A stretch of DNA of 64,000 nucleotides from positions 224,001 through 288,000 of the forward strand of contig CAVTBR010000002.1 of NCBI GenBank assembly GCA_963733055.1. Direction: 5' to 3'. The stretch's first letter is position 1; every line of letters starts with the position of its first letter. The notes under the pieces were generated by a model that saw only the letters and a list, made by a program, of their open reading frames with translations, made no database searches and was not told the DNA's origin. The position numbers were made by a program, and so were the translations under genes. Below, piece after piece: positions 1 through 64,000 of this stretch. This DNA comes from Candidatus Bathyarchaeota archaeon. GTDB lineage: Archaea > Thermoproteota > Bathyarchaeia > 40CM-2-53-6.

Positions 1-2
1 AG

Positions 3-2498
3 CGCACAGATGCGAAGCTTCGTGAATCGGAAGAGCGGTACCATTCCCTCTTTGACCTCATGCTGGACGGAGTATATCTCAGCACGCACGAGGGTCGATT
101 TGTCGACGTTAACCCTACTTTTGTCAGAATGTTTGGGTACTCAAGCAAGGAGGAAGTATTGTCGATCAGGGACATCAAGAAGGAACTGTACTTCGCACCC
201 GAAGAACGTGGAAGTCACATTCTAGATACAAGCAAAGACGAAGTGGAGGTGTACCAGATGCGCCGAAAGGATGGTTCCGAGATCTGGGTAGAAGACCACG
301 GGCGTTACGTTCACGACGAACAGGGAAACATCATCTACCATGAAGGAATACTCCGCGACGTTACCGAAAGGAGGCGGTTGGAGGAGAAACTGAAGACGCA
401 ATCACTCCATTTGCAGAGTTTGGTAGAAGAGAGAACGAAGGAGTTGAGTTCAATTAATGAACGGTTGGAGTTTGTGATTCAGTCTAATCCTGCCGTAATC
501 TTCTCGGGGAAGCCTTTGGCGGATCTCTCAGATTGGGTGTTGACCTTCGTTAGTAATAGGATAGATACAATGCTAGGCTATGAGCCAGGAGAGCTTGTTG
601 ATCATCTAGAGTTCTTCACAAGTCGCATTCACCCTGATGATCTACAAGCGGACTTGGATGGGATTCAAGCGCTCTGGAAGGATGGGCGTCGCACGTTCGA
701 ATACAGGTTTAAGCACAAAGACGGATCCTACCGATTGCTGCATGAAGAAGAATTCGTGACTCGAGACTCTGCGGGAAAGCCTATCGAGGTTAATGGGTAC
801 TGGGTGGACATCACCGAGCAGAAGCATGTGGAGGAGGCGCTGCGCGCGAGCGAGAGTAAATATCGCGAATTGTTCGACGCCTCACCCGTATCGCTATGGG
901 AGGACGACCTCTCTGAAGTGAAACAGTTCCTAGATGCATTACGGCAGAGAGGTGTTTCAGATTTTGACGATTATTTTGCCAAAAATCCAAAAGACCTCGA
1001 CAAATGCGCTGCACTCGTTAGAGTCGTTAACGTGAACAAAGCTACATTGGATCTCTACGGCGCAAAATCCGTCGATGAGATTATTGGAGGCAAACGTGAA
1101 AGCCACGTCTTCGCGTCAGAATCAAATCATGAATTCTTTGGCGATATCATTGCGTTGGCTCAAGGCAAGCTGCATTATGAAGCGGAAATCGAAATCAGAA
1201 CTATGCTTGGCGAAACGAAGCACTGCAATTTAATTTGTGTCGTAGTTCCCGGTTACGAGCAATCAATCGCGAAGGTATTGTTCTGCTTAGTCGATTTGAC
1301 TCCCCAAAAGCGGGCGGAAGAGGGGTTGCGGGAGAGTGAGAGTAAGTACCGCGAACTGTTCGATGCCTCCCCAGTAGCACTCTGGGAGGAAGATTTCTCT
1401 GCGGCCAAACAATTCTTCGATGAATTGCGCCAAAAAGGCTTCTCTAACGTTCGCGACTACTTCAACGAGCACCCTGAGGACATAAGTAAGTGCGCGTCAA
1501 GGGTGAAAGTGCTCAATGTGAACAGAGCCACATTGAATCTCTACGGCGCGAAATCTGTGAATGAGATTATCGGGGGTTTAGGTGGGGTCTTAACGGAAAA
1601 AGCGAACCGTCGTTCATTTTCAGGCGAACTCATAGCGTTTGCGGAGGGCAAGAAGTACTATGAAGCGGAAATGGAAAACAGGACTCTCCGCGGCGAGACC
1701 AAGCGAGTCAAAGTGATATGTGCGGTAGTCCCTGGCTACGAGAAATCGCTGGCCAAAGTTCTTGTCTGCACAGTCGATTTGACTCCCCAGAAGAAATTGG
1801 AGAGAGAGTTAGTCCGGTCGCAGCGGCTCGCCGCAATTGGCGAAACTGCGGGAATGGTTGGCCATGACCTACGTAACCCTCTTCAAGGAATAGCCGGAGC
1901 CTCATACAACATACGAAAGCACCTCCGAAACACGATCGACCCCTCTACGGAAGATATGCTAGAGGTCATAGACAATGGCGTTCAATATGCAAACGGAATC
2001 GTCAACTCCCTCTTGGAGTTTTCAAGGGAAATGCAACTCCAACTCCTACCCACCACACCAAAGTCAATCGTAAGGCAGACACTGACTGATATTAAGGTCC
2101 CAAGCAACATCACCCTAGAGGATACGACAACCAGCGAACCGGAGATTCAGGTCGATCAATCCAAGCTTAAACGTGTACTTATCAACCTCATTCAAAACGC
2201 CATAGATGCGCTGCCGGACGGCGGAAAATTAACGATCAACAGCACAAACGCACAAAAAGAGGTGACTATATCCATCAGTGACACAGGGGTTGGAATTCCC
2301 CAAGACGAGATGGAGAAAATTTGGACACCGTTATACACGACAAAGGCGAAGGGAATCGGGCTAGGAATGGCGATTTGCAAACGCATTGTGGAAGCTCATG
2401 GTGGCTCCATATCCGTTGATAGCACAGTTGGAAAGGGGACAACATTCACGCTGAAACTTCCAACACAAAACGTCCAGTCCGGAGGTGAACCAGTATGA
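3..2498 (+). CDS. Multi-PAS sensor histidine kinase (5' end runs off the window)
   Basis: Several PAS/PAC domains, H-box GMVGHDLRNPL, N-box NLIQNAIDA, G1 DTGVGI, G2 GIGLGM; frame is open back to position 3. Confidence 0.95.
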   Translation, partial: RTDAKLRESEERYHSLFDLMLDGVYLSTHEGRFVDVNPTFVRMFGYSSKEEVLSIRDIKKELYFAPEERGSHILDTSKDEVEVYQMRRKDGSEIWVEDHGRYVHDEQGNIIYHEGILRDVTERRRLEEKLKTQSLHLQSLVEERTKELSSINERLEFVIQSNPAVIFSGKPLADLSDWVLTFVSNRIDTMLGYEPGELVDHLEFFTSRIHPDDLQADLDGIQALWKDGRRTFEYRFKHKDGSYRLLHEEEFVTRDSAGKPIEVNGYWVDITEQKHVEEALRASESKYRELFDASPVSLWEDDLSEVKQFLDALRQRGVSDFDDYFAKNPKDLDKCAALVRVVNVNKATLDLYGAKSVDEIIGGKRESHVFASESNHEFFGDIIALAQGKLHYEAEIEIRTMLGETKHCNLICVVVPGYEQSIAKVLFCLVDLTPQKRAEEGLRESESKYRELFDASPVALWEEDFSAAKQFFDELRQKGFSNVRDYFNEHPEDISKCASRVKVLNVNRATLNLYGAKSVNEIIGGLGGVLTEKANRRSFSGELIAFAEGKKYYEAEMENRTLRGETKRVKVICAVVPGYEKSLAKVLVCTVDLTPQKKLERELVRSQRLAAIGETAGMVGHDLRNPLQGIAGASYNIRKHLRNTIDPSTEDMLEVIDNGVQYANGIVNSLLEFSREMQLQLLPTTPKSIVRQTLTDIKVPSNITLEDTTTSEPEIQVDQSKLKRVLINLIQNAIDALPDGGKLTINSTNAQKEVTISISDTGVGIPQDEMEKIWTPLYTTKAKGIGLGMAICKRIVEAHGGSISVDSTVGKGTTFTLKLPTQNVQSGGEPV
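852..1800 (+). repeat. Intragenic tandem duplication of a ~162 aa PAS module (period ~486 nt)
   Basis: ESKYRELFDASPV(S/A)LWE...VVPGYE(Q/K)S(I/L)AKVL..VDLTPQK occurs twice, with DNA similarity starting at 852 and 1338. Confidence 0.85.
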
Positions 2499-2980
2499 GT
2501 GAAAGCAAGGGGGGTAGAATACTCGTCGTAGACGACGATGAGGGAATACGCAAAGTTGTCGCCGAAGCGTTACGAAGCGAAGGTTACTCAGTGGACACCG
2601 CGAGCAACGGCAAAGAAGCAATCGAGAAATCCCAAGCCAACTTCTACAACCTAGCGCTCGTAGACATACGCCTACCAGACATGGAGGGAACAAAACTCCT
2701 GACCTCCATGAAAGAAACAACTCCAGAGATGGTCAAGATCATCCTGACCGGCTACCCCGCTTTACAAAATGCCATCGACGCAGTAAACAAAGGCGCTCAT
2801 GGCTACTTGGTCAAGCCGATCAAAATGGATGAACTCCTTCGAACAGTCGAACAGAGCCTGAAGAAACAGCGCGAATCGAAGAAATACGGTCAAGAGAAAG
2901 TAGCTGAATTCGTGGAAACACGTTTCAAGGAACTGCAGTCCGAAGAACAAGATAACTCAACGACGACAAAGAAGAAATGA
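2495..2980 (+). CDS. Response regulator receiver protein
   Basis: ILVVDDD, LVDIRLPDMEG, LTG and KP motifs; overlaps the kinase stop. Confidence 0.95.
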   Translation: MSESKGGRILVVDDDEGIRKVVAEALRSEGYSVDTASNGKEAIEKSQANFYNLALVDIRLPDMEGTKLLTSMKETTPEMVKIILTGYPALQNAIDAVNKGAHGYLVKPIKMDELLRTVEQSLKKQRESKKYGQEKVAEFVETRFKELQSEEQDNSTTTKKK

Positions 2981-3002
2981 ATCCTGCTGCGGAAGGACAA
3001 CC

Positions 3003-4055
3003 ATGAACCTGGACAACCCGACCGAGATTCGAAGGGTCGACCAATCAGATATGCTGGCGGCGATGGAGAGGACCCCAGACCGTCTAGTTCCACCACCGGA
3101 CGCTGATTCCACCTGCCAAGTTCGGTCTCAAAACCCTACGAATATCGTCTTTGGGGGCGTAGGAGGTTCCGGAATTGCTGGGGATATCCTCACAGACTAC
3201 TTACGCAGCGAAGTCGATATTCCTGTTGCGGTTTGCAGATCTGTTGGAATGCCGCGTTATGTGGGAAAGAATACCCTATTCATTGCGATAAGTTACTCCG
3301 GAGAAACCGCAGAAACACTTGGATTGTTCGAACAAGCAAAACGTAACGGAGCAAAGGTCGCTGTGATTTGCTCCGGGGGTAAGCTTCTCGCCGCTTCACA
3401 ATCCCAAGGAATTCCTTACGTGAAGGTCGATGGAGGCATGCCTCCAAGATTGGCATTACCCGAACTCGTAGCCGCACTGGCCTACGTCTTGGGTCGAGCG
3501 GGCATTTACAAGGACCGTCACAAATCGCTTGAAACGGCTTCGCGGTCGGTGGGGCAAATAATCAGTTCCGTAAAGCCATCAGCCTCGTTGGCGAAGAATC
3601 AGGCGAAGCAACTGGCTGTCGCACTCAAGGATCATCTGCCCCTCCTGTTAGGGAGCGAGAACAGCAGTAGCGTTCTACGCCGATTCAAGAACGAGCTTAA
3701 CGAAAACAGCAAAGTTCCAGCATTCTACTTCACCCTCCCCGAAGCATATCACAATGACATTGAAGGGCTGAAGACGCTCAGGGAGCTCTCTCGACCCCAA
3801 CCGGTTCTACTTCGTAGCCAGAACCAAACGAAGGCGGACGAGAAGACCGAAAAAAGTTTGGTTGAATTGCTTTCGCAGCTTGGATTTGCGCCAACTCTTA
3901 GTTTCGAAGGTGTGGGCGAAGATCGATTGGGGTGGTTACTTAGCGCTGTAACTTTCGGTGACTATGTTTCGACTTACCTTTCAGTGTTGAGGAATGTCGA
4001 TCCTACGAAACTTTTCCTAATACCGAGCTTCAAGACGGTTAGAGGTCAAGTATGA
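3003..4055 (+). CDS. Bifunctional phosphoglucose/phosphomannose isomerase (SIS fold)
   Basis: GGVGGSGIAG, SYSGETAET, RFKNELNENSK, PEAYHN motifs. Confidence 0.9.
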   Translation: MNLDNPTEIRRVDQSDMLAAMERTPDRLVPPPDADSTCQVRSQNPTNIVFGGVGGSGIAGDILTDYLRSEVDIPVAVCRSVGMPRYVGKNTLFIAISYSGETAETLGLFEQAKRNGAKVAVICSGGKLLAASQSQGIPYVKVDGGMPPRLALPELVAALAYVLGRAGIYKDRHKSLETASRSVGQIISSVKPSASLAKNQAKQLAVALKDHLPLLLGSENSSSVLRRFKNELNENSKVPAFYFTLPEAYHNDIEGLKTLRELSRPQPVLLRSQNQTKADEKTEKSLVELLSQLGFAPTLSFEGVGEDRLGWLLSAVTFGDYVSTYLSVLRNVDPTKLFLIPSFKTVRGQV

Positions 4056-4506
4056 ACCTCAGAATGACAGAGTTTCCCTCTCTGACGACTTCCATCTTGT
4101 GAAGTGTCACCCCCTTCACCTCAACTTTAGAGCCATGAAGCTGTCGATTGTAACTCTCGCCGTAAGCCTTCGCGATCAGATGTAGAGTATTGGAAGCAGT
4201 CTTCAAGAGGGTGACATGAAATTTCGAGTACACCTTACCGTCGAGCTCGAATTTCAGCAGCAACGTGTCTAGCCAATCATAGAGAAGCTCTACTTCGTCA
4301 CCACCGTCGGCCTCAACATCATGGACCACTTTGTGCGAAATCGACGCCAAGTTACACATCGTATCGAACAGCGCTAGTCCCGCATTTTCAAGCGCCTCTT
4401 CGAAAGTGGGACCAACGGATTGAATGTATGCGTCTGTTGTGTGTGGAAGAAACTCGTAACGCGGGACTGTCAAAGCGAACTCATCTCTGAATTTTCGAGC
4501 TCGCAA
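4039..4506 (-). CDS. Archease (RtcB tRNA ligase cofactor); true start probably a few codons downstream
   Basis: YEFLPHTTD, EVKGVTLH, C-terminal ILDL. Confidence 0.92.
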   Translation of the reverse strand: MRARKFRDEFALTVPRYEFLPHTTDAYIQSVGPTFEEALENAGLALFDTMCNLASISHKVVHDVEADGGDEVELLYDWLDTLLLKFELDGKVYSKFHVTLLKTASNTLHLIAKAYGESYNRQLHGSKVEVKGVTLHKMEVVREGNSVILRFILDL

Positions 4507-4518
4507 GCCAACGGGAAC

Positions 4519-4525
4519 TTAAATA
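4519..4525 (+). promoter_or_regulatory. TATA box of tRNA-Ser
   Basis: TTAAATA ~25 nt upstream of the tRNA 5' end. Confidence 0.6.
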
Positions 4526-4549
4526 GGAATCGGCTTCAGGGATACTTTA

Positions 4550-4675
4550 GCCGGGATGGCCGAGTGGATTAACATCATGAAAAATGGTCCAGAGGCGCGG
4601 GCCTTGAGTGTCAAGTTCAATGCAAGCCCGTGGCCCTTATGGGCCTCGGGGGTTCGAATCCCTCTCCCGGCGCCA
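4550..4675 (+). tRNA. tRNA-Ser(TGA) with two introns (D-loop 4572-4592; 37/38 4609-4624)
   Basis: Acceptor GCCGGGA/TCCCGGC, encoded CCA, T-loop TTCGAAT, long variable arm, anticodon stem CGGGC/GCCCG; D-loop intron has BHB GGAT-TA|A...GTCC-AG|A. Confidence 0.92.
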
Positions 4676-4725
4676 AATGACACCGTACTGGCCTTGAAAA
4701 AGTGAAAGCGAAAGGAAAGAACAAA

Positions 4726-6171
4726 ATGAAACGAACCAAGATCATGCTTCTTGTTCTCGCAATCGTTCTGCTCTCGCTTCCTCTTCCGGCTAAAGCGGCA
4801 CCCTCGCTCAGCACAGACAACTTCCTCTACACAACCAGAGACAAGCAAGTAACCTTAGTTGGCTCCGGACTGACTCCGGCTCAGCAATACTACCTCTGGG
4901 TGAAAGGACCGACGTCCACCAAGACACGATATGCCGGAATGTCCTTTACGCCAATCTCAGGAGGGCTCATTCCTCCAGATGTGACGTACCCGTTATCGGC
5001 CAACGCTTCATTGGGCACATACCTCATCAGCCTTTCAACTTCATCAACATCAGATAACGCGCAAGCGACGGCACATTTCGGTGTTTGGGGTTCAGCGGCA
5101 CCCGTATACCAACGAACCCAATCTGTGAATATTCTTGGCGGCGGTATTTTCCCGGGCACCAGCCTGAGTTTGACGATTCAAGACCCTGCAGGCAATATCG
5201 TACACGCTACATTAGCTTCGACCACTGAGGGAGACTTCAATCACACTTGGAGAATCCCACCAGACGCGATTACGGATGTTTTTACAGCCGTGATCTATGG
5301 CACAGGCACTTTCGATAACCCGCAACAGGACTTTTCGTCCACTGCGAAATTTACCGTGACCCAGGCACTATTATCCGCAAGAATCGTAGACCAACCAAAC
5401 TCAACGTATCAGCGGACACAAGTTGCTAATGTTACTATGGCACTTCAGTACCCAGACGGAAGCCCCGTACTGAGCACGAAGGCAAATGCAGGATCCGTCA
5501 TACTCATGCGAGACCAGACTACACTTGGCCCTGCAAATATGACTCTTGTCGACCCCGCAAACGGAATATGGGTTGCTGGAACCAAACTCTTCACAAATGC
5601 GACGCCAGGCACGAGATATCGATTCGAGATGCCAGCCAATTCCTTTGACGATGGCTACGGAAACAGAGGTGCTGCGGTCGACACTTCGTCTAACTATTTT
5701 ACGGTTACAAACGCTAGTTTGTTGATCTTTAGTCAAGTGAACGGGACACGAATCCAAATTCCCTTCGGACAGGTAAGCATCATATCGAAGGTAACATACC
5801 CCGACGGAACACCGTTGACGGCTGGGTCCGTGAACGTCGTCGTCTCTACCGGCTCATCGGTCACACCTGTAACCTCAACCTACGACCCATCCACAGGAGA
5901 ATGGCGTGCGTCGTACTCGAGCACGCTCTTTGATTTGATTCGGGGTGGGAATTGGACCTTGAAGGTGAGCGCAAGTGACACGTTGGGGAACTCGGGAAAG
6001 GCTACTTACGAAGTTGTGGCTCAGCCATATCTGTTCGTCACTCTGATTGTGGGGATTGTTGCGGTCGCGTTTGTTGTTCGTTGGTCCGTGGCGCGTTATG
6101 GAAGGAAGGTTTACTTCCGGTTGCGGAGAATCCTCAAACGTCCTAGATACCGCAAATTCTCTCAGGGTTGA
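4726..6171 (+). CDS. Secreted, C-terminally membrane-anchored Ig-like/cell-surface protein
   Basis: Signal peptide, Ser/Thr-rich beta-type sequence with repeated YQRTQ and YPDG motifs, C-terminal TM plus basic tail. Confidence 0.75.
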   Translation: MKRTKIMLLVLAIVLLSLPLPAKAAPSLSTDNFLYTTRDKQVTLVGSGLTPAQQYYLWVKGPTSTKTRYAGMSFTPISGGLIPPDVTYPLSANASLGTYLISLSTSSTSDNAQATAHFGVWGSAAPVYQRTQSVNILGGGIFPGTSLSLTIQDPAGNIVHATLASTTEGDFNHTWRIPPDAITDVFTAVIYGTGTFDNPQQDFSSTAKFTVTQALLSARIVDQPNSTYQRTQVANVTMALQYPDGSPVLSTKANAGSVILMRDQTTLGPANMTLVDPANGIWVAGTKLFTNATPGTRYRFEMPANSFDDGYGNRGAAVDTSSNYFTVTNASLLIFSQVNGTRIQIPFGQVSIISKVTYPDGTPLTAGSVNVVVSTGSSVTPVTSTYDPSTGEWRASYSSTLFDLIRGGNWTLKVSASDTLGNSGKATYEVVAQPYLFVTLIVGIVAVAFVVRWSVARYGRKVYFRLRRILKRPRYRKFSQG

Positions 6172-7046
6172 AAGATTCCACCAGTGAACCCATGCACCGA
6201 CAGCGCTTTCTTCTGATCGTGCCATTCAAAGATGAAAGAATAGACCGGCATTAGGTATTGGGCTAGCTGAGTCACCTGAAATCGGTTACTGAGTATCTTT
6301 GAGAATGCAACCGGGGGCTTCACGACCATGGCATGAAGCTTCTGTACCAATTCCTCTTTGGTCATTGAATTTGAGTCGAATTCTACGCCGGGGTATTGTG
6401 AGAGAAGTTCTTCGTAAGTGGTTTTCTTCAGCGGTAATTTACGGTCGAAGAATGCTTCCGCCTCGAGGTCTTCCCGTCCCTGCGCGTTGAGAAAGAGAGA
6501 GTTCTCGTCATACATGTGGGCTAACTCCGTGATTTCGCTGAGCCTGAACGATTTCGCTTCCGATCCCTCCCTCCTTCCGAGCAATCGCTTGGCTAAATTC
6601 GATATCCCCTGCCCTTCGGCGGAGCCTAATTCTACCAGATCTCTAATCTTTCCTTCAACCTCGACAGCGACGACATCTGGGGGAAGATCGATTTTGTAGG
6701 TGTTTCCCCTGAAGTAGAAACATTCATGGTATCCTCGAATTCTCCAGAAGGGGATCAGTTTCAGTTTAGGATTCTCCACGGTGTGAACGTCTTGGTCCTT
6801 AGGTTTGAGCAGGGAGAGAACCCGGTTCTTGAACAGCGATGCCCTGCGGCTCTCCGCCGTCTTGAAAAGTTCCGGTAGGGGTTTGGGTTGGAGGAAGTAA
6901 ATGTCAGACGTTAACTTTTCAGGAGCCCAACCGTTTCCGACCCTTGAATCCTCGAACCCGCCCGCGGATTCAAAGAGTGTTTGAAACTCGTTTATCGTTG
7001 AGTCAAGTAGATGTTTGATTTCTTCGAAGCGATCGTCTGCGCTCAA
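6162..7046 (-). CDS. Hypothetical protein
   Basis: 294 aa ORF with natural composition, follows ssb on the same strand. Confidence 0.7.
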   Translation of the reverse strand: MSADDRFEEIKHLLDSTINEFQTLFESAGGFEDSRVGNGWAPEKLTSDIYFLQPKPLPELFKTAESRRASLFKNRVLSLLKPKDQDVHTVENPKLKLIPFWRIRGYHECFYFRGNTYKIDLPPDVVAVEVEGKIRDLVELGSAEGQGISNLAKRLLGRREGSEAKSFRLSEITELAHMYDENSLFLNAQGREDLEAEAFFDRKLPLKKTTYEELLSQYPGVEFDSNSMTKEELVQKLHAMVVKPPVAFSKILSNRFQVTQLAQYLMPVYSFIFEWHDQKKALSVHGFTGGIFQP

Positions 7047-7086
7047 ATTTTGGGCCTTAACCGGCGAAAGGAATCGAGGAATTTAG

Positions 7087-7383
7087 TTATGGCTGCACTG
7101 TGAGCTTTCCGTATCGGCCCACGTTCATCTGGGTCTCGCCCCGAAAACTATCCACGTATCCATTCTCGATTGTCACAGTATCGTTGGCCTTTACTTGGTC
7201 GATCTGTTCGTTCCAGAGGTTAAGTTTGACAGTACCAGAATCGTCGACGACAACCGCAGTAGCAACCCTGGATTGGTCACCCCTTCTCGTCGTTACCTCC
7301 CTTGCTGCCGAGATTTCTTGAATCTTAGCGGTTATGTCCACACGCCTCATTCCAGGCTTGAGTTCGGATACATCGAAATCAAT
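7087..7383 (-). CDS. ssb: Single-stranded DNA-binding protein (single OB fold, crenarchaeal type), probable ATT start
   Basis: VSELKPGMRRVDI...DDSGTVKLNLWNEQ...ENGYVDSFRGETQMNVGRYG; the conserved N-terminus lies upstream of the first ATG. Confidence 0.88.
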   Translation of the reverse strand: MDFDVSELKPGMRRVDITAKIQEISAAREVTTRRGDQSRVATAVVVDDSGTVKLNLWNEQIDQVKANDTVTIENGYVDSFRGETQMNVGRYGKLTVQP

Positions 7384-7434
7384 CCGCTAGAGCAATGTTT
7401 GCGATATTAAACTATTTCACTTCAATTAGGTCAA

Positions 7435-9798
7435 TTAGGGCTTCGTGATCAACGAGTGCATCCTAACCAAGTCGCCCTTGAACGGCGCAAGAGCTTTCGG
7501 GACCTTTACCTCGACCGGGTCTCTCAGGGCTAAGTTCTTTTCTTTCTTGATTTTCCAGACTTCCCGGTTGAACTCGAACATCTTCTGAGTGTAGCGTTTC
7601 GACGCCTTCGACCATGCGGGCTTTGGGAATTGCTCGGTGTGGATGCTTCGCTTCGAGTACAATTGCCTCCATACATGTTCTGGTATGAATGGAGTTATGG
7701 GCGCGAGTAAGAGGAGCACGCTCTTCAAGACTGTGTGAAGCGTGTACCACGCGGCCTTCTGTTGAGCTTTTGTGAATCCCTCGCCATAGGCGCGAGGCTT
7801 CACCATCTCTAGGTAGTGGGATGCAAATGTTTCCCAGACGAAATCTCGAATCGCCGTTGAGGGGAGAAAGAAATTGTATTCACGATAGCCATCCACGGAT
7901 TTTTGTACTAATAGTGTAAGTTCGGAGAGAATCCACTTGTCGCTGGGCTGGAGTTGGGCAGTCTTGACTTGGGGAAAGGATGAGATGAAACGGGAGAGAT
8001 TCCAGAGCTTCGTCATGAACTTGTGAGCTGCGGCTATTCTCATTTCTGAGCAGCGGAAATCAGATCCTAGAGTGGCTTCGGAAGCGTTCCAGAACCTAAA
8101 GGCGTCTGCTCCGAACTTTTCGAGTACCGGTTCAGGCTCCACGACGTTCCCCTTGCTCTTGTGCATCGCCTGTCCTTGCTCATCCATTCCAAGCCCGTTG
8201 ATCCAAGCATCTGTAAATGGCGCCCGCCCAGTTAGTTGGTAGCACCTGAGAACCGAGTAATTGAGCCAGGTTCTTACAATGTCCTTGCCCTGTGGCCTTA
8301 TGCTCACAGGGTATGCTCGCTTGAAGAACTTGGGGTCGAGCCAGTATTTGGAAATGTAGAGAGCGGAAATGCTCGAATCCATCCATGTATCGAAAGTGCG
8401 CGTGTCGCCCTCGAATTCTGAGTGACCGCATTTGGAACATGTCGCGGAGGGTGGTTGATCTCTCCACGGCCTATAATACTCGCCCGGAGGAGGGAGAAGC
8501 GGGGTGCTGCAGTTCTTACAGTACCAAACAGGAATCTCGGTTGCGTATACCCGGCGTCTGGATATCGGCCAATCGATTGCGATGGAGTTTATCCAATTGA
8601 GCAGTATCTGCCTGGACGCCTTGGGATGAAACTTGATCTGATTAGCAAGCCGATTGATTTTCGGAATGAAGTCTATTTGCTTTAGATAATATTCCTTCAT
8701 GGGTACGATTTCGATCGGGGTGTTGCTGCGTGAGCAGACTGGCGTGCGATGCCTGATGTTCTCGGTCTTAACGAGAAGACCATGAGAGCGTAGGTCCTCA
8801 AGGATTCGTGAGCGTCCTTCCATCATTCTTAGACCTTGGTATGCTCCCGCGGCAGCGGTAAGTCGGCCATCCGGCGCCACTGCTAAGACCTCTTTGAGGC
8901 CGAGTTCCCTGAAGAGTAGAACGTCCGTGTAGTCTCCATAGCTACATATCATTACGGCCCCCGTGCCGAATTCGGGTTGGGCACTTGGATGGGGCTTAAT
9001 CTCGACTGTGCGACCGTAGATGGGCAAAGTTGCGTGCATTCCGTGAAGTTTGGTGTATCTTTCGTCCATGGGGTTTACGATTACTAGTTGACATGCGCAG
9101 ATGAGCTCGGGTCTTGTTGTTGCGATAACCAGCGTCTCTCCGGTTTCTTCAATTTTGAAGTTCACGTAAGCCAGGTTCGAGGGGCGATCTTCGTACTCTA
9201 CTTCTGCATCGGCGATTGTTGTGCCGCATTCATGGCAGTAGTTGTTAGGGCGTGTTGTTTCGTAGATGAGTCCTCTTTTCCAGAGTTCGATAAATGTAGC
9301 CTGTGTCCGTTTTCGGTAATCTTCGCTATCAGTATGATATTTGCCATCGTAGTCCCCACTCAACCCTACACGCTTCATCATGTTCGTCATCTGCGCTTCA
9401 AGGTCGTCGAGTGCGCGGGAGCATAGGTCGATGAATTGTTGCCTTGGGGTGTCCCGCATCTTCACTTTGGAGTGCTTCTCCACGTAGATCTCGACGTTGA
9501 TTCCGTTTCGGTCGAACCCGATTGGGAAGAGTACCGATCTTCCCAACATGCGTTGCGATCGAGCGATCATGTCGATCTGTGAGTAAGATGCTACTGCCCC
9601 TATGTGCCAAGTTCCTGAGGTAGTTGGCGGAGGGGTGTCGATGACGAAGGGCTTACCTACCTTTCCCGCTCTAAACCTAAACGTCCCTTCTTGCTGCCAT
9701 TTATCGAAGATCGTTCTCTCAAGGTTATGGTCCCACCTTTTCTCGACGATTCGTGGAAGGAATTTCTTCGCCGTTTCAGTTTTCTCCGGAGTTGCCAT
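7435..9798 (-). CDS. valS: Valine--tRNA ligase (archaeal type)
   Basis: DTPPPTTSG.WHIGA (HIGH), DWPISRRR, DTWMDSS, RPQGKDIVRTW, AMHKSKGN (KMSKS). Confidence 0.95.
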   Translation of the reverse strand: MATPEKTETAKKFLPRIVEKRWDHNLERTIFDKWQQEGTFRFRAGKVGKPFVIDTPPPTTSGTWHIGAVASYSQIDMIARSQRMLGRSVLFPIGFDRNGINVEIYVEKHSKVKMRDTPRQQFIDLCSRALDDLEAQMTNMMKRVGLSGDYDGKYHTDSEDYRKRTQATFIELWKRGLIYETTRPNNYCHECGTTIADAEVEYEDRPSNLAYVNFKIEETGETLVIATTRPELICACQLVIVNPMDERYTKLHGMHATLPIYGRTVEIKPHPSAQPEFGTGAVMICSYGDYTDVLLFRELGLKEVLAVAPDGRLTAAAGAYQGLRMMEGRSRILEDLRSHGLLVKTENIRHRTPVCSRSNTPIEIVPMKEYYLKQIDFIPKINRLANQIKFHPKASRQILLNWINSIAIDWPISRRRVYATEIPVWYCKNCSTPLLPPPGEYYRPWRDQPPSATCSKCGHSEFEGDTRTFDTWMDSSISALYISKYWLDPKFFKRAYPVSIRPQGKDIVRTWLNYSVLRCYQLTGRAPFTDAWINGLGMDEQGQAMHKSKGNVVEPEPVLEKFGADAFRFWNASEATLGSDFRCSEMRIAAAHKFMTKLWNLSRFISSFPQVKTAQLQPSDKWILSELTLLVQKSVDGYREYNFFLPSTAIRDFVWETFASHYLEMVKPRAYGEGFTKAQQKAAWYTLHTVLKSVLLLLAPITPFIPEHVWRQLYSKRSIHTEQFPKPAWSKASKRYTQKMFEFNREVWKIKKEKNLALRDPVEVKVPKALAPFKGDLVRMHSLITKP

Positions 9799-9932
9799 CT
9801 GTTCTCACTTGCCTAGGAATCGTGTTGGGGCAGGAAAATGTTCGTTTGAGAGTTTTAGCGGACTTGAAGGTGATACGGGCCTCTGCACCAACCGGAATTG
9901 AGTTGTTTTGCCGTATAAGATTGTCGAATAAC

Positions 9933-11033
9933 TCAGGTGGTTTTTGCTTGATATCCTACGGCCTTGGACGAAAGATAGTCGCCTAGCCTCGCTGCGGAAA
10001 TCAGCAGAAAGAATACCAATACAATCCCGCCTGCCACGTAGAGGTTGATAACTTCGACAAGGTTTGCGAGAACGGTGAATGCTGTGCCATACGTTGTGCT
10101 TGCCATGTCGAGGATTGTGAAGTAGTAGTTGAAGAACCAGTGTAGGAGGATGTCGGCGTAGGCGCCGTAGCTTACGTACATGATTGCGAATACAAGGCCT
10201 GCCAGGGCAGCGGTGGAAACTTTACCGATCTCCCAACCTCCCCCGCTAATGTAGTGGGCCAGCCCGAACACTGCTGAGGTTACTAGGATAAGCGCCCACT
10301 CGAGTGGACTAATGCCATGAATGAAACCGTTTGCGGCGACGGTTTTGTAACCTAGTTTCGCCTTCGCCATTTCAGGGCTGAAAAGAACGAGGAGAAATAA
10401 ACCCGCGCGCTTCTTCAGACCAGTCAATCGTGGATCGGATCGGTAAACGATGAGGAGGAATACGGCGAGAGGGATTCCGATCGTGGTTATCCTGAAAGCG
10501 AATTCTTCGTTTATTGGAGCGTAGGCAAGATTAAGGAGAATCAAATAGGGGCTCGTCTGGGCGGGGAAATTCAAGCTTCCCGTCTGAATGCCCTGCGTCG
10601 TTTGGAATTCTGAAATAATAATCGTTGCCGTAAGCAGACCAGTACCGACCAAGGGCATCAAGTATAGGAAATTCGTTTTCCCGACTGAAATCGGCTTAGA
10701 GAGTGCACCCTTAACCGATTTTAGAAAGCCTCCGGCGCTAAGAAATGCAGCCGCTACGCAGGCTACGAAAATGATCCAAATTGCCGCGAATAGAGCTCCG
10801 TGGCTCATTCCGCCGGGAAGGGGGACCGTGTACAGCATGAAGATGTCCAACGGCAGCTGATGGATTATGTGCCCAGCGTCTTTCAGGCCGTCGGAAGTTG
10901 AGAAGTATAGTACTGGGCCTAAGACTAGTGTAATTATGTAGGTGATGGCTGAGAAAACCGCCAGGATTAGGGCAAGGGCTCTACCAAGAGCAACTACGCT
11001 CTGTAGTGACTTTGTATCCACTGACAATCGCAC
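9933..11033 (-). CDS. CPBP (CAAX/Abi) family intramembrane glutamic endopeptidase
   Basis: APINEEFAFR, FGLAHY, LLHWFFNY motifs; multiple TMs. Confidence 0.88.
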   Translation of the reverse strand: MRLSVDTKSLQSVVALGRALALILAVFSAITYIITLVLGPVLYFSTSDGLKDAGHIIHQLPLDIFMLYTVPLPGGMSHGALFAAIWIIFVACVAAAFLSAGGFLKSVKGALSKPISVGKTNFLYLMPLVGTGLLTATIIISEFQTTQGIQTGSLNFPAQTSPYLILLNLAYAPINEEFAFRITTIGIPLAVFLLIVYRSDPRLTGLKKRAGLFLLVLFSPEMAKAKLGYKTVAANGFIHGISPLEWALILVTSAVFGLAHYISGGGWEIGKVSTAALAGLVFAIMYVSYGAYADILLHWFFNYYFTILDMASTTYGTAFTVLANLVEVINLYVAGGIVLVFFLLISAARLGDYLSSKAVGYQAKTT

Positions 11034-11163
11034 CGTTTTAACTACGAATCCGAACTAACGGGCCTAATCAATATACTGGTGCTAATCTTCGGAACGGGCC
11101 TGAATTGGATGGATCGGGATGAATATTCTATAGCTGACTATCTGATCCCCGACAAGACCAGTC

Positions 11164-12360
11164 CTAAGTGTATTTTTTGAGTTCGTCCACCTTGTCGGTC
11201 CGTTCCCATGTGAAGTCGGGATCGTCTCGCCCGAAATGTCCGTAGGTTGCGGTTTTTCTGTAGATGGGCCGTCGAAGGTTTAGGTGCTCGATTATTCCCT
11301 TTGGGGTCATATCGAAAACCGTTTTCACCGCCTCCGTAATCTTCTCGTCCGGCACTCTACCTGTTCCGTAGGTGTTGACCATGACCGAGACTGGCTTCGA
11401 TACCCCAATCGCATACGCGATCTGTACGTCGCATTTGTCAGCCAATCCGGCTGCTACTATATTCTTTGCGATGTACCGTGCCATGTAACTTCCGGACCGA
11501 TCCACCTTCGTCGGATCCTTTCCCGAATAGCAACCACCGCCGTGGCTTCCGATTCCGCCGTACGTGTCGACGATTATCTTCCGTCCAGTGAGGCCGGAGT
11601 CGGCGAGCGTGCCGCCTATAGTGAAGCGGCCGGTTTCGTTTATGAAGAATTTGGTGTTCTTGTCGAGCATGTTCTTGGGAATGACGTGTTCGATCACTTT
11701 CTCGATTATGTCCTTCCTCATTGGTTCCCTCGGCACGTCTTCATTGTGTTGCGCCGCGATGACGACGGCGTCTATTCGTTTGGGCCTACCGTTTGAATAT
11801 TCAACGGTGACTTGCGACTTTCCGTCGGGACGTAGGTAGGGCAGAATTCCCTGTTTCCTCACCTCGGCGAGGCGTTTGACTAGCTTGTGGGCTAAGACGA
11901 TGGGTAGGGGCATGAGTTCGGGAGTTTCATTCGTAGCATACCCGAACACCATTCCCTGATCGCCCGCGCCAATATCCTCCTTATCGACGCCCATGGCTAT
12001 GTCCGGGGACTGCTCTTCTACTGAAACAAGAACTCCGCAGGCTTCCCAATCCAAACCAACTTTCGCATTGTCGAAGCCGATATCGCGAAGGACATTACGG
12101 ACAATATGGTTCATGGCCACATAGCTGGTGGTGGAGATTTGGCCAGTAATAATTATCGTTCCTTTCATTATGAGAGTCTCTATGTCGACGCGCGATTTGG
12201 GATCCTTCTGAATGATTGCATCGAGAATTGCGTCTGAGATTTGGTCCGCTACCTTGTCGGGGTGGCCTTCGGTGACGCTCTCGGAAGTGAACATGTAAGA
12301 ACGAGGCTTTTGGCTCACAGCCACCGCAACGCTTGATGACCCGGTGGAAAGTTTGCTCAA
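11164..12360 (-). CDS. metK: S-adenosylmethionine synthetase, bacterial/eukaryotic type
   Basis: [49 protein letters not shown]. Confidence 0.97.
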
Positions 12361-12391
12361 GTGGTTTCACTGAAACTTGGCGGAACTCCGA

Positions 12392-12439
12392 TATTCCTAT
12401 AATATAACTTTACGATACGGAAGTATTCCAACAAGAATT
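12392..12439. promoter_or_regulatory. metK promoter with two TATTC-N6-GAATA-like operator sites
   Basis: TATTCctataaTATAA (12392-12407, overlapping the TATA) and TATTCcaacaaGAATT (12424-12439). Confidence 0.5.
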
Positions 12440-12482
12440 ATTGCGAATATGGTTATTCGTTGAATGCCTTGGCAAGTTCGAG

Positions 12483-12577
12483 GGTGTAGCACACCGTGTG
12501 CTACGCCGTGATTTTCGCCTGGGAAACGCCCTGAAAACAGGGGTGTAAGTCACTGTGACTTACACCATGATTTCGGC
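12483..12577. repeat. Two related 25-bp palindromes, 59 bp apart
   Basis: GGTGTAGCACAC-C-GTGTGCTACGCC and GGTGTAAGTCAC-T-GTGACTTACACC, both followed by RTGATTT(T)CG. Confidence 0.85.
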
Positions 12578-13002
12578 AGGAGGGGTGGCTTCTGAATGCT
12601 CAGAGGTCTAGGCAGTCAGGGAACGAACTGGGATACAGTTCGGCGGAACTGTGGCGCAGTTGAACCGTCATGTGATAGAGTACGAGGAAAAACGAGGGTG
12701 AAGGTCACCCCTGTTTTTCCGGCCGTGAGGAGCCAATCGTGGCATTTCGGCATGACCAGGTCATACCCTTATCCGCAGTTCATGCCCCTACCGGGGTCTA
12801 CCTGGGCTACCAGTGTAGAACCGGCATCGGTCACTGCGAAGATTGCGTCGTCGAACATGGAATGCTTCTGCCTTTTCACCTGCATGGCCTTGGAGAGCGA
12901 CATACTTGATACTAACACGCGACGGACACGTGAAACCTCAACCCTCTGCATAAAACGCCTCAAAACCGCAGATGCGTATGAGAATAATAACGCCTCCGTG
13001 AA

Positions 13003-13018
13003 TATTCCCATAAGAATA
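13003..13018. promoter_or_regulatory. Palindromic operator candidate upstream of the HTH-CBS regulator
   Basis: TATTC-ccataa-GAATA, 16 nt before the start codon. Confidence 0.5.
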
Positions 13019-13034
13019 GCCTTCGAAAACAGGT

Positions 13035-13604
13035 TTGAATCCCATGCTACCAGGGTTGGAGGAGATTGGAAGGCGACGCCGGCTCCTAGCGATGAGTCAG
13101 AAGAAGCTGGCCAACCTCGCAGGTATCAGCCAGTCTATGATTGCGAAAATCGAGAGTAAGAACATCAGCCCGTCATACTTGAAGACTAAGGCCATCTTTG
13201 ACACGCTCGAGAGTTTGGAGCGGAGGAACGAGCTAAAGGCTAAGGAAATCTGTCACGGAAAGGTTGTGAGTGTGCAGGCGCATGAGCCAATCTCGAGGGG
13301 GGTGCATTTAATGCGGGAGACGGGTTTCTCCCAGCTACCCGTCTTCAATGGAACCCAAGTCGTGGGAAGCCTTACGGAGAAGACGATTCTTCAGAAGTTA
13401 GTGTCGTCCCCCAAACCCGAGCTAACCGCGAAAGGGGAGATTGAGACGATAATGGACGAGGCCTTCCCGCTTGTGAATGAGGTTGCACCGGTGTCGATGG
13501 TTTCTGCGCTGCTCCAGTATGAGCCTGCGGTGCTCGTTGTTCGGCGTGGACACGTGTTGGGCATAATCACGAAAGCGGATTTGCTGAAGGTAATTGGATC
13601 CTAA
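13035..13604 (+). CDS. XRE-type HTH transcriptional regulator with C-terminal CBS pair
   Basis: MSQKKLANLAGISQSMIAKIES HTH; FSQLPV and GIITKADLL CBS motifs. Confidence 0.92.
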   Translation: MNPMLPGLEEIGRRRRLLAMSQKKLANLAGISQSMIAKIESKNISPSYLKTKAIFDTLESLERRNELKAKEICHGKVVSVQAHEPISRGVHLMRETGFSQLPVFNGTQVVGSLTEKTILQKLVSSPKPELTAKGEIETIMDEAFPLVNEVAPVSMVSALLQYEPAVLVVRRGHVLGIITKADLLKVIGS

Positions 13605-14821
13605 CTTGATGTCTTTCCCTTTGCGGCCGCGACGATATTGACGACATCTCGGTCTTTCAACTTGTAATCTTTCGGAAGACGAATCTTTGTTCGTGCATCA
13701 ACCGCGTAAATCATCGTCCTTGCTAACTCACTGTGAATCTGGGCGGCGAGGTCTGTTATGGAGGCGTTGTAAGGGACCAAGAAGGCGTCCGGAAGCACGG
13801 CTCCTTTTCGATCCGATAACTTCTCAGCGTCCTCAACGGGATAAACCGCGTTCATCCCGAGCAGTTTGAAGACGCATGTGTTTAGAGCGAACTGTACACC
13901 AGTCCGTATCCATTGCGAGAAAACGCGTTGCTCAACGTAGGTTAGCGCGTTTTGTTGTTCGAGCGTAAGTTTACTCTTATCTTTGACCTTGAAGGCTTCC
14001 TCACCGGGAACGTACTCAATATACCCCTGCTGTTCCGCCCTCCGAAGGGCGAGTTCAGCGTCGCTTGACGCGGGAATCACGAATGCCTGACCAAACTCTT
14101 TGATCAGCTTCTCATAGTTCTTCTCACCTAACGCGATGTCCATCTTGTTTGCCACGATCAGTGTTGGCTTTGAGATTTCGCGCACGCTCTTGGCGAAATT
14201 CCAAACATCTTGCCGGGTCCACTTCCCCAAGTCCTTGTCGGTGAGGTTCGTTGCGTTGAGTGCTTGCGTTATGTGAGTTGGAGTGATCTTCATTCCGGCT
14301 AAGTCTTGCGCGAAGAGGTGGTCTACGGTTGACCCTTTCTTTGAATGGTTCTTCACTTTTCCGAGTGTCTTCTCGACCGATTTTGAATACCAGCGTACAA
14401 TTTCTTCCTCAATGTCGTAAACGTCGGCGACAGGGTTGCCCATGCCGGGCTTGGTGAGTTTTCCATCAGCGTCTAAGCTGGCTGAGGCGTCTGCGATGTG
14501 TATGAGAGCGTCCGCCTGGGATGCGACGCTTAGGAATTGCGTTCCTAAGCCCTTTCCCTCCCACGAGCCTTTGATCAGGCCGGGGAGGTCAATTAGTTGG
14601 ATTGGGATGAAACGGGAGCCGTCGATGCAGGTTGAGTTTCGCGGATTGTCCTTGACGCCCAGTTCTTTGCATACGCAGATTGTCTTTGCATTGGATTGGC
14701 CGATGTTGGGTTTCTTCGTGGTGAAGGGGTATGTGGAGACTTCTGCGGTTAGGAGGGTTGCTGCGTTGAAGAACGTTGTTTTGCCGGCGTTTGTCTTACC
14801 GATGAGTCCTATCTTGAGCAA
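13601..14821 (-). CDS. ychF: Obg-family YchF-related GTPase/ATPase with TGS domain
   Basis: GKTNAGKTT, YPFTT, DLPGL, NKMD; C-terminal TGS (IHSEL). Confidence 0.9.
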   Translation of the reverse strand: MLKIGLIGKTNAGKTTFFNAATLLTAEVSTYPFTTKKPNIGQSNAKTICVCKELGVKDNPRNSTCIDGSRFIPIQLIDLPGLIKGSWEGKGLGTQFLSVASQADALIHIADASASLDADGKLTKPGMGNPVADVYDIEEEIVRWYSKSVEKTLGKVKNHSKKGSTVDHLFAQDLAGMKITPTHITQALNATNLTDKDLGKWTRQDVWNFAKSVREISKPTLIVANKMDIALGEKNYEKLIKEFGQAFVIPASSDAELALRRAEQQGYIEYVPGEEAFKVKDKSKLTLEQQNALTYVEQRVFSQWIRTGVQFALNTCVFKLLGMNAVYPVEDAEKLSDRKGAVLPDAFLVPYNASITDLAAQIHSELARTMIYAVDARTKIRLPKDYKLKDRDVVNIVAAAKGKTSS

Positions 14822-14941
14822 GGACCTTCAGGAGAAATTCATCTTTGGGGAGTATTATACGCGTTCCCTCATATTCAGCCATAACCGTTATAGCAACTCG
14901 TTGAGGGTCAGGTGCTGGGGCCGACCCTGTCCAACCGATGT

Positions 14942-15164
14942 GGGGCCGTAGTCACTCCGAGGGAGTGGCGGTGTCTAGCCAGGGATGACGACAGGGATAC
15001 GTACCCGCCAAGGGCTCCAGAAGACCAAACCTTAACGGGTTTGCGGACCTGAACGGAATGACGAACTTCAGGAGCGAAGAAACCCGTAGACATGACGGTA
15101 TGGCGGAAGTCGAGGGTTCAAAATGGTTCACGGCCGAACCATGAGAGTCCCTTCGGCCCCACCA
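14942..15164 (+). tRNA. tRNA-Trp(CCA) with five BHB introns: 14952-14973, 14993-15011, 15021-15081, 15090-15108, 15123-15147
   Basis: Spliced product GGGGCCG TA GTCT AGCCAGGGA TGAC G ACGGG CTCCAGA CCCGT AGGTC GAGGG TTCAAAT CCCTT CGGCCCC ACCA (77 nt); each junction shows a 4-bp helix with 3-nt bulges. Confidence 0.9.
15146..15164 (+). repeat. attL (19-bp direct repeat)
   Basis: AGTCCCTTCGGCCCCACCA, identical to 27386-27404. Confidence 0.93.
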
Positions 15165-15223
15165 CATGCATCAAACGAGTCCTTATATTCATATTAGAGC
15201 ACAGGCTGTAGAGGCGTCATGAG

Positions 15224-16732
15224 TTGCCTCGCCTCCCCAAATACGAGAAATTGAAAGAAGATCCAAACCTCAAACTTTGGTTCGATAATCACAGCAAGCA
15301 AATCACAGCAAAAGGGGACTTGCGACGTCTCGGGCTGTTTTGTGAACTGTTCAACGTTACCCCTCAAGACATCGTCGAGTTAGCCCAACCGCCAGCTTCG
15401 CCCCTTGATGCCAAGAAGTGGATCATTGGGAAAGTAGCGATACTACAGGACGAAAAACACGGTTTTAAGGGAAATTATGTTGCGAATTTTGTTAAATCTT
15501 TGGTAAGTTGGCTTGGGCATAACGGAATCACTCTACCTGAGAAACCAGAGATTCACATTAAAGGACGAGGCAAAAACAGGAAGTTTCGAGGAGAAGAACC
15601 GCCCTCACCTGATGAGCTTCAACAACTCTTAGATGTCATTTCTGACCTGCGACAAAAGGTGACAATCAGCCTAATCGCATTCAGCGGTCTCAGACCTCGC
15701 ACGCTCGGCAACCATGACGGTAGCGACGGATTAAGAATTAGAGATTTGCCTGAACTGCACATCGACTACAAGGAACGAAAAGTAACCTTCTACAGAATGG
15801 ACGAAAGAAAGAAGAAATTTCCTGCCATACCCACACGAATTGTCGTTAGAGAAGAAATTAACAAGGGCGAAGATAGAGAATACCAAACTTTCTTGAACCA
15901 ACAGGGTTGCCAGTTTCTCGAGTTTTACCTCAAAGACCGCATGACACCTAAACCACACAGAGTTTATGACAAGAAAGGCAGACCTGTCCTAGACAAAAAT
16001 GGCAAGCAGAAGGAGGAGCTTAGAGCCGAGAAGCTAACAGACGACAGCCCCATAATAGCCCATAACCACCCTTACCGTTTGCAGTATGAGAAGGTGGGCA
16101 AAATCAACTATTACACTGAAAGCTTTGTTCCCGCCCAGAACATCTCCTACGCCATAATCAGTCCGGTTTTCAAGAAGCTTGGATTGAAACAACCGAGCGG
16201 AGACGACAATCGACCTTACGTTTTGAGGTCGTACTTTGACAATCGGCTCATGAGTGCGGAATCAGACAAGAAAATAGGCGTAATCTACTCGTGGAGGCAA
16301 TATTGGATGGGGCATGTTGAAGGAATTGAAGCCGTTTACACCACAAACAAAGGAATTCCGAAAGACGTCATTGAACAAATGAGAAAGGCATATGCTCAAG
16401 CATCAGACCAATACCTCACCCCACCAAAAACAGCGCTAGTCAGTGCGGACGAAGCAATTGCTAAACTACGAAGAGACATCTTATCCGGGATAATGAGTGA
16501 AGAGGAAATCGGCAATCTCGGCGACTTATCTCAATACACAATGAAGCAGATACTGGATATGACGGGCAACAAGCTTCAACCAAAACAAACCGTCCCATCA
16601 AAGCCTTCTGGAGAAATCATAGAAGTCCCACGTGAACAAGTTGTCAAGAAAATGAACGAAGGCTACAAAATAGTCCAGAAACTGGATGACCACACCTTCG
16701 CCATGGAACCCAAAATCAACGTGACCTCTTGA
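15224..16732 (+). CDS. Tyrosine recombinase/integrase
   Basis: FSGLR (Arg), RPYVLRSYF (HxxR equivalent), WMGH...EAVY (catalytic His and Tyr). Confidence 0.9.
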   Translation: MPRLPKYEKLKEDPNLKLWFDNHSKQITAKGDLRRLGLFCELFNVTPQDIVELAQPPASPLDAKKWIIGKVAILQDEKHGFKGNYVANFVKSLVSWLGHNGITLPEKPEIHIKGRGKNRKFRGEEPPSPDELQQLLDVISDLRQKVTISLIAFSGLRPRTLGNHDGSDGLRIRDLPELHIDYKERKVTFYRMDERKKKFPAIPTRIVVREEINKGEDREYQTFLNQQGCQFLEFYLKDRMTPKPHRVYDKKGRPVLDKNGKQKEELRAEKLTDDSPIIAHNHPYRLQYEKVGKINYYTESFVPAQNISYAIISPVFKKLGLKQPSGDDNRPYVLRSYFDNRLMSAESDKKIGVIYSWRQYWMGHVEGIEAVYTTNKGIPKDVIEQMRKAYAQASDQYLTPPKTALVSADEAIAKLRRDILSGIMSEEEIGNLGDLSQYTMKQILDMTGNKLQPKQTVPSKPSGEIIEVPREQVVKKMNEGYKIVQKLDDHTFAMEPKINVTS

Positions 16733-17021
16733 CCTCTTTCTCAGCAAGCTCAATCAATACTTGCAACTTAATTCTTGCAATCTCCCAAGGTAAGGTGTCA
16801 AGTTCATTATCGAGAATCTGCGCCCTCACATCGCTATCCTCAGCCAGAAACTGCTTTCCCCAATTTCTTATAGCGACCAGAATCTTCTTTCGATTCTCTC
16901 CCGTGTCAATCATCCGTCGAATCTTAGCCAGATCATTGGAGGGAGCAATGACCCTCCGCACTCGCTCTCGGATAACGCTCTTACTTCGTGTCTTAGACTT
17001 CAAAACAAGACCAACAAACAA
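16716..17021 (-). CDS. Small basic hypothetical protein, convergent with the integrase
   Basis: 101 aa helical ORF overlapping the integrase stop. Confidence 0.5.
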   Translation of the reverse strand: MFVGLVLKSKTRSKSVIRERVRRVIAPSNDLAKIRRMIDTGENRKKILVAIRNWGKQFLAEDSDVRAQILDNELDTLPWEIARIKLQVLIELAEKEVKRSR

Positions 17022-17068
17022 GTCTTGCTTTCAACCATATATCAACAATAAATAAGTCTCCCGAAAAG

Positions 17069-17803
17069 GTGTGGGAGGTAACGCCAGCGGTCTCTGACTT
17101 GAGTTACTGCCACTGGAGAGATTTTAGAAGTTACGTTGAACACTGTTTCAAAAATCAGAATAATCCGCTCTCTAAGGCTTTATGCGCACTTTTTGCTTTC
17201 TCAGGTCTGAAACTCCAAGAAACCCGGCTAACTTTAGGAGACCTCACGGAATTCACCGTCACGAATAGTCAGGTTGGTACCAGCGCAACGCCTGCCAAGA
17301 TTGTCATCAGAGACAGGTCAAATATCCCAACACATTGTAGTTTCCTCAGCAGCGAAGGATGCGCCTATCTGGCAGAATATCTTCGCTACACGTGCATCGA
17401 TACGCCGAAATACCATGACCTATACCTCGGTGCTCCGCACACGGGAAGGTTGGTCTTCAATCAGAAACTCATCGCGCGTCAAAAGCTATCGCATATTGCG
17501 AAGATTTCAAGAACATATTTTCTTATGTCACTCCTTAAAGCGCAGAGTGAAAGGAGGACTGACCTGACAATCGATGCAATCAAGTTCCTAGCCGGTTATC
17601 CGGAAGAATCCACCGTCCGCCTCTTCAACGAACCAGAAATTGACCAGATCAGGAACCAATACGCTTCAATCGAAGACGAATACTTCGCAACAAGACCCAG
17701 GGAAACGAGTGAGAAATTACCAGATTTGAGCTGGGCAATGCGTATAGCAGAAGAAGAACATGAAAGACGGACTGGCGCGCATAAGCGCTCGCTTTGTTGT
17801 TGA
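17069..17803 (+). CDS. Degenerate integrase catalytic-domain paralogue
   Basis: FAFSGLK, PAKIVIR, SFLSSEGCAYLAEYL, RTYF, FLAGY, IDQIRNQYA align collinearly with the adjacent integrase, but catalytic residues are replaced. Confidence 0.7.
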   Translation: MWEVTPAVSDLSYCHWRDFRSYVEHCFKNQNNPLSKALCALFAFSGLKLQETRLTLGDLTEFTVTNSQVGTSATPAKIVIRDRSNIPTHCSFLSSEGCAYLAEYLRYTCIDTPKYHDLYLGAPHTGRLVFNQKLIARQKLSHIAKISRTYFLMSLLKAQSERRTDLTIDAIKFLAGYPEESTVRLFNEPEIDQIRNQYASIEDEYFATRPRETSEKLPDLSWAMRIAEEEHERRTGAHKRSLCC

Positions 17804-18288
17804 AGAATTCACTTGAAAGTAGAGAGGCGAGGAGACGCAAACATACACACCGCCCCAAGAAGCACGAATGCAAGTACCCAAACCGCAGACCATATTCTAT
17901 CTGTCACCATTGGTAATACTCCGACAAGCAAGATTAGCAGGTTGAACGAATCCGCCCATGAGGGTTATCCAGAGGGTCGGTCTTTACTCTGCAATATTCA
18001 GACCTTATCTGGCTTTAATTTCGACTCATAGCATGAGTTGAAAGAGGAGTCTTTCGTTGCGCACCACGTCCTTGAAGAAATTGCTCTCCTCTCAATGTCC
18101 TCATCTTCTACAACGTGGGTGCCGACTTTCAATAGCGGTTGTGTTAATCGCTGATTATGTTCTGTTAGGTTCTCGACCTCACGGATTTGGCGTTTGGCGA
18201 TAGGAATTAGAACTCGGTCTGTGCTTTCCGAGAAATCTCCCTTCGCCGCTTTTTATACCCTCACGGGAGTAATGGTAGGTGAAAATGC

Positions 18289-19698
18289 GTGGAATTCTGG
18301 GCGACATTACCAATCTTGATAGTGGCTGTCCTTCTCATCCCTCGCTATGTGTACGGTGAATGGTACGACAAAAGAGGACTTGCTCTCGCTGCCGTAACAT
18401 GGCTCTCTCATCTTTTAATCGTCTTCACGCTGGCTGACCAATTTCCATCGGGATCGCTATGGGACTTGGCTTTCTCGCTTTCTGTTTACTCACTGATCCT
18501 TCTTACCGCTCTATTGGTTGTTTGGGTTGCCTCCAAGTTTGGTTCAATTATGCCAGCACCAGAGACCATGCGACGATACGCTCACCAAGAAGCCGCCGAA
18601 CTTTCCAAAGATATATCTGCGTCGGTCGAAAGGAATGATGAAAAGCTGAACTCGAAGCTAGACTCGCTCGTTTCACGAGTCAAAAATTGTGAACGCAACT
18701 CAGCAGATCTTATCGCAAAAATTACTTCTCTGCAATTAGCATTCAACGAACACAACAATCGGTTATCAGCGCTTGAGGAAATATCTCTTTCGAAGCCAAT
18801 TGGAGGATCTGCCATCATTTCTCCTTCAATTGCACAGCCAGAGATGGACTACACTTTGGAAGAGCGGGGGTTGTTAAAGGAGGCTGAAGTTGGTCTGAGT
18901 AAAGCATTCGTCTTTGATGCAAGCCTACTACCTGACCAGATTTTTCTCAGTGTCTCACCAGAAGAGGAGGCGTTCATGAGGATGATCCGGCAGAGTGAGA
19001 TCAATGCTCCAAACGATCTGGTTCGGCGAACTGCGGGCGGGTTGACTGGTCGTTTTTCAGGGCAAGACGTAAGAGAGATAGCGCAAGCCCTAGAGAACAG
19101 AGGACTAATCGGTTCACGTCAAACACACTTAGAACCGGGGCGAGGAGGTCGGATGGCAACGGTCTATTCTGTCAGTCCTCGTGGTCGTAGCCTCTTCGCT
19201 CTAAACTGGAAGTTTTCGAGGGACGGAGGCGAGGAACATGGAGTGATCTTCAGGGCTGGAAGAGAGAAGGCATGGGAGATCGGACATAGAGTTATCCCCC
19301 TTCTTGACTCGCCGGCTCGAGAAAACCAACCAGATGCGCTGGAAGTCGCTCCAGACACTCTACTTCAGTGGAAATGGAGTGAGGTTGCAGCTATCGAGGT
19401 TCTGTCTTCACGGAAAATAAGGAACGAACCGAGGGGAGTCTTCGTTGATGCAGCAAAAAACTTCCAATACTCCTTCAGGTTTGTGGCATTGTGGTTTCCC
19501 GCCGAACTCACCCAGAACGTCGAAAGGCAATGGTCACGACTTCCCGCATGGCTAAAACAGAGAGTAATTCTCGTTCCGTTAGAAGTAACTGCGCCTAATG
19601 ACGATGAAGATGAATTCGAGGACGCCTATCTCAATGACCAGGGCTTTCCGAATTGGTATCGTCAGCAGCTTTCGGATAACCCACGTTTGCTAACGTAG
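18289..19698 (+). CDS. Membrane-anchored coiled-coil protein with putative wHTH and PD-(D/E)xK-like C-terminus
   Basis: 3 N-terminal TMs, heptad segment, LENRGLI...YSVSPRGR wHTH-like wing, EH...QPDAL...AIEV. Confidence 0.6.
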   Translation: MEFWATLPILIVAVLLIPRYVYGEWYDKRGLALAAVTWLSHLLIVFTLADQFPSGSLWDLAFSLSVYSLILLTALLVVWVASKFGSIMPAPETMRRYAHQEAAELSKDISASVERNDEKLNSKLDSLVSRVKNCERNSADLIAKITSLQLAFNEHNNRLSALEEISLSKPIGGSAIISPSIAQPEMDYTLEERGLLKEAEVGLSKAFVFDASLLPDQIFLSVSPEEEAFMRMIRQSEINAPNDLVRRTAGGLTGRFSGQDVREIAQALENRGLIGSRQTHLEPGRGGRMATVYSVSPRGRSLFALNWKFSRDGGEEHGVIFRAGREKAWEIGHRVIPLLDSPARENQPDALEVAPDTLLQWKWSEVAAIEVLSSRKIRNEPRGVFVDAAKNFQYSFRFVALWFPAELTQNVERQWSRLPAWLKQRVILVPLEVTAPNDDEDEFEDAYLNDQGFPNWYRQQLSDNPRLLT

Positions 19699-19727
19699 CT
19701 CCGAACATGCGAAGCGATGTTCGGAGC
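19698..19727. other. Perfect 11-bp inverted repeat hairpin
   Basis: GCTCCGAACAT-gcgaagcg-ATGTTCGGAGC. Confidence 0.8.
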
Positions 19728-20324
19728 ATGAAAATTGACCTTCAACCAACAACCGCCAACGCACCCAACATAATCAAGGTCATAAATGATATAGTCAATA
19801 ATGGAATTGAGTGTCGGTTGAGCTAATCTCGCCGCTCGTCTTACTTGAGAGGGCATCATTCGAATTCTGCCCTTGCGAAAATTACTTCATTTTATGAAGT
19901 TGCACTTTTTTTCCGCTCACAACGAAGTGACACGTTTCGGTTGCGCATACGGTAAAAAAGCCTAAGAGGAGTCCCGACAGATCCTCTAAGTGAGAGAATC
20001 ATTACCTTTCGAAATGATTCTGACCGTGGACGCTGACACCAAAGGGAATACCAGGGGGTTCATGGTATCAATTACCTCATCCCTACTCATCAGGTTGAAG
20101 CTATGGTAGATTTCTGATATGCACTGTTCGATATGATACCGTTTGACTGTTTTTGTATTGGTTGTTTCTTGTTGTACCGCCTTGATCGGTACGTATCAAC
20201 GACTGACATGCGACTTATTGCCTCCCCCGATCTTCGAGATTCTGTTGAAATTGAAATGGGAATTATGTGTGTGTCCAGGGGGAGACGAATGGCTTACTGT
20301 AAACATTGGCTATTCCTAACGCTC

Positions 20325-20774
20325 TCAGGCGCTTCCGATGACAACCTGCCCATACGGTGTAGTGATAACGGCTTGGACGCTGTGTCCTGCCCCGTTAGCA
20401 GGAAAGTTGACAGAAATCTCAGTTGTGACGGAGTTGCCTGCTGTGATAACCGCTTGAGAAGATAGAGTATTGCCGGAAACTTGCGCTCCTGTGTTATCGA
20501 CCACGCTGATTGTCAGTTGAGTCAATGTAACGTCGAAACTGTTACCGTTCGTAATCTTTACTTCGTACAAGGCTTCCAAGGTTCCCACGTTATAACTCGC
20601 CTGCCAGTGGACAATCTTGATAGCGGCTCCCGCATTTGCGAGGTTTTGTAGAGAGGACGCCTGATAGTAGAAATATCCCAAACCTCCAAGTGACACCGCA
20701 AGAAGGATAATCAAGACCAAGACAATCGGCGTCACGACAATCCTAGATTTACCACGCATGTTCCGGTTTGTCAT
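20325..20774 (-). CDS. Membrane-anchored small Ig-like exported protein
   Basis: N-terminal TM followed by a beta-rich domain (VKITNGN...ITAGNSVT). Confidence 0.7.
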   Translation of the reverse strand: MTNRNMRGKSRIVVTPIVLVLIILLAVSLGGLGYFYYQASSLQNLANAGAAIKIVHWQASYNVGTLEALYEVKITNGNSFDVTLTQLTISVVDNTGAQVSGNTLSSQAVITAGNSVTTEISVNFPANGAGHSVQAVITTPYGQVVIGSA

Positions 20775-20882
20775 GATTTTCTCATGAGAAATTCCTCGTA
20801 TTTAACACCTAATGCATCAAAGAGCATGAAAAATACAAAGTCTTAAGCACCGTGAAACCGTCCTCCTAGTTCGGCTTTTGGC

Positions 20883-21545
20883 TTGAAAACCGCAATCATT
20901 AGTTCGATTATCGTTTTCGTCATCGCATTAGTTCTTCTAACTGCACCTTGGTACCCAGCCGTGACGAGTCGGAATGTGGCTGAGTCTTTCACGTACACAT
21001 ACCAAGTCCCAACCGTGACTTACCAATCCCAGAATGTTTACACGCTGGCGCAACCGATAACTCTCCAAGGATTCTTTCAAAGCGGGGCGACTGCCAGTCA
21101 AGTTTACCAAGACTTAGGAGATGTTGCGCTTCAAGCTAACTCGTCAGTGGCAGTAGAGGTTAATCAATGCCAAAACTGCGACCTAGGTATATCGAAGGAT
21201 TTCGGCGATAAGGCAACTGTTTACTCTGTCTCGGGCTCTTCTTCCTTTGGAGACTTCATAGTTCCAGTCTCAGGTCAATACAGAATAGAGGTAGATAACC
21301 TTGGAACTACACCAGATGTAGTAAGCTCGATTGTGATAACCGAGAAGGTAGCGCAAGCTAGTATGCAGACGGAATTGGGTTACAACACCATAACGGTTGC
21401 TCGATACTCGGTGGTTGCGCTCGCTCCCAATCTAGTTCTTGGGCTCCTACCCTCTCTGATTATTCTCGGTGCGATCGTTCTTGTTGTGGCGATCTTGGTT
21501 CTCTTCGACAGAGGAATAATTATCATGGATTCCCGTCGCCGGTAA
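20883..21545 (+). CDS. Exported protein with N- and C-terminal TM segments
   Basis: Signal/TM, GOLD-like FIVPVSGQYRIEVDN, C-terminal TM and RRR. Confidence 0.7.
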   Translation: MKTAIISSIIVFVIALVLLTAPWYPAVTSRNVAESFTYTYQVPTVTYQSQNVYTLAQPITLQGFFQSGATASQVYQDLGDVALQANSSVAVEVNQCQNCDLGISKDFGDKATVYSVSGSSSFGDFIVPVSGQYRIEVDNLGTTPDVVSSIVITEKVAQASMQTELGYNTITVARYSVVALAPNLVLGLLPSLIILGAIVLVVAILVLFDRGIIIMDSRRR

Positions 21546-21555
21546 GGAGTTCTCT

Positions 21556-22158
21556 TTGTCCGGTCCGACAGAAATCAAGTCAAGAGGAAGAACCCATCCA
21601 TTCAAGGTTCGCCAGGCAAAGGTTCAAGATGCCAACAAGTATTTCGTTAGACTTCGCAGCAAAGATTTCAACGTCATTCTAAAGGGGGAAGGCGTGCAAA
21701 ATGTCGAAAACGTCCGGGATGCACCAGTTTGCATTCAATCGAAGGAATACCAACGATCACGTGTAGTATTGGCTAAGCGACCTCTTCACACGAAAAGTCA
21801 AGACGATCTGGACCCTGGGCAAATACGCCTCAATTGGGATCTTAGAAAAGACTTGGGGAACTTGGCGCTTGGTTCAAAGGTAGAAGTTAAGTCGCTCCTC
21901 TCCTCTTGCTCTCTCCTCTCATGTTACGGAAAATGCAGGCTCGCATGGAACCACCTCAGGCACTGCCCCATCGCCGCACACAGGTTGTTTCCGACGTTGC
22001 TCTGGGTAGTTGTGCCAACGATGCTGACATATCTCACTGTATCTGTCTTTGTGCCTTGCCTCAAGTCGCTGATGGTAGCGTTAGCGTTAGTATTCACGGT
22101 AATTGCTGTTCCTTACTCTAGCTATACTACCGTCACATCAGAATCGGGGGCAGTTTGA
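21556..22158 (+). CDS. CDC48-N-like double-psi barrel fused to two TM helices
   Basis: FKVRQAKVQDANKYFVRL and GQIRLNWDLRKDLGNLALGSKVEV resemble the two halves of the CDC48/VAT N domain. Confidence 0.5.
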   Translation: MSGPTEIKSRGRTHPFKVRQAKVQDANKYFVRLRSKDFNVILKGEGVQNVENVRDAPVCIQSKEYQRSRVVLAKRPLHTKSQDDLDPGQIRLNWDLRKDLGNLALGSKVEVKSLLSSCSLLSCYGKCRLAWNHLRHCPIAAHRLFPTLLWVVVPTMLTYLTVSVFVPCLKSLMVALALVFTVIAVPYSSYTTVTSESGAV

Positions 22159-22271
22159 CTTGTCTAGCCCAGACACGAAAGAAATGGGGTTCACATTACC
22201 AGACGGCTTGCGATTTACAAAACAGGCGTAGCAAAAATAGACTTGAGCTGAGCGCATTCTAGCATAAGCAG

Positions 22272-22586
22272 CTAAGCCGTGGTTTGCCCAACTGGTGGTG
22301 GGTGAAATATGTTACACGTGGTACAAAGCCACGCAACGCCTTGAGCTCTTTCAGGGTGATTCTTATTGTCGAGTTTGCCTTCCGGTCCCCGGAAGTCATG
22401 GTATAACTCACATTCCTTTCTGAAGGCATCTTCAGGAGAAGATGCGTATTCGAACTTAAACCGACCATATCCGCCAATGTGTTCCTTCAGTCGAGTCCTC
22501 ACATCAACATCAGCCCGACCGACACAGCGAACGTAGAAAGTCTTGCCCTCCTTGCGTCCGAGAACATATACTCCAGGAATTCGTAT
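22272..22586 (-). pseudogene. GIY-YIG nuclease-like gene, 5'-truncated
   Basis: Extended frame reads IPGVYVLGRKEGKTFYVRCVGRADVDVRTRLKEH...AFRKECELYH...LDNKNHP; an in-frame TGA lies just upstream with no canonical start. Confidence 0.6.
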
Positions 22587-22822
22587 TCAGTTTGGGGACC
22601 CACGGTTCCTTTGTGGATTTCCAAGACTCCTTTTGAATTAATCAAATTCAGTGTAACGTCACATCCCGATTGCAGGGAAGGGGATTCACAACATCGTGTG
22701 CGAATGCCTTGAATGTCATAGTGAAATTCATTGGTACCCGCTCAGTAATGGGGCAATAGTCAACACTTTTCGGTTTTGCGTTTTGAATCGAAAGCCAATG
22801 TTAAGGCAGAAATATCCCTTCA

Positions 22823-23233
22823 TTGCACAATCAAGAAATAATGAAGCCCAGATTACCAAAGAAGCGTCCTTCGAAAACTTTCAGAGAAATACTTCGGAAG
22901 TGGAAAATTGTTTGGGAGTTGCTTACAATCATTACCACTTTGGAAGGAGTAGCCAGCTTTGTTGACAGTGTGTTAGCATGGTTAAGCCCAGTTCATACTT
23001 CAATTATTCCTCCGACATCGACTCCGATTTCTTCACCAACAACTATCTTTACTACCATATTTGCAAACACTAGTACTACGTTTGCCCAAACTACACCGGT
23101 AACATACTTCTTCCCATACTACCCAAACTACCCAGTACACTACGTACACGCAGTAGCGGTAATTCCATACGAATTGAGCTTCCCCCTAGCACTGCTTTTC
23201 GGCATTCTGTGGTTCAAATCCCGGAGGGCTTGA
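22823..23233 (+). CDS. Small Thr/Pro-rich two-TM protein
   Basis: TM, PTSTPISSPTT linker, C-terminal IPYELSFPLALLFGILWFKSRRA. Confidence 0.6.
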   Translation: MHNQEIMKPRLPKKRPSKTFREILRKWKIVWELLTIITTLEGVASFVDSVLAWLSPVHTSIIPPTSTPISSPTTIFTTIFANTSTTFAQTTPVTYFFPYYPNYPVHYVHAVAVIPYELSFPLALLFGILWFKSRRA

Positions 23234-23275
23234 AAGGAGCAGATTAGTCCGATGCCCCACCATAAGTAGCTCTGC

Positions 23276-23995
23276 CTAACCTTTGTTGAAGCACAACTGA
23301 CTTTCAATCTTGCATAGGTCTTCGAGGAAGGGCGTAATGTCATTCCCGAAACATATAGCTCCATTCATTGCAGTTAGCACATAACAGACTAGCTTTTCAT
23401 AATTACGCTCAATCTGACATGGGATGCTCTGTTCAGGTACGGTATAGCGTCCCAGCAGAGTGAAACAATTCGCATACCCGAAACAGACCGTAGGTTCTTC
23501 TTTTGAATAGACTATGACTGGTACTCTCCTGATATTGTACCTCCTTTTTCGTTTCGGCTTTTTCTCTGTCTCTCCTTCTTCCTTGTCAGCCTTGATCACT
23601 CTGTACGATTCATCTAGAACTCCTTCGAATCGAAGAAAAGCAGGTAGGTCGGCTACTGGCACACTATGTATGATTCCTTCCACAGGTTCAGGGGATTCAG
23701 AGCCATTTGTCTGTTTAAGCTCATGAAGAGCATAAGCAAGTCCTCTCCTGCTTGATTTATTGTCCAGCCTTCTTTCGTAACCGCTTAGAGTACTTCTCAG
23801 GGCACAAAGCAAAGACAGGTTAGAACCATATTCCTTAATCTTGGATTCGAAATCTGGGCGGTAGAGATTGCTCCCATAACTGAACCAAGTTGAAATTGGG
23901 TTGACTTCCTCAGCTCGAATATTTTCTTCTTTAAACTCCCTTTGCAAGCATTCCAAAAAGGGACGAAATTCTACCATATCCATCGGGAAATTCAA
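23276..23995 (-). CDS. Gamma-glutamylcyclotransferase-fold protein
   Basis: WFSYGSNL motif, VEGII, FLRFEG. Confidence 0.6.
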   Translation of the reverse strand: MNFPMDMVEFRPFLECLQREFKEENIRAEEVNPISTWFSYGSNLYRPDFESKIKEYGSNLSLLCALRSTLSGYERRLDNKSSRRGLAYALHELKQTNGSESPEPVEGIIHSVPVADLPAFLRFEGVLDESYRVIKADKEEGETEKKPKRKRRYNIRRVPVIVYSKEEPTVCFGYANCFTLLGRYTVPEQSIPCQIERNYEKLVCYVLTAMNGAICFGNDITPFLEDLCKIESQLCFNKG

Positions 23996-24062
23996 CGACT
24001 CTTTATGAAACTATGCTAATAGATCAAATATTCAATAAACGAAACTCTTATCGGCGATACAT

Positions 24063-25397
24063 CTATTTTTGCGGTTTGTGCTCTTGGCAGTAGAAAGTCT
24101 TTGAAATAATGCCCTTTGAAGTCGCACAGCTAGTGCATAAGGGCTTTGAACAAATCGAGCAAGTCCTCGTATGAGACTCACATGCAATAGCCCCACAGTT
24201 TTCACAGACCACCACAGGTCTATCAGAACACAACTGGCACTTACTGGTCTGATCAAGCATTAACTCACCAGTCGAAGCCAAGCAAGTTCTAGTGTATGCA
24301 AAGTTTCGGAACTTGTACGTCCCTGTCAGAAGAGGAATCTTGACCGGTTCAACATTGAGGATTTCGACATCCTTCTTCTTGGGATTGAGGAGTTTTGAAC
24401 GTGTTGTTGGGATCGGTATTCTCGCTATACGTACTCCTGAGGACACATGGTAGGAATATTCGCTTGAAAGACCCTTAACGAGTTCAACCTTGGCGATGGC
24501 TTTGGCACGCCCCGAGTCTATCCGAGCTCGGCTCGTTGAAACTGGCAGGTCATGTGGCAAACTCGCCGCTGTGACGGTCTGAGTTTGCATCCCTCTACAC
24601 CCAGCGTAGGCCCCGTGACTAGGCAAATCAGCTTCCTGTCCGGCTGATGTTGCTGAATCAACGACTCGTCCGTCAACAGCATCTATTGTCAGGGTTCCTT
24701 TGCTTTCCATTATCGTCGAATCACCTCTGACTGTGAACTGAGAGAAGCAATGGTAATCAAGGAAATAATAGGGTCTGAAGTCGAGTTCCTTCGATTCGGA
24801 GAAGACACTATAGTTTTTCAGATGTTTTGGAGCAATCATATCAATTGAGTCGGGATTGACCGGAAGAGCATCATGGATTATGTCTCTTTCCGGTGTCTCC
24901 TGTCTTGAAATCTTTTCCTCTAACGCCTTCTCGTCCCAAAGCTCAATATTTACTGAAGCGGCATCTGCCTCCGCATCTGTCGTGAATCCCCCAGTTGAAA
25001 CAAAGATGCCTTTGGTTATTCCTAGAGCCGACAGCTTGTCGTTGAAGTTCCTGATCTCTTTGATGTCTATCCGAGACCGAACATTCTTGCATTCAACAGC
25101 GATCTGTATTATTCCAAAATCCTCTCTCTTCGCTGCCAAGACATCTATTTCGTGATAAACATCTCTGCGGTCTCTCATTTTGGTTCTTATCTGAACGTCG
25201 TAACCCTTGCTCCGAAAGTAGCCTGCAACAGAATCTTCGAGTTCTCCGCCTTTCTCCTTCATGGAAATCTGTTTGGTAGCTGGAGAGGGATCCCTAGCTG
25301 CCTTCAGTTTAGTTCCACAGCTAGGGCAAAAGAATAAGCTGGAATCGACCTTTGCTCCACAGCTAGAACAAAAAGGCAAGTGCACCCTTCCAGCCAT
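24063..25397 (-). CDS. Mrr-like restriction endonuclease with N-terminal double zinc ribbon and C-terminal Cys-rich domain
   Basis: CSSCG..CPSCG; EIDVLA...IAVECK; GIFVSTGGFT; C-terminal CxxC clusters. Confidence 0.85.
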   Translation of the reverse strand: MAGRVHLPFCSSCGAKVDSSLFFCPSCGTKLKAARDPSPATKQISMKEKGGELEDSVAGYFRSKGYDVQIRTKMRDRRDVYHEIDVLAAKREDFGIIQIAVECKNVRSRIDIKEIRNFNDKLSALGITKGIFVSTGGFTTDAEADAASVNIELWDEKALEEKISRQETPERDIIHDALPVNPDSIDMIAPKHLKNYSVFSESKELDFRPYYFLDYHCFSQFTVRGDSTIMESKGTLTIDAVDGRVVDSATSAGQEADLPSHGAYAGCRGMQTQTVTAASLPHDLPVSTSRARIDSGRAKAIAKVELVKGLSSEYSYHVSSGVRIARIPIPTTRSKLLNPKKKDVEILNVEPVKIPLLTGTYKFRNFAYTRTCLASTGELMLDQTSKCQLCSDRPVVVCENCGAIACESHTRTCSICSKPLCTSCATSKGIISKTFYCQEHKPQK

Positions 25398-25467
25398 TAC
25401 AGGAGATAGGTAATGTTAGAACTGCTAGGCTTTTCGACCACTACTCTCCTTGAGACAGTTTTCATAC

Positions 25468-27039
25468 TTATCGCCATTCGGGACGCTCTTTCATGATCTT
25501 TTCGTACGCCTTCTGAATTGCGTCAAATACGTGGGCTGAGTTAGGGTTTCTGCTCATGTCTGGATGGTATATGGTTGCGAGTCTAAGTTTCGCCTTTTTC
25601 ACTTCATCGTAGCTGGCTGTTGGCGAAACTCCGAGTAAGACATAAGCGTCCATGCCTTCGAGCGATTCCTTACTCAACTCTGTCAGACGCTGCTCATATG
25701 TCAGCCTTAAGCGATCGGTGCGCTCCTCCGCTTCTTGTACCCGGTGTTCCATTTCCCTAATCCTTCGAACAGTGTCATCAGTCTTCTTCAACCCTCTCAA
25801 GTTTCTCAGACGCTGCTCATTCAGCCTTACCCGTTCCGTACTCTCTTTTACCCTGCGTTCAAATCCTTCTAGCTGGCTTTGCATTTTCTTAATCCTTCGA
25901 GTGGTGTCATCAAAGTTCAAACTCTTCATATATTTGAGTACGATCCGCTTATGGTTACGATAATCCGGATCGTTAGGGTTAAGCTGAATTGCGGCATCTA
26001 ACTCCTTTAGCGCCTCCTCAAACCTGTTCAACCCACCGAGTGCAGCCCCCTTACTGTCATGGAACTTTGGTTCGTCGGGGTCAAGTCGGATTGCTATACT
26101 CAACTCCTTGACAGCTTCAGCAAATCTCTCCAACCCAATGAGTTCCCCCGCCTTATTGTGATGATGAATTGGTTCGTCGGGGTCAAGTCGTATCGCTATG
26201 TCGAACTCTTTGAGAGCCTCCTCAGATCGATTCAACCCACCAAGTGCAGTCCCCTTCTTGCTATGGGGCGTTGGATTGTCCGTGTCAAGTCGAATGGCTA
26301 TATCGTACTCCTTAACAGCTTTAGCGAACTTTCCAAGCTCATTGAGCGTGTGCCCCTTATTGATGTGATGAGCCGGATCGTCGGGGTCAAGTCGTATCGC
26401 TATGTCGAACTCTTTGAGAGCCTCCTCCAACCTGTTCAACCCGACAAGTGTAGCGCCCTTGTTGTTATGATAAACCGGATCGTTAGGGCTAAGTCGGATT
26501 GCTTTATCGTACTCCTTCACAGCCTCCTCTAGCTTGCCCGACTCACGGAGTGTATTCCCCTTAGCACTATGCCGGATTGGATTGTGGGGGTCGAGTTTGA
26601 TTGCCATATCGTACTCCTTGACAGCTTTGGCAGTCTTTCCCAGCTCATCGAGTGCATCCCCCTTACTGTGATGATAATCCGGATCCGGATTGTTGCGATC
26701 AAGTTTGAGTGCGATATCGTATTCCGTAGTAGCCTCACCGAACCTCTTCAACCCATCGAGTGCAATCCCTTTATTGTAATGATAATCCGGTTTGTTGGGG
26801 TTAAGTCGGATAGCAGCATCATACTCCCTGACTGCGTAGTCAAGTCTGTTCAATTTACGGAGTGCGTCCCCCTTGTCCTTATGATAGATTGGATTGTGTA
26901 GGTCGAGTCGGATTGCGATATCGTATTCCGTGATAGCTTCCTCAAACTTTTCCCGATAGAAGAGGTCGTCCCCCTTGTTCTTGTGATAGCCCGGATCGTC
27001 TACATCTTTCGAAAGTGCATCTTTCAAACTGATCCACAT
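25468..27039 (-). CDS. TPR-repeat protein with coiled coil and C-terminal J domain
   Basis: ~10 34-aa TPRs; AYVLLGV...YHPD J-domain motif. Confidence 0.9.
   Translation of the reverse strand: MWISLKDALSKDVDDPGYHKNKGDDLFYREKFEEAITEYDIAIRLDLHNPIYHKDKGDALRKLNRLDYAVREYDAAIRLNPNKPDYHYNKGIALDGLKRFGEATTEYDIALKLDRNNPDPDYHHSKGDALDELGKTAKAVKEYDMAIKLDPHNPIRHSAKGNTLRESGKLEEAVKEYDKAIRLSPNDPVYHNNKGATLVGLNRLEEALKEFDIAIRLDPDDPAHHINKGHTLNELGKFAKAVKEYDIAIRLDTDNPTPHSKKGTALGGLNRSEEALKEFDIAIRLDPDEPIHHHNKAGELIGLERFAEAVKELSIAIRLDPDEPKFHDSKGAALGGLNRFEEALKELDAAIQLNPNDPDYRNHKRIVLKYMKSLNFDDTTRRIKKMQSQLEGFERRVKESTERVRLNEQRLRNLRGLKKTDDTVRRIREMEHRVQEAEERTDRLRLTYEQRLTELSKESLEGMDAYVLLGVSPTASYDEVKKAKLRLATIYHPDMSRNPNSAHVFDAIQKAYEKIMKERPEWR
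25940..27000 (-). repeat. 102-bp tandem TPR-coding repeats
   Basis: e.g. TCGTCGGGGTCAAGTCG at 26072, 26174 and 26378; ~50 bp identical between the 26174 and 26378 copies. Confidence 0.85.
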
Positions 27040-27385
27040 GCCTTCGAGTCAGATATATTGTACTTGGCTATCCCTTGGAATTCTTTGTGGTCGCTGAGTG
27101 ACCAGTCTATGAGCCAAGTTCTTTCGTTTTCTTTGTGTGGTTTTCGACACGGTCTCACGATGTGCCAAAAGGTTCGTAAGCCGAAATCCAAAATTAGCCG
27201 ATCAGCCAAAGCCAACGTAAGAATGATGAATCCTTTAATGTTCAACACCTCAGCCAGCAGGTAGCCGCAATCAGTGATTCGTTTTCTGTCATTTACTGTT
27301 GAAGTTTCCAGTGAGGCTGGAGGATTGAGACACGAACGCCTCGAAATAACACGATATGGAAGCAACTCACTTGATGCAACAAGCT

Positions 27386-27404
27386 AGTCCCTTCGGCCCC
27401 ACCA
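27386..27404 (+). repeat. attR (duplicated tRNA-Trp 3' end)
   Basis: AGTCCCTTCGGCCCCACCA. Confidence 0.93.
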
Positions 27405-27480
27405 TCATACTCTTTTTCCCTGTCCGCTGGATGACGCGCTTCTAGAGTCCGCTCCCCCTCACAAGCTCTCTGTCAGGAAT

Positions 27481-28235
27481 TCATTTCGAGAGCGAGAGGG
27501 TCAAGCCTTCCTCGGCTATCAGAAGCTCGCCTCTGAATTCGCGAGCCGCTTCGGATCGAGAGACCTCGCGGTCGTCTCCAGGCCAGAAGTGAGTCAGCAT
27601 CAAGCGCGCCGCGCCCGCCTCCCGAGCGTAGCGTCCCGCCTCACCCGCGGTTAGGAGGAAACGAACCGGGCCTTCGTGCGGCACCGCCTGGTGAGTCGCC
27701 TCGCACACGAACAAGTCAGCTCCACGTGAGAGTTCCACGATCTGTTCAGTCGGTCCGGTGTCTCCGGTATAGGCGATCACGAGTCCCTCCACTTCAACTC
27801 GGAAGCCGAGACTTGGGACGAAGTGGGGTAGTGCCACCGTCCGGACGCAAAGGGTCCGACCTCAACCGTCTGGTCGGGGCCGATCGCATGGAAATCACAC
27901 CCCCGCCGCAGCCGCGCCGGCCCCTCGGCACCGTCGAGACTCCCTACCCGGTCCATCACGTCTGGGAACGCGTAGACGGAGAGGGGCGGGAACGGAGGCT
28001 CCGGAAGGGCGCGCGCCCGGTAGAGTCCGTAGAGGTCGACGCAGTGGTCTGCGTGCGCGTGAGTGACGAAGACCGCATCAACGTCCTGAGCGGGGCAGTG
28101 ATCAAGGAGGCGTGGCAGCGCACCGAATCCGAGGTCGAGGACCACGCGCTGGCCGGCCGATTCGAGCAGGTAGCCGCTGCACGCACGCCCTCGTTCAGGC
28201 CAAGCGCCACTGCTGCCGAGTACGGTGAATTGCAC
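27481..28235 (-). pseudogene. MBL-fold metallohydrolase (RNase Z/BN-like), 1-nt frameshift near 27848
   Basis: VLGSSG, THAHADH in ORF 27777-28235; YTGDTG, LTHFWP in ORF 27481-27837; high GC. Confidence 0.8.
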
Positions 28236-28273
28236 TATCCGTCACACTCCTAGTGTGAGGTAGTATGCTGTTG

Positions 28274-29586
28274 TTACTGGTATTTGTTTTGGACTTCAAG
28301 GCTGTCCGGCCCAAAATCGCTTCGCTCCGGATCTGTGAAGTCTACTTTGGGCATCTCTCTCAAACCAATTACTTCACTGAAAAGAATCCATATCGCCGCT
28401 GCTCCGGATAACGCGCCGCCGATGAGTATCGTGGGTACGATTCCAATATAGAGCCCGAGGATACCCCCGATGAATGATCCCGCAGGTAAAGTTCCCCAGT
28501 TTATTGTTCGCACGGTTGCGTTCATCCGTCCTTGAAGTTTATCGGAAACTAGGGATTGTCGGAGACTGACGGTGTTGATGTTGTAAATAGGCAGCATGAG
28601 GCCCGAGACGAAGCCGACGGCGCCCATTATTGGATACGCGTAACCGTACAGTGCGAGCGGTTGCAACATCGCGACGATCGGGACGAAGATCGATATAGCA
28701 ATCGACGGCCCCAATCCAACTTTCTTTGTGAAGTTCGGCGCGAGTAAAGCCCCTAGCAAGAATCCGACTGCGGTAATTGTTCCAAGAACGCCAATAGTAG
28801 CTGGCGTGAAGTGGAGCATTTTGAGTAGGAAGATGGTAAGTATAGCTTGGAATATCGAGCTGCCCAGGTTTGCTGTGGCCGTGGAAAACATCATCTTCTG
28901 ATTATGTCACTATCAAATACGATGTGGATTCCTTCTTTCATTTCAGCAAAGAAATTCCTACCCCCTGACATCGGGTGGTCGGACGAAGGGGTTGGTTCAG
29001 GCTTTTGTATGGAGAGGAGCGCGAGAGCGGAAGCTAAGTAACCTATCGCGTCTACCGCTATCGTGAATGCTCCGCCTATGATTTCGTAGATGAAGCCCGC
29101 GATAGTTGGCCCCACGACCTGAGCTCCTGACCAGCTCGTCTGAAGCTTCGCGTTTCCTTCGACCAAATCTGCACGGTCTACCAATACCGGGAGATAGGAT
29201 TGGTAGGATATTTCGAAGAAAACCGTGAAGATGCCATTGATCACGGCCACAGCGTAGAGTTGGTAGATTGTCAAGGCGGAAAGGGAGTAAGCGACGGGAA
29301 TTGACGCGAGGGTAATCATTCGGCCAAAGTTGCATGCAATCATTATTGGCCGCTTTCGCGAACGGTCTGCGATCACGCCCACAAAGAGCCCTAGTATGGG
29401 AAAGGAGATTGTCTGCAGAGCTATTAGCAGGCCGAGTTGAAACGCGTTCACAGTGAGACTCAGAACCGCAAGAATAGGGAGAGCTAGGGACGTGAACTGG
29501 TTGCCAAATTGACTGACCGTGTCACTTAGCCACAACCGTCTGAAATCTCGATGAGACCACAGGTGACCTCTCGACGGAAATTTCAA
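28274..29586 (-). pseudogene. MFS transporter split by a frameshift near 28895
   Basis: DFRRLW, GVIADRSRKR in the N-half; RQSLVSDKLQGRMN in the C-half; the halves abut out of frame. Confidence 0.8.
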
Positions 29587-29791
29587 CGAAGCACCTCCCT
29601 CAATTTTGAGGGCCGTACTGCGACCGCGGTCATAAAAAGGGCGAGCCACTTGCGATGAACACAATCAGTTCTCACATAATGTTAGCACAATTAACGAAGT
29701 TATCCTCAGAGCTCAGCTATTCTCAAGCGCGAATAGCATGACGCAGATTCGCGTTCTAAGCAGGACGTGGAATGGAAATGCCATTGTCGGA

Positions 29792-30088
29792 CTACTTTGT
29801 ATTGGTGATCCCCAATTTTGCCGCAATTTCAGTTTCCGTCATCCCTACAATGAAGATTACTTTCGTGTCTGAATGAAAACCTGACACTATTTGCAACATG
29901 GACGATGGCGTTCGAAGCTTGTGTGCAAGCCATTTTGTGATTTCGCGGTTGGCTTTACCCTTAACCGGCGGGGCGGCTACATGCATCACTAATGTTCCAT
30001 CGGGTTCGGATGTGAGCCTGGTTTCTCTGCTCGGAGCCTTTACGCGGATTTTCAGTTTTACTCCCGCAGAACTTGACTGCATTTGCAC
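29792..30088 (-). CDS. DUF167 (UPF0235/YggU) protein
   Basis: VAAPPVKGKANREI...IVSGFHSDTK. Confidence 0.88.
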   Translation of the reverse strand: MQMQSSSAGVKLKIRVKAPSRETRLTSEPDGTLVMHVAAPPVKGKANREITKWLAHKLRTPSSMLQIVSGFHSDTKVIFIVGMTETEIAAKLGITNTK

Positions 30089-30113
30089 CCTCAGCGACCC
30101 TGAGGGCTGAAGA

Positions 30114-30827
30114 TCATGCGGCTATTTTCTCTTCCCTTAGTTCTTCGAGCATCTTTCCGTGACGTTTCTCATCTGCAGCGATCTTTCTGAAGTTCTCGCG
30201 TATTGAACCCAGGACTTCTATGTGGCCTTTGGAATCCTCGATGAGTTTAGTGAGCGTGGATTTTACTTCGCTTCTCTCCGTCTCGCGGGCCATTCTCGTG
30301 TAGCTTTCGACGACGTCTTCCTCGACGGCTAACCAATAGGAAATGTTCTCTTCGATTACACGTTGGTATGCTGAGAGGACATCGTTTTCGATTTTGATCG
30401 CTTGATCTAGGTTCTCGATATTGGCCACGATCCGTTCGTGAAGGGGCTCCCACGCTTTCACTGTCCGCTGCTGCAATTTCAGGGCGTAATCTTTGCCTAG
30501 CTCATTCATGGCTTGAATTATTAGGTGGTCTTCGACGTTTCGCAGTTCACACTTAATCCGCGAGGCAACATTCTGGCCGCAGCAACCGACACAGAATCCC
30601 AAGTACGAGTCAATCTCTCGTGATGTCAGTTCATCAGGGTTAGGGTGAGTTTGGCATTGTGTGATCAGGATTTTTGTGCTTCTAAGCGATGTATAAATTT
30701 CCGGTGCGACGTTTACTCCCCGATTCTTGAGATCTGCACTAATCTCGTTCATTGCATCCCATGTTTTTTCTAGTAGGAAGCATTGTTCTTTTGTCTCTTC
30801 TCTCTTCTTCAATAGCGCTTGCGTCAT
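30114..30827 (-). CDS. DUF2096-like protein with CxxCC motif fused to a ferritin-like helical domain
   Basis: W...DLKNRG..V..EIY..LR; FCVGCCG; C-terminal EEDVVESY...LIEDSKGH...DEKRH. Confidence 0.6.
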   Translation of the reverse strand: MTQALLKKREETKEQCFLLEKTWDAMNEISADLKNRGVNVAPEIYTSLRSTKILITQCQTHPNPDELTSREIDSYLGFCVGCCGQNVASRIKCELRNVEDHLIIQAMNELGKDYALKLQQRTVKAWEPLHERIVANIENLDQAIKIENDVLSAYQRVIEENISYWLAVEEDVVESYTRMARETERSEVKSTLTKLIEDSKGHIEVLGSIRENFRKIAADEKRHGKMLEELREEKIAA

Positions 30828-31128
30828 TTCAGCATCAACCCTTTTCCTCTGAGACTAAGCTTCCATTCGAACGTCTGCCTGAGTATGCAATGTTGAGTTT
30901 TGATAACGCGATCTGACATAGTCTATACTCGGTTCACTTGGGAGTGGTGAAAATAAATGGATACGCCATAGACTTACCATAATAGAACATAGAGCATATA
31001 GTGTCTTAGTTCGTCATGGTGATTGCTTTGAAGGTACCCATCGCTGACACATACATACGCGTTTAATTCCAGACGGGGACTGAATAGTCGTCCGAGTCTA
31101 CCTAAGTTAAAGACAGCAGACTTCAATC

Positions 31129-31605
31129 TTACGCCCGCTTGATATGCTGAGTAATCATTTCAACTAGATTTGCGGCAGCTTCCTGAATGGTTGGGCTTAA
31201 TCCTTCGCGAAAGGTGAAGTCTGGGTCAATATCGATCGTGAAGATTCTAATGGTACCCGGAATCCTACTTGGTTCCAGTTTCTTGTATAGTTCCAAAGCG
31301 GTGGCGAAATTCAGGACGTGAGGCGACGGAGATGATTGTTCTGTTGCTTTGAACTGCTCCGGCGAGAACTCACGGATACGACCAACCTGTCGATTCTCCG
31401 TATCAACCGAGTCGATTATGAACACTTTCTCGTAACCCAGAATCTCCTCAACCAGTTTCAGGCCTCCGACACTCAGTTCTTTGAACTCCAAATCATCTCT
31501 CGCTGGAATCCCTTTCTTCAGCATTCTTACTACGTGAACTCCCAGTCCGTCGTCGCCCATGATTGAATTTCCAATACCCAGCAGTAGAATTGTCGTACTA
31601 CCCAG
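31129..31605 (-). CDS. Hydrogenase maturation protease (probable CTG start)
   Basis: ILLLGIGNSIMGDDGLG, IIDSV, SPH; the first strand lies upstream of the ATG at 31560. Confidence 0.92.
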   Translation of the reverse strand: MGSTTILLLGIGNSIMGDDGLGVHVVRMLKKGIPARDDLEFKELSVGGLKLVEEILGYEKVFIIDSVDTENRQVGRIREFSPEQFKATEQSSPSPHVLNFATALELYKKLEPSRIPGTIRIFTIDIDPDFTFREGLSPTIQEAAANLVEMITQHIKRA

Positions 31606-31632
31606 CCCGCACTGAACTATTCTGAATCTCCT

Positions 31633-33093
31633 CTACGGTCTTCTTAGGTGGTGGGTAACAATCTGCTGCTTGTTGTAGATCTTGATGTCAAGAGGCATTT
31701 GTCCCGGAAGGGTGTGTGTAGCACAACCGTAGCAGGGGTCATAGGCTCTGAAGGCCATCTCTACCATGTTGAGAATACCGTCTGACACGTCGCCGTTCTT
31801 GATCAAGCCTTCAGCAGCTTGCTTTATCGACATGCTTATGGCAGCATGATTGTTGGTAGTCCCGACTATCAGGTTCACGTTCCTAACGAGGCCTTTTTCA
31901 TCAGTCTTGTAATGATGCGTCAACGTCCCACGAGGTGCTTCCACGCAGCCAACTCCTTCATCTGGAGTAGCGGTTGGAAGTGTGCGAACGTTCGGGTTTG
32001 TGATTTCTTTGTCTCCGCTTAGTTCAAGCATACGTTCTGCTGCGTAGAGAAGTTCAACCAAGCGAGCCCAGTGAGTTGCCAGCGTTGCGTGTACAGGTTT
32101 GCCGCCGAGAGTTTCGTACATCTTCTTGTATTCTTCCTGGGCTAGGGGCGTCGCCATGCCGTCGGCAGCGTTCAAGCGTGACAACGGCGTCGCCTTGTAA
32201 ACTCCGCTATCTTTTCCGCCGACGAAACCTTTCCAGCCGATGCTCTTCAGGTACGGGTACTTGAGGTAGGTCCACGGTTCCACGTGTTCCGCGATGTACT
32301 GCCGGTAGTCTTTGGGATGATATTTCGCAAACTCTTTTCCCTCAGGATCTATGACCCTGATCTTTCCGTCATAGAAATTCACCTGGTTCTCTTCGTCCAC
32401 TGTGCCCATGTAGTAGGTTTTGCTGGCATATGTCTTGCCGAGTATCAGGCTTACGTATTCCTTGTTCTGAAGGACGACTTCGTCGAACAATTTGAGTGTA
32501 AATTTTGCGAACTCGACTTCTGATTCCGCTATCTTCTCGATTCTAGTTCGCTCTTCTTCCGTAATTGCTTTGGTCACACCGCCGGGGACTCCACAGGCTG
32601 GGTGAATTCTCTTTCCGCCAATAATCCCCACTACGTCGAGGGCATCTGAGCGGTGCTTGATTACGGATGCACCGATATTTAGACCGACTTTTGATATGAC
32701 GCCCAGAATGTTCCGTTCCGCTTTAGGGGCGGAAGGCCCCATCACGAAGTCTGGGCCGGCTAGAATGTAGAAGTGAGTTGTGTGATCCGCTACGAAGAAA
32801 GCGCTGTAGAGTAGTTCTCTCAATTTTTTCGCGGTAGGTGGAGGGTCAACGTGAAAGACAGCGTCAAGGGCTTTGGTTGAGGCTAGGTGGTGGGCCTCAG
32901 GGCATACGCCGCAGATCCTACTGGTGATGTCCGGCATCTCCTCAACCCGTCTGCCTTCACAGAATTTTTCGAATCCCCTAAGTTCGGGCACTTGGAAGTA
33001 TGCATTCTCAACATTCCCTTCGTCGTTAAGAAAGATGGAAATCTTGCCGTGCCCCTCAAGCCTGGTTACAGGGTTGATGGTAATGGTTTTCAT
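31633..33093 (-). CDS. mvhA: F420-non-reducing [NiFe] hydrogenase large subunit (group 3c)
   Basis: TRLEGHG, RICGVC, EAPRG, RAYDPCYGCATH plus cleavable tail. Confidence 0.96.
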   Translation of the reverse strand: MKTITINPVTRLEGHGKISIFLNDEGNVENAYFQVPELRGFEKFCEGRRVEEMPDITSRICGVCPEAHHLASTKALDAVFHVDPPPTAKKLRELLYSAFFVADHTTHFYILAGPDFVMGPSAPKAERNILGVISKVGLNIGASVIKHRSDALDVVGIIGGKRIHPACGVPGGVTKAITEEERTRIEKIAESEVEFAKFTLKLFDEVVLQNKEYVSLILGKTYASKTYYMGTVDEENQVNFYDGKIRVIDPEGKEFAKYHPKDYRQYIAEHVEPWTYLKYPYLKSIGWKGFVGGKDSGVYKATPLSRLNAADGMATPLAQEEYKKMYETLGGKPVHATLATHWARLVELLYAAERMLELSGDKEITNPNVRTLPTATPDEGVGCVEAPRGTLTHHYKTDEKGLVRNVNLIVGTTNNHAAISMSIKQAAEGLIKNGDVSDGILNMVEMAFRAYDPCYGCATHTLPGQMPLDIKIYNKQQIVTHHLRRP

Positions 33094-34046
33094 TCTTTCG
33101 TCCTCTTCAATAGCGATCGTGCAAGGCCAAATCGATAGAAGGTTCCAATGGGGTCAACGACGCTGTCGGCCAGTTTCTGGATATCCTCTTCGCTCTCTGC
33201 ATCGAAGACAGATGCAAGCGCTGAGAGCATCTTCGCACCTTGGTCTACCACGTTTGGTAATGGGCCGTAGCAACCTCTGCAAGGGCTGTTAGCGTCTAGG
33301 CAAATAGCGCCGCAGCCACCCCTTGTCGCGGGCCCCATGCATATGACCCCCTGCTCTAGCAGGCACTTCTTCGGATCTGATATCGTTTCATAAGTCCGGA
33401 CAAGTTTCGATACCTTTCTGTCTGTCTTCTCACGTTTGCACTCGTGGCAAAGTGATTTGTCGGATGCGCCGAGCACAGCTCCCTTCGGTGGAAGCAAGCC
33501 GCTTAGGATGGTTCCGACTACTTTCTCGATTTGAGCTCCCATTGGTGGGCAACCTGGAACGTAATAGTCGACGTCAACAACCTGATCCAGCGTCCTAACT
33601 GTGCCATAAAATTCCGGGAGCGTGAGCTCGCCTTCCGGCGCTGCGAATTTTGTTTGAGGCGTTATGTTTTGTGGGTTGTCTGTGGTTGGGGTTTCCTTGT
33701 AGGATGAATTGAAGATCTGTTCCTTGTTCTTCGTGTTTGCTAATGCGGGTATGCCGCCCATGGTTGCGCAGGCTCCGAACGCCACGAGCAGTTTGGACTT
33801 GGCTCTGAGTAGCTGCGCTAGATGCAGGTTTTCGGAGGTTTGGATTGCTCCGTTGAAGAAGGTCACGTCGATATTTTTGTCCGACATGCTTTCTAGGTCT
33901 GAGTACTTGAAGTCTAATGCAACAGGCCAGAAGACTATGTCAATTTTATCCTGCAGTTCGACGAGCTTAGTCCCTAGCTCCAGGATGGCGATTTCGCAGC
34001 CGCCACAGCTACTTGCCCAGTTGAAGGCAATTTTGGGTTTGGTCAT
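33090..34046 (-). CDS. mvhG: F420-non-reducing hydrogenase small subunit
   Basis: SCGGC, GACA, PGCPP, CLLEQGVICMGP, CRGCYGP. Confidence 0.95.
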   Translation of the reverse strand: MTKPKIAFNWASSCGGCEIAILELGTKLVELQDKIDIVFWPVALDFKYSDLESMSDKNIDVTFFNGAIQTSENLHLAQLLRAKSKLLVAFGACATMGGIPALANTKNKEQIFNSSYKETPTTDNPQNITPQTKFAAPEGELTLPEFYGTVRTLDQVVDVDYYVPGCPPMGAQIEKVVGTILSGLLPPKGAVLGASDKSLCHECKREKTDRKVSKLVRTYETISDPKKCLLEQGVICMGPATRGGCGAICLDANSPCRGCYGPLPNVVDQGAKMLSALASVFDAESEEDIQKLADSVVDPIGTFYRFGLARSLLKRTKE

Positions 34047-34486
34047 GCCGGTATCACTACTTCTCGCTTCCAGTTGAGTGGCCCTAAGGTTCGGATTTCT
34101 TCTGTCATGCTTTCCACGATGCTAGCGTATCTTCCACCTTCAGAGGCCGAAACCCATTCCAGCCTCACGCGCTCCTTCTCTATTCCAAATTCGCCGAGTA
34201 GGTTCTGTAGAAGTTTGAATCGTCGGATCGTCTTCACATTGCCATTTATGTAGTGGCAGTCGCCCGGATGGCATCCGGCTATCAATACACCGTCGGCGCC
34301 TGCCGCGAGAGCCTTCAGAACAAGTGTTGGGTCGATCCGGCCAGAGCAGTTTACTCGAATAGGGGTTATGTTCGGAGGATAGATGATCCTACTTAGTCCC
34401 GCAAGATCGGCTCCTGTATAGGCACACCATCTGCAGAGGAACCCTACGATCTTTGGTTCGAATCGCGTATCCAAGTCAATCACCAT
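34043..34486 (-). CDS. mvhD: Hydrogenase iron-sulfur subunit delta
   Basis: FLCRWCAY, IRVNCSGR, GCHPGDCHY. Confidence 0.96.
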   Translation of the reverse strand: MVIDLDTRFEPKIVGFLCRWCAYTGADLAGLSRIIYPPNITPIRVNCSGRIDPTLVLKALAAGADGVLIAGCHPGDCHYINGNVKTIRRFKLLQNLLGEFGIEKERVRLEWVSASEGGRYASIVESMTEEIRTLGPLNWKREVVIPA

Positions 34487-34490
34487 AATC

Positions 34491-36449
34491 CTACGAGCAG
34501 ATCGCTTCGATTTCGGTCATTAACTGCTTGTTAGTGAAATTCTGTTGCTCAATTGCCCCTGAGGGACATGCCGCTACGCAGACTCCGCATCCCTTGCAGA
34601 GAACTGAAGTGATGGCGGCACGGTTGTTGGATTCATCAAAGCTTATGGCGAGGTAGGGGCAAAGGCCCACGCAGATTTTGCACCCGGAACAAGCCTCCTC
34701 GTTGATAATAGCAACAGTCGGTTCCAACTCGATCTCTCCCTTATCGGCAAATGAGATCACGTTCGCCGCAGCCGCGGCACCTTGGGCCACGCAGTCAGGG
34801 ATATCCTTGGGGCTCTGACAGGATCCGGCGACGTAGATGCCCTGCGCTGCCGTTGAAACAGGGGCAAGCTTCGGGTGTCTCTCAAGGAAGAAACCATCTT
34901 TGCTTCTGCTGATTCCAAATATGTGCGCTAATTGTGAAGCATCCTTTCTCGGTTCTAGGCCTACGCTCAAAACGACCATATCGACCGCAACGCGACGCAC
35001 GATCCCTAGGAGTGTGTCTTCAGCGACAACAATCAGCTTTCCTTTCTCAGAAGGATCCTGAGCCACATCTGTGACTTCAGCCACCCGGCCTCGGATGAAC
35101 GTAACGTCTTCATGTAATACGCGTTTGTAGAATTCTTCATATCCTTTCCCAAAGGCTCGCATGTCGATATAGAACTCGTAGACTTTCGCGTCGGTCTTCT
35201 CATGCACGAGATGAGCGGTTTTCAATGAGTACATGCAGCAGACTCGAGAACAATGCTCGTTGTAGTTCTTATCGCGGCTTCCAACGCAATGTACGATTGC
35301 GACACTCTCAGGTGGCTTACCGTTTTTGAGTTGTATCTTTCCGGCAGTAGGTCCAGAGGCGTGTGTGAGCCTCTCAAATTCTATGCTAGTGATGACGTTC
35401 GGAAGCCTGCCATAACCATATTCTTTGATTCGAGTGGCGTCGAAGAGATCGAAACCAGTGGCTAGAATCGCTGAACCAACCGGAACTTCAACATATTTCT
35501 CCTTTTGTTCAAAGTCTATTGCGTGATGAGCACAGAACTTTTCGCAGACCCTGCAGACACCTTTAGTGAAGTAGAGGCAGTGTTCTCGGTCTATGACGGG
35601 TACGTTTGGCACGGCTTGTGGAAATGGTCTGTAGATCGCTTTTCTTTTTCCGAGCTTACAATCAAATTCGCTCGGGACGCTCAATGGACATTTTTCTTCG
35701 CATTGGCCGCAACCCGTGCACTTGTCCTCATCAACGTATCTCGGTCTTTTGCGGATTTTGGCTGTGAACTTTCCTACATATCCTGAGAAGTCTGTCACGT
35801 CGCTGTAAGTTAACAGTTCGATGTTTTCGTGTTGCTCAACAGATACCATCTTGGGTGTGAGAATGCATGCCGCGCAATCGAGAGTCGGGAAGGTCTTGTC
35901 AAATCGAGTCATATACCCACCTATAGTGGGCTCCTTCTCTACCAAGTAGACCTTCTTGCCGGAGTCTGCGATCTGAAGCGCCGCTTCGATTCCAGTTACT
36001 CCACCACCAACAATGAGGACGCTCGAATTGACTGCGACTTTCTGCACTTCGAGAGGCTCGTTGAAATTCACTCGCATTACGGCGGCTCTCACAATATCCT
36101 TAGCTCTTTCCGTTGCAAGAACTCTATTCTGGGTTATCCAGGAGCACTGTTCTCGAATGTTGGCCATCTGGAATAGGTACGGATTGAGCCCTGCTTTCGC
36201 AACAGCTCGCCTAAACGTTGGCTCATGCATTAGCGGTGAACAAGAGGCGACGACGACTCTAGTAAGTCCCATCTCGCGAATATCGTTTTGAATCATTTCC
36301 TGGCCAGGGTTGGAGCACATGAACTGATAGTCTCGTGCAATGGTAACGTTAGGCAGGTGGCTGGCGTACTCCGCGAGAGCTTTGCAGTCAACCGTCTTGG
36401 CTATGTTTAGCCCACAGTGACAGATGTAGACCCCTATTTTTTCACTCAA
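34491..36449 (-). CDS. hdrA: Heterodisulfide reductase subunit A
   Basis: GVYICHCG, NIREQCSW, GGGVTG, KTFPTLDC, CSRVCC, ferredoxin motifs. Confidence 0.97.
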   Translation of the reverse strand: MSEKIGVYICHCGLNIAKTVDCKALAEYASHLPNVTIARDYQFMCSNPGQEMIQNDIREMGLTRVVVASCSPLMHEPTFRRAVAKAGLNPYLFQMANIREQCSWITQNRVLATERAKDIVRAAVMRVNFNEPLEVQKVAVNSSVLIVGGGVTGIEAALQIADSGKKVYLVEKEPTIGGYMTRFDKTFPTLDCAACILTPKMVSVEQHENIELLTYSDVTDFSGYVGKFTAKIRKRPRYVDEDKCTGCGQCEEKCPLSVPSEFDCKLGKRKAIYRPFPQAVPNVPVIDREHCLYFTKGVCRVCEKFCAHHAIDFEQKEKYVEVPVGSAILATGFDLFDATRIKEYGYGRLPNVITSIEFERLTHASGPTAGKIQLKNGKPPESVAIVHCVGSRDKNYNEHCSRVCCMYSLKTAHLVHEKTDAKVYEFYIDMRAFGKGYEEFYKRVLHEDVTFIRGRVAEVTDVAQDPSEKGKLIVVAEDTLLGIVRRVAVDMVVLSVGLEPRKDASQLAHIFGISRSKDGFFLERHPKLAPVSTAAQGIYVAGSCQSPKDIPDCVAQGAAAAANVISFADKGEIELEPTVAIINEEACSGCKICVGLCPYLAISFDESNNRAAITSVLCKGCGVCVAACPSGAIEQQNFTNKQLMTEIEAICS

Positions 36450-37340
36450 CTACCCGATAACCTCCAAATGCTTCTCCAAGAGTGGCCGACTGGAAATCAT
36501 TTCCTCGTCGATTCCGAGTTCTTTACGTGAGAAGCCAAAAGCCAACCCCATGAGCTGGGTGAAGTACAATGTTGGAATCTTGAAGTCTGTTCCAAACATT
36601 TTGTTGACATCGCCTTGGTATGTCTCAATGTTCATGTGGCACAGAGGACAAATTGTGACGATGCATTCTGCTCCGTTTTGTTTAGCACAGTCAAGAATAT
36701 TCCTGTTCAAGCCAAGAGCGACATCCTCGTTGGTCATCATCAGAAGACCTCCACAACACTTCGTCTTGAGGGGGAAGTCGACCGGCTTTGCTCCGATCCA
36801 TGCTAGCAGTTTGTCTAGGATCACGGGGAATTCTTTGTCGTCGATCTCACCGAAGGGTCGCGTCAATTGGCAGCCGTAGTAAGGGGCGACCTTAAGACCC
36901 GACAGTTTTGTCTTGATTCTGGCTTTGACCCCTTCCTCCCCTACCTCATTGACTATGACCTCAAGCAGATGCCTGACCTTGACGCTACCTCGATACTGGA
37001 GATTAGCGGCTTTTAGAGAGTTTTCGATGGTTCTCTTGAATCTCGATTCCTCGGCCAAGTAACGGTTTGTCTTGGTCAAGGTTGTAAGGCATGCGGGGCA
37101 GACCACGACAAGATCTTTTTTCTCCTTCTCAGCGAGAACAAGGTTTCTCGCCGACAGAAGATGAGCTTTCATCTCGTGAATGGACATGTAGGCCGAAGCG
37201 CCACAGCAATTCCAATCGTTCAGCTCTGAGAGGTCAATGTCGAGCGCCTTGCAAACTATCTGAGTTGACTTATCATATGCCCTGTTCATTCCCTTAACCG
37301 AGCAACCTGGATAATAGGAGAACCCAAGCCGAGCCTGCAA
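36450..37340 (-). CDS. hdrB: Heterodisulfide reductase subunit B
   Basis: YYPGC, WNCCGA, YYGC, KCCGG, CPLC (CCG domains). Confidence 0.95.
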   Translation of the reverse strand: MQARLGFSYYPGCSVKGMNRAYDKSTQIVCKALDIDLSELNDWNCCGASAYMSIHEMKAHLLSARNLVLAEKEKKDLVVVCPACLTTLTKTNRYLAEESRFKRTIENSLKAANLQYRGSVKVRHLLEVIVNEVGEEGVKARIKTKLSGLKVAPYYGCQLTRPFGEIDDKEFPVILDKLLAWIGAKPVDFPLKTKCCGGLLMMTNEDVALGLNRNILDCAKQNGAECIVTICPLCHMNIETYQGDVNKMFGTDFKIPTLYFTQLMGLAFGFSRKELGIDEEMISSRPLLEKHLEVIG

Positions 37341-37342
37341 CT

Positions 37343-37960
37343 CTAACTTGTCTCCTCTCTGGACGGGCCGGAGTGAAGGCCTGAGATCATAGGCTCCGTC
37401 ATCAGTCCGGCGCATTTTTCCAATTCCGCAATCCCCCTAATCTTGTGTGAGGTTAGCGGCATCCTTCCGCGCATGAACAACTTCATAGCCCGTGGAATCA
37501 TTTTGAAAGTTCCGAGCGGGTTTGTCTTCAACATGAACCTGCTGACAAGGGGTACCTCCGCAATCCTTCCGTTCTTGTCGACAATGTCGGCAAACAGCTT
37601 AGCCACTACTGCCGCCTTGACACCCTTCGGCGTTAGCCCGAATTCGATCGCTAGTCGTTTCAACTCATACATGATATCTGTGAGCTTGATCCCTGAAGGA
37701 CAACGAACTGTGCATGAGTAACATGATGAGCAGAGCCAGATCGTGTTACTCTTGAGTACTTTCTCAAGCATTCCGGCTCTGAAAGCCGCAATGATTTCTC
37801 TTGGAGTGTAGTCCATTGCGTAGCTGGTCGGGCAGGAGGCGCTGCAAGTTCCGCACTGGATGCACTCTTTTATTTTGTCGCCACCGGGAATGCTATAGAC
37901 ATCGTGGAGGAAGACATCGCCTAGGGCGTGCACTCTTCGTTCAAGGCGCTCTACTTGCAA
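37343..37960 (-). CDS. hdrC: Heterodisulfide reductase subunit C
   Basis: CIQCGTCSASCP, WLCSSCYSCTVRCP. Confidence 0.95.
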   Translation of the reverse strand: MQVERLERRVHALGDVFLHDVYSIPGGDKIKECIQCGTCSASCPTSYAMDYTPREIIAAFRAGMLEKVLKSNTIWLCSSCYSCTVRCPSGIKLTDIMYELKRLAIEFGLTPKGVKAAVVAKLFADIVDKNGRIAEVPLVSRFMLKTNPLGTFKMIPRAMKLFMRGRMPLTSHKIRGIAELEKCAGLMTEPMISGLHSGPSREETS

Positions 37961-38080
37961 GAGATATCAAACGAGAAACATTCCCCACCATAGTGTATAG
38001 AGATGGTGCCGGTGTTCTACGTATCATTATATAGAAACACTGCAGTCGACGGTTCGGCTGGGTAGAAGTAATTTGTTATA

Positions 38081-38479
38081 CTAACGCACTGTAACAGTAA
38101 GTGGCTTCGTAGCCTGCCAAGCTTTCATCGTCTTTTCTTGGAGCTTTAGGGCGAAGTCGCTCCCCACATCATTAATTGCCTTAAGGATAAGCAGATCCTC
38201 AACACTACGTAATTCGCATTTGATTCGACCCACAATGTCAGACCCACAGCAGGCCACACAGTAACCCTCGTGAGAGTCGATTTCAGCAGGCGTAAGATCA
38301 GTCACGGTCTGATGAGACTTGCAGAGGCTAATCAAGTCCTTCGCTCCTCTTAATGCGATATAGATGTCCGGAGGGAGAGTCACTATTCTACCCGCCAGTT
38401 CCACTGTGGCATCGTTCAAGATCGTCCATGCAGTATCAAGCTGTTCACACCGTTGTCTTGTAGTCTGATCCGTGCCCAT
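38081..38479 (-). CDS. DUF2096-like protein with CxxCC motif (paralogue of 30114-30827)
   Basis: YCVACCGSDIVGRIKCELRSVED matches FCVGCCGQNVASRIKCELRNVED. Confidence 0.7.
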   Translation of the reverse strand: MGTDQTTRQRCEQLDTAWTILNDATVELAGRIVTLPPDIYIALRGAKDLISLCKSHQTVTDLTPAEIDSHEGYCVACCGSDIVGRIKCELRSVEDLLILKAINDVGSDFALKLQEKTMKAWQATKPLTVTVR

Positions 38480-38619
38480 TGATCGCGCCTAGGCATCACT
38501 GAGGCTGGTTTCCCTATAATTACTACCGTCCCAACAGTATATGTACCAATTACATAGTCCGGATTCAATATACAGAACCGACTGAACCAAGACCCCGACC
38601 AAATGTGCGAGTCCACTAA

Positions 38620-39105
38620 TTAGAACCATAATTCATAGAGTTGTGATGGGTTCGGCTTTTCATCTGAAAGAGAAAATCCAAACGCGTCCCGCTTCAGCGC
38701 TCGTCTCACTATCCAAGTGTTGAGTTTTGGTACATCTGAACGTGCTTCCATTTCATCCACCGAGAAATATCTAAGATCTGAGATCTCGGCGTTATCCGGC
38801 TTAAGTTCGCCACCTAAGACTTTCACAAGAAATGCCATGTATACGTCGCACTTTCCTCCCTCTGCCCTACTCCTCACCGATACCAATTTGAGGGGTTCAA
38901 CTTGAAGCCCCGTTTCTTCGCGCACCTCCCGTCTAACGGCCTGACCTATAGTTTCAGTCGATTTCACGTATCCGCCCGGTAGAATCCATCCCATATGGCC
39001 GTACGTTAACTTAACCAGAAGAACCTTATCGCCATCAATTACGACGCCTCCTACACCGATCGTGAAAGGACCTGGCGGAAATTCAGGCTCCGTAGTAGCT
39101 GGCAA
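38620..39105 (-). CDS. NUDIX hydrolase
   Basis: PGGYVKSTETIGQAVRREVREETG Nudix box. Confidence 0.93.
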   Translation of the reverse strand: MPATTEPEFPPGPFTIGVGGVVIDGDKVLLVKLTYGHMGWILPGGYVKSTETIGQAVRREVREETGLQVEPLKLVSVRSRAEGGKCDVYMAFLVKVLGGELKPDNAEISDLRYFSVDEMEARSDVPKLNTWIVRRALKRDAFGFSLSDEKPNPSQLYELWF

Positions 39106-39367
39106 GACTTCTCAACGGACTACAACAGTATCGGAAAATAAATCTAGGTTTCATCGGCTGAACAGCTCATTTCGGAAGAGCTTATACTAGGCTAGGGTAG
39201 GGCGCCGAGAAAGTGTCCAATTAGGAATCCTACGAATCCGGCCGTTAGACCGATAATTAGCATCAGTAAACCGCTCTTTCAGGACGAAGCTACAGTCAAT
39301 TATGTTGTAACATCTAGCTTGCCGGTCGTATTGGTAGAATAAGCCTTAAGATACAAAAATTACAAGG

Positions 39368-39703
39368 TTGTGGCGGAGTCGAAAAACTGTGGTAATGAAG
39401 GTCTCTACAACAACCGTGCTTGGCCTACTTGCTGGTCTTGCCGTCGGAGTAATCGGTCTTGGACGAGCCAATGGCCTCAGCCCTGACTTAGCCAACGTTG
39501 CGTCCAAGATTCATCAATACGCGCTATGGATCGTGCTGTTATCTTTGCTTGTGCCGTTACTTGATTATTTTGTGTCTACAAATTTGCCTACGACGGTCAT
39601 TGGTTTCGTGACACGCCAACCGTTTCGTCACATAGCCGGCTTCTTCACGGGTCTGGCCGTAGGTTTACTTGTTCTAATCATATTTGCACCTCAAATCTTT
39701 TAG
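39368..39703 (+). CDS. Small membrane protein (3 TM)
   Basis: Hydrophobic segments; likely ATG start at 39395. Confidence 0.65.
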   Translation: MWRSRKTVVMKVSTTTVLGLLAGLAVGVIGLGRANGLSPDLANVASKIHQYALWIVLLSLLVPLLDYFVSTNLPTTVIGFVTRQPFRHIAGFFTGLAVGLLVLIIFAPQIF

Positions 39704-39776
39704 ATTACCCAATAGAAACTGCGTGCGAACCTAGTAGGCCGAAATTCTTGACCGGATTTCTGGAGAATTAAGCGCA

Positions 39777-40487
39777 TTGCCAAGTGAGAAAAGGATAGTC
39801 GTATCCAAGAATGGCCCTTACCTTGTCTCGGGGGCCATTCCCCTCGCCATGCAGATAATTACACCAAACGAAGAGGGGTTCTCATGGGATTGGAAGGAAG
39901 GCAAAGCCTTCGACACAAAAGCAGAGTACAGCCTTTGTCGTTGCGGCCGTTCAAAGACCAAACCGTTCTGCGATAGCAGTCATAAGAAAATTAGATTCAA
40001 CGGAAAAGAGAGCGCGAGTCGCACGCCGATTGCAAGGCAATCGGAAACATTTGATGGGCCAACCATGACTCTCGACGATGCGGAACAACTTTGTGCTTTC
40101 GCGCGGTTCTGCGATCCTGGCGGAAAGATTTGGGGTCTGATAGAACAAACGGATAACCCTGAAGCCCGCGAGTTGGCCATAAGAGAGGCCAATCACTGCC
40201 CGGCAGGCCGGCTGGTCCTACACGATAAGAAGACGGGGAAGGAAATTGAACATAAGCTTCCACCCTCCATCGGTGTGGTTGAAGATCCGGCGCTTGGGTG
40301 CAGCGGTCCCCTCTGGGTTCGTGGAGGCGTAAGAATCGAATCTGAGAACGGCACGCCATACGAGGCGCGGAATTGCGTTACGCTTTGCCGCTGTGGAGCT
40401 TCGAGCAACATGCCTTTCTGCAATGGCAGTCACGCAAGCATCAAGTTCAGAGACGGACTCATGGAATTCAAGAACGAAGACCAGTGA
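39777..40487 (+). CDS. CDGSH iron-sulfur protein with central divergent 4Fe-4S domain
   Basis: LCRCGRSKTKPFCDSSH and LCRCGASSNMPFCNGSH; CAFARFC...CPAG. Confidence 0.93.
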   Translation: MPSEKRIVVSKNGPYLVSGAIPLAMQIITPNEEGFSWDWKEGKAFDTKAEYSLCRCGRSKTKPFCDSSHKKIRFNGKESASRTPIARQSETFDGPTMTLDDAEQLCAFARFCDPGGKIWGLIEQTDNPEARELAIREANHCPAGRLVLHDKKTGKEIEHKLPPSIGVVEDPALGCSGPLWVRGGVRIESENGTPYEARNCVTLCRCGASSNMPFCNGSHASIKFRDGLMEFKNEDQ

Positions 40488-40497
40488 ACTGCGATAA

Positions 40498-41271
40498 ATG
40501 AAAAGGAAAACTGAACCGACAATTAGCGAAGATGAGAAGCGACGAGTCGCGTAGGCTTTCGATAGCGCCACCGTGACAATGCGCGAACACCGTTTTGACA
40601 TAGGGGACGGAGTGGAGGTCGCGATAGAGCCCAGACTTCCCTTCATGGGTTACACAAAACCGGAGGGCAATAAATTCAGAGTAACCATTTCCGGCAATGC
40701 CGTGGAGTCCGGAATGCTCGAAGGGTTGCTAGTTCATGAAATGTCGCACATTTACCGAATGCGAACAAACCACCCATCACACAATGCACGCATCATCGAT
40801 TCCGCCATCCGTGACCTCGGAGAAGCTCTGCGTTACGATTATCAACGGAAAATCGTCGGCGAACTCGTGAACAACATCGAAGACCTCTATGCGGACGACA
40901 TAGCGATCAAAGTGATACGCGACGGATCTATTTCTGAAGATCAACTCAGCGATTTCCTTCAGGACTGGGTGAAGGACGAACCTGTAGAAACGAGTGATCC
41001 GGTCAGAGACAGGTGGGTCAACGCCTCAATAATGGCAAACAACGCTCGCGCAATCAGCCAAATGGCAAGGCATCAAATAGAAGACAAGGAGGGAAGGGCT
41101 GAGGCAATGAATGAAAACTTCCTCAATCTCGTATCGCCCGAGATTTCGACTCAATACGAATATTTCTTGAACACGCTGATCAATTTGAATGAAGATATAA
41201 CCTCAGAACAGTACCGTAGGCTGCTCGGAGAATACTTAAACAGGTTTTTGTCGGCCACGGAAATGAATTAG
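40498..41271 (+). CDS. Zincin-like metallopeptidase (HExxH); in-frame TAG at 40552 after the upstream ATG
   Basis: LLVHEMSHIY, HPSH, NNIEDLYADD. Confidence 0.7.
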
Positions 41272-41370
41272 CCAGTCCTTTCGAGTTATCACTCTTTGAA
41301 GATCTGTAGAGCTACGCATCTCTAGTCAGAACTCAGAAAATGGGGTGTGGGAGAAAAATCTCCCAGGGTT

Positions 41371-41577
41371 CTATTGTACTATTTCGCCGGTTGCGAATCT
41401 TGGTCCAACGGAATTAATTTTGACCTTCACCTTATCGCCAGGTTTGGATTGTGGGACGAAAACTACGAAACCTTCGATCCTTGCGACTCCGTCACCACGA
41501 CGGCTGGTCTCTTTGATCTCAAGTTCGTATTCCTTACCTTCCTCAACTGGCTTGTTGACGGAACGATCATAGCTCAT
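41371..41577 (-). CDS. Single-TRAM-domain RNA-binding (cold-shock-like) protein
   Basis: KPVEEGKEY...GDGVARIEGFVVFVP; SD GAGGTGA before the ATG. Confidence 0.92.
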   Translation of the reverse strand: MSYDRSVNKPVEEGKEYELEIKETSRRGDGVARIEGFVVFVPQSKPGDKVKVKINSVGPRFATGEIVQ

Positions 41578-41764
41578 GCGTTTCACCTCGTAAGTTTGGT
41601 TCAGCTAGTTTCTCGGGAGAAATAGGACGCCGACACGGATTTACGGTAGGACGTTCGCTTCAGCCCGTATACCTAACTTGCCATCAAGCAAGCAACCGTG
41701 TCTATTAAACTGATTATCGAGCTTCGAAATCTGCTTTATGTCGCCGGGATTGAGCCATCCCGAT

Positions 41765-42493
41765 TCATTTTTCGAGAGACACTTCGAAGTTTTCGCCTAC
41801 TTTCAGTTCATGCAATTGTCGGTCGAAGTGTACATTCCTCATCGTTCTGATCTGCACCAGGTCCCTCGCTTTCTCATGTCCCTCGAGTCTGAAGTCGATG
41901 ATTCCGTCGGCTGATCCCTCCAGCTGCTTGTAGGCCCATTCGCTGTGGACGCCCTTCATGATCCCAAGGACTAGGGTTGATCGTCTCACTGATGCGATCG
42001 GATAGACTCGAGTGAGCATGAATTCGATCCAAGACTTCTCGTCGTTGAACCTTGCTAGAGTCGAGAAGCTGTCCGCGATTCTGAGCGACTCAGGCCATTC
42101 AGTTTCTTCAGGGTCTTTCAGGTCGTCCTCGGTAAGACGGAATTCTATACTCTGGTCGGCGACTTTGAGCGAATCGATTCCATATTTTTCCTTCGATTTG
42201 TGCCCTAACGTGGGGGTATACCAGTCGTACACTCGCAACCTATCGCGCCTCTCCAAATCATCTACGTTCAAACCAACCCTTGCGAGTAGCATCCGGACGT
42301 AGTTGGGGGGTTTAACGAATCCGTTGTAACCGACGGTCCCTCCGTCCGTGACCCATCCCGCCGCGATTGTGACGCAGGAATTGTACCATTGGGAGTCGGG
42401 GTCAAATTCTACCAAAAGATTTGAACCCAAAGGTACAGGGCCTTTCGTCAGGTCTTCGATTAATGGAATCCTAGGCAAATCTGAAGCGCACAT
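41765..42493 (-). CDS. KaiC/RAD55-like ATPase-fold protein with degenerate Walker A
   Basis: LLVEFDPDSQW replaces GxPGxGKT; ADGIIDF, IRTMRN. Confidence 0.75.
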   Translation of the reverse strand: MCASDLPRIPLIEDLTKGPVPLGSNLLVEFDPDSQWYNSCVTIAAGWVTDGGTVGYNGFVKPPNYVRMLLARVGLNVDDLERRDRLRVYDWYTPTLGHKSKEKYGIDSLKVADQSIEFRLTEDDLKDPEETEWPESLRIADSFSTLARFNDEKSWIEFMLTRVYPIASVRRSTLVLGIMKGVHSEWAYKQLEGSADGIIDFRLEGHEKARDLVQIRTMRNVHFDRQLHELKVGENFEVSLEK

Positions 42494-42548
42494 CTGTTCC
42501 TAACAAATCTCACCGTGTCGCGTCTAGTTAAACAGTATACCAGAGACA

Positions 42549-42860
42549 CTAGAGACTTCTTCTGAACATGAGAGTAGCTATGACGAGCATGAGTCCGGTG
42601 AAGACGCCGAGGAAAGCAAAATCACCAATGACTCCCGCTAAGTTTGAACCCTTGTACATCAGGAGGCGCAGCGCGTGAACTGCGTATGCCTCGGGGTTAA
42701 CTAATGCGAAGGTTCTCATCCGGGCCGGAAAACCTTGACTTGGGCATATGGCACAGCTTGTGAAGCGGAAGATGAAGTTTAGCGGGCCGAGCGCGAATCG
42801 AAGGATATCGGCATTAGCGGCCCAAACAGCGACGGCCGCCATCCTCGAAAGCAAGTAGGC
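42549..42860 (-). pseudogene. ABC-2 transporter permease C-terminal remnant
   Basis: FALVNPEAYAVHALRLL...MFRRSL; N-terminal part missing or garbled. Confidence 0.65.
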
Positions 42861-42986
42861 GCTGAACTCGCTAGGATGAAAACCGACACTTCATGTGACT
42901 GTATCTATCGGTTCTCAGTCAAGTGTGTGTGACTAGTTCTCTACTATCGCTCGTCAGTAAATAGGTCGAACCACACTGTTCAGCTC

Positions 42987-43913
42987 GTGATGCCCAAAAT
43001 GAGTAAAGGTTCTTTGCAAATACTGCAATCGTTCTCCGACGCCATGACGGAACTAGCCGACAGGGTCGGTTCGTCTGTGGTTAGGGTGAGGTCTAGGAGA
43101 GGGTTCGGTTCAGGCGTAGTCTGGAGCGAAGACGGATACATCCTCACTTGCAGCCACGTCGTCGGAAGAGCCGCAACCGTTGAAGTAGGTTTCGGAGAAG
43201 GCCCGAGACTTGAGGCCAGAGTCATTGGACACGACCCATATTCGGATATGGCGTTGTTGAAGGTCGAGCAAACCGGTTTGAAACCGGTTGAAGTTGGGGA
43301 CTCGGAGGCGGTCGAGGTCGGACAGCTCGTCTTTGCTCTCGCCAACCCGTTCGGTGGAAATCCAAGCACCACATCAGGAATCGTCACCACCGCTAAGGCC
43401 TCATTGGGTTGGGGACCCGGTTCGATCGAGGACATGATTGTGACAGACGCTCCCTTGAATCCAGGCTACTCGGGAGGTCCGCTCGTCAACGCTTCAGGTG
43501 AGATGATTGGGCTCAATGTGGGCTACGCGAACTCTCGGGGGATCTCAATTCCAATTAACGCGATCAAGGGCACGATTACCGCCCTCGTCAACGAAGGGAA
43601 GGTCAGGATCGCACACCTCGGAATCAGCACTGACACTATAACTCTCTCGAAGCGCTTGGTCGATCAGGCAAAAATAGGCCAAGAAGAGGCTCTGCTGGTG
43701 CTCGAAGTAGAAACCGACAGCCCCGCAAAGAGAGCAGGCCTATTGATAGGAGACATTTTGGTAACCTTCGACAAGACACCGATCACCAGCCACAATGACC
43801 TGTACCGTCGGCTAACAAAAGACGCCATTGGAAAATCAATCGACATAGGAGTACTACGAGCAGAGAAGCTACTCAAGCTGACAATCACTCCCACTGAAGA
43901 CACCCCTCAATAA
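42987..43913 (+). CDS. HtrA/DegP-like serine protease with PDZ domain
   Basis: GSGVV, LTCSHVV, DMALL, TDAPLNPGYSGGPL, SPAKRAGL. Confidence 0.93.
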   Translation: MMPKMSKGSLQILQSFSDAMTELADRVGSSVVRVRSRRGFGSGVVWSEDGYILTCSHVVGRAATVEVGFGEGPRLEARVIGHDPYSDMALLKVEQTGLKPVEVGDSEAVEVGQLVFALANPFGGNPSTTSGIVTTAKASLGWGPGSIEDMIVTDAPLNPGYSGGPLVNASGEMIGLNVGYANSRGISIPINAIKGTITALVNEGKVRIAHLGISTDTITLSKRLVDQAKIGQEEALLVLEVETDSPAKRAGLLIGDILVTFDKTPITSHNDLYRRLTKDAIGKSIDIGVLRAEKLLKLTITPTEDTPQ

Positions 43914-44003
43914 CCAATCCCGCCCGAGGCTCCGAACCTATGGGTTGCATCGAACCTGCAATCTAGAGACGTCGAACCGTAAGTACACAACCCATTCTCT
44001 TCT

Positions 44004-44147
44004 TTATTCCTCGACCCCCTCCTCACTTTGTCCCTTGCCAACCTCCTTGATCTTACTTTGAATCATGTTCGGAAGCTGATAGCCACAGATCTTGCATACC
44101 CACGACTCATCGTAATCATGGCAGCAGCCATCCTCTTTCTCTTTCAA
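44004..44147 (-). CDS. Small zinc-finger (CPxCG-like) microprotein, 47 aa, below the ORF-track cutoff
   Basis: TTG start; MKEKEDGCCHDYDESWVCKICGYQLPNMIQSKIKEVGKGQSEEGVEE*. Confidence 0.6.
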   Translation of the reverse strand: MKEKEDGCCHDYDESWVCKICGYQLPNMIQSKIKEVGKGQSEEGVEE

Positions 44148-44367
44148 GACTACTCAGCCTCCAACATTACCGAATTTAGACCGTGGGGCTGTTTGAACCC
44201 TATTGAAAGACACACCCAACCCCTACGTCAAATTATCAAGCCATGGGCCCGATCTGTGATTATGTTCACACGTCCATGCCCACGTGGCTGACGAAAGCCA
44301 TCCCCAAGATTTACCTAGGGCCAAGGAGGAGAAGGCAATCGATTATTTCTCGATAGAGAGGACTCTC

Positions 44368-45069
44368 ATGCAATCAAACTCCAGCTGCTCGATTTGTAAG
44401 TGCGAAGCTGAGTCATGCGAGAATTGTCTGACACCTAGCGAATGCTCGAGCAGCGCGTCTTGCTGCTGCCCAGCGACCCACACCGCTTGGAAGGTTGGAA
44501 GGATTCATCTTGGAATTATCGTAGAATACCTTAGCCTCGGGTGGATGGTTGTTGAGGTTATTGGCTCAATTGGAATCGGTTTGCTTTCGAGTAGCTTAGC
44601 TCTGATCGCGTTTGGCAGCGACAGTCTTGTGGAACTGATTTCTGGGTACGCCGTTCTAAATCATCTGAAAGATGATTCACGGGGCTCTGGCGACCTCGGT
44701 GAGAGAACCGAGAAAATCACGAAACTACTACTCGTTGCACTGATCCCGATAATCGGGTTGACCGCAATTTACTCATACTCAATGGGTATACGGCCCGAGT
44801 CTTCTCCCCTTGGTATAGCGGTGGCTGTTGGAGCGGTGTTCATCATGCCCATTCTATGGGTTCAGAAGAAGAGAATTGGAAGGGAAACAAACTGCGTCCC
44901 ACTCTCAATTGATGCCGTAGAATCCGCAACCTGCTTCCTCATGGCTCTCGCCTTGCTCGGCAGTCTCCTCGTTAACTATCTCTTCAAAATATGGTGGATA
45001 GATTACGCAGCTACGGCAATCATTCTAGCGTTCGTTGGAAAAGAGTGCCTGGAAGCGTTCCGCGAATAA
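44368..45069 (+). CDS. CDF/TMEM163-like cation transporter with Cys-rich N-terminus
   Basis: SLALIAFGSDSLVELIS, PESSPLG, KKRIG, WWIDY; N-terminal CSICKC...CCC. Confidence 0.82.
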   Translation: MQSNSSCSICKCEAESCENCLTPSECSSSASCCCPATHTAWKVGRIHLGIIVEYLSLGWMVVEVIGSIGIGLLSSSLALIAFGSDSLVELISGYAVLNHLKDDSRGSGDLGERTEKITKLLLVALIPIIGLTAIYSYSMGIRPESSPLGIAVAVGAVFIMPILWVQKKRIGRETNCVPLSIDAVESATCFLMALALLGSLLVNYLFKIWWIDYAATAIILAFVGKECLEAFRE

Positions 45070-45105
45070 TCCCGAAACATGCTAAAGCTGTTTGCCGGAA
45101 CCGGT

Positions 45106-45981
45106 TCACATATCAGACATCTTCAGCGCGGCATTTGCACTCCGCGCTTTGATTGGCCTCTTTCCATCTCGTCGACCATCGTGTTTTAGTCGGGATGCAC
45201 GAATTTTATGGTCGTGAATTATTCTTCTTATCAGCTGTTTTGTTTGCTTCGGGCCTGAGACTGATATGCAGTGGATGCCTGTGCTCCTCATGATGTAGTC
45301 GTTTCCACCTCTGAACAACGCATCGCCAACGTATAGCATGTCTTCCTTCTTCACACCTAGCCGTTCTCTTAGCTTCTCTACGCATAATGTCTTGTTTACC
45401 CCCTTTCTCGTGACATCAATTGATGTGGTTCCGCCGATAGAAATCTCGAAGTTGTGCAATTGGATTCTCAGGAGCCTCCTTATCCTCTGTCGCTTCTGCT
45501 GGGTTGGGTCCCACGTCCGTTTCAGCCTTAGCGGAGCTTTCTGACCCAAGGCTGAAAAAGTAACTTGGCTTCCTCTGTTCTCAAAAACGGGTCCGTATGT
45601 CCTTGCCGGTTGGGAATATCCAATTGCCTGGAAAACCTTCGCAAAAGATCTCAGAATTTTCTTGACGTCTCGAATAGACAGGACATTGGTGTAAGCCTGA
45701 TAGAAACGGCGGCGTTTGCTGTCATAATAGTAACCGCGTGATGAAGAGGTTGGAAACAACAGCAGGTTGCGTAAGTTGGCGTTCTTTGGCAGCCCGCTTA
45801 TGAATTGGCTGCTGAACTGCTGAAAAGACCCTCCCGATGTAATGGCAACGTACTTTACCCGAAGCAGTTCGCGAATGAGCGACGCCATTTCATGGTCGAT
45901 GTGGGACTTGCTCTTTGTGAGAGTACCGTCAAGGTCAAAGATGATGATTCTTTTATGCGATAAGGAAATCTTACGGCTCAT
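45106..45981 (-). CDS. HAD IIB hydrolase, eukaryotic-type phosphomannomutase-like
   Basis: FDLDGTL, ENRGSQVTFSALG, GGTTSIDV, GDALFRGGND. Confidence 0.85.
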   Translation of the reverse strand: MSRKISLSHKRIIIFDLDGTLTKSKSHIDHEMASLIRELLRVKYVAITSGGSFQQFSSQFISGLPKNANLRNLLLFPTSSSRGYYYDSKRRRFYQAYTNVLSIRDVKKILRSFAKVFQAIGYSQPARTYGPVFENRGSQVTFSALGQKAPLRLKRTWDPTQQKRQRIRRLLRIQLHNFEISIGGTTSIDVTRKGVNKTLCVEKLRERLGVKKEDMLYVGDALFRGGNDYIMRSTGIHCISVSGPKQTKQLIRRIIHDHKIRASRLKHDGRRDGKRPIKARSANAALKMSDM

Positions 45982-45992
45982 GTCCGACGGAC

Positions 45993-46928
45993 CTAACTGT
46001 AGCTTTCTAAGGTTTCTACCAGCAATTTCATGGGGACGCTCGCGACACCGCAGGTTCTGTCCGCTCCCCCGTAAAAGACCTTGAGCTCATCCTTTACCAA
46101 GACTGCACCTTCCGGAAAGACAACGTTCGGTACCACCCCAGTCCTTTCGAAGGCTTCTTCCGGTTCAAGGATAGGTTCCGGAGTTCGCGCCATCATGCGT
46201 AGCGGGTTTTCAAGATCAAGAAGGGCTGCACCGGCACGATATACAGTGTTAGAATCCACGCCATGATAGATGACTACCCATCCGATGCCGGTTCGGATTG
46301 GGGGCGGTCCTATCCCGACCTTCCGTTCTTCCCACTTCCACTTTGGTTTCATGATAATGTTTGTTTCTATGCGTTTGAGGTAGTTCTTCGAGTATGGGTT
46401 TTGCGACACCTTTTCCATCTCTTTGATATTATGGTAGAGAGCCAGCTCGATGTTTGGCGCTATTCTATGGACAACGGCGAATTTTCCGTCGATAAGCTGA
46501 GGGAATAGGGCGGCGTCCTTGTCGTCGTAGTCAGGTCCCACTACTCCGTAGCGTTCATAATTCATGAAGTCTGTAGTCGACGCTAGAGCTACTCGCGGAC
46601 CCCGTGGCGAATACGCGGTGTAGAAAACGTAGAATCCGCCATCGAATGCTGTTATGCGAGGATCTTCACAACCCAGTACTTCCCAAGAGTCAACCGGAGC
46701 GAAAACAGGTCGCGCAGATCGTTCTACGATTGCTTCGCCATCCATCGTTGTTGCGTGGCCCAGGGATGAAATCTTATTCTCATTCACAGCTCTGTATAAT
46801 ATATGAACAACGTCACCTTTCTTTACTGCTCCGGGGTTGAAGGCACCACCGACTTCCCAGTTTATACCGGGTCTTGGTTCAATGATGGGATTTTTGGAAC
46901 TTCGGACCAGCTTGATGCTCATCAACAC
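45993..46928 (-). CDS. GH130 glycosidase/beta-mannoside phosphorylase
   Basis: FNPGA, GCEDPRI, DKDAALFP, YHGV, VPNVVFP, YGGAD. Confidence 0.9.
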   Translation of the reverse strand: MLMSIKLVRSSKNPIIEPRPGINWEVGGAFNPGAVKKGDVVHILYRAVNENKISSLGHATTMDGEAIVERSARPVFAPVDSWEVLGCEDPRITAFDGGFYVFYTAYSPRGPRVALASTTDFMNYERYGVVGPDYDDKDAALFPQLIDGKFAVVHRIAPNIELALYHNIKEMEKVSQNPYSKNYLKRIETNIIMKPKWKWEERKVGIGPPPIRTGIGWVVIYHGVDSNTVYRAGAALLDLENPLRMMARTPEPILEPEEAFERTGVVPNVVFPEGAVLVKDELKVFYGGADRTCGVASVPMKLLVETLESYS

Positions 46929-46978
46929 TTCATCTCCCTGTTGGACAGGACCCCCGCGAGGGACAAGTCGCTATGTTT

Positions 46979-47941
46979 TCATGTTGCAAGTAGATTAGCC
47001 AGTTTCAGCAGTCCTAGATCCAAAGTCTTCAGCGTATTGCATGACTTGTGAAGCTCGACACTTCCAATCCCGCCATCTTGCAGCCCGACTACTCTGCCGC
47101 CTTCTTCCTTCGACAATAGCTGGATGGCTTTCTGTGCGAACAAGTTCGCCAAGAGCCTACTCCTAGCCGTGGGGCTGCCGCCTCTTTGGGCATAGCCAAT
47201 TATGCTTAGTCTGACATCCGCTTTTGTGTTTTGTTGAATCTCTCTCGCAAGTTGACGCGTGTCTCCTATTCCTTCCGCCGCCACGATGAGGCCTGACTTC
47301 TTTCCTTTGGCCATATTTTCCCTTACTGTCTCGAAAAGTTTCGCGCTTTGATATTTTACTTCTGGAACAAGAATTATCTCGGCGCCAACGGTGAGGCCGA
47401 CCTGCAACGCGAGAAAACCACTTTCTCGCCCCATCACTTCAATGATGAAGACTCTTTCAAGGGAAACTGCAGTGTCTCGTATCTTGTCGATTTCGGCAAC
47501 GGCAGTGTTTACAGCCGTATCGAAACCTATGGTTTCCTCGGTTCCAAATACATCGTTATCGATTGATGCAGGAATTCCAACTATCATCGTATCAGTATAC
47601 GAACTCAGTTCAAGGGCTCCTTTGAAAGAGCCGTTACCGCCGATGACTACAAGTCCATCGACGTTGTTTAATTCGAGGGTTTCGGAAGCTTTCTCAAGTC
47701 CTTCCTTCTTCTCGAATTCCGGGCACCTGGACGTGTGCAGAATTGTTCCACCTAACTGAAGAATTCCGCTTACGGTGCGGGGCGGCAATTGCATAGACGT
47801 ATTCGTAATCAAGCCTTCCCACCCTCTCCTGAACCCCAGAACTTGAAACTTCTTAGAAGAGGCGATACGGACGACACCTCTGATAGCAGTGTTCATGCCA
47901 GGCGCATCTCCACCAGTTGTAACAACGGCTATCCTCTTCAT
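46979..47941 (-). CDS. pfkA: ATP-dependent 6-phosphofructokinase (PfkA family)
   Basis: GGDAPGMN, GGTILHTSRC, IGGNGS, PASIDND, IEVMGR, QRGG. Confidence 0.93.
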   Translation of the reverse strand: MKRIAVVTTGGDAPGMNTAIRGVVRIASSKKFQVLGFRRGWEGLITNTSMQLPPRTVSGILQLGGTILHTSRCPEFEKKEGLEKASETLELNNVDGLVVIGGNGSFKGALELSSYTDTMIVGIPASIDNDVFGTEETIGFDTAVNTAVAEIDKIRDTAVSLERVFIIEVMGRESGFLALQVGLTVGAEIILVPEVKYQSAKLFETVRENMAKGKKSGLIVAAEGIGDTRQLAREIQQNTKADVRLSIIGYAQRGGSPTARSRLLANLFAQKAIQLLSKEEGGRVVGLQDGGIGSVELHKSCNTLKTLDLGLLKLANLLAT

Positions 47942-48133
47942 CTATCGCTCTCTCCGTTTGGGAATTTGGGATACGTCTTTCTCTCATGAACTAAGCTGAC
48001 ATATTTTGACCTTGATGTTGCCATTGTAAGGTCAAGAATAGCTTCGCTTGCCCACTTTGTTGGCGCGTTTACTCGCTGTTGAAGCCTTCAAGGCTATCTG
48101 TAATTAGGCGAGGCCTGAAACTTTGAGGGACAA

Positions 48134-49204
48134 ATGACGGCGATACAATCTGACCTCGATGGTCTTGTACAAGGCCTTCACCACATTACGCTCGTAACCT
48201 CAAACGAAGAATTGAACCGGCGGTTCTACACCGAAATCCTCGGCCTACGCCGAGTAAAACTTACGGTAAACCAGGACGACATCTTTCATAGGCATCTCTT
48301 TTATGCCAATGACAAGGCCGAGACGGGTAGTGCAATTACCTTCTTCGAATGGCCCGGTTTGCCCAAAGGCGTTCCCGGACTCTCGTCTCCCCATCATCTC
48401 TCATACGCCGTGGCTACTTTGGATGCGCTTCCGAAATGGCGGGCGTGGCTACTCTCGCACGGAGTTTCCGTCAGCAACCCACTCGTCCGCGACGGTCGCA
48501 TCTCCCTCTACCTGAAAGATCCAGACGGGGTTATGGTAGAGATTACCAAACCAACTGACGAAGACATCACCCAAGACTACCTACGTGAACTGAATCGTGA
48601 CGCCTCCGATGTCGGAGAGATTAGCCCTGGCATGATGCTGACGTCGTTCAACCACGCTAGCCCCGTAACATTAAACCCGGAGGTTACAATTCGGTTTCTA
48701 GACAAACTACTTGGTTTGAAGTGCTTCTACAAACGAACGAATCCAGACCAGAAGGATACAGCCATAGTTGGTATTGGCAATGAGGATCGACCCGATTTTC
48801 TGCGCTACTTCACGTCTCCAAAGGCGCCCCTGGGGGAGGTGGGGACGGGGAGTGTACATCACATAGCGATGTGTGTCGAGGATGAAGCGTCGCAGCAGAG
48901 GATACTCCGTCAAATGAATACGTTGAACGTACATAACTCCGGAGTAATTGACCGGTTCTGGTTCAAATCGCTCTACTTCCGTGATCCGGATGGGAATCTT
49001 CTTGAAATCGCAACCAAAGGTCCCGGATATGGCGCTGACGAACCTGCCGAGAAGCTTGGGTCAAGATTAGTACTTGCGCCGTGGTTGGAGCCGAAGAGGC
49101 TTGAAATTGAGGGAGCGCTCAAGGAACTCGATGCGGGAAACGCGCATACCTGGCCGCCGAGCTATCCGGCCGTTCCCTCACCACCAGAAACCCTTTCCAA
49201 TTAA
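48134..49204 (+). CDS. VOC-family ring-cleaving dioxygenase (MhqA/O-like)
   Basis: GLHHIT, TVNQDD, TFFEWP, SVHHIA, DRFWFKSLYFRDPDG.LLEIATKGPG. Confidence 0.9.
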   Translation: MTAIQSDLDGLVQGLHHITLVTSNEELNRRFYTEILGLRRVKLTVNQDDIFHRHLFYANDKAETGSAITFFEWPGLPKGVPGLSSPHHLSYAVATLDALPKWRAWLLSHGVSVSNPLVRDGRISLYLKDPDGVMVEITKPTDEDITQDYLRELNRDASDVGEISPGMMLTSFNHASPVTLNPEVTIRFLDKLLGLKCFYKRTNPDQKDTAIVGIGNEDRPDFLRYFTSPKAPLGEVGTGSVHHIAMCVEDEASQQRILRQMNTLNVHNSGVIDRFWFKSLYFRDPDGNLLEIATKGPGYGADEPAEKLGSRLVLAPWLEPKRLEIEGALKELDAGNAHTWPPSYPAVPSPPETLSN

Positions 49205-49206
49205 TA

Positions 49207-49825
49207 CTACTCCGCTCCCATAAACAGTGAGTCAAGGAAACCCACAGACTCAGTTAATGAGTTTATTCGCATATCGGGTTCCACCTTCAAATCGCCATAC
49301 TGTCTAGCCTTCCGCGCCAAAACGAACAATGAGTCAGGTCTCCACTTCGAAACATCCTCCGTGCCCTGTTCTAAGAGAATCGCACGCATCCCCGCATGTT
49401 TGGCTCCCGCAATATCAGTTGTGGGATCGTCGCCTACATGAACGATGTTCGACAGCTCCGTGTCGAGCAACCGAGCAGCTTCGTTGAAGATTCTCTGGTC
49501 CGGTTTGCGGCATCCCATCTCATTTGAGAAGACTGTTGCATCGAAAAATTTCAGCACATCATTAGTTTGCAGAAGTTTGCGGAGCGCTTCTCCCGGGCTT
49601 CGCCCCGTATTGCTGATGAGCCCAATCTTGTACCCTCGGTCTCGCAGCACGCGAAGAACCTTTCTTGATTGCGGCCATAGGCAAATCGATTCCGTGATTC
49701 GTGAGTTCACGTTGCAGGCCTTCGTATCTGTCTCGACCTCGGACTTCATCGCGGTCGGGTTCGTCGAAAATCAGTGTCTCCCAGAGGTCGAAGGTAACGC
49801 ATCGGATACTATTCTTGACTTGCAC
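49207..49825 (-). pseudogene. HAD hydrolase with internal deletion/frameshift near 49660
   Basis: Motif I FDLWETL in one frame; ISNTG, KPD and HVGDD in another; cap domain too short. Confidence 0.78.
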
Positions 49826-49971
49826 GCCTGCGCCTCTGCGATACTGGTCTAAATTAGTTTCTCGGTGTGTCGACTCAGGCTACGTCAGCCCAGTAGCTTT
49901 GATAGATGAAGGAAAAAGAAAAGTTCAGGGGCTTTATAGGCCCGAGAACAAGTTGGGATTTTCGCGCCGAT

Positions 49972-50730
49972 CTAGGAGACGGAGCTTACGTTGATGTAGT
50001 TCCCCGGACAGGATGCGCCGCTCGAGCTTGTGTTAGAGCCCTGAAGTAGCTGACCAGTCACAGTCGCCCATGACCCGTTGCCTGGAGCGTTTGATGGCAG
50101 ATTGTGCAGCGTGTAGTATTGGTAGGTGTAGCTTTCCGAGTAGACTGCGTTGGCTATCGGTATCACTAGCACTGTGCATCCGTTCTGTGCTTGGAATATG
50201 TAACCAGAGCAACTGACCGTGTTGTTGGAAGAAGAATTGGCCTGGCATGGCGGAACGAAGTTGCCGTTGTAGTAACCAAAGTAGGCGCCCTGGTAGTAGC
50301 CCGGCACCCACGGATTGGGTGGATTGTATGGGTTATAGGTGTTGTAGCCTGGCCCCGGAGAGTACATGCATCCGTAAGGCGAGCAGTACTGGTAGTATGA
50401 GGGGTTTGTTCCTAGGCCGCTTCCGGATGAGGTCGCGCCGCCGTTCGTGACTGTTACTGCTTGGGTGACTTGATTCAAGCTTGTTACAGTTTGGACTTGT
50501 GTGCTGTAGACACTCTGGGTGTTCGTAAGAAATTGCTGCTGGGTTACTGTGTTGATGTGTGGATTCATTGCTGTGTACCCTGCAAATCCTAAGCTCAAGA
50601 TTGCGACGAGGACTAGGCCGATGATGCCTGCGGTGCGGACGGAATGACCTCCCTTGGTTGTCTGTCCGGTGGGTTGATTGGTTGGTTTGGATTGTTTCGG
50701 AGTAGATTCGTTCTCGTTGTTTTCACTCAA
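49972..50730 (-). CDS. Membrane-anchored Thr/Tyr/Cys-rich surface protein
   Basis: N-terminal TM, VTQQQFLT stalk, YNPY repeats, paired Cys. Confidence 0.7.
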   Translation of the reverse strand: MSENNENESTPKQSKPTNQPTGQTTKGGHSVRTAGIIGLVLVAILSLGFAGYTAMNPHINTVTQQQFLTNTQSVYSTQVQTVTSLNQVTQAVTVTNGGATSSGSGLGTNPSYYQYCSPYGCMYSPGPGYNTYNPYNPPNPWVPGYYQGAYFGYYNGNFVPPCQANSSSNNTVSCSGYIFQAQNGCTVLVIPIANAVYSESYTYQYYTLHNLPSNAPGNGSWATVTGQLLQGSNTSSSGASCPGNYINVSSVS

Positions 50731-51144
50731 TATTCGATCGCCGTTTGCTACGTTTCCAAGAAAATTTGTTAAGCTTATTTCCACTCGGTAGAACTCTACA
50801 CTGAAAAGTAGAATTTGCCGGACTCCCGGTAAAATGAGCGGCATGGAGGATGCGTTTCGTCGCCGGTTGATGACAATGCGCCAAAAGAGGGGATTCTAGG
50901 TCAACCCTTGTCCGAAACTTCGGGTGCACGTGCAAATTTTACATCGGCCAGATCGAATCCCTAGCATTTGGCGGATCAGAGCGAAGAAAGCTGACCATAA
51001 CCGATGACGCCCTTTCGGACCCAATTGCGACCGAGAGCTGACAACCCTATGGTGTTCTACGCGTAGTTTCATCCTCTTAAATGGACGAATGGTTCAATCT
51101 GTTAATAACGGCGTAATGGGTTTCATATATTCGCTGGGTGCGAC

Positions 51145-51801
51145 GTGCGGACCATCATTCGACGCAGCTACCTGCTAACGTTTCTTGCCCTCTCATTAGC
51201 AGTAGCGATGATCGGGTCCGGTTTTGTGTACGCCGATGCATGTTCGGCCCAGTTGGGGTATCCGATAATCCCGTCTGTTTACGCTAACACGATTGTAACG
51301 GTTGTTATACCCCTCTCAGCAACTTGCTCGACGCCTTACGGCAGTCAGATCTACGCTAACGCCAACGCATACGACCTGAATACCAATACGGCTGCTGATT
51401 CCGTGAATACGGTTCTTACTTCAGTTAATGGAGGGTATACCTTCACGGGACAGTTGGGGTTCAATTTACCAGCCTCAATTCAGAGCCATTGGGTGCAAAT
51501 CGCGGTGACCATCTACAGCGACCAGTCTGGCAACCAATTAACCACGAGTGGCGAGGCATTCCAGGTTAACAGTGGGACGGTGCAAGTGATCACTACCACG
51601 ATCACTCAGCTACCTGCGGGCCAATTCGCCCCCGGTTCGACGGGAACATACAGCGGGACATACAGCGGGCGCCGCGGGTTCATCTTCGCTTACGTTGCGA
51701 TCGCGGCCATACTAGCGACGGTCATTATTGTCGTGGTCGGTCTCATCGTGTACTCACGAAGACCAACCCGCTACTACTATCCAGCTGCACCCGGCTACTG
51801 A
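51145..51801 (+). CDS. Exported protein with C-terminal TM anchor
   Basis: Signal peptide, beta domain, TTTIT linker, TM. Confidence 0.72.
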   Translation: MRTIIRRSYLLTFLALSLAVAMIGSGFVYADACSAQLGYPIIPSVYANTIVTVVIPLSATCSTPYGSQIYANANAYDLNTNTAADSVNTVLTSVNGGYTFTGQLGFNLPASIQSHWVQIAVTIYSDQSGNQLTTSGEAFQVNSGTVQVITTTITQLPAGQFAPGSTGTYSGTYSGRRGFIFAYVAIAAILATVIIVVVGLIVYSRRPTRYYYPAAPGY

Positions 51802-51850
51802 TTTCTAAAACGAGACAATGCGCGCAGAGAATCTTCTGCGCCGCCCAAGA

Positions 51851-52642
51851 CTAGGATCTTCTCTTGAAAGCGCGGTTAGCCAAGACTGCCACAAGCGCCG
51901 CCACTACTCCGACCGCGATAAGACCCAGAACCGCTATCGGGTCCGTGACCGGTTGTGTTTCTAACTGGTTCACGGTTGACGTGACATATCCTGTAATGTA
52001 TTGAGTCTGCTGTTGCGTCAAGAACTGGGTTTGCCACGTCTGAAGAGCTTGAGTTACATAATTCGTTTGAGTGACCTGCAGAGTCACGGCGTATTGTGGC
52101 GGATACGGAGGGTTCTGATAGGGAGGGTTGTAGTACTGATAGTAACTCGTGTAATAGTACGTGTAAGTCCGATAAACCGGATACGTTACAGTTGTAGTTG
52201 CCGTTTGGGTCCCGTCTACTGCGAGGACCGTACTTGTTGTCACCGTCGTTGATGGAATCGTAGTCGTATCAGTCGCCGTGCTTGTTATCGTCGCCGTAAC
52301 GGTGCCCACTGTTGAGGTCGTGTCGACTGTCGACGTCGCTGTGGTGGTGATAGTCATGGGAATCGTGGTCGTATCAGTTTCTGTGTTGGTTATAGTATCC
52401 GTTACGGTGCCGGCCGTACTCGTCACAGTATTCGTCTCAGTGATCGTCGCCGTGGATTGCGTCGTTTGAGTTTCAATGGTTGTAGAAGTTACAGGTACGA
52501 TCGTTGTACTCGTCACAACTGTCGTATCGGTCTCGGTTGTAGTGATAGCTTGGGCCTTGCCAAACTGGACCAGCGTACTCAACGCCACGAAACATACTGT
52601 AACTAATAGCAGGCCTAGAAGTATCCTCGTTCGATTTTCCAA
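51851..52642 (-). CDS. Thr-rich (mucin-like) membrane-anchored surface protein
   Basis: Signal peptide, long T-rich repeats, Tyr/Pro patch, C-terminal TM and KRRS. Confidence 0.75.
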   Translation of the reverse strand: MENRTRILLGLLLVTVCFVALSTLVQFGKAQAITTTETDTTVVTSTTIVPVTSTTIETQTTQSTATITETNTVTSTAGTVTDTITNTETDTTTIPMTITTTATSTVDTTSTVGTVTATITSTATDTTTIPSTTVTTSTVLAVDGTQTATTTVTYPVYRTYTYYYTSYYQYYNPPYQNPPYPPQYAVTLQVTQTNYVTQALQTWQTQFLTQQQTQYITGYVTSTVNQLETQPVTDPIAVLGLIAVGVVAALVAVLANRAFKRRS

Positions 52643-52908
52643 CAGCCATTCCTTACTGTGACAGAGCCGCTCCGTTTGTAGTAGGTGCTCGAGGATCGCT
52701 GGCATAAAAGGAAGATGGATGATACATCCATTCTCCAGGCCCGGAGAGCTCCACACGAGGTGCCTGGATGAATATTCCATGGCCTCACAGTGAATCAAAC
52801 TATCCGATTCACAACGGGGTTTTGAGATTCACCCTCGTTCAAAGTTCGAGCGCTGAACCGAAACTCATAAGGACAAATCCACATTTATCCCGTCAAGGCG
52901 TTGCCATT

Positions 52909-53850
52909 TTGAAACCTGGCGAACAGGTCGACTCACTCAAGTCCCCGAGGTTTTCTCAGGTAACTACGTTCGCACGCCTTCCTAACATGCAAGCGTTGGA
53001 TGGGGTTAAGGCAGCTTTCCTTGGAGTGCCTTTCGATGATGGAACAACTTTTCGGCCTGGTCCGCGGTTTGGTCCGAGGGCTGTGCGAGAGGCGTCTAGG
53101 TTGTTGCGCCCCTACAATCCAGTTCTGGACGTCAAGCCGTTTCAAGTGCTGGGGATGATTGATTTTGGTGACGTGGACGTGGTTCCTGGTTACATTGAGG
53201 ATACCTTCGAGAAGATTGAACGCTCCACGGGAAACATTTTCGCGGCTGGAGTTATTCCCGCTGTGTGTGGCGGAGATCATTCAATCACGCTTCCGATTCT
53301 TCGTGCCGCAGCAAAAGTTCACGGTGGAGGTCTTTCTTTGATTCACTTTGATGCACACTCGGATTGTTGGGACAGTTACTTTGGCCGAAAATACAACCAC
53401 GGAACAACCTTCAAGCGCGCGTTAGAGGAGAAGCTGATCGATCCAGCACGATCAATGCATCTCGGATTACGGGGCTCTGTGTATGAGAGCTCAGATTTGG
53501 CGGATCTAAGTAAGATGGGTTTCTCTGTGATTACGATGAAGGAGTTTGCCAGGCTTGGTGTCGAAGAAGCGATCAAACGAACTATAGCGCTGTCCCGTGG
53601 GAATGTCTATGTTTCGCTGGATATCGACGGTGTGGACCCGGCGTTCGCCCCGGGGACTGGTACGCCAGAGGTTGGAGGGTTCACAAGCCGGGAGATTCTC
53701 GACCTAGTTCGGGGTCTGGTTGGTGTTAACGTGATTGGATTTGATGTGGTAGAAATCTCTCCACCATACGACAGCGCCGAGGTGACTGCGCTATTGGGCT
53801 CCAACCTGTTGTATGAACTCTCATCCGTAGTCGCTAAGAACAAACAATAA
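52909..53850 (+). CDS. speB: Agmatinase/ureohydrolase family protein
   Basis: GVPFD, RPGPRFGP, GGDHSIT, DAHSD, DIDGVDPAFAPGTGTP. Confidence 0.9.
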   Translation: MKPGEQVDSLKSPRFSQVTTFARLPNMQALDGVKAAFLGVPFDDGTTFRPGPRFGPRAVREASRLLRPYNPVLDVKPFQVLGMIDFGDVDVVPGYIEDTFEKIERSTGNIFAAGVIPAVCGGDHSITLPILRAAAKVHGGGLSLIHFDAHSDCWDSYFGRKYNHGTTFKRALEEKLIDPARSMHLGLRGSVYESSDLADLSKMGFSVITMKEFARLGVEEAIKRTIALSRGNVYVSLDIDGVDPAFAPGTGTPEVGGFTSREILDLVRGLVGVNVIGFDVVEISPPYDSAEVTALLGSNLLYELSSVVAKNKQ

Positions 53851-53884
53851 CCGCACGGAGAATCACTCACGAAGGTCGACTTTC

Positions 53885-54706
53885 ATGAATCCCACCGTGG
53901 CAGTAGCGCAAATGAATTGTACGTTAGGCAATGTCAGTCGGAATCTCGACAAGATCAAAACTCTCGCACGCCGCGCCGGCCGGAGTGAAGCGGATTTCGT
54001 CTGTTTTCCCGAACTTGCCACAACAGGTTACGCACTGAACCGTTCGTGGCGCAAGCTTGCTGAAACGGTTCCGGGACCGACTTCCAATGCGCTCGGGCGG
54101 ATCGCGAGTGAGCATGGTTTCTACTTAATCTGTGGAATCGACGAACTCGACCCAAAGAGCGATAGGATTTACGACTCCTCAGTCCTTATCGACCCAAACG
54201 GTAACATTGCCGGCGTTTACAGGAAGGTCCAGCTTTGGGCAAACGAACAAAAATATTTCACATCCGGAAATTCATTCCCAGTCTTCCGAACACGGTTCGG
54301 TAGGATAGGTCTTGGAATTTGTTACGACCTCGAGTTTCCTGAACCCGCACGGATAATGGCGCTAAGCGGCGCGGATATCATCTTCTTTTCCTCAGCGCAA
54401 CCCAAGCCCATGCAGACAATGGTTGACACATATGTTCGAAGCCGTGCAGGAGAGAACACAATTTTCGCATGCCATTCCAATAGGATAGGACGCGAGGGCA
54501 ACTTGGTCTACTTCGGCCAAAGCCAAATCGTCTCCCCAACCTGCAAACCCCTTGCAAGAATGGGCGAAACTGAGGGTCTGGTTCACGCAGAGTTGGATCT
54601 TTCGATCCTCAAGAAACTTAGAAAAAACAAGTTACCCTACTTCCGAGATAGGGCATCAAGCCTCTATTCAGCTCTTGGAAAGAAGAAACTAACCAATTCC
54701 CGATAA
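53885..54706 (+). CDS. Carbon-nitrogen hydrolase (nitrilase family amidase)
   Basis: FPEL, YRK, ICYDLEFPE catalytic triad. Confidence 0.92.
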   Translation: MNPTVAVAQMNCTLGNVSRNLDKIKTLARRAGRSEADFVCFPELATTGYALNRSWRKLAETVPGPTSNALGRIASEHGFYLICGIDELDPKSDRIYDSSVLIDPNGNIAGVYRKVQLWANEQKYFTSGNSFPVFRTRFGRIGLGICYDLEFPEPARIMALSGADIIFFSSAQPKPMQTMVDTYVRSRAGENTIFACHSNRIGREGNLVYFGQSQIVSPTCKPLARMGETEGLVHAELDLSILKKLRKNKLPYFRDRASSLYSALGKKKLTNSR

Positions 54707-54788
54707 TTGTAAGCTGCTGGAGAATAAATGGCCCAGCTGGGCCACGGGCTGTCAGACCCTGTTGTTGGTGGGAGGGAGGAGGCGTGGT

Positions 54789-56390
54789 CTATTCTGGTGG
54801 GATTTGGCGGAAGATGTGGGCGAAATCTACTCCTCTACTCTTGTTGATGAAGTACGAGACGTAGTAGATTATGAATAGTATGACGATTGGGCCGAATATG
54901 AATTCCAATCCCAAATTGCCCGCAAACCCGAAGATAGCTGGCACACTGATGTATTGGTAGAATGTGTACAGCGAGTAAATTACGACAACTATTGCAGTCA
55001 ATAGGTATACGGGCCCGCCGAGGTAAGATTTCGAAATCGGTGAGGCCTTGTAATCAGCAGCTCTCCTAAACCTATAGACGAGAAGAGCAAGCCCGACAAC
55101 AAATATCGGGAATAGCAGTATGATCGCTACGGCCGCTCCGGACATAAGAAATGCGTCACCGGCAGTGGTGGGGAGGACAAAGAGAACCCCCGCAAACAAG
55201 CCGATGATTAGCGATGCAATCATTGGTTTCACAGGGGCATGGAACCTGGTACTTACCTCACCAAATTCTGCAGGCAGGATGCGGTCCATGGAATATGAGA
55301 GAAACAGCCTGCCACCAACGAACACAGCGTTCGCTTGATACCACCAGAGTTGGATCGTTGCTACAATAATTATGAAACTTCCGAGGGCAACATTGTTACT
55401 GATTGCCGCCGCAAGGAAATCCAAGTAAGGAATGACTGGGAAAGGCGGGGCTACGAAGTTTATTGAAAGCACGTAAAGGTTGGATAGGAAGTTGTAGCCG
55501 AAGGCTTGGTAGCTAAGAATCGTGGCGCCTGCGAAGATTACGAAAGTTATGATCAGAGTTGTAATTATTGCAAGAGGCATAGTTTTCTTAACTTGACGTA
55601 CTTCACCAGCAACGTAGATTGCCGAGATAATGTAGGAAAACCCTACTACGTACACAGCGTTAAGTGCAAGAGTATTTGCCCAACTGGTCGCCGCAGGGGC
55701 TGGGTTATTATTTGTTGCTCCCCAATTGTTGACGGACTGGACTAGTGTTGCGTTACCCGTTAAGGTGTTGAGTCGACTCAACGCGACGGCTTGCGGCGTC
55801 GTCCCAAGCACGATGAACATCACAGCTACCCCGATGAGAATTAGGGGTAGGATAATTTTGCCGAGCAGCTTGAAGATTCGGTAGCCGAACAAAGGCAGGA
55901 GCCCCGCAAGGACGGTCAATCCACCGCCAACAACGAGAATGTAAAATGGTTGCCCCAGGGTAGTGGCGAGACTCAGGTATCCCGGGTTATTCGTGGCGAA
56001 GCCAAGATATGCGAAGAGGGAACTCAACCCGAACGACTCTAGCGTCGTGATCGTAATTCCCATGAAGAGCGGTACAGTTGCAACAAAGTAACCTGCGTTC
56101 CCCACGAATCCGATAGCTGGGTGGAAGTATCGACTGGTGAAAACATAGTCACCAGCTGTACGGGGCGTGATAATAGAAACGATTGAGAATGCAAGTCCTA
56201 CGAAGGCCATGCCCACGAGCGCGATCAGCCCGCCGGTGAGCGGGTCGCCCCCGATCAATGGTGCGGTCGACGCAACATAAACTAGAGAGAAGAAGACGCC
56301 GACAAGCGCTAGGTTAATCCAGACTGTGTCAAGGAAACCGAACTCTCTTACAAGGCCAGTTGCGTCCCGTAGGAATACTTTCTGAGTCAT
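54789..56390 (-). CDS. APC-family amino acid/polyamine permease
   Basis: FLRDATGLVREF, PRTAGDYVF, YVAGEV, SMDRILP; ~12 TMs. Confidence 0.9.
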   Translation of the reverse strand: MTQKVFLRDATGLVREFGFLDTVWINLALVGVFFSLVYVASTAPLIGGDPLTGGLIALVGMAFVGLAFSIVSIITPRTAGDYVFTSRYFHPAIGFVGNAGYFVATVPLFMGITITTLESFGLSSLFAYLGFATNNPGYLSLATTLGQPFYILVVGGGLTVLAGLLPLFGYRIFKLLGKIILPLILIGVAVMFIVLGTTPQAVALSRLNTLTGNATLVQSVNNWGATNNNPAPAATSWANTLALNAVYVVGFSYIISAIYVAGEVRQVKKTMPLAIITTLIITFVIFAGATILSYQAFGYNFLSNLYVLSINFVAPPFPVIPYLDFLAAAISNNVALGSFIIIVATIQLWWYQANAVFVGGRLFLSYSMDRILPAEFGEVSTRFHAPVKPMIASLIIGLFAGVLFVLPTTAGDAFLMSGAAVAIILLFPIFVVGLALLVYRFRRAADYKASPISKSYLGGPVYLLTAIVVVIYSLYTFYQYISVPAIFGFAGNLGLEFIFGPIVILFIIYYVSYFINKSRGVDFAHIFRQIPPE

Positions 56391-56778
56391 GAAAAACCAA
56401 GTAACGACGGCTCGTGAGTATTTAACACTAACCACACCACATAATAGACCTGAACTTTCAGGCATTTTCACGCAGTTTTGACGCTAGGCACTGCCACGGA
56501 TCCTGGCGCGCCGATCGCTTCGCCGGGGTCGCTGTGTAGGCTTCACCATTGGAGACCCGCGATGGATAGCTTGTATCCAGAGAGTTTAGGGGTCATGTAT
56601 CGCTCTCCGAGGGTGGAATAGCGCTTGGAGCTTGGCGAGATCCGCAAATCTGCGCGAGTCCTTCGTCAGGACCAATAGCTTTGTTCTGATGCTTCTCGTA
56701 TCGGTCGGGATTAGGAACACGGAATGTGTTCTCCGCGCATTTACAAACTATTCGAAATGGTCTAACCGTGTTCCGGAG

Positions 56779-57204
56779 TTAGGTTTTCTCGATGTGTCTT
56801 TTGATTGCATCAAGTTCTCTGCGCATTCCGGACTCGATCCTGTCTTTTACTAATCCACCGAGCATCTTCGCAAATCCAGGGAGTACAATGTCCCCACTAA
56901 GAGATAATTGCGTTCCATCTGGGACTCTCTTGAAGATAAACGTCATTTTCGTTCCCGTACCGTCCCCGTCAATTGTCTCTGCTTCGATCCTTTCGTTCGT
57001 GTAAGTCACTCGTGTTTGAGATTTCAATGTTCGACCTTCAGCCTCAGCAACGGTCTCGTAGGTAGCTGTGTTTCCATCGCGGTTTAGCAGCTTGACAGAC
57101 TTCCAGTACTCGGAGTACTCCGGAGCCCTCTCGAAATCGCTCATAACAGAAAACACCATTTCAGGTGCGGCCCTTATGACCTCCGACAGTTCTATCAGGA
57201 CCAT
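56779..57204 (-). CDS. SRPBCC/START-domain protein
   Basis: IRAAPEMVFSVMSDFE..PEY pattern and C-terminal helix. Confidence 0.85.
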   Translation of the reverse strand: MVLIELSEVIRAAPEMVFSVMSDFERAPEYSEYWKSVKLLNRDGNTATYETVAEAEGRTLKSQTRVTYTNERIEAETIDGDGTGTKMTFIFKRVPDGTQLSLSGDIVLPGFAKMLGGLVKDRIESGMRRELDAIKRHIEKT

Positions 57205-57333
57205 GCCATATCACAGGTCGGTATCTGCAAGCTTGAGAAAAACATTCTCTCACCCAAGTTGGCAAGAAACTTTACCCAGTCGATATATGAGTTGAAAGAC
57301 TCGCCAAATGGATCCAAATCGGGGTACAGAAAC

Positions 57334-58443
57334 ATGAAACTGACTCCGCTGTACAATGTTCACGTGTCTCTCGGAGCACGAATGTTTACCACTGCCGCTG
57401 GATACCTAATGCCCGCCCACTATTCTACGATCGAACAGGAACACCGGTCGGTGAGAGAAAGGGTTGGAGTGATTGACCTTTCGCTCATGGGAAGAATTGA
57501 CATCAGAGGATCGGGGGCGCTAGAACTTGTAGACCAACTCGCAGTCAACGCAGCTACCAAGCTTACCGACGGGCAGGCAATGTACACAACATTCTGCAAC
57601 GAGAATGGAAATATGGTTGACGACGTCACAGTATGGCGCTTCAACCAAGAGTACTTTCGAGTTGTCACATCGTCAGTCATGCGTTACAAGACCCTGAAGT
57701 GGATCCAGGATCACCGTAGACCGGGCGCGCCAGCGTACGTGACTGATGTAAGCTCGGGCCTCGGCATGATTGCAGTTCAAGGCCCCAAGTCTCGCGATAC
57801 GCTGCAAGAAATAGTTGATTCCGACCTGGGCCAGCTGAAGTTCTTCCGTTTCATGACCACGAAGTTGGCCGGCATTCCTGCCGTAATAGCTCGGCTTGGT
57901 TACAGCGGAGAACTCGGGTATGAATGCTATTTCGCAACAGAAGACACCGTTCAAGCATGGAACAGTATCACGGAAGCTGGAAAGAAATTTCAAATTACAC
58001 CATACGGGCTCGATGTTCTAGACACCCTCAGGTTCGAGAAAGGATTCATCTTTTTCGGATACGAAGTAACAGACGCGAATAACCCGTACGAGTGCGGCTT
58101 AGAGAAATGGATCAGATCCGACAAACCTAGCTTCATGGGTAAAAGCGCGTTAGCGAAACTAAGTGTACAAGGCCCCAAACGGAAATTAGTTGGGCTCGAA
58201 CTTTCCGACGACGAGATCACACCCATCTCTCAGCCAGTAGACGTGCAAGGCAGAAGGATTGGCGAAACGGTTGCAGGCTTCCGCGGCCTAACTGTCGGAA
58301 AGAATCTAGCTTGGGCTTTTGTCGAGTCAGATAAAGCTAAGGAAGGAATCGAAGTTACCGTAAACGTGAAGGGGAAGAATAAGCCCGCACGAATCGTGGA
58401 TGTTCGTTACTATGATCCGAAGGGCGAGAGAATGCGGATGTAG
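57334..58443 (+). CDS. GcvT-family aminomethyltransferase
   Basis: LTPLY, DLSLMG, VDD, AVQGPKSR, GYSGELGYE, LRFEKG, YDPKGERMR. Confidence 0.92.
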   Translation: MKLTPLYNVHVSLGARMFTTAAGYLMPAHYSTIEQEHRSVRERVGVIDLSLMGRIDIRGSGALELVDQLAVNAATKLTDGQAMYTTFCNENGNMVDDVTVWRFNQEYFRVVTSSVMRYKTLKWIQDHRRPGAPAYVTDVSSGLGMIAVQGPKSRDTLQEIVDSDLGQLKFFRFMTTKLAGIPAVIARLGYSGELGYECYFATEDTVQAWNSITEAGKKFQITPYGLDVLDTLRFEKGFIFFGYEVTDANNPYECGLEKWIRSDKPSFMGKSALAKLSVQGPKRKLVGLELSDDEITPISQPVDVQGRRIGETVAGFRGLTVGKNLAWAFVESDKAKEGIEVTVNVKGKNKPARIVDVRYYDPKGERMRM

Positions 58444-58514
58444 GAAAACAAGTCATGTGAAGGCATGTCGGCAGTCCTAAATACGTGACACCTGGACGCT
58501 CGTATTGAGCTACA

Positions 58515-60071
58515 TTGAGTGTAAACTATGATGTAGTCGTTATCGGCGCGGGACACAACGGGCTTGTCGCTGGCGCGTATCTTGCGCGGCAAGGGTTGAA
58601 AGTTATCATATTGGAAAAACGGCCGATTGTTGGAGGATCGGCGATAACTGAAGAACTCTGGCCAGGTTTCAAGGTCAGCCGGCTATCCTACGCGTACAGT
58701 TTGTTTCTCCCGCGAATCGTGCGCGAACTTGAACTAGAAAAGAATGGCCTGGAGCTTCTCTCGTACGATCCGGATCTATTTGTTCCGTTCCCTGATGGCA
58801 GGTACATGTTCGTTTGGAACGATGATAAGAAAACTGCGAAGGAGATTGAAAAATTCTCCAGGCATGACGCCAAAACCTACTTCGATTACCTTGAATTCTG
58901 GAAGAACATGTCATGGCTCCTTGGCCCCGCAGCCGAGCAGCCACCTCCGCCGATTCACGAGTTCGCCGCCATGTTCGATAAACCAGAAGCCCAAGATCTC
59001 CTACGCTATCTAATGTTCTCAAGCGCAAAAGAGATTCTTGACGAGTATTTCGAATCGGATGAAGTGAAAGCGGTTTTCGCGCCCCGCGGCCTCATCGGAA
59101 CAATGGTGGGGCCAATGACTCCTGGAAGCGGCTATGTGCTAGGGCATCATGTGATCGGAGGCTCGACTGGCGAGCAAGGTAAATGGGGTTACCTGAAGGG
59201 AGGCATGGGTGGCCTTTCCAATGCCATAGCCAATTCAGCTAGAAAATTCGGGGCCACAATAATGACAAACGCCGACGTATCGAAGATTGTGGTGAAAGAC
59301 AAGAAAGCAGTTGGAGTGGAGCTGCGCGACGGAAAGACCATAACAGCCAAGGTGGTGGTGTCTAACGCCGACCCCAAGCAAACATTCCTTGGATTTATCG
59401 GCGAAGAACATTTTGAACCGGATTTCGTCAAGATGGTGAAGAAAATCAAGGACCAAGGGTGCGTGGTAAAGATCAACGCCGCCTTGAAAGAAATACCAGA
59501 GTTCAAAGTCCTACCAGGTAAGGGTCCAGGACCCCAACACAAGGGAATAACAGGAATAGGGCCCTCAATAGATTACCTGGAAAAGGCGTTCGACGACGCG
59601 AAATACGGTCAACCCGCCAAGAACCCATTCCTAAGAGTGACGTTCCATTCCGTCACTGACCCCGATCTAGCCCCTCCGGGTAAGTATACGATGTCCGTCT
59701 ACAGCCAGTACTTCCCCTACCATCTAAGAAACGGTTCGTGGGATGAGATCAGAGAGGAAGTGGGGGAGAACATCATCAATACACTTGCCGAATATGCGCC
59801 GAACGTGAAGGGCGCCATCCTGCACAAGGAAGTTCTAACTCCGCTGGACATGGAACGAATGTTCTCCCTACCCGAAGGGAACATATTCCATATGGAAATA
59901 ACCCCAGACCAAATGCTTTCCTTCAGACCAGTCCCAGGCTGGGCGCACTACCGAACTCCGATTCAAGGAGTATACTTATGCGGAGCGGGAACCCACCCGG
60001 GCGGAGGAGTATTGGGAACGCCGGGCTTCAACGCGGCCCAAGCCATCATAACTGACCTCAAGCCAAACTAG
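58515..60071 (+). CDS. FAD-dependent oxidoreductase, phytoene dehydrogenase-like (PYROXD2-type)
   Basis: IGAGHNGL, GGMGGLS, TPLDMER, GNIFH, YLCGAGTHPGGG. Confidence 0.9.
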   Translation: MSVNYDVVVIGAGHNGLVAGAYLARQGLKVIILEKRPIVGGSAITEELWPGFKVSRLSYAYSLFLPRIVRELELEKNGLELLSYDPDLFVPFPDGRYMFVWNDDKKTAKEIEKFSRHDAKTYFDYLEFWKNMSWLLGPAAEQPPPPIHEFAAMFDKPEAQDLLRYLMFSSAKEILDEYFESDEVKAVFAPRGLIGTMVGPMTPGSGYVLGHHVIGGSTGEQGKWGYLKGGMGGLSNAIANSARKFGATIMTNADVSKIVVKDKKAVGVELRDGKTITAKVVVSNADPKQTFLGFIGEEHFEPDFVKMVKKIKDQGCVVKINAALKEIPEFKVLPGKGPGPQHKGITGIGPSIDYLEKAFDDAKYGQPAKNPFLRVTFHSVTDPDLAPPGKYTMSVYSQYFPYHLRNGSWDEIREEVGENIINTLAEYAPNVKGAILHKEVLTPLDMERMFSLPEGNIFHMEITPDQMLSFRPVPGWAHYRTPIQGVYLCGAGTHPGGGVLGTPGFNAAQAIITDLKPN

Positions 60072-60237
60072 GGCCCGAAGGTTTAGCGTGGGTACGCGAC
60101 TGTGACTACCTGACTCCACCGATCCGATAAGGCATTACTACCTCAGTCCGCGATCGAGATGCAATACTGGACGAATCGTCCACGATGCTTTTACACCTAG
60201 CTCGACATCGTTGCGCGTCAAACAGGAGTTCCCGCAT

Positions 60238-61734
60238 ATGAAGCTAGTCTACGCAATCATATCAATCACAGTCATCATGATCATTGTTAGCGGAATGACA
60301 CTCCCACTATTAGCGCCAAACCCAGCCAGCGCCTCAGGTTCGAAGATTCAGCACCTTATCTTCATCGTGCAGGAGAATCATTCCTTCGACAATTACTTCG
60401 GTACGTATCCCGGCGCCAACGGGCTGCCTATGGATGTTGCCATTCCCTTCGACCCTAACCAGACGGGTCTGGGCTACGTGAGACCGTTCCACCTGAACGT
60501 TTCTCAACCCATAATGATTGTGGGTGATGAACTCCCACCTGGCGTCGAGGATCCCGAACAACTTCAAACTCAGTCTACTTCGTCATTCCATTTCGACAGC
60601 GAGTCGATCGGTAGGGATCTGAGCCACGCGTGGTCAGTCGCCCACGAAGCCTACAATAACGGTAAGATGGATGGCTTCGTAGCCGCGGAAGGAAGCATTT
60701 TGACCATGGGGTATTATGATCGGAGCGATATTCCCTACTATTGGGATTACGCGAACCAGTATGTCTTAGATGATAATTTCTTCTCCTCTCTAATGGGCCC
60801 GAGCCTCCCGAATCACCTGTACATTGCTTCCGGAACAAACGGCCCGGTAAACCTCACCTATCATTGGATATTCAATGGTGCAGTGGTCGACAACCCCGGC
60901 TCGAACTTCAACTGGCAGGGCTTCTCATTAGACTGGTCTACACTCGCCCAAGAGATGAGTAACGCAAACGTGTCTTGGGCATGGTACGATGGGATGCGTA
61001 AACCCCTGCAACCCAACATCTGGGACGTGCTGCCACTTTTCACCTACTTCCAGAACAACCCAGGTCAACTGAGCGCCCATGTTCAGAACACACCGAACTT
61101 TATCTCAGCCATAACAAACGGGCAATTACCGGCGGTTTCATGGATCATGCCCGGCGGCTGGGTGCCTCCAAACTACCCCGCCGCTTGCAGCGGACAGTCA
61201 CCCAGTGAACACCCCCCGGCTCGAAGCGATTGCGGAATGGATTACGTGTCGTACTTGGTGAATCAGGTAATGCAGAGTCAATATTGGCAATCGTCCGCGA
61301 TCATTGTGACCTGGGATGATTACGGGGGTTTCTATGATCACGTCGCTCCGCCTCAAGTCGACGCCTTCGGCGAAGGCTTCCGAGTCCCAACCCTCGTCAT
61401 ATCACCCTGGGCCAAACATGGTTACATCGATCATACGCAGTACGAGTTCGCATCCATGCTAAAGCTGGCGGAGGACAACTTCAACCTTCCAACCCTAGGA
61501 GTAAGGGATGTGGCTGCGAATGATATGATGAACTCATTCGACTTCAACCAAACGCCCCAACTCACGCTGATGGAGCCAGCGAACTTCGTCGGCCCGGCAG
61601 CCGAAACAACTACCACAACAACGGCAATCCCAGAACTCGACCCAACCCAAACATACCTCATTCTCGCCCTCGTCGTTGCAGTCGCCGCGATCGTACCAGC
61701 CTACCTAATCGGACGGCGAACCACTCGATCGTGA
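60238..61734 (+). CDS. Secreted phospholipase C/acid phosphatase family phosphoesterase with PEF-CTERM-like tail
   Basis: [42 protein letters not shown]; TTTTTT-IPEL-TM-RR. Confidence 0.9.
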
Positions 61735-61816
61735 CAATCTAACATAAGTCAACCAACGCGACCCGAACACTCCGTGAAGAACCACCTCGATAACAGAGGA
61801 CAATCGGTGAATCCGT

Positions 61817-62632
61817 TTGGGCTACAGTACACGCGGACTTTCAAACCGTCTTGCCTTGATTCTCAGCTGTGTTTTGTTCAATATTCTATTCGAGTACTCT
61901 GGGCGCGGCATCACCGCGTTAACAAGAACTCCAACGTTGTTTTTGTTCTTGGTTGGAATCTACTTATCATATTTCGCGATGTTCGAAGATCTATTGGTAA
62001 GGTACAGGCTGAACAATCTTCAGATAATCCTGATTGGAATGATATATGGAAACCTGGCAGCAGCTTTCCTTACAGGGAACCTCTTCAATCGCACGATAAA
62101 CTGGGCCGTCATCATAGCCGGAGTCAACGTTGGTAGTCTGATCCTTATCGTTCTCTGCGCGTGGGGAGTCATGCAAGCCATCATAACATTCTACTTCGCC
62201 AACCGGATTACAGAGCGTGATTGGGGACACCCGAGAATGGGTGTCTTCGGATGGGGCGCATCAATCCTATTCCAGCTCGTAATCTTTGTCCTAGCTTCAC
62301 GAAATCCAGTCACTCCCCATGGGACGGAGACGGGTTACCTCATTCTCTTCGCAATTGAGGTGGCGCTATTGGCAGTCTTTCTCTTCACGCTCAGGCGACC
62401 CAGGCGCGAGAAAGCTTCGGCATTTGTTGCCTTGCCAATAATGAACATCTTGATCGTCGTGTCAGTTGTATTGTTTCTTGTACTCGGCACGTTCTTCTCG
62501 TTCGGTGCCACGGTTGTGACTTCACATGTCCTGAACCGTGGCCCAGCTATGATTGAAGTAATGTGGACCGGCTTCGCGGCCATGGTCTTCATTCTATATC
62601 GCATTTGGCGGAGGAAGGAAATCACAGTTTAG
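61817..62632 (+). CDS. Multi-pass membrane protein
   Basis: ~8 hydrophobic segments. Confidence 0.7.
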   Translation: MGYSTRGLSNRLALILSCVLFNILFEYSGRGITALTRTPTLFLFLVGIYLSYFAMFEDLLVRYRLNNLQIILIGMIYGNLAAAFLTGNLFNRTINWAVIIAGVNVGSLILIVLCAWGVMQAIITFYFANRITERDWGHPRMGVFGWGASILFQLVIFVLASRNPVTPHGTETGYLILFAIEVALLAVFLFTLRRPRREKASAFVALPIMNILIVVSVVLFLVLGTFFSFGATVVTSHVLNRGPAMIEVMWTGFAAMVFILYRIWRRKEITV

Positions 62633-62757
62633 AGAACCCAAGAAGCGTACGCAACGTTATAGTAAGCACGCGTGTCAAATGCTACATCATCAGCAGGAAA
62701 AACGGGTGTCAAGAGAGGCGAACTAATGCCAATTCCTTCAACTTATTGGCGCGAGTT

Positions 62758-63606
62758 ATGACGGCGGCAGAAGAGAGTAAAGAGCCCTCCAGACCCAAAC
62801 TGACTCCCGAATATTCTCCTAAGGGCGTATTCGTTGCTGAAGTAGCCACCCCTGAGAGTCGCTTAACACAATTCAGTATTGGGTTCACAAGCGACAAGCC
62901 AGGCAATATTAGAGCAGTGGCAGTTATTCTCGAAAAACACAAGGTGAACATTCTCTCCGGCTCTCACGAGCCAGCTCGCTGGAGTTTCTTCGCTGATCTA
63001 AGCCAATCCGACGCAGGTACGAGTCAACTAGCTCAGGAATTGAGTAATGACCCACACATAAAGACGGTCCAAACTCAAGATGGATTGAACGGCGTGATCG
63101 TGGACGCTCTTCACCACCCCCTCATGATGGGAAAAAACCGGGCGATTCTGTTTAGACTTGACACCATAGGCTCGGTGTTCTCTCGGCCTCGAGAAATTTT
63201 CGGCGCTGAGGGACAACTGGGAAAGGTACTGCTCCACCAGATGGGTCGAGCTGGCGGTCAATCGTCTACTAAGGCATTCTTGGACAGCATGGGCAAGGAC
63301 AGCATCCGAGAACAGCTATCAAACATAATGAACATGTATGCCGCGGGAGGGTGGGGAATCTTCAAACTGTTGGAAGTAGATTTCGATCGCGGAGTTGCAG
63401 TTGTTCAAGCATTTGAGAACTTTGAATGCTTAACGCATCGAGGCGAGGGAGGCGAGCCGTATAGTCAGTACGTCCGGGGAGACTTAGCGGGGCTGTTCTC
63501 AGAAGTTTTCGATAGAAAAGTAGATGTCGTCGAAACCCAGTGCGTTGTGCAAGGCGCGCCCTTCTGCCGGTTCGAAATTGCACCAGCGACTAAGGGCACA
63601 ACCTAG
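62758..63606 (+). CDS. ACT-like plus V4R domain protein
   Basis: DKPGNI...HKVNILS (ACT); GWG, NFEC, VRGDLAG, ETQCVVQGAPFCRF (V4R). Confidence 0.85.
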   Translation: MTAAEESKEPSRPKLTPEYSPKGVFVAEVATPESRLTQFSIGFTSDKPGNIRAVAVILEKHKVNILSGSHEPARWSFFADLSQSDAGTSQLAQELSNDPHIKTVQTQDGLNGVIVDALHHPLMMGKNRAILFRLDTIGSVFSRPREIFGAEGQLGKVLLHQMGRAGGQSSTKAFLDSMGKDSIREQLSNIMNMYAAGGWGIFKLLEVDFDRGVAVVQAFENFECLTHRGEGGEPYSQYVRGDLAGLFSEVFDRKVDVVETQCVVQGAPFCRFEIAPATKGTT

Positions 63607-63673
63607 GATGCGAACCAGTGAAGCACAATTTCGGAGACTGGAATCTGGTGCTCCGAATCACCTGTCTTTCGCT

Positions 63674-64000
63674 CTACAGGATTATGCCCATAATTAGCTG
63701 GTCACGATATTTACCGTCATCATCCAGGAACGCCTCTTTCATTCGTCCCTCGTGTTGAAAACCCGCCCGTTCGTATGCTTTGATCGCCCCCTCATTGTCG
63801 GCAACAACTTCCAAGGTGACCCGGTGGAATCCTTTGCTTTTGGCTTCTTGCAGAATCGTTGTCGCGAGAAATGTTCCCAATCCTTTCGAATGGTAGTCTT
63901 GATGGATGTAGGTTACGAACTCGCCTATTCCCTTGAGCCTCGTGCGCCCCCTACCATATATCATCGCTACTCCCACAACTCTCGTACCCTCAAAGGCTAG
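63674..64000 (-). CDS. GNAT acetyltransferase (5' end runs off the window)
   Basis: YHSKGLGT, LEVVADNEGAIKAYERAGFQHEG. Confidence 0.88.
   Translation of the reverse strand, partial: LAFEGTRVVGVAMIYGRGRTRLKGIGEFVTYIHQDYHSKGLGTFLATTILQEAKSKGFHRVTLEVVADNEGAIKAYERAGFQHEGRMKEAFLDDDGKYRDQLIMGIIL

Follow-up and report, generated by a model that had tools for sequence, protein, structure and literature searches.

Organization of the tRNA-Trp locus

The window, i.e., the whole stretch of 64,000 nucleotides that was analysed, lies on a 535-kb contig (CAVTBR010000002.1) of a Bathyarchaeia genome in the phylum Thermoproteota. The genome was assembled from a metagenome in three contigs, with 96% completeness and 5.3% estimated contamination. 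At positions 14942 to 15164, a tRNA-Trp(CCA) gene was predicted in six exons that are separated by five introns. The features of the locus, in window coordinates, were assigned as follows.

14888..14893, + strand: TATA-like box TTATAG, a weak candidate promoter element read from the sequence
14916..14924, + strand: leader segment TGGGGCCGA, a complement of 15153-15161 in the 3' acceptor strand and discriminator
14942..14951, + strand: exon 1, tRNA positions 1-10 (acceptor 5' strand, U8, A9, G10)
14952..14973, + strand: intron 1, 22 nt, site 10/11 in the D stem
14974..14992, + strand: exon 2, positions 11-28 (D arm, position 26, start of the anticodon stem)
14993..15011, + strand: intron 2, 19 nt, site 28/29 in the anticodon stem
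15012..15020, + strand: exon 3, positions 29-37, with the anticodon CCA at 15017-15019
15021..15081, + strand: intron 3, 61 nt, canonical site 37/38
15082..15089, + strand: exon 4, positions 38-45
15090..15108, + strand: intron 4, 19 nt, site 45/46 in the variable loop
15109..15122, + strand: exon 5, positions 46-59 (5' strand of the T stem and the greater part of the T loop)
15123..15147, + strand: intron 5, 25 nt, site 59/60 in the T loop
15148..15164, + strand: exon 6, positions 60-76 (3' strands of the T stem and of the acceptor, and A73), with the encoded CCA at 15162-15164

The first-pass annotation had claimed that removal of five segments, i.e., 22, 19, 61, 19, and 25 nt, or 146 of 223 nt, leaves exons of 10, 19, 9, 8, 14, and 17 nt that join into a 77-nt tRNA-Trp(CCA). 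Every coordinate was reproduced, and the intron and exon lengths were confirmed. The five junction motifs that it had drawn, each with a 4-bp helix and at most one mismatch, were identical on re-examination.

The spliced 77-mer was called tRNA-Trp(cca) with a normal cloverleaf by ARAGORN, a check that had been proposed along with the annotation. The molecule has a 7-bp acceptor stem, one U.U at 13-22, and one G.U in the T stem. The conserved residues, i.e., U8, A14, GG, U33, the TTCAAAT T-loop, A73, and the encoded CCA, were all present. The cloverleaf is of class I, with the CCA anticodon in a 7-nt loop next to U33, and the acceptor end carries G1-C72, G2-C71, and A73, which we take to be the tRNA-Trp identity set. 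The sequence was 78% identical to the Rfam-detected tRNA-Trp of another Bathyarchaeia genome, G120, which belongs to a different family. The TATA-like box lies about 25 nt upstream of positions 14915 and 14929, where contigs from RNA libraries start, and A/T-rich boxes were found at a similar upstream distance in most orthologues.

Splice motifs and splicing enzymes

The bulge-helix-bulge (BHB) rule, i.e., a central helix of 4 bp, 3-nt bulges on opposite strands, and cuts after the second bulge nucleotide, was followed at all five sites. Intron 1 (10/11) has a fully paired central helix (CCGT:GCGG, 4/4 with one G.U), flanked by an h' helix of 6 bp and an h helix of 2 bp. Intron 5 (59/60) shows the strict hBHBh' form, with TTCA:TGAG (4/4, one G.U), h' of 6 bp, and h of 5 bp, the latter being the T stem, and its motif appears in the minimum-energy fold of the precursor. 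The motifs of introns 2, 3, and 4 are relaxed. The central helix of intron 2 (28/29) pairs at 3/4 with an A.C mismatch, next to h' of 2 bp and h of 1 bp, and that of intron 3 (37/38) pairs at 3/4 with a C.A mismatch, with no h' and 3 bp of h in the primary transcript. Intron 4 (45/46) is of the HBh' type, with CCGT:GCGG (4/4, one G.U), h' of 4 bp, and no h. A flanking helix of at least 2 bp, h or h', was present at every site, with introns 2 and 3 at the weak end and at the lowest accepted score of 6. After removal of the introns a canonical cloverleaf was obtained by both ARAGORN and the grammar of the solver described below. The precursor folded with a z of -3.0 against 200 shuffles.

Exon strands of the mature acceptor, D or anticodon stems are used by three of the five motifs. 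The motif of intron 1 uses nt 5-8, which are shared with the acceptor stem, the motif of intron 3 uses nt 39-41 of the anticodon stem, and that of intron 4 uses nt 40-43, paired with the intron itself, so that two motifs compete for nt 40-41. Because the motifs borrow stem strands and compete in this way, alternative precursor folds would be needed and the five introns could not be presented all together. Ordered splicing of the five can reasonably be inferred.

Genes for a splicing endonuclease and an RNA ligase were both found in the host genome. Two EndA paralogues (PF01974; 83.9 and 54.7 bits) are 22% identical to each other, and RtcB is encoded (576.8 bits). The regions that hold the two paralogues are C3:228623-228877 and C1:1338756-1338995. 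The 185-aa EndA carries Tyr, His, and Lys and matched the Aeropyrum pernix chain 3p1z_B with E 3.6e-39. Its best matches were the EndA chains of A. pernix, S. tokodaii, and P. aerophilum, with the catalytic subunit of the A. pernix heterotetramer as its closest counterpart. The 188-aa EndA has a gap at the catalytic His position in the alignment to M. jannaschii EndA (1a79). With a catalytic paralogue (Tyr, His, Lys) and a structural one encoded by separate genes, the enzyme is most likely a heterotetramer of these two subunit types that accepts relaxed motifs. The broad-specificity endonuclease that the first-pass annotation had called for is consistent with such a pair, i.e., an A. pernix-like catalytic paralogue and a His-less one.

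In the proposed pathway, transcription of the locus would yield a precursor of some 250 nt with five intervening sequences. In each BHB helix, the exon strand that directly precedes the first cut on the 5' side would pair with the intron strand that directly precedes the second. EndA would cleave both bulges of each motif and RtcB would ligate the exons after cleavage, while the precursor would pass through alternative folds during splicing.

Conservation of the gene across the order

Of the order's 105 genomes, 83 contain the anticodon-arm pattern, which has a single occurrence in the present genome. For the alignment to the 77-mer, 48 loci were used, i.e., the window, 27 usable loci of the 30 from the pattern search, and 20 loci taken one per genus. 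Compared with the window, the exons of the 47 orthologues were 97.1% identical on average (minimum 93.5%), with 9 of the 47 identical, and the shared introns of the same set were 49-70% identical. The exon constraint spans ten families of the order, and the five sites are common to several families.

Across the order, seven intron sites were found in tRNA-Trp, with two to five introns per gene. Twenty of the 48 loci carry five introns, 8 carry four, 19 carry three, and a single one carries two. Each non-canonical intron was missing in some orthologue, leaving exactly the predicted exon junction. Intron 4 is missing in one genome (G086, locus L051), where the exons are contiguous, and intron 5 is missing in three loci (L046, L048, and L049). 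This orthologous series of seven sites within one order is tractable for the study of gain, copying, and loss of BHB introns.

The canonical site 37/38 was filled in all 48 loci. Site 45/46 was filled in 47 loci with a 4/4 central helix in every one, and intron 4 measured 14-24 nt in 33 distinct sequences, whose final six or seven nt retain complementarity to exon nt 40-43. Site 10/11 was filled in 22 loci, with 22 distinct intron sequences and a 4/4 helix in all 22. At site 28/29, filled in 28 loci, the helix was 4/4 in 12 and 3/4 in 16, and the intron strand reads CGCC, CGTT, CGTG, or CGTC opposite the invariant exon GACG. Site 59/60 was filled in 23 loci at the window register, all with h' of 4-6 bp and h of 5 bp, plus two aligned two nt earlier. 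In one orthologue (L002), introns 1 and 5 have hairpin stems that are unlike those of the window and nevertheless pair.

Solver and chance controls

A reference-free solver that uses only the BHB rule and a cloverleaf grammar gave the same five introns as its best solution for the locus, with a score of 46.0. In the runner-up (45.5), no more than 12 nt were taken out at the fourth site, and a long variable arm was left. The 33 loci taken as tRNA genes scored at least 41.8, and the locus sits in the mode of this group. Among the 186 acceptor-type anchors that were solved, the others reached at most 35.5; two of the top non-genes were mis-solved real genes, and the best clearly random anchor scored 32.8. 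The solver's top solution differed from that of the alignment in 30 of the 48 orthologues, because the scoring rewards a variable-arm stem. The product was over-long in 29 of these, most of which retained the variable-region insertion in full or in part. The solver is weak on class II tRNAs, i.e., in Leu CAG, GAG, and TAG the variable arm is removed as if it were a 10-nt intron, and tRNA-Ser(UGA) at window positions 4550-4675 was mislabelled 'Ala TGC'. At the Cys, Asn, and Asp loci it was unsuccessful.

The solver took the place of reference-guided splicing checked by ARAGORN, a procedure that was too permissive, since different references gave different 'valid' tRNAs at one locus. Genome-wide spliced alignment with the G120 references was dropped at 61.2 for the locus versus 57.1 for the reversed-genome control, and was replaced by alignment limited to 2,617 acceptor-stem/CCA anchors. 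When the genome was scanned for BHB motifs alone with a score of at least 9, 1.29 million candidates were returned, and introns 2, 3, and 4, with scores of 6-8, were not among them.

tRNA gene content and detection

In the census of the genome, 36 tRNA genes were solved, with 0-5 introns each and a mean of about 2.3; 34 of them were interrupted, and tRNA-Trp was the only one with five introns. The census is incomplete, because 186 of 463 pre-screened anchors were solved, the 277 with a span above 243 nt were left out, and the pre-screen permits one T-arm intron only, for which reason the Tyr gene was found only separately.

The expectation that standard finders overlook the locus was borne out for ARAGORN and Rfam/Infernal, which both miss the unspliced gene; for Rfam/Infernal, no match was obtained on the genomic positions 14900-15200 at E up to 10. 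The Rfam tRNA model gave 13 matches in this 96%-complete genome and 5-30 per genome in 41 genomes of the order, this one included. With no more than 5-30 tRNAs per genome within reach of the model in these 41 genomes, tRNA-based quality criteria for metagenome-assembled genomes, together with codon and tRNA inventories, may be systematically in error for these abundant archaea of peat and sediment.

A second tRNA-Trp was looked for in the genome, as had also been proposed, and none was found, which leaves this locus as the sole tRNA-Trp(CCA) gene recovered. Among the 36 solved genes there was a single solution with the CCA anticodon, and the best match of the G120 tRNA-Trp reference in the genome was this locus. 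ARAGORN called one further 'tRNA-Trp' at C3:707572-707679. At this place the Trp references scored 40 and 28 versus 60-68 for the Arg, Asn, and Thr references of G120, and the gene is probably a tRNA-Asn.

RNA data

The RNA data consisted of contigs from four peat RNA libraries of one study; 16 further RNA runs (word shares 0.07-0.13) and four same-study runs with next to none were left out. The contigs span 14915-15165 at 90-100% identity, and cover in the four libraries was zero on the flanks 14820-14914 and 15180-15400. This cover is compatible with a precursor transcript, in libraries that can also contain DNA. No spliced junction was found among the four RNA runs, where all contigs are collinear with the DNA, a kind of data that cannot show short modified tRNA. 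Five of the RNA contigs end at 15083, which may reflect strain variation in the assembly graph.

Interpretation of the locus

The locus is read as a functional tRNA-Trp(CCA) gene with five introns and six exons, spliced by EndA and RtcB through BHB motifs, with a probability of roughly 0.9. Comparative, structural, and genomic data support this reading, and from them we infer splicing itself. One other reading would count four introns only, i.e., the segment 15090-15108 would be retained as a long variable arm in a class II-like tRNA-Trp. The segment does form a 4-bp hairpin, part of it is retained in the solver's second-best solution for the window, and most of the 29 over-long orthologue solutions keep the insertion wholly or partly, though under a scoring that favours a variable-arm stem. 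Such retention is nevertheless very improbable. The orthologue in G086 does without the whole segment, and elsewhere the length and sequence of intron 4 vary while the 4/4 helix to nt 40-43 holds in 47 of 47 loci. A splice motif needs this helix, whereas a variable arm would not require it, and to our knowledge tRNA-Trp is of class I in all known organisms.

Strong purifying selection on the exons across ten families, with the same five sites in several families, also speaks against a decaying pseudogene whose working counterpart lies elsewhere or unassembled. That reading draws on the state of the assembly (three contigs, 96% complete) and on the absence of spliced RNA among the four runs. 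It is equally improbable, as no second candidate appeared: the pattern occurs once, one CCA anticodon was solved among 36 genes, the G120 reference matches best here, and the ARAGORN 'Trp' call at C3:707572-707679 is probably tRNA-Asn. It could further be argued that five free deletions make many sequences tRNA-like, so that the decomposition arose by chance. Loose reference-guided splicing indeed yields many spurious tRNAs that ARAGORN accepts, and in the free-intron genome alignment the G120 Trp reference reached 61 against a noise level of 57. Chance would not account for exon-specific constraint in 47 other genomes, for intron-less alleles at the exact junctions, or for a solver score that lies amid those of tRNA genes and well above those of the other anchors. 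The comparative data effectively refute this last reading, which is the least probable of the three.

Intron 3 as a putative guide RNA

Intron 3 contains box C'/D'-like motifs, i.e., a C'-like ATGACGA and the D'/D-like CGGA and AAGA (CNGA in relatives), and two stretches that are antisense to the anticodon arm of the tRNA in which it lies. A core of the form C.GACC-loop-GGgATGA.GA-.TTC.GGAGCG is conserved among 46 distinct introns and is also found in the tRNA-Trp intron of G120. For box C/D guides, the N+5 rule is established. By this rule, the guide at 15035-15043 with CGGA at 15044-15047 places C39 at the fifth position, and the guide at 15066-15076 with AAGA at 15077-15080 places C34 there; the internal ATGA.GA and C.GA are both conserved. 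No terminal box C (RUGAUGA) was conserved in the 5' part of the 46 distinct introns, and no Rfam family was matched by intron 3 at E up to 10.

The archaeal tRNA-Trp intron at 37/38, about 65 nt long, has been described to guide 2'-O-methylation of C34 and U39 (PMC4090602). Intron 3 resembles this guide, known from Haloferax, Pyrococcus, and others, in its canonical site, in its length (61 nt versus about 65), and in its targets at positions 34 and 39. Unlike that guide, it has no recognisable 5' terminal box C, and the methylation that it would direct is predicted. It may be the Bathyarchaeia form of the tRNA-Trp box C/D-type guide and may work likewise, directing 2'-O-methylation of C34 and C39, and it is not filed as a standard member.

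Leader helix

The leader segment can form a 9-bp helix with the 3' acceptor strand and discriminator, a length that 1% of 200 shuffles reached. The helix is part of the minimum-energy fold of 14915-15167, at -101.0 kcal/mol versus -94.4 kcal/mol when the true acceptor stem is enforced. Of the 43 orthologues that carry a D-arm intron, 42 have a leader helix of at least 6 bp, and none of the 5 that lack such an intron does. As a decoy of the acceptor 5' strand, the leader would pair with the 3' acceptor strand and free nt 5-8 for the 10/11 motif. Such a leader-encoded RNA switch would license splicing before 5'-end maturation. The exclusive splice motifs and the leader helix together offer a concrete, testable case of ordered fold-switching in pre-tRNA maturation.

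A reading of the leader copy of GGGGCCG as a sign of a sixth intron, in the acceptor stem, was also considered and rejected. No BHB could be drawn by hand, as the central helix pairs at only 1/4. The downstream copy of GGGGCCG is the perfectly conserved one.

Comparison with known systems

A ceiling of about three introns per archaeal tRNA gene had been assumed in the first-pass annotation. The same ceiling was stated in 2021 (PMC8450103), and the tRNAscan-SE 2.0 paper gives at most three introns per gene, with 71 introns in 46 genes of P. calidifontis. This figure is outdated, as a preprint on Asgard archaea (bioRxiv 10.64898/2026.10.13.758758, October 2026) reports up to five intervening sequences per gene and a mean of 2.2. 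According to its text, the introns lie at BHB motifs and many of those in the D arm are missed by annotators. In another Asgard study, 92-95% of tRNA genes contained introns, over half of them several (Valentin-Alvarado 2024, PMC11291895). The suggestion that the architecture is extreme and possibly undescribed holds in part, i.e., the intron count equals the Asgard maximum, and nothing in print was found for Bathyarchaeia. Outside subscription journals and supplementary tables, the literature search on Bathyarchaeia tRNA introns and on four- or five-intron archaeal tRNAs gave nothing beyond the Asgard preprint, and the words 'Bathy', 'Thermoproteota', and 'Trp' were absent from the searched text of the preprint, its supplementary tables aside.

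The Asgard genes, as far as the searched text describes them, are similar to those of this genome in the maximum of five introns and in the load per gene (2.2 versus about 2.3), and both come from wetland soil. They belong to another phylum, whereas the five-intron layout here is that of one orthologous gene conserved across an order. Because the phylum differs, the intron load probably arose independently. That a five-intron gene is conserved in Thermoproteota shows that this extreme is not peculiar to Asgard archaea.

The Thermoproteales, i.e., Pyrobaculum, Thermofilum, and Caldivirga, fall in the same GTDB phylum and share relaxed HBh' motifs, EndA of the heterotetrameric type, and related introns at different sites. 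They differ in having at most three introns per gene and, by the published P. calidifontis figures, 1.54 per gene versus about 2.3. They are hyperthermophiles, whereas the present host belongs to a Bathyarchaeia lineage of peat or sediment with about 50% G+C that is apparently mesophilic, to judge from its habitat. The red alga Cyanidioschyzon merolae has BHB-dependent introns in the D arm, anticodon arm, and T arm as well, and ordered removal of introns has been shown there by RT-PCR (PMC3728597). By that account, its genes are eukaryotic and nuclear, with at most three introns each, and some are also permuted.

In one genus, the introns at 10/11 and 45/46 are identical at 16 of 17 nt, and the two sites have the exon context CCGTAG in common. 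This points to possible copying of introns between sites that offer the same helix strand. A joint reading would combine an order that stands independently at an Asgard-like extreme of fragmentation, an ancient order-wide five-intron tRNA-Trp, the leader decoy switch, and intron copying; as a whole it is tentative, with odds somewhat below even.

The tRNA-Trp gene and its surroundings

Judging by sequence comparison, the tRNA-Trp(CCA) gene with five introns is genuine and well conserved. The window spans C2:224001-288000 of a three-contig assembly (2.88 Mb, 50.5% G+C) with estimates of 96% completeness and 5.3% contamination, and the gene lies among the following.

11164-12360, minus strand, S-adenosylmethionine synthetase
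13601-14821, minus strand, Obg-like GTPase, transcribed divergently from tRNA-Trp
14942-15164, plus strand, tRNA-Trp(CCA)

The closest public relatives of the GTPase were on contigs titled Candidatus Bathyarchaeia or Bathyarchaeota. The synthetase carries the N, M, and C domains of S-AdoMet_synt (Pfam), a set of three that marks the bacterial/eukaryotic-type enzyme and not the usual archaeal type.

The first-pass annotation had divided the tRNA-Trp gene into six exons of 10, 19, 9, 8, 14, and 17 nt and five introns of 22, 19, 61, 19, and 25 nt, and both series were reproduced exactly from the sequence. The 77-mer joined by script was called tRNA-Trp(cca) by ARAGORN, i.e., a regular cloverleaf with CCA encoded. 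That standard finders miss the unspliced locus was borne out for the tools run, ARAGORN and Rfam. ARAGORN reported no genes in the whole window and none at the locus with introns allowed. Rfam gave no match anywhere in the window at gathering thresholds and none on 14900-15200 at E up to 10, and the locus was absent from the 31 genome-wide matches of RF00005 at E up to 10.

Orthologous loci

Orthologues were searched through the neighboring GTPase. In a peat MAG (L001), the GTPase was 96% identical in amino acids and the tRNA-Trp locus was identical. In L002 (GTPase 79% identical), the same five introns and six identical exons were found, and introns 1 and 5 were altered in length and stem sequence with pairing retained. 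The L002 contig, DATIYC010000074.1, is titled 'Candidatus Acidiferrales bacterium', carries this archaeal GTPase beside the five-intron tRNA-Trp, and is probably archaeal, having been placed in a bacterial MAG at binning. The other eight loci showed no tRNA-Trp match in the DNA examined, the upstream DNA of L003 being cut off.

Exons 3 and 4 separated by a gap of 0-120 nt were then used as a search pattern in 105 genomes of the same order. The pattern was found in 83 genomes, with a single occurrence in the host, and the reversed control pattern occurred twice in total. The 77-mer was aligned with free introns to 48 loci, i.e., the window, 27 loci of family f1 (30 pattern loci, less one chance match and two incomplete), and 20 loci picked one per genus (two for g10) across the other nine families. 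In this set, drawn from genomes with a pattern match and leaving out the 22 without, five introns were found in 20 loci, four in 8, three in 19, and two in one. Seven intron sites were in use (spliced index 10, 17, 26, 29, 38, 46, and 60), the last aligned two nt earlier in two loci. Exon identity to the window averaged 97.1% (minimum 93.5%), and the identities of shared introns 1-5 were 49%, 57%, 70%, 69%, and 61%.

Every non-canonical intron was missing in some orthologue, with the exon junction precisely as splicing predicts.

Orthologous loci and genera lacking each non-canonical intron
10/11: L041, L050, L052, L058; genera g2, g3, g14
28/29: genera g2, g3, g14
45/46: L051
59/60: L046, L048, L049; genera g2, g3, g14

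The tRNA-Trp of G120, a Bathyarchaeia genome of another family, has the canonical intron only. RNA data aside, nothing speaks more strongly than the intron-less alleles for the five segments being removable and for the six pieces making up the gene.

A reference-free solver was given a 7-bp acceptor anchor, permissive bulge-helix-bulge (BHB) candidates, and a cloverleaf grammar. Its best solution was the same five introns (score 46.0), and the runner-up (45.5) differed at the fourth site only. Genome-wide, 33 of the 186 anchors solved scored 41.8 or more and were taken as tRNA genes; the others scored 35.5 or less. For 30 of the 48 orthologues, the solver ranked first a solution other than that of the alignment, mostly one with the variable-region insertion retained or partly removed, because the scoring rewards a variable-arm stem. 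The 45/46 site was therefore judged by the alignments and the intron-less allele of L051.

In genome G031 (L044), the tRNA-Trp introns at 10/11 and 45/46 were identical in 16 of 17 nt, and the same pair was noted for L045 (G039). The exon hexamer CCGTAG precedes both sites. The likeness suggests that an intron was copied within the gene, from one site to another providing an identical helix strand.

Splice motifs and splicing enzymes

As claimed at first pass, all five sites fit the standard BHB geometry, i.e., a 4-nt helix followed by a 3-nt bulge that is cut behind its second nt, with the partner strand 4 nt ahead of the second bulge.

Splice motifs of the window (central helix; h', helix within intron; h, exon helix)
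Intron 1 (10/11): 4/4; 6 bp; 2 bp
Intron 2 (28/29): 3/4; 2 bp; 1 bp
Intron 3 (37/38, canonical): 3/4; 0 bp; 3 bp
Intron 4 (45/46): 4/4; 4 bp; 0 bp
Intron 5 (59/60): 4/4; 6 bp; 5 bp

Intron 5 is a strict hBHBh' motif on the T stem and forms in the precursor's minimum-energy structure (fold z = -3.0). In the orthologues, complementarity to the invariant exon strand is kept by the intron's half of the central helix, and the remaining intron is variable. The central helix was 4/4 at sites 10 (22/22 orthologues), 17 (16/16), and 46 (47/47), and 3-4/4 at sites 29 (28/28), 38 (47/48), and 60 (22/23). At site 29, the A.C mismatch of the window becomes an A-U pair in 14 loci with CGTT, CGTG, or CGTC.

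Two genes of the splicing endonuclease (EndA) family and the ligase RtcB are encoded in the host genome. The 185-aa EndA has Tyr, His, and Lys all present, and its nearest matches (E 3.6e-39 to 5e-28) are the catalytic chains from Aeropyrum pernix, Sulfolobus tokodaii, and Pyrobaculum aerophilum. The 188-aa paralogue is 22% identical to it and shows a gap at the catalytic His position when aligned to M. jannaschii EndA. On sequence grounds, this two-paralogue set matches heterotetrameric EndA, a type reported to accept relaxed motifs at non-canonical positions (PMC5829648, PMC3239211). The broad-specificity endonuclease proposed earlier is consistent with these genes, its assembly and specificity being predictions.

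The precursor would be cleaved by EndA at ten phosphodiester bonds and rejoined five times by RtcB. The motifs of introns 1, 2, and 4 take nt 5-8 of the acceptor stem, nt 23-26 of the D stem, and nt 40-43 of the anticodon stem, respectively. The motif of intron 3 requires nt 39-41 paired to 29-31, and its exon helix is interrupted by intron 2. The five motifs are unable to coexist in one fold. The strand needs of motifs 3 and 4 conflict, and therefore at least introns 3 and 4 would be presented in different folds. Such conflicts support, but do not prove, the ordered splicing suggested at first pass, and fold-switching would fit them as well.

Leader segment

A leader segment that may act as a decoy was found upstream of the tRNA.

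14916-14924, leader segment TGGGGCCGA, 9 bp with the tRNA's own 3' acceptor strand and discriminator at 15153-15161

Of 43 orthologues carrying a D-arm intron (sites 10, 17, or 26), 42 showed a leader helix of 6 bp or more, against none of the five lacking such an intron (L031, L041, L050, L052, and L058; five genera, five families), counts which overstate the evidence as relatives are not independent. The pairing of the helix, not its sequence, seems to be conserved, because the register differs between lineages, TGGGGCCGA versus GGTGGGGC(C). All three host genes with an index-10 intron showed the helix (Trp 9, Glu-CTC 9, Glu-TTC 6 bp), and a comparable score was reached in only 2 of 33 other solved host genes.

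Folding energies of 14915-15167
Unconstrained minimum-energy fold, using the leader helix: -101.0 kcal/mol
True acceptor stem enforced: -94.4 kcal/mol
Leader helix and central helix of motif 1 enforced: -100.3 kcal/mol

The unconstrained fold, with the leader helix, lies 6.6 kcal/mol below the one in which the true acceptor stem is enforced. The leader would hold the 3' acceptor strand, freeing nt 5-8 for the 10/11 splice motif. No description of such a decoy was met in the literature searched, none of it searched for leader decoys specifically.

Canonical intron

The core of the 61-nt canonical intron (15021-15081) is conserved throughout the order and also in G120. It reads C.GACC, a short loop, GGgATGA.GA,.TTC.GGAGCG, and then a CNGA-like motif. 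The intron also contains conserved C'/D' motifs that are K-turn-like, along with two stretches of antisense sequence. The target of a box C/D guide is set by the N+5 rule, by which the stretch 15035-15043 before CGGA is predicted to target C39 and 15066-15076 before AAGA to target C34. According to a review, archaeal tRNA-Trp introns (median 65 nt) carry a nested box C/D RNA targeting C34 and U39 (PMC4090602). Intron 3 is alike in its predicted targets, 34 and 39, but has no recognizable terminal box C; it matched no Rfam family at E up to 10 (14900-15200). On paper, intron 3 would act like the known guide.

RNA libraries

Four peat metatranscriptome runs of one study gave contigs over 14915-15165 at 90-100% identity. 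For example, one contig of 157 nt matches 14980-15122 without a difference, and another of 162 nt departs from the DNA at two positions over 14955-15116. Every contig runs collinear with the genomic sequence, and no joints were reported; splicing is beyond what contigs can show, and DNA may be present in RNA libraries. They fit a precursor transcript starting near 14915. Five contigs, drawn from two runs, stop at 15083, two nt beyond the 3' splice site of intron 3. This position may mark an RNA terminus, or just a point where strain variation broke the assembly.

Intron number and other tRNA genes

The gene belongs to the known BHB-spliced multi-intron archaeal tRNA genes. Up to three introns are given for archaeal tRNA genes in the tRNAscan-SE 2.0 paper (PMC8450103). 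For Asgard archaea, 92-95% of tRNA genes contain introns according to a 2024 paper (PMC11291895), and the text of an October 2026 preprint (10.64898/2026.10.13.758758) on three Asgard families gives 2.2 intervening sequences per gene and a maximum of five in a single gene; 'Bathy', 'Thermoproteota', and 'Trp' are absent from that text. Nothing else on Bathyarchaeia tRNA introns or on four- or five-intron archaeal tRNAs was found in the literature searched, supplements and subscription journals aside. The architecture had been called extreme and possibly undescribed; no description was found for the lineage, but the count of five only equals the highest in print. The finding concerns a lineage without a previous description of a five-intron tRNA gene, and the tRNA genes of the genome and order are pervasively fragmented.

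The Rfam tRNA model recognized 13 genes in the host, 5-30 per genome in 41 genomes of the order (host included), and 45 in G120. In the census, 2,617 acceptor/CCA anchors gave 463 past a T-arm pre-screen and 186 solved, plus targeted loci. As a result, 36 tRNA genes were solved, 34 of them interrupted (mean about 2.3 introns), in a census that is incomplete (Asn, Asp, Cys, His, and others unsolved or hand-solved only) and has some approximate labels.

Host tRNA genes by number of introns
0 introns: 2 genes
1 intron: 6 genes
2 introns: 14 genes
3 introns: 7 genes
4 introns: 6 genes
5 introns: 1 gene (Trp)

Trp was the only five-intron gene and had the longest span. Among the genes with four introns are Glu-UUC, Gln-CUG, Pro-GGG, and Tyr-GUA. 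A variable-arm artefact probably adds one intron too many to each of three Leu genes, of which two were counted under four introns and one under three.

Another interrupted gene was observed in the window, missed by ARAGORN and Rfam and wrongly labeled in the census.

4550-4675, plus strand, tRNA-Ser(UGA), two introns (21 nt in the D loop, 16 nt canonical)

A tRNA-Trp called by ARAGORN on contig C3 (707551-707678, plus strand) was rejected for its poor fit to Trp references. By hand, it was read as a probable tRNA-Asn(GUU) without encoded CCA and with three introns of about 22, 23, and 11 nt.

Follow-up and report, generated by a model that had tools for sequence, protein, structure and literature searches.

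A 12.2-kb integrated element at the 3′ end of a five-intron tRNA-Trp gene in a Bathyarchaeota archaeon

A 12.2-kb region beside a tRNA-Trp gene of Candidatus Bathyarchaeota archaeon is a real integrated element. It lies in a stretch of 64,000 nucleotides, referred to here as the window (assembly GCA_963733055.1, contig CAVTBR010000002.1, positions 224,001 to 288,000). Most probably this cryptic element of ~12.2 kb was inserted by its own integrase into the 3′ end of the single tRNA-Trp gene, and its short att site is a property of the integrase family rather than an effect of the adjacent tRNA intron. By gene arrangement it is an ordinary element of the pNOB8 style, with a short 3′-terminal att as already described for Thaumarchaeota. 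Whether introns in tRNA genes protect these genes from integrating elements can be tested cleanly at this natural locus. They do not do so against this integrase family, whose core occupies the last ~17 nt of the gene, past the most 3′ intron position, and the result limits the reach of the intron-protection hypothesis.

Neither ARAGORN nor Rfam recovered the unspliced tRNA-Trp gene, and no tRNA was found in the window. The gene model was therefore spliced by hand, and the removal of introns of 22, 19, 61, 19 and 25 nt left a 77-nt sequence that ARAGORN called as tRNA-Trp(cca) with a normal cloverleaf (Table 1). The last exon, TCCCTTCGGCCCCACCA (15148–15164, 17 nt), has the intron bases AG just 5′ of it. 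These bases end the intron at tRNA position 59/60, for which a scan for bulge-helix-bulge (BHB) motifs found an hBHBh′ structure at 15122/15123–15147/15148, in which the central helix has 4 bp (TTCA/TGAG), the outer helix, formed by the T stem, has 5 bp and the inner helix has 6 bp. The intron shows the 3-nt bulge, 4-bp helix and 3-nt bulge of archaeal BHB motifs, and its removal restores a 7-nt T loop. The gene itself is kept in 35 of 41 relatives. None of the 21 copies aligned, which range from the genus to the order, is without the 59/60 intron, and its inner helix shows compensatory changes among them. As it is present in every aligned copy across genus and order, this intron is old and predates these elements. 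A further “tRNA-Trp” that ARAGORN placed at C3:707572 was rejected as a second Trp gene, because the call is poor and its long arm is forced.

The 19-mer AGTCCCTTCGGCCCCACCA has exactly two exact matches in the window, 15146–15164 and 27386–27404, both on the + strand, and no further copy was found there when up to two mismatches were allowed. Two such matches appeared in none of 100 shuffles. Across the whole 2.88-Mb genome, a search with the 17-mer and at most one mismatch returned only 15148–15164 and its distal copy. The preliminary description took the repeat to be exon 6 (17 nt) plus the terminal AG of the 59/60 intron, bounding a 12.2-kb region that opens with an integrase. The exact matches and the BHB scan confirm the former, and the latter holds as well, since the ORF at 15224–16732 is a tyrosine recombinase by profile and fold. 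The insert between the repeats (15165–27385, ~12.2 kb) has this integrase as its first ORF and a GC content of ~0.44–0.50, compared with ~0.50–0.53 upstream. The flank that follows attR is similar to the sequence downstream of the tRNA at the empty sites of two relatives, G019 and G005. The 941 bp past attR (27405–28345) were considered as part of the element and rejected, as the native tRNA flank lies there and the GC content is 0.56.

Table 1. Features of the tRNA-Trp locus and of the integrated element (window coordinates)
Feature	Position	Strand	Remarks
tRNA-Trp(CCA) gene, five introns	14942..15164	+	spliced model called by ARAGORN; CCA encoded
tRNA-Trp exons	14942-14951, 14974-14992, 15012-15020, 15082-15089, 15109-15122, 15148-15164	+	
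25-nt intron, tRNA position 59/60	15123..15147	+	canonical hBHBh′; terminal AG within the 3′ bulge
attL, 19-bp direct repeat	15146..15164	+	2 intron bases + 17-nt exon 6
Left-end inverted repeat TGCATCAAACGAGT	15167..15180	+	partner 27365-27378; putative integrase-binding attP arm
Integrase, tyrosine recombinase, 502 aa, intact	15224..16732	+ (tRNA strand)	starts 59 bp past the tRNA end
Integrase-like ORF, 244 aa	17069..17803	+	family HMM E = 2.5e-10; without Pfam match
ORFan, 469 aa, N-terminal hydrophobic segment	18289..19698	+	only 2 homologues in 5.8 billion proteins
Zinc-ribbon and Mrr-like restriction endonuclease domain protein, 444 aa, cargo	24063..25397	-	PF04471 E = 7e-18; PADLOC PDC-S02 E = 2.4e-10
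TPR-repeat protein with C-terminal DnaJ (J) domain, 523 aa, cargo	25468..27039	-	TPR families down to E = 4.5e-67; DnaJ 9.5e-12
Right-end inverted repeat ACTCACTTGATGCA	27365..27378	+	7 bp before the core; right-end sequence homologous in G003 (L050)
attR, 19-bp direct repeat	27386..27404	+	then native tRNA downstream flank, T5 run 27413-27417

Profile, conserved residues and fold establish that the integrase belongs to the tyrosine recombinase superfamily. The single sequence had no match in Pfam or PHROG and a weak XerA match in NCBIfam (E = 0.012). The family profile matched XerA in the PDB (5hxy, E = 2.3e-6; 4a8e, E = 1.9e-4), and PF00589 is matched by 7 of 25 family members. TAL-effector rows in the same PDB profile search contained no significant stretch and were taken as repeat noise. 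R157, K214, Y332, R335 and Y372 do not vary among the 25 family sequences, conservation of H364 is at least 90%, and the motif contexts AFSGLRP, RPYVLR, WMGH and EAVYTT suggest catalytic roles for these residues. An AF2 model built from the alignment (pLDDT 86.9) found XerA, IntI, Cre, XerH and lambda Int as its top Foldseek matches, with E-values down to 2.4e-7; AlphaFold run on the single sequence gave a useless model (pLDDT 35.5). The protein shares with XerA, IntI and Cre the fold (Foldseek E 2.4e-7 to 1e-5) and the R..K..(H/Y)xxR..H..Y pattern, but it is only 12–17% identical to them, with TM-scores normalised to the query of 0.25–0.41, and its 502 aa compare with ~280–320 aa, as its catalytic domain contains insertions and its C-terminus is extended by a further ~130 residues. 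The frame covers the full length of its homologues (n = 233, several annotated as site-specific integrases and some from Nitrososphaerales MAGs), and the gene was not split by integration. Searches with the single integrase protein found no related locus in genome, metagenome or viral contigs, while a 14-sequence alignment found 12 metagenome loci and no viral one.

The two ends of the element carry inverted repeats, 15167–15180 and 27365–27378, that are complementary at 12 of 14 positions, a score reached by 31 of 2000 shuffles. An element of G003 has the same pair with 16 of 18 positions complementary, and metagenome contigs L176 and L179 share the left end. These flanking repeats presumably bind the integrase. 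Between them, the ORF at 17069–17803 is probably a degenerate or partial integrase, and the ORFan at 18289–19698 had no match in Pfam, PHROG or PADLOC.

Comparison with relatives showed that the site is occupied in some genomes and empty in others. In the closest relative, G019, the site is empty: its tRNA region is 96% identical and its left flank 91% identical, and ~57 nt past the tRNA begins the sequence homologous to the window from 28346 onward. The flank in G005 is similar to this empty site, and a contig from one run (X4), derived from a relative, joins 15164 to 28346, with a side of only 30 nt. The 20 listed sequencing runs were all represented by contigs, each containing at most 0.19 of the sampled words; the attP joint of 27404 to 15165, which would mark a circular or excised form, was found in none of the assembled contigs (not reads) of four runs, which give partial cover. 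In G003 a sister element occupies the same site. Its integrase is 73% identical and its left end is the same, and its repeat is 28 bp long, 11 nt of them intronic. The same element type follows the gene in three of the four metagenome contigs that cover its 5′ end.

We also considered that the repeat is an artefact of chance or duplication and that the region is ancestral host DNA lost in relatives. The cargo, in which ORFans predominate and hallmark genes of viruses or plasmids are missing, would fit such an origin. The shuffles nevertheless failed to reproduce the repeat, an integrase lies beside the tRNA, the GC content is lower inside, the ends of the sister element are homologous, the same tRNA is followed by different content in different relatives, and the native downstream flank with its T-run comes after the distal copy. 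An artefact is therefore extremely improbable. Among 23 genomes of the genus searched, extra copies of the tRNA-Trp 3′ end were found in G000, G003, G018, G021 and G004 and degenerate copies in G011, G014 and G020. Despite the 59/60 intron, tRNA-Trp is still an integration hot spot in the genus.

Own-integrase insertion would proceed as follows. The attP would have carried a copy of the last ~17–19 bp of the gene, so that upon integration the tRNA 3′ end at attL would be rebuilt from element DNA and the former 3′ end, which includes the T-run terminator, displaced to attR. The integrase gene is kept whole, on the strand of the rebuilt tRNA beside it; this is the pNOB8 style and not the SSV style. 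To the left of the core, attP would hold a decaying copy of the host sequence at that place, here the 3′ end of the intron. We infer both the direction of recombination and a crossover within the 17–19 bp. As the whole core is 3′ of position 59/60, the intron would neither block integration nor shape the core.

The preliminary description had instead read the short att as a possible snapshot of an arms race between intron and integrase, in which the 59/60 intron shrank the target and the element survives on the sole contiguous 3′ stretch. The left edge of the repeat does lie within 2 nt of the intron–exon boundary, and the repeats at the tRNA-Trp of G018, whose host intron ends in AA, are 17 bp and confined to the exon. 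The idea of protection by introns is also published (Randau and Soll, as cited in PMC3293823 and PMC4033280). Furthermore, the tRNA-Glu gene of the same genome is used by another PF00589 integrase with repeats of 32 and ~27 bp over the whole T arm, an att that a 59/60 intron would break.

Against this reading stand the att sites of related integrases, which are short regardless of the intron status of the target, an outcome that the preliminary description itself had named as refuting it. By eye, the integrase was found just 3′ of the tRNA end in 18 of 19 further family loci. Repeats of at least 15 bp were found in only 7 of 26 family loci, the others being on short contigs or having none within 6–80 kb: G037:C42, G017:C6, G011:C1 and G017:C4 gave no repeat of 12 bp or more, and neither did G296:C1 within 51 kb or any of ten short-contig loci. 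All seven elements with repeats sit at uninterrupted T arms, and the repeats are mostly 15–21 bp with the left edge at tRNA positions 56–62 in six of the seven. The repeat is 18 bp from position 61 at G000:C1 (the same genome as the window), 18 bp from 59 and 17 bp from 60 at G155:C27, 21 bp from 56 at G090:C2, 18 bp from 58 at G039:C1 (seen only after extension to 80 kb), 15 bp from 62 at G123:C4b and 18 bp from 57 at G300:C1. The exception is G003:C2, whose repeats include the T loop, with one of 38 bp and copies of 15–18 bp from 52/53, so that the att habit of the family is not uniform. Short repeats with this left edge thus occur also where no intron interrupts the T arm. The age of the intron relative to these elements, the copies of the tRNA-Trp 3′ end in several genomes of the genus and the 11 intronic nt of the G003 repeat, which show that att is not confined to the exon, also argue against an arms race as the cause of the short att, and we consider it improbable.

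The two intron bases within the repeat could, according to the preliminary description, be a matter of chance. Among the copies of the core outside tRNA genes, the preceding bases are AG in 8 of 13 and GG in 3 of 13, while 18 host genes have AG (9), AA (6), AT (2) or AC (1) at this place. Because AG or GG precedes the core in 11 of the 13 element-side copies, the overlap is not pure chance. The 2 nt of overlap do depend on a host position that is polymorphic, but the element side keeps AG.

This conservation leads to another possibility, that a Trp-specific integrase clade became fitted to the intron-bearing allele, with an intronic left arm of attB and intron bases in attP that are functionally required. 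On the attP-derived side, the G003 element carries 11 nt of the intron without change, and the element in the window carries AACAAGCTAG where the intron reads AACCATGAGAG. The constancy of AG or GG next to variable host genes points in the same direction, and we also list in its favour that G018 and G021 were integrated despite a mismatch between host and element at position −1. The clade has yielded only two attR sites, however, and 3 of 11 positions and an indel separate the attP in the window from the intron, a divergence that points to weak constraint. Degenerate target-like sequence to the left of the core also occurs at intron-less or other tRNA targets (G039:C1, G149:C161), and it is expected because a captured copy simply decays. 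We therefore regard such an adaptation as rather unlikely, though less so than the arms race. The 59/60 intron could still exclude integrases with a whole-T-arm att, like the tRNA-Glu type. A wider form of the same proposal, to which we give a similarly modest chance, would make the intron a filter and not a wall: integrases that need the whole T arm would be excluded, and a last-exon clade would remain, with intron bases in attP and an intronic left arm of attB. If this is true, the sequences would show directly that an integrase has adapted to a tRNA allele with an intron. The locus offers a substrate pair for this question, attB with and without the 59/60 intron, a difference that exists in nature between sister families within the order, with the intron-less form in G142, G149, G158 and G306.

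The element can be compared with several known systems. As in the pNOB8 type, an intact integrase gene lies beside the reconstituted tRNA on the same strand with attP outside int, and the element is enclosed by direct repeats of the tRNA 3′ end (PMC3293823). The likeness is one of arrangement; the integrase here is, on its own, without a Pfam match, and the att of 19 bp compares with 29–69 bp quoted for crenarchaeal elements (PMC6563490). At the Caldiarchaeum tRNA-Thr locus, too, a mobile element with a recombinase adjoins a tRNA gene that contains an intron (Sugahara et al. 2012, PMC3293823). In their treatment of that locus, Sugahara et al. discuss an attP with intron sequence and propose that the element donated the intron to the host gene. 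In contrast, conservation of the intron here extends over the whole order, and no more than its last 2–11 nt lie within the repeat, so intron transfer is not inferable at tRNA-Trp. Nor is the barrier predicted by Randau and Soll seen here, as elements are integrated at the intron-bearing tRNA-Trp in several genomes of the genus.

Close counterparts are also the integrated elements of Thaumarchaeota, for which Krupovic et al. 2019 (PMC6563490) give a median att of 17 bp and list 29 intron-less and 10 intron-containing tRNA genes as targets. In that account the elements share with the one described here a short att, mostly in the 3′-distal part of the tRNA, and a cargo rich in ORFans. The tRNA-Trp element differs from them in its core, which a T-loop intron directly abuts, and in its host tRNA with five introns.

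The 19-mer AGTCCCTTCGGCCCCACCA occurs exactly at 15146–15164 and 27386–27404 on the + strand; no further match with up to two mismatches was found in the window, and none in 100 shuffles. In the whole 2.88-Mb genome (G000), its 17-nt core has just two sites, both of them the repeat copies. ARAGORN and Rfam called no tRNA in the window. The left repeat copy is the 3′ end of an intron-broken tRNA gene. A BHB scan revealed a textbook hBHBh′ motif with cuts after 15122 and 15147, a TTCA/TGAG central helix, the T stem as outer helix and a 6-bp inner helix, thus defining a 25-nt intron at positions 59/60 and a 17-nt last exon (exon 6). The 3′ bulge begins with the AG directly 5′ of exon 6. Removal of all five introns leaves 77 nt that ARAGORN folds as tRNA-Trp(cca). 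The exact repeat, the motif and the fold confirm the proposal in the preliminary description that the repeat is exon 6 plus two intron bases. The five-intron architecture is kept across the order, and a 2014 review (PMC4033280) gives three introns as the known maximum per tRNA gene. Of gene and element, the gene is the more unusual.

Features of the tRNA-Trp locus and its element, and repeats at related integrase loci
Feature	Location	Strand	Size	Detail
Intron 1	14952–14973		22 nt	~position 10/11
Intron 2	14993–15011		19 nt	~position 28/29
Intron 3	15021–15081		61 nt	~position 37/38
Intron 4	15090–15108		19 nt	~position 45/46
Intron 5	between cuts after 15122 and 15147		25 nt	position 59/60
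Integrase ORF	15224–16732	+	502 aa	first ORF of insert
Integrase-like ORF	after 502-aa integrase		244 aa
Cargo ORFan				2 homologues only
Cargo, small ORFs				membrane-like
Cargo nuclease				zinc-ribbon, Mrr-like
Cargo TPR-DnaJ protein
MBL-fold gene, two overlapping frames	27481–27837, 27777–28235	−		Lactamase_B_2
Family repeat	G000:C1 (own genome)		18 bp	starts tRNA position 61
Family repeats	G155:C27		18, 17 bp	start tRNA positions 59, 60
Family repeat	G039:C1		18 bp	starts tRNA position 58
Family repeat	G300:C1		18 bp	starts tRNA position 57
Family repeat	G090:C2		21 bp	starts tRNA position 56
Family repeat	G123:C4b		15 bp	starts tRNA position 62
Family repeats	G003:C2		38 bp, copies of 15–18 bp	start tRNA position 52/53

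GC drops from ~0.51 to ~0.46 over 15001–26000. Queried alone, the 502-aa ORF matched nothing in Pfam or PHROGs. Among its 233 homologues, several are named site-specific integrase, and these come from MAGs of Bathyarchaeia, Nitrososphaerales, Thermoplasmata and Odinarchaeia. In a 25-sequence alignment of the family, R157, K214, Y332, R335 and Y372 are invariant and H364 nearly so; seven of the 25 members match PF00589. The family profile matches archaeal XerA (5hxy, E = 2.3e-6; 4a8e, 1.9e-4), and an alignment-based model (pLDDT 86.9) has structural matches to XerA, IntI, Cre, XerH and lambda Int. Based on these residues, the profile, the PF00589 members and the predicted structure, the ORF encodes a tyrosine recombinase, and the region bounded by the repeats does start with an integrase, as had been described. 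The gene is intact, lies on the tRNA strand and begins 59 bp after tRNA-Trp, an arrangement shared with pNOB8-style elements as presented in PMC3293823. The element showed no hallmark genes of viruses or of replication.

Empty-site genomes, which had been suggested as a check, do exist. In the closest relative, G019, the tRNA-Trp region is 96% and the left flank 91% identical to the window, and the homologue of window 28346 onward starts ~57 nt after tRNA-Trp. The tRNA flank in G005 is similar to that of G019, and a contig from a relative in sequencing run X4 connects 15164 with 28346. A sister element in G003 carries a 73% identical integrase at the same tRNA-Trp; the two elements also share their left end and flanking inverted repeats, and their right ends are homologous. 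Four metagenome contigs reach the 5′ end of a homologous integrase gene, and in three of them an intron-bearing tRNA-Trp comes directly before it. No attP joint was seen among the sequencing-run contigs (contigs alone, not reads). The 941 bp at 27405–28345 (GC 0.56), which hold an MBL-fold gene, are missing from the G019 empty site and are a separate indel adjoining attR. The MBL-fold gene itself, in 27440–28345, is probably frameshifted.

The sequence after the distal repeat (TCATAC..., T5 run) resembles the native tRNA-Trp flanks of G019 and G005, which is what attR should look like. Joining of the ends would give an attP with the inverted repeat 27365–27378, 7 bp, the 19-bp core, 2 bp and the partner repeat 15167–15180. 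The two repeats pair at 12 of 14 positions, a score reached by 31 of 2000 shuffles, and their G003 counterparts at 16 of 18. The inverted repeats are candidate arms for integrase binding, and in such an attP crossover would have to fall inside the identical 17–19 bp.

The two intron bases before the core had been regarded as a possible chance overlap. The last two intron bases in 18 tRNA-linked copies from 16 genomes are AG (9), AA (6), AT (2) and AC (1), with AA in G019. On the element-derived side, AG precedes the core in 8 of 13 non-tRNA copies and GG in 3. In G018 and G021, whose host genes have AA, the repeat covers the 17-nt exon and nothing more; the G003 identity spans 28 bp, 11 of them intronic. 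The bias toward AG or GG (11 of 13 element-side copies), together with the intronic bases in G003, indicates that the overlap is not random and that att is not confined to the exon. Where the intron has AACCATGAGAG, the window element has AACAAGCTAG; attP resembles a copy of the intron-bearing gene that is decaying except for its last 17–19 bp, which alone stay identical. Elements at intron-less targets show the same pattern, with degenerate T-loop-like sequence left of the core.

The 59/60 intron is present in all 21 aligned tRNA-Trp copies (the window copy plus 20 more, drawn from 20 genus- and order-level genomes), and its inner helix shows compensatory changes. Only in four genomes, all from one sister family, does the same multi-intron gene lack it. 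Across 23 genomes of the genus, additional exact 17-mers lie outside the tRNA in G000, G003, G018, G021 and G004 (two each in the last three), degenerate copies occur in G011, G014 and G020, and the sequence after tRNA-Trp differs from species to species. The intron-bearing site is an integration hot spot. Copies of the Trp 3′ end form varied arrays: three degenerate copies at ~900-bp spacing (G020:C38:6350-8174), two exact inverted copies (G004:C48:1075-2713) and three copies in direct orientation that delimit elements of 17.3 and 6.3 kb (G018:C2:243201-266788).

The preliminary description had reasoned that the element uses the only contiguous 3′ stretch left by the 59/60 intron, a possible snapshot of an arms race between introns and integrases. 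Of 301 genomes in the class, 95 carry this integrase family, and at 18 of 19 further loci, judged by eye, a tRNA 3′ end directly precedes the integrase. Of 26 family loci, 7 yielded a repeat with an unbroken identity of at least 15 bp, in each case at a tRNA whose T arm is uninterrupted, and thus six of the seven share the short extreme-3′ core of the Trp element without any intron. Comparing att lengths of related integrases by intron status therefore gave the outcome named beforehand as refuting that reasoning, which we now consider very unlikely. The repeat coincides with the last exon because the integrase family recombines at that place. Thaumarchaeal integrated elements (PMC6563490) are similar to this family: their median att is 17 bp, and they enter tRNA genes with introns as well as those without. 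The window element is a real, ordinary integrated element with the short 3′-terminal att typical of its integrase family. A second element of this family in G000 (G000:C1:1542074-1548776, ~6.6 kb, GC 0.556) has the 18-bp repeat CCGGCCAGGCCCACCATT and sits at a tRNA whose T arm is intact and whose anticodon region reads GAT.

G000 also carries a different PF00589 integrase at tRNA-Glu, whose repeats (32 and ~27 bp) extend across the entire T arm. A site of this type would be broken by a 59/60 intron, so the intron may filter which integrase families can use tRNA-Trp. A stronger claim than such filtering is that a Trp-specific integrase clade has become adapted to a target that includes intron DNA; we consider this claim unlikely. 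At the tRNA-Glu locus (G000:C3:503170-546926), the tRNA is followed by the 286-aa integrase and the R subunit of a type I restriction system, with two further tRNA 3′-end copies 18.9 and 43.6 kb away; it looks like a tandem pair of integrated elements.

Standard tRNA finders under-annotate G000. ARAGORN in intron mode gave 33 tRNA genes, 29 of them intron-containing, with several calls doubtful; a 'Trp' call at C3:707572 was forced and looks like another multi-intron tRNA. The 61-nt intron contains AUGACGA (AUGAUGA in genomes G029, G037 and G025), and the bases after it are complementary to CTCCAGAAG in the anticodon loop at 8 of 9 positions. In sequence this resembles a box C/D guide such as that of the Haloferax pre-tRNA-Trp intron. 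The acceptor 5′ strand, GGGGCCGA, recurs at 14917–14924, ~18 nt upstream of the tRNA-Trp start; this copy is conserved in order-level relatives and might form an alternative leader helix.
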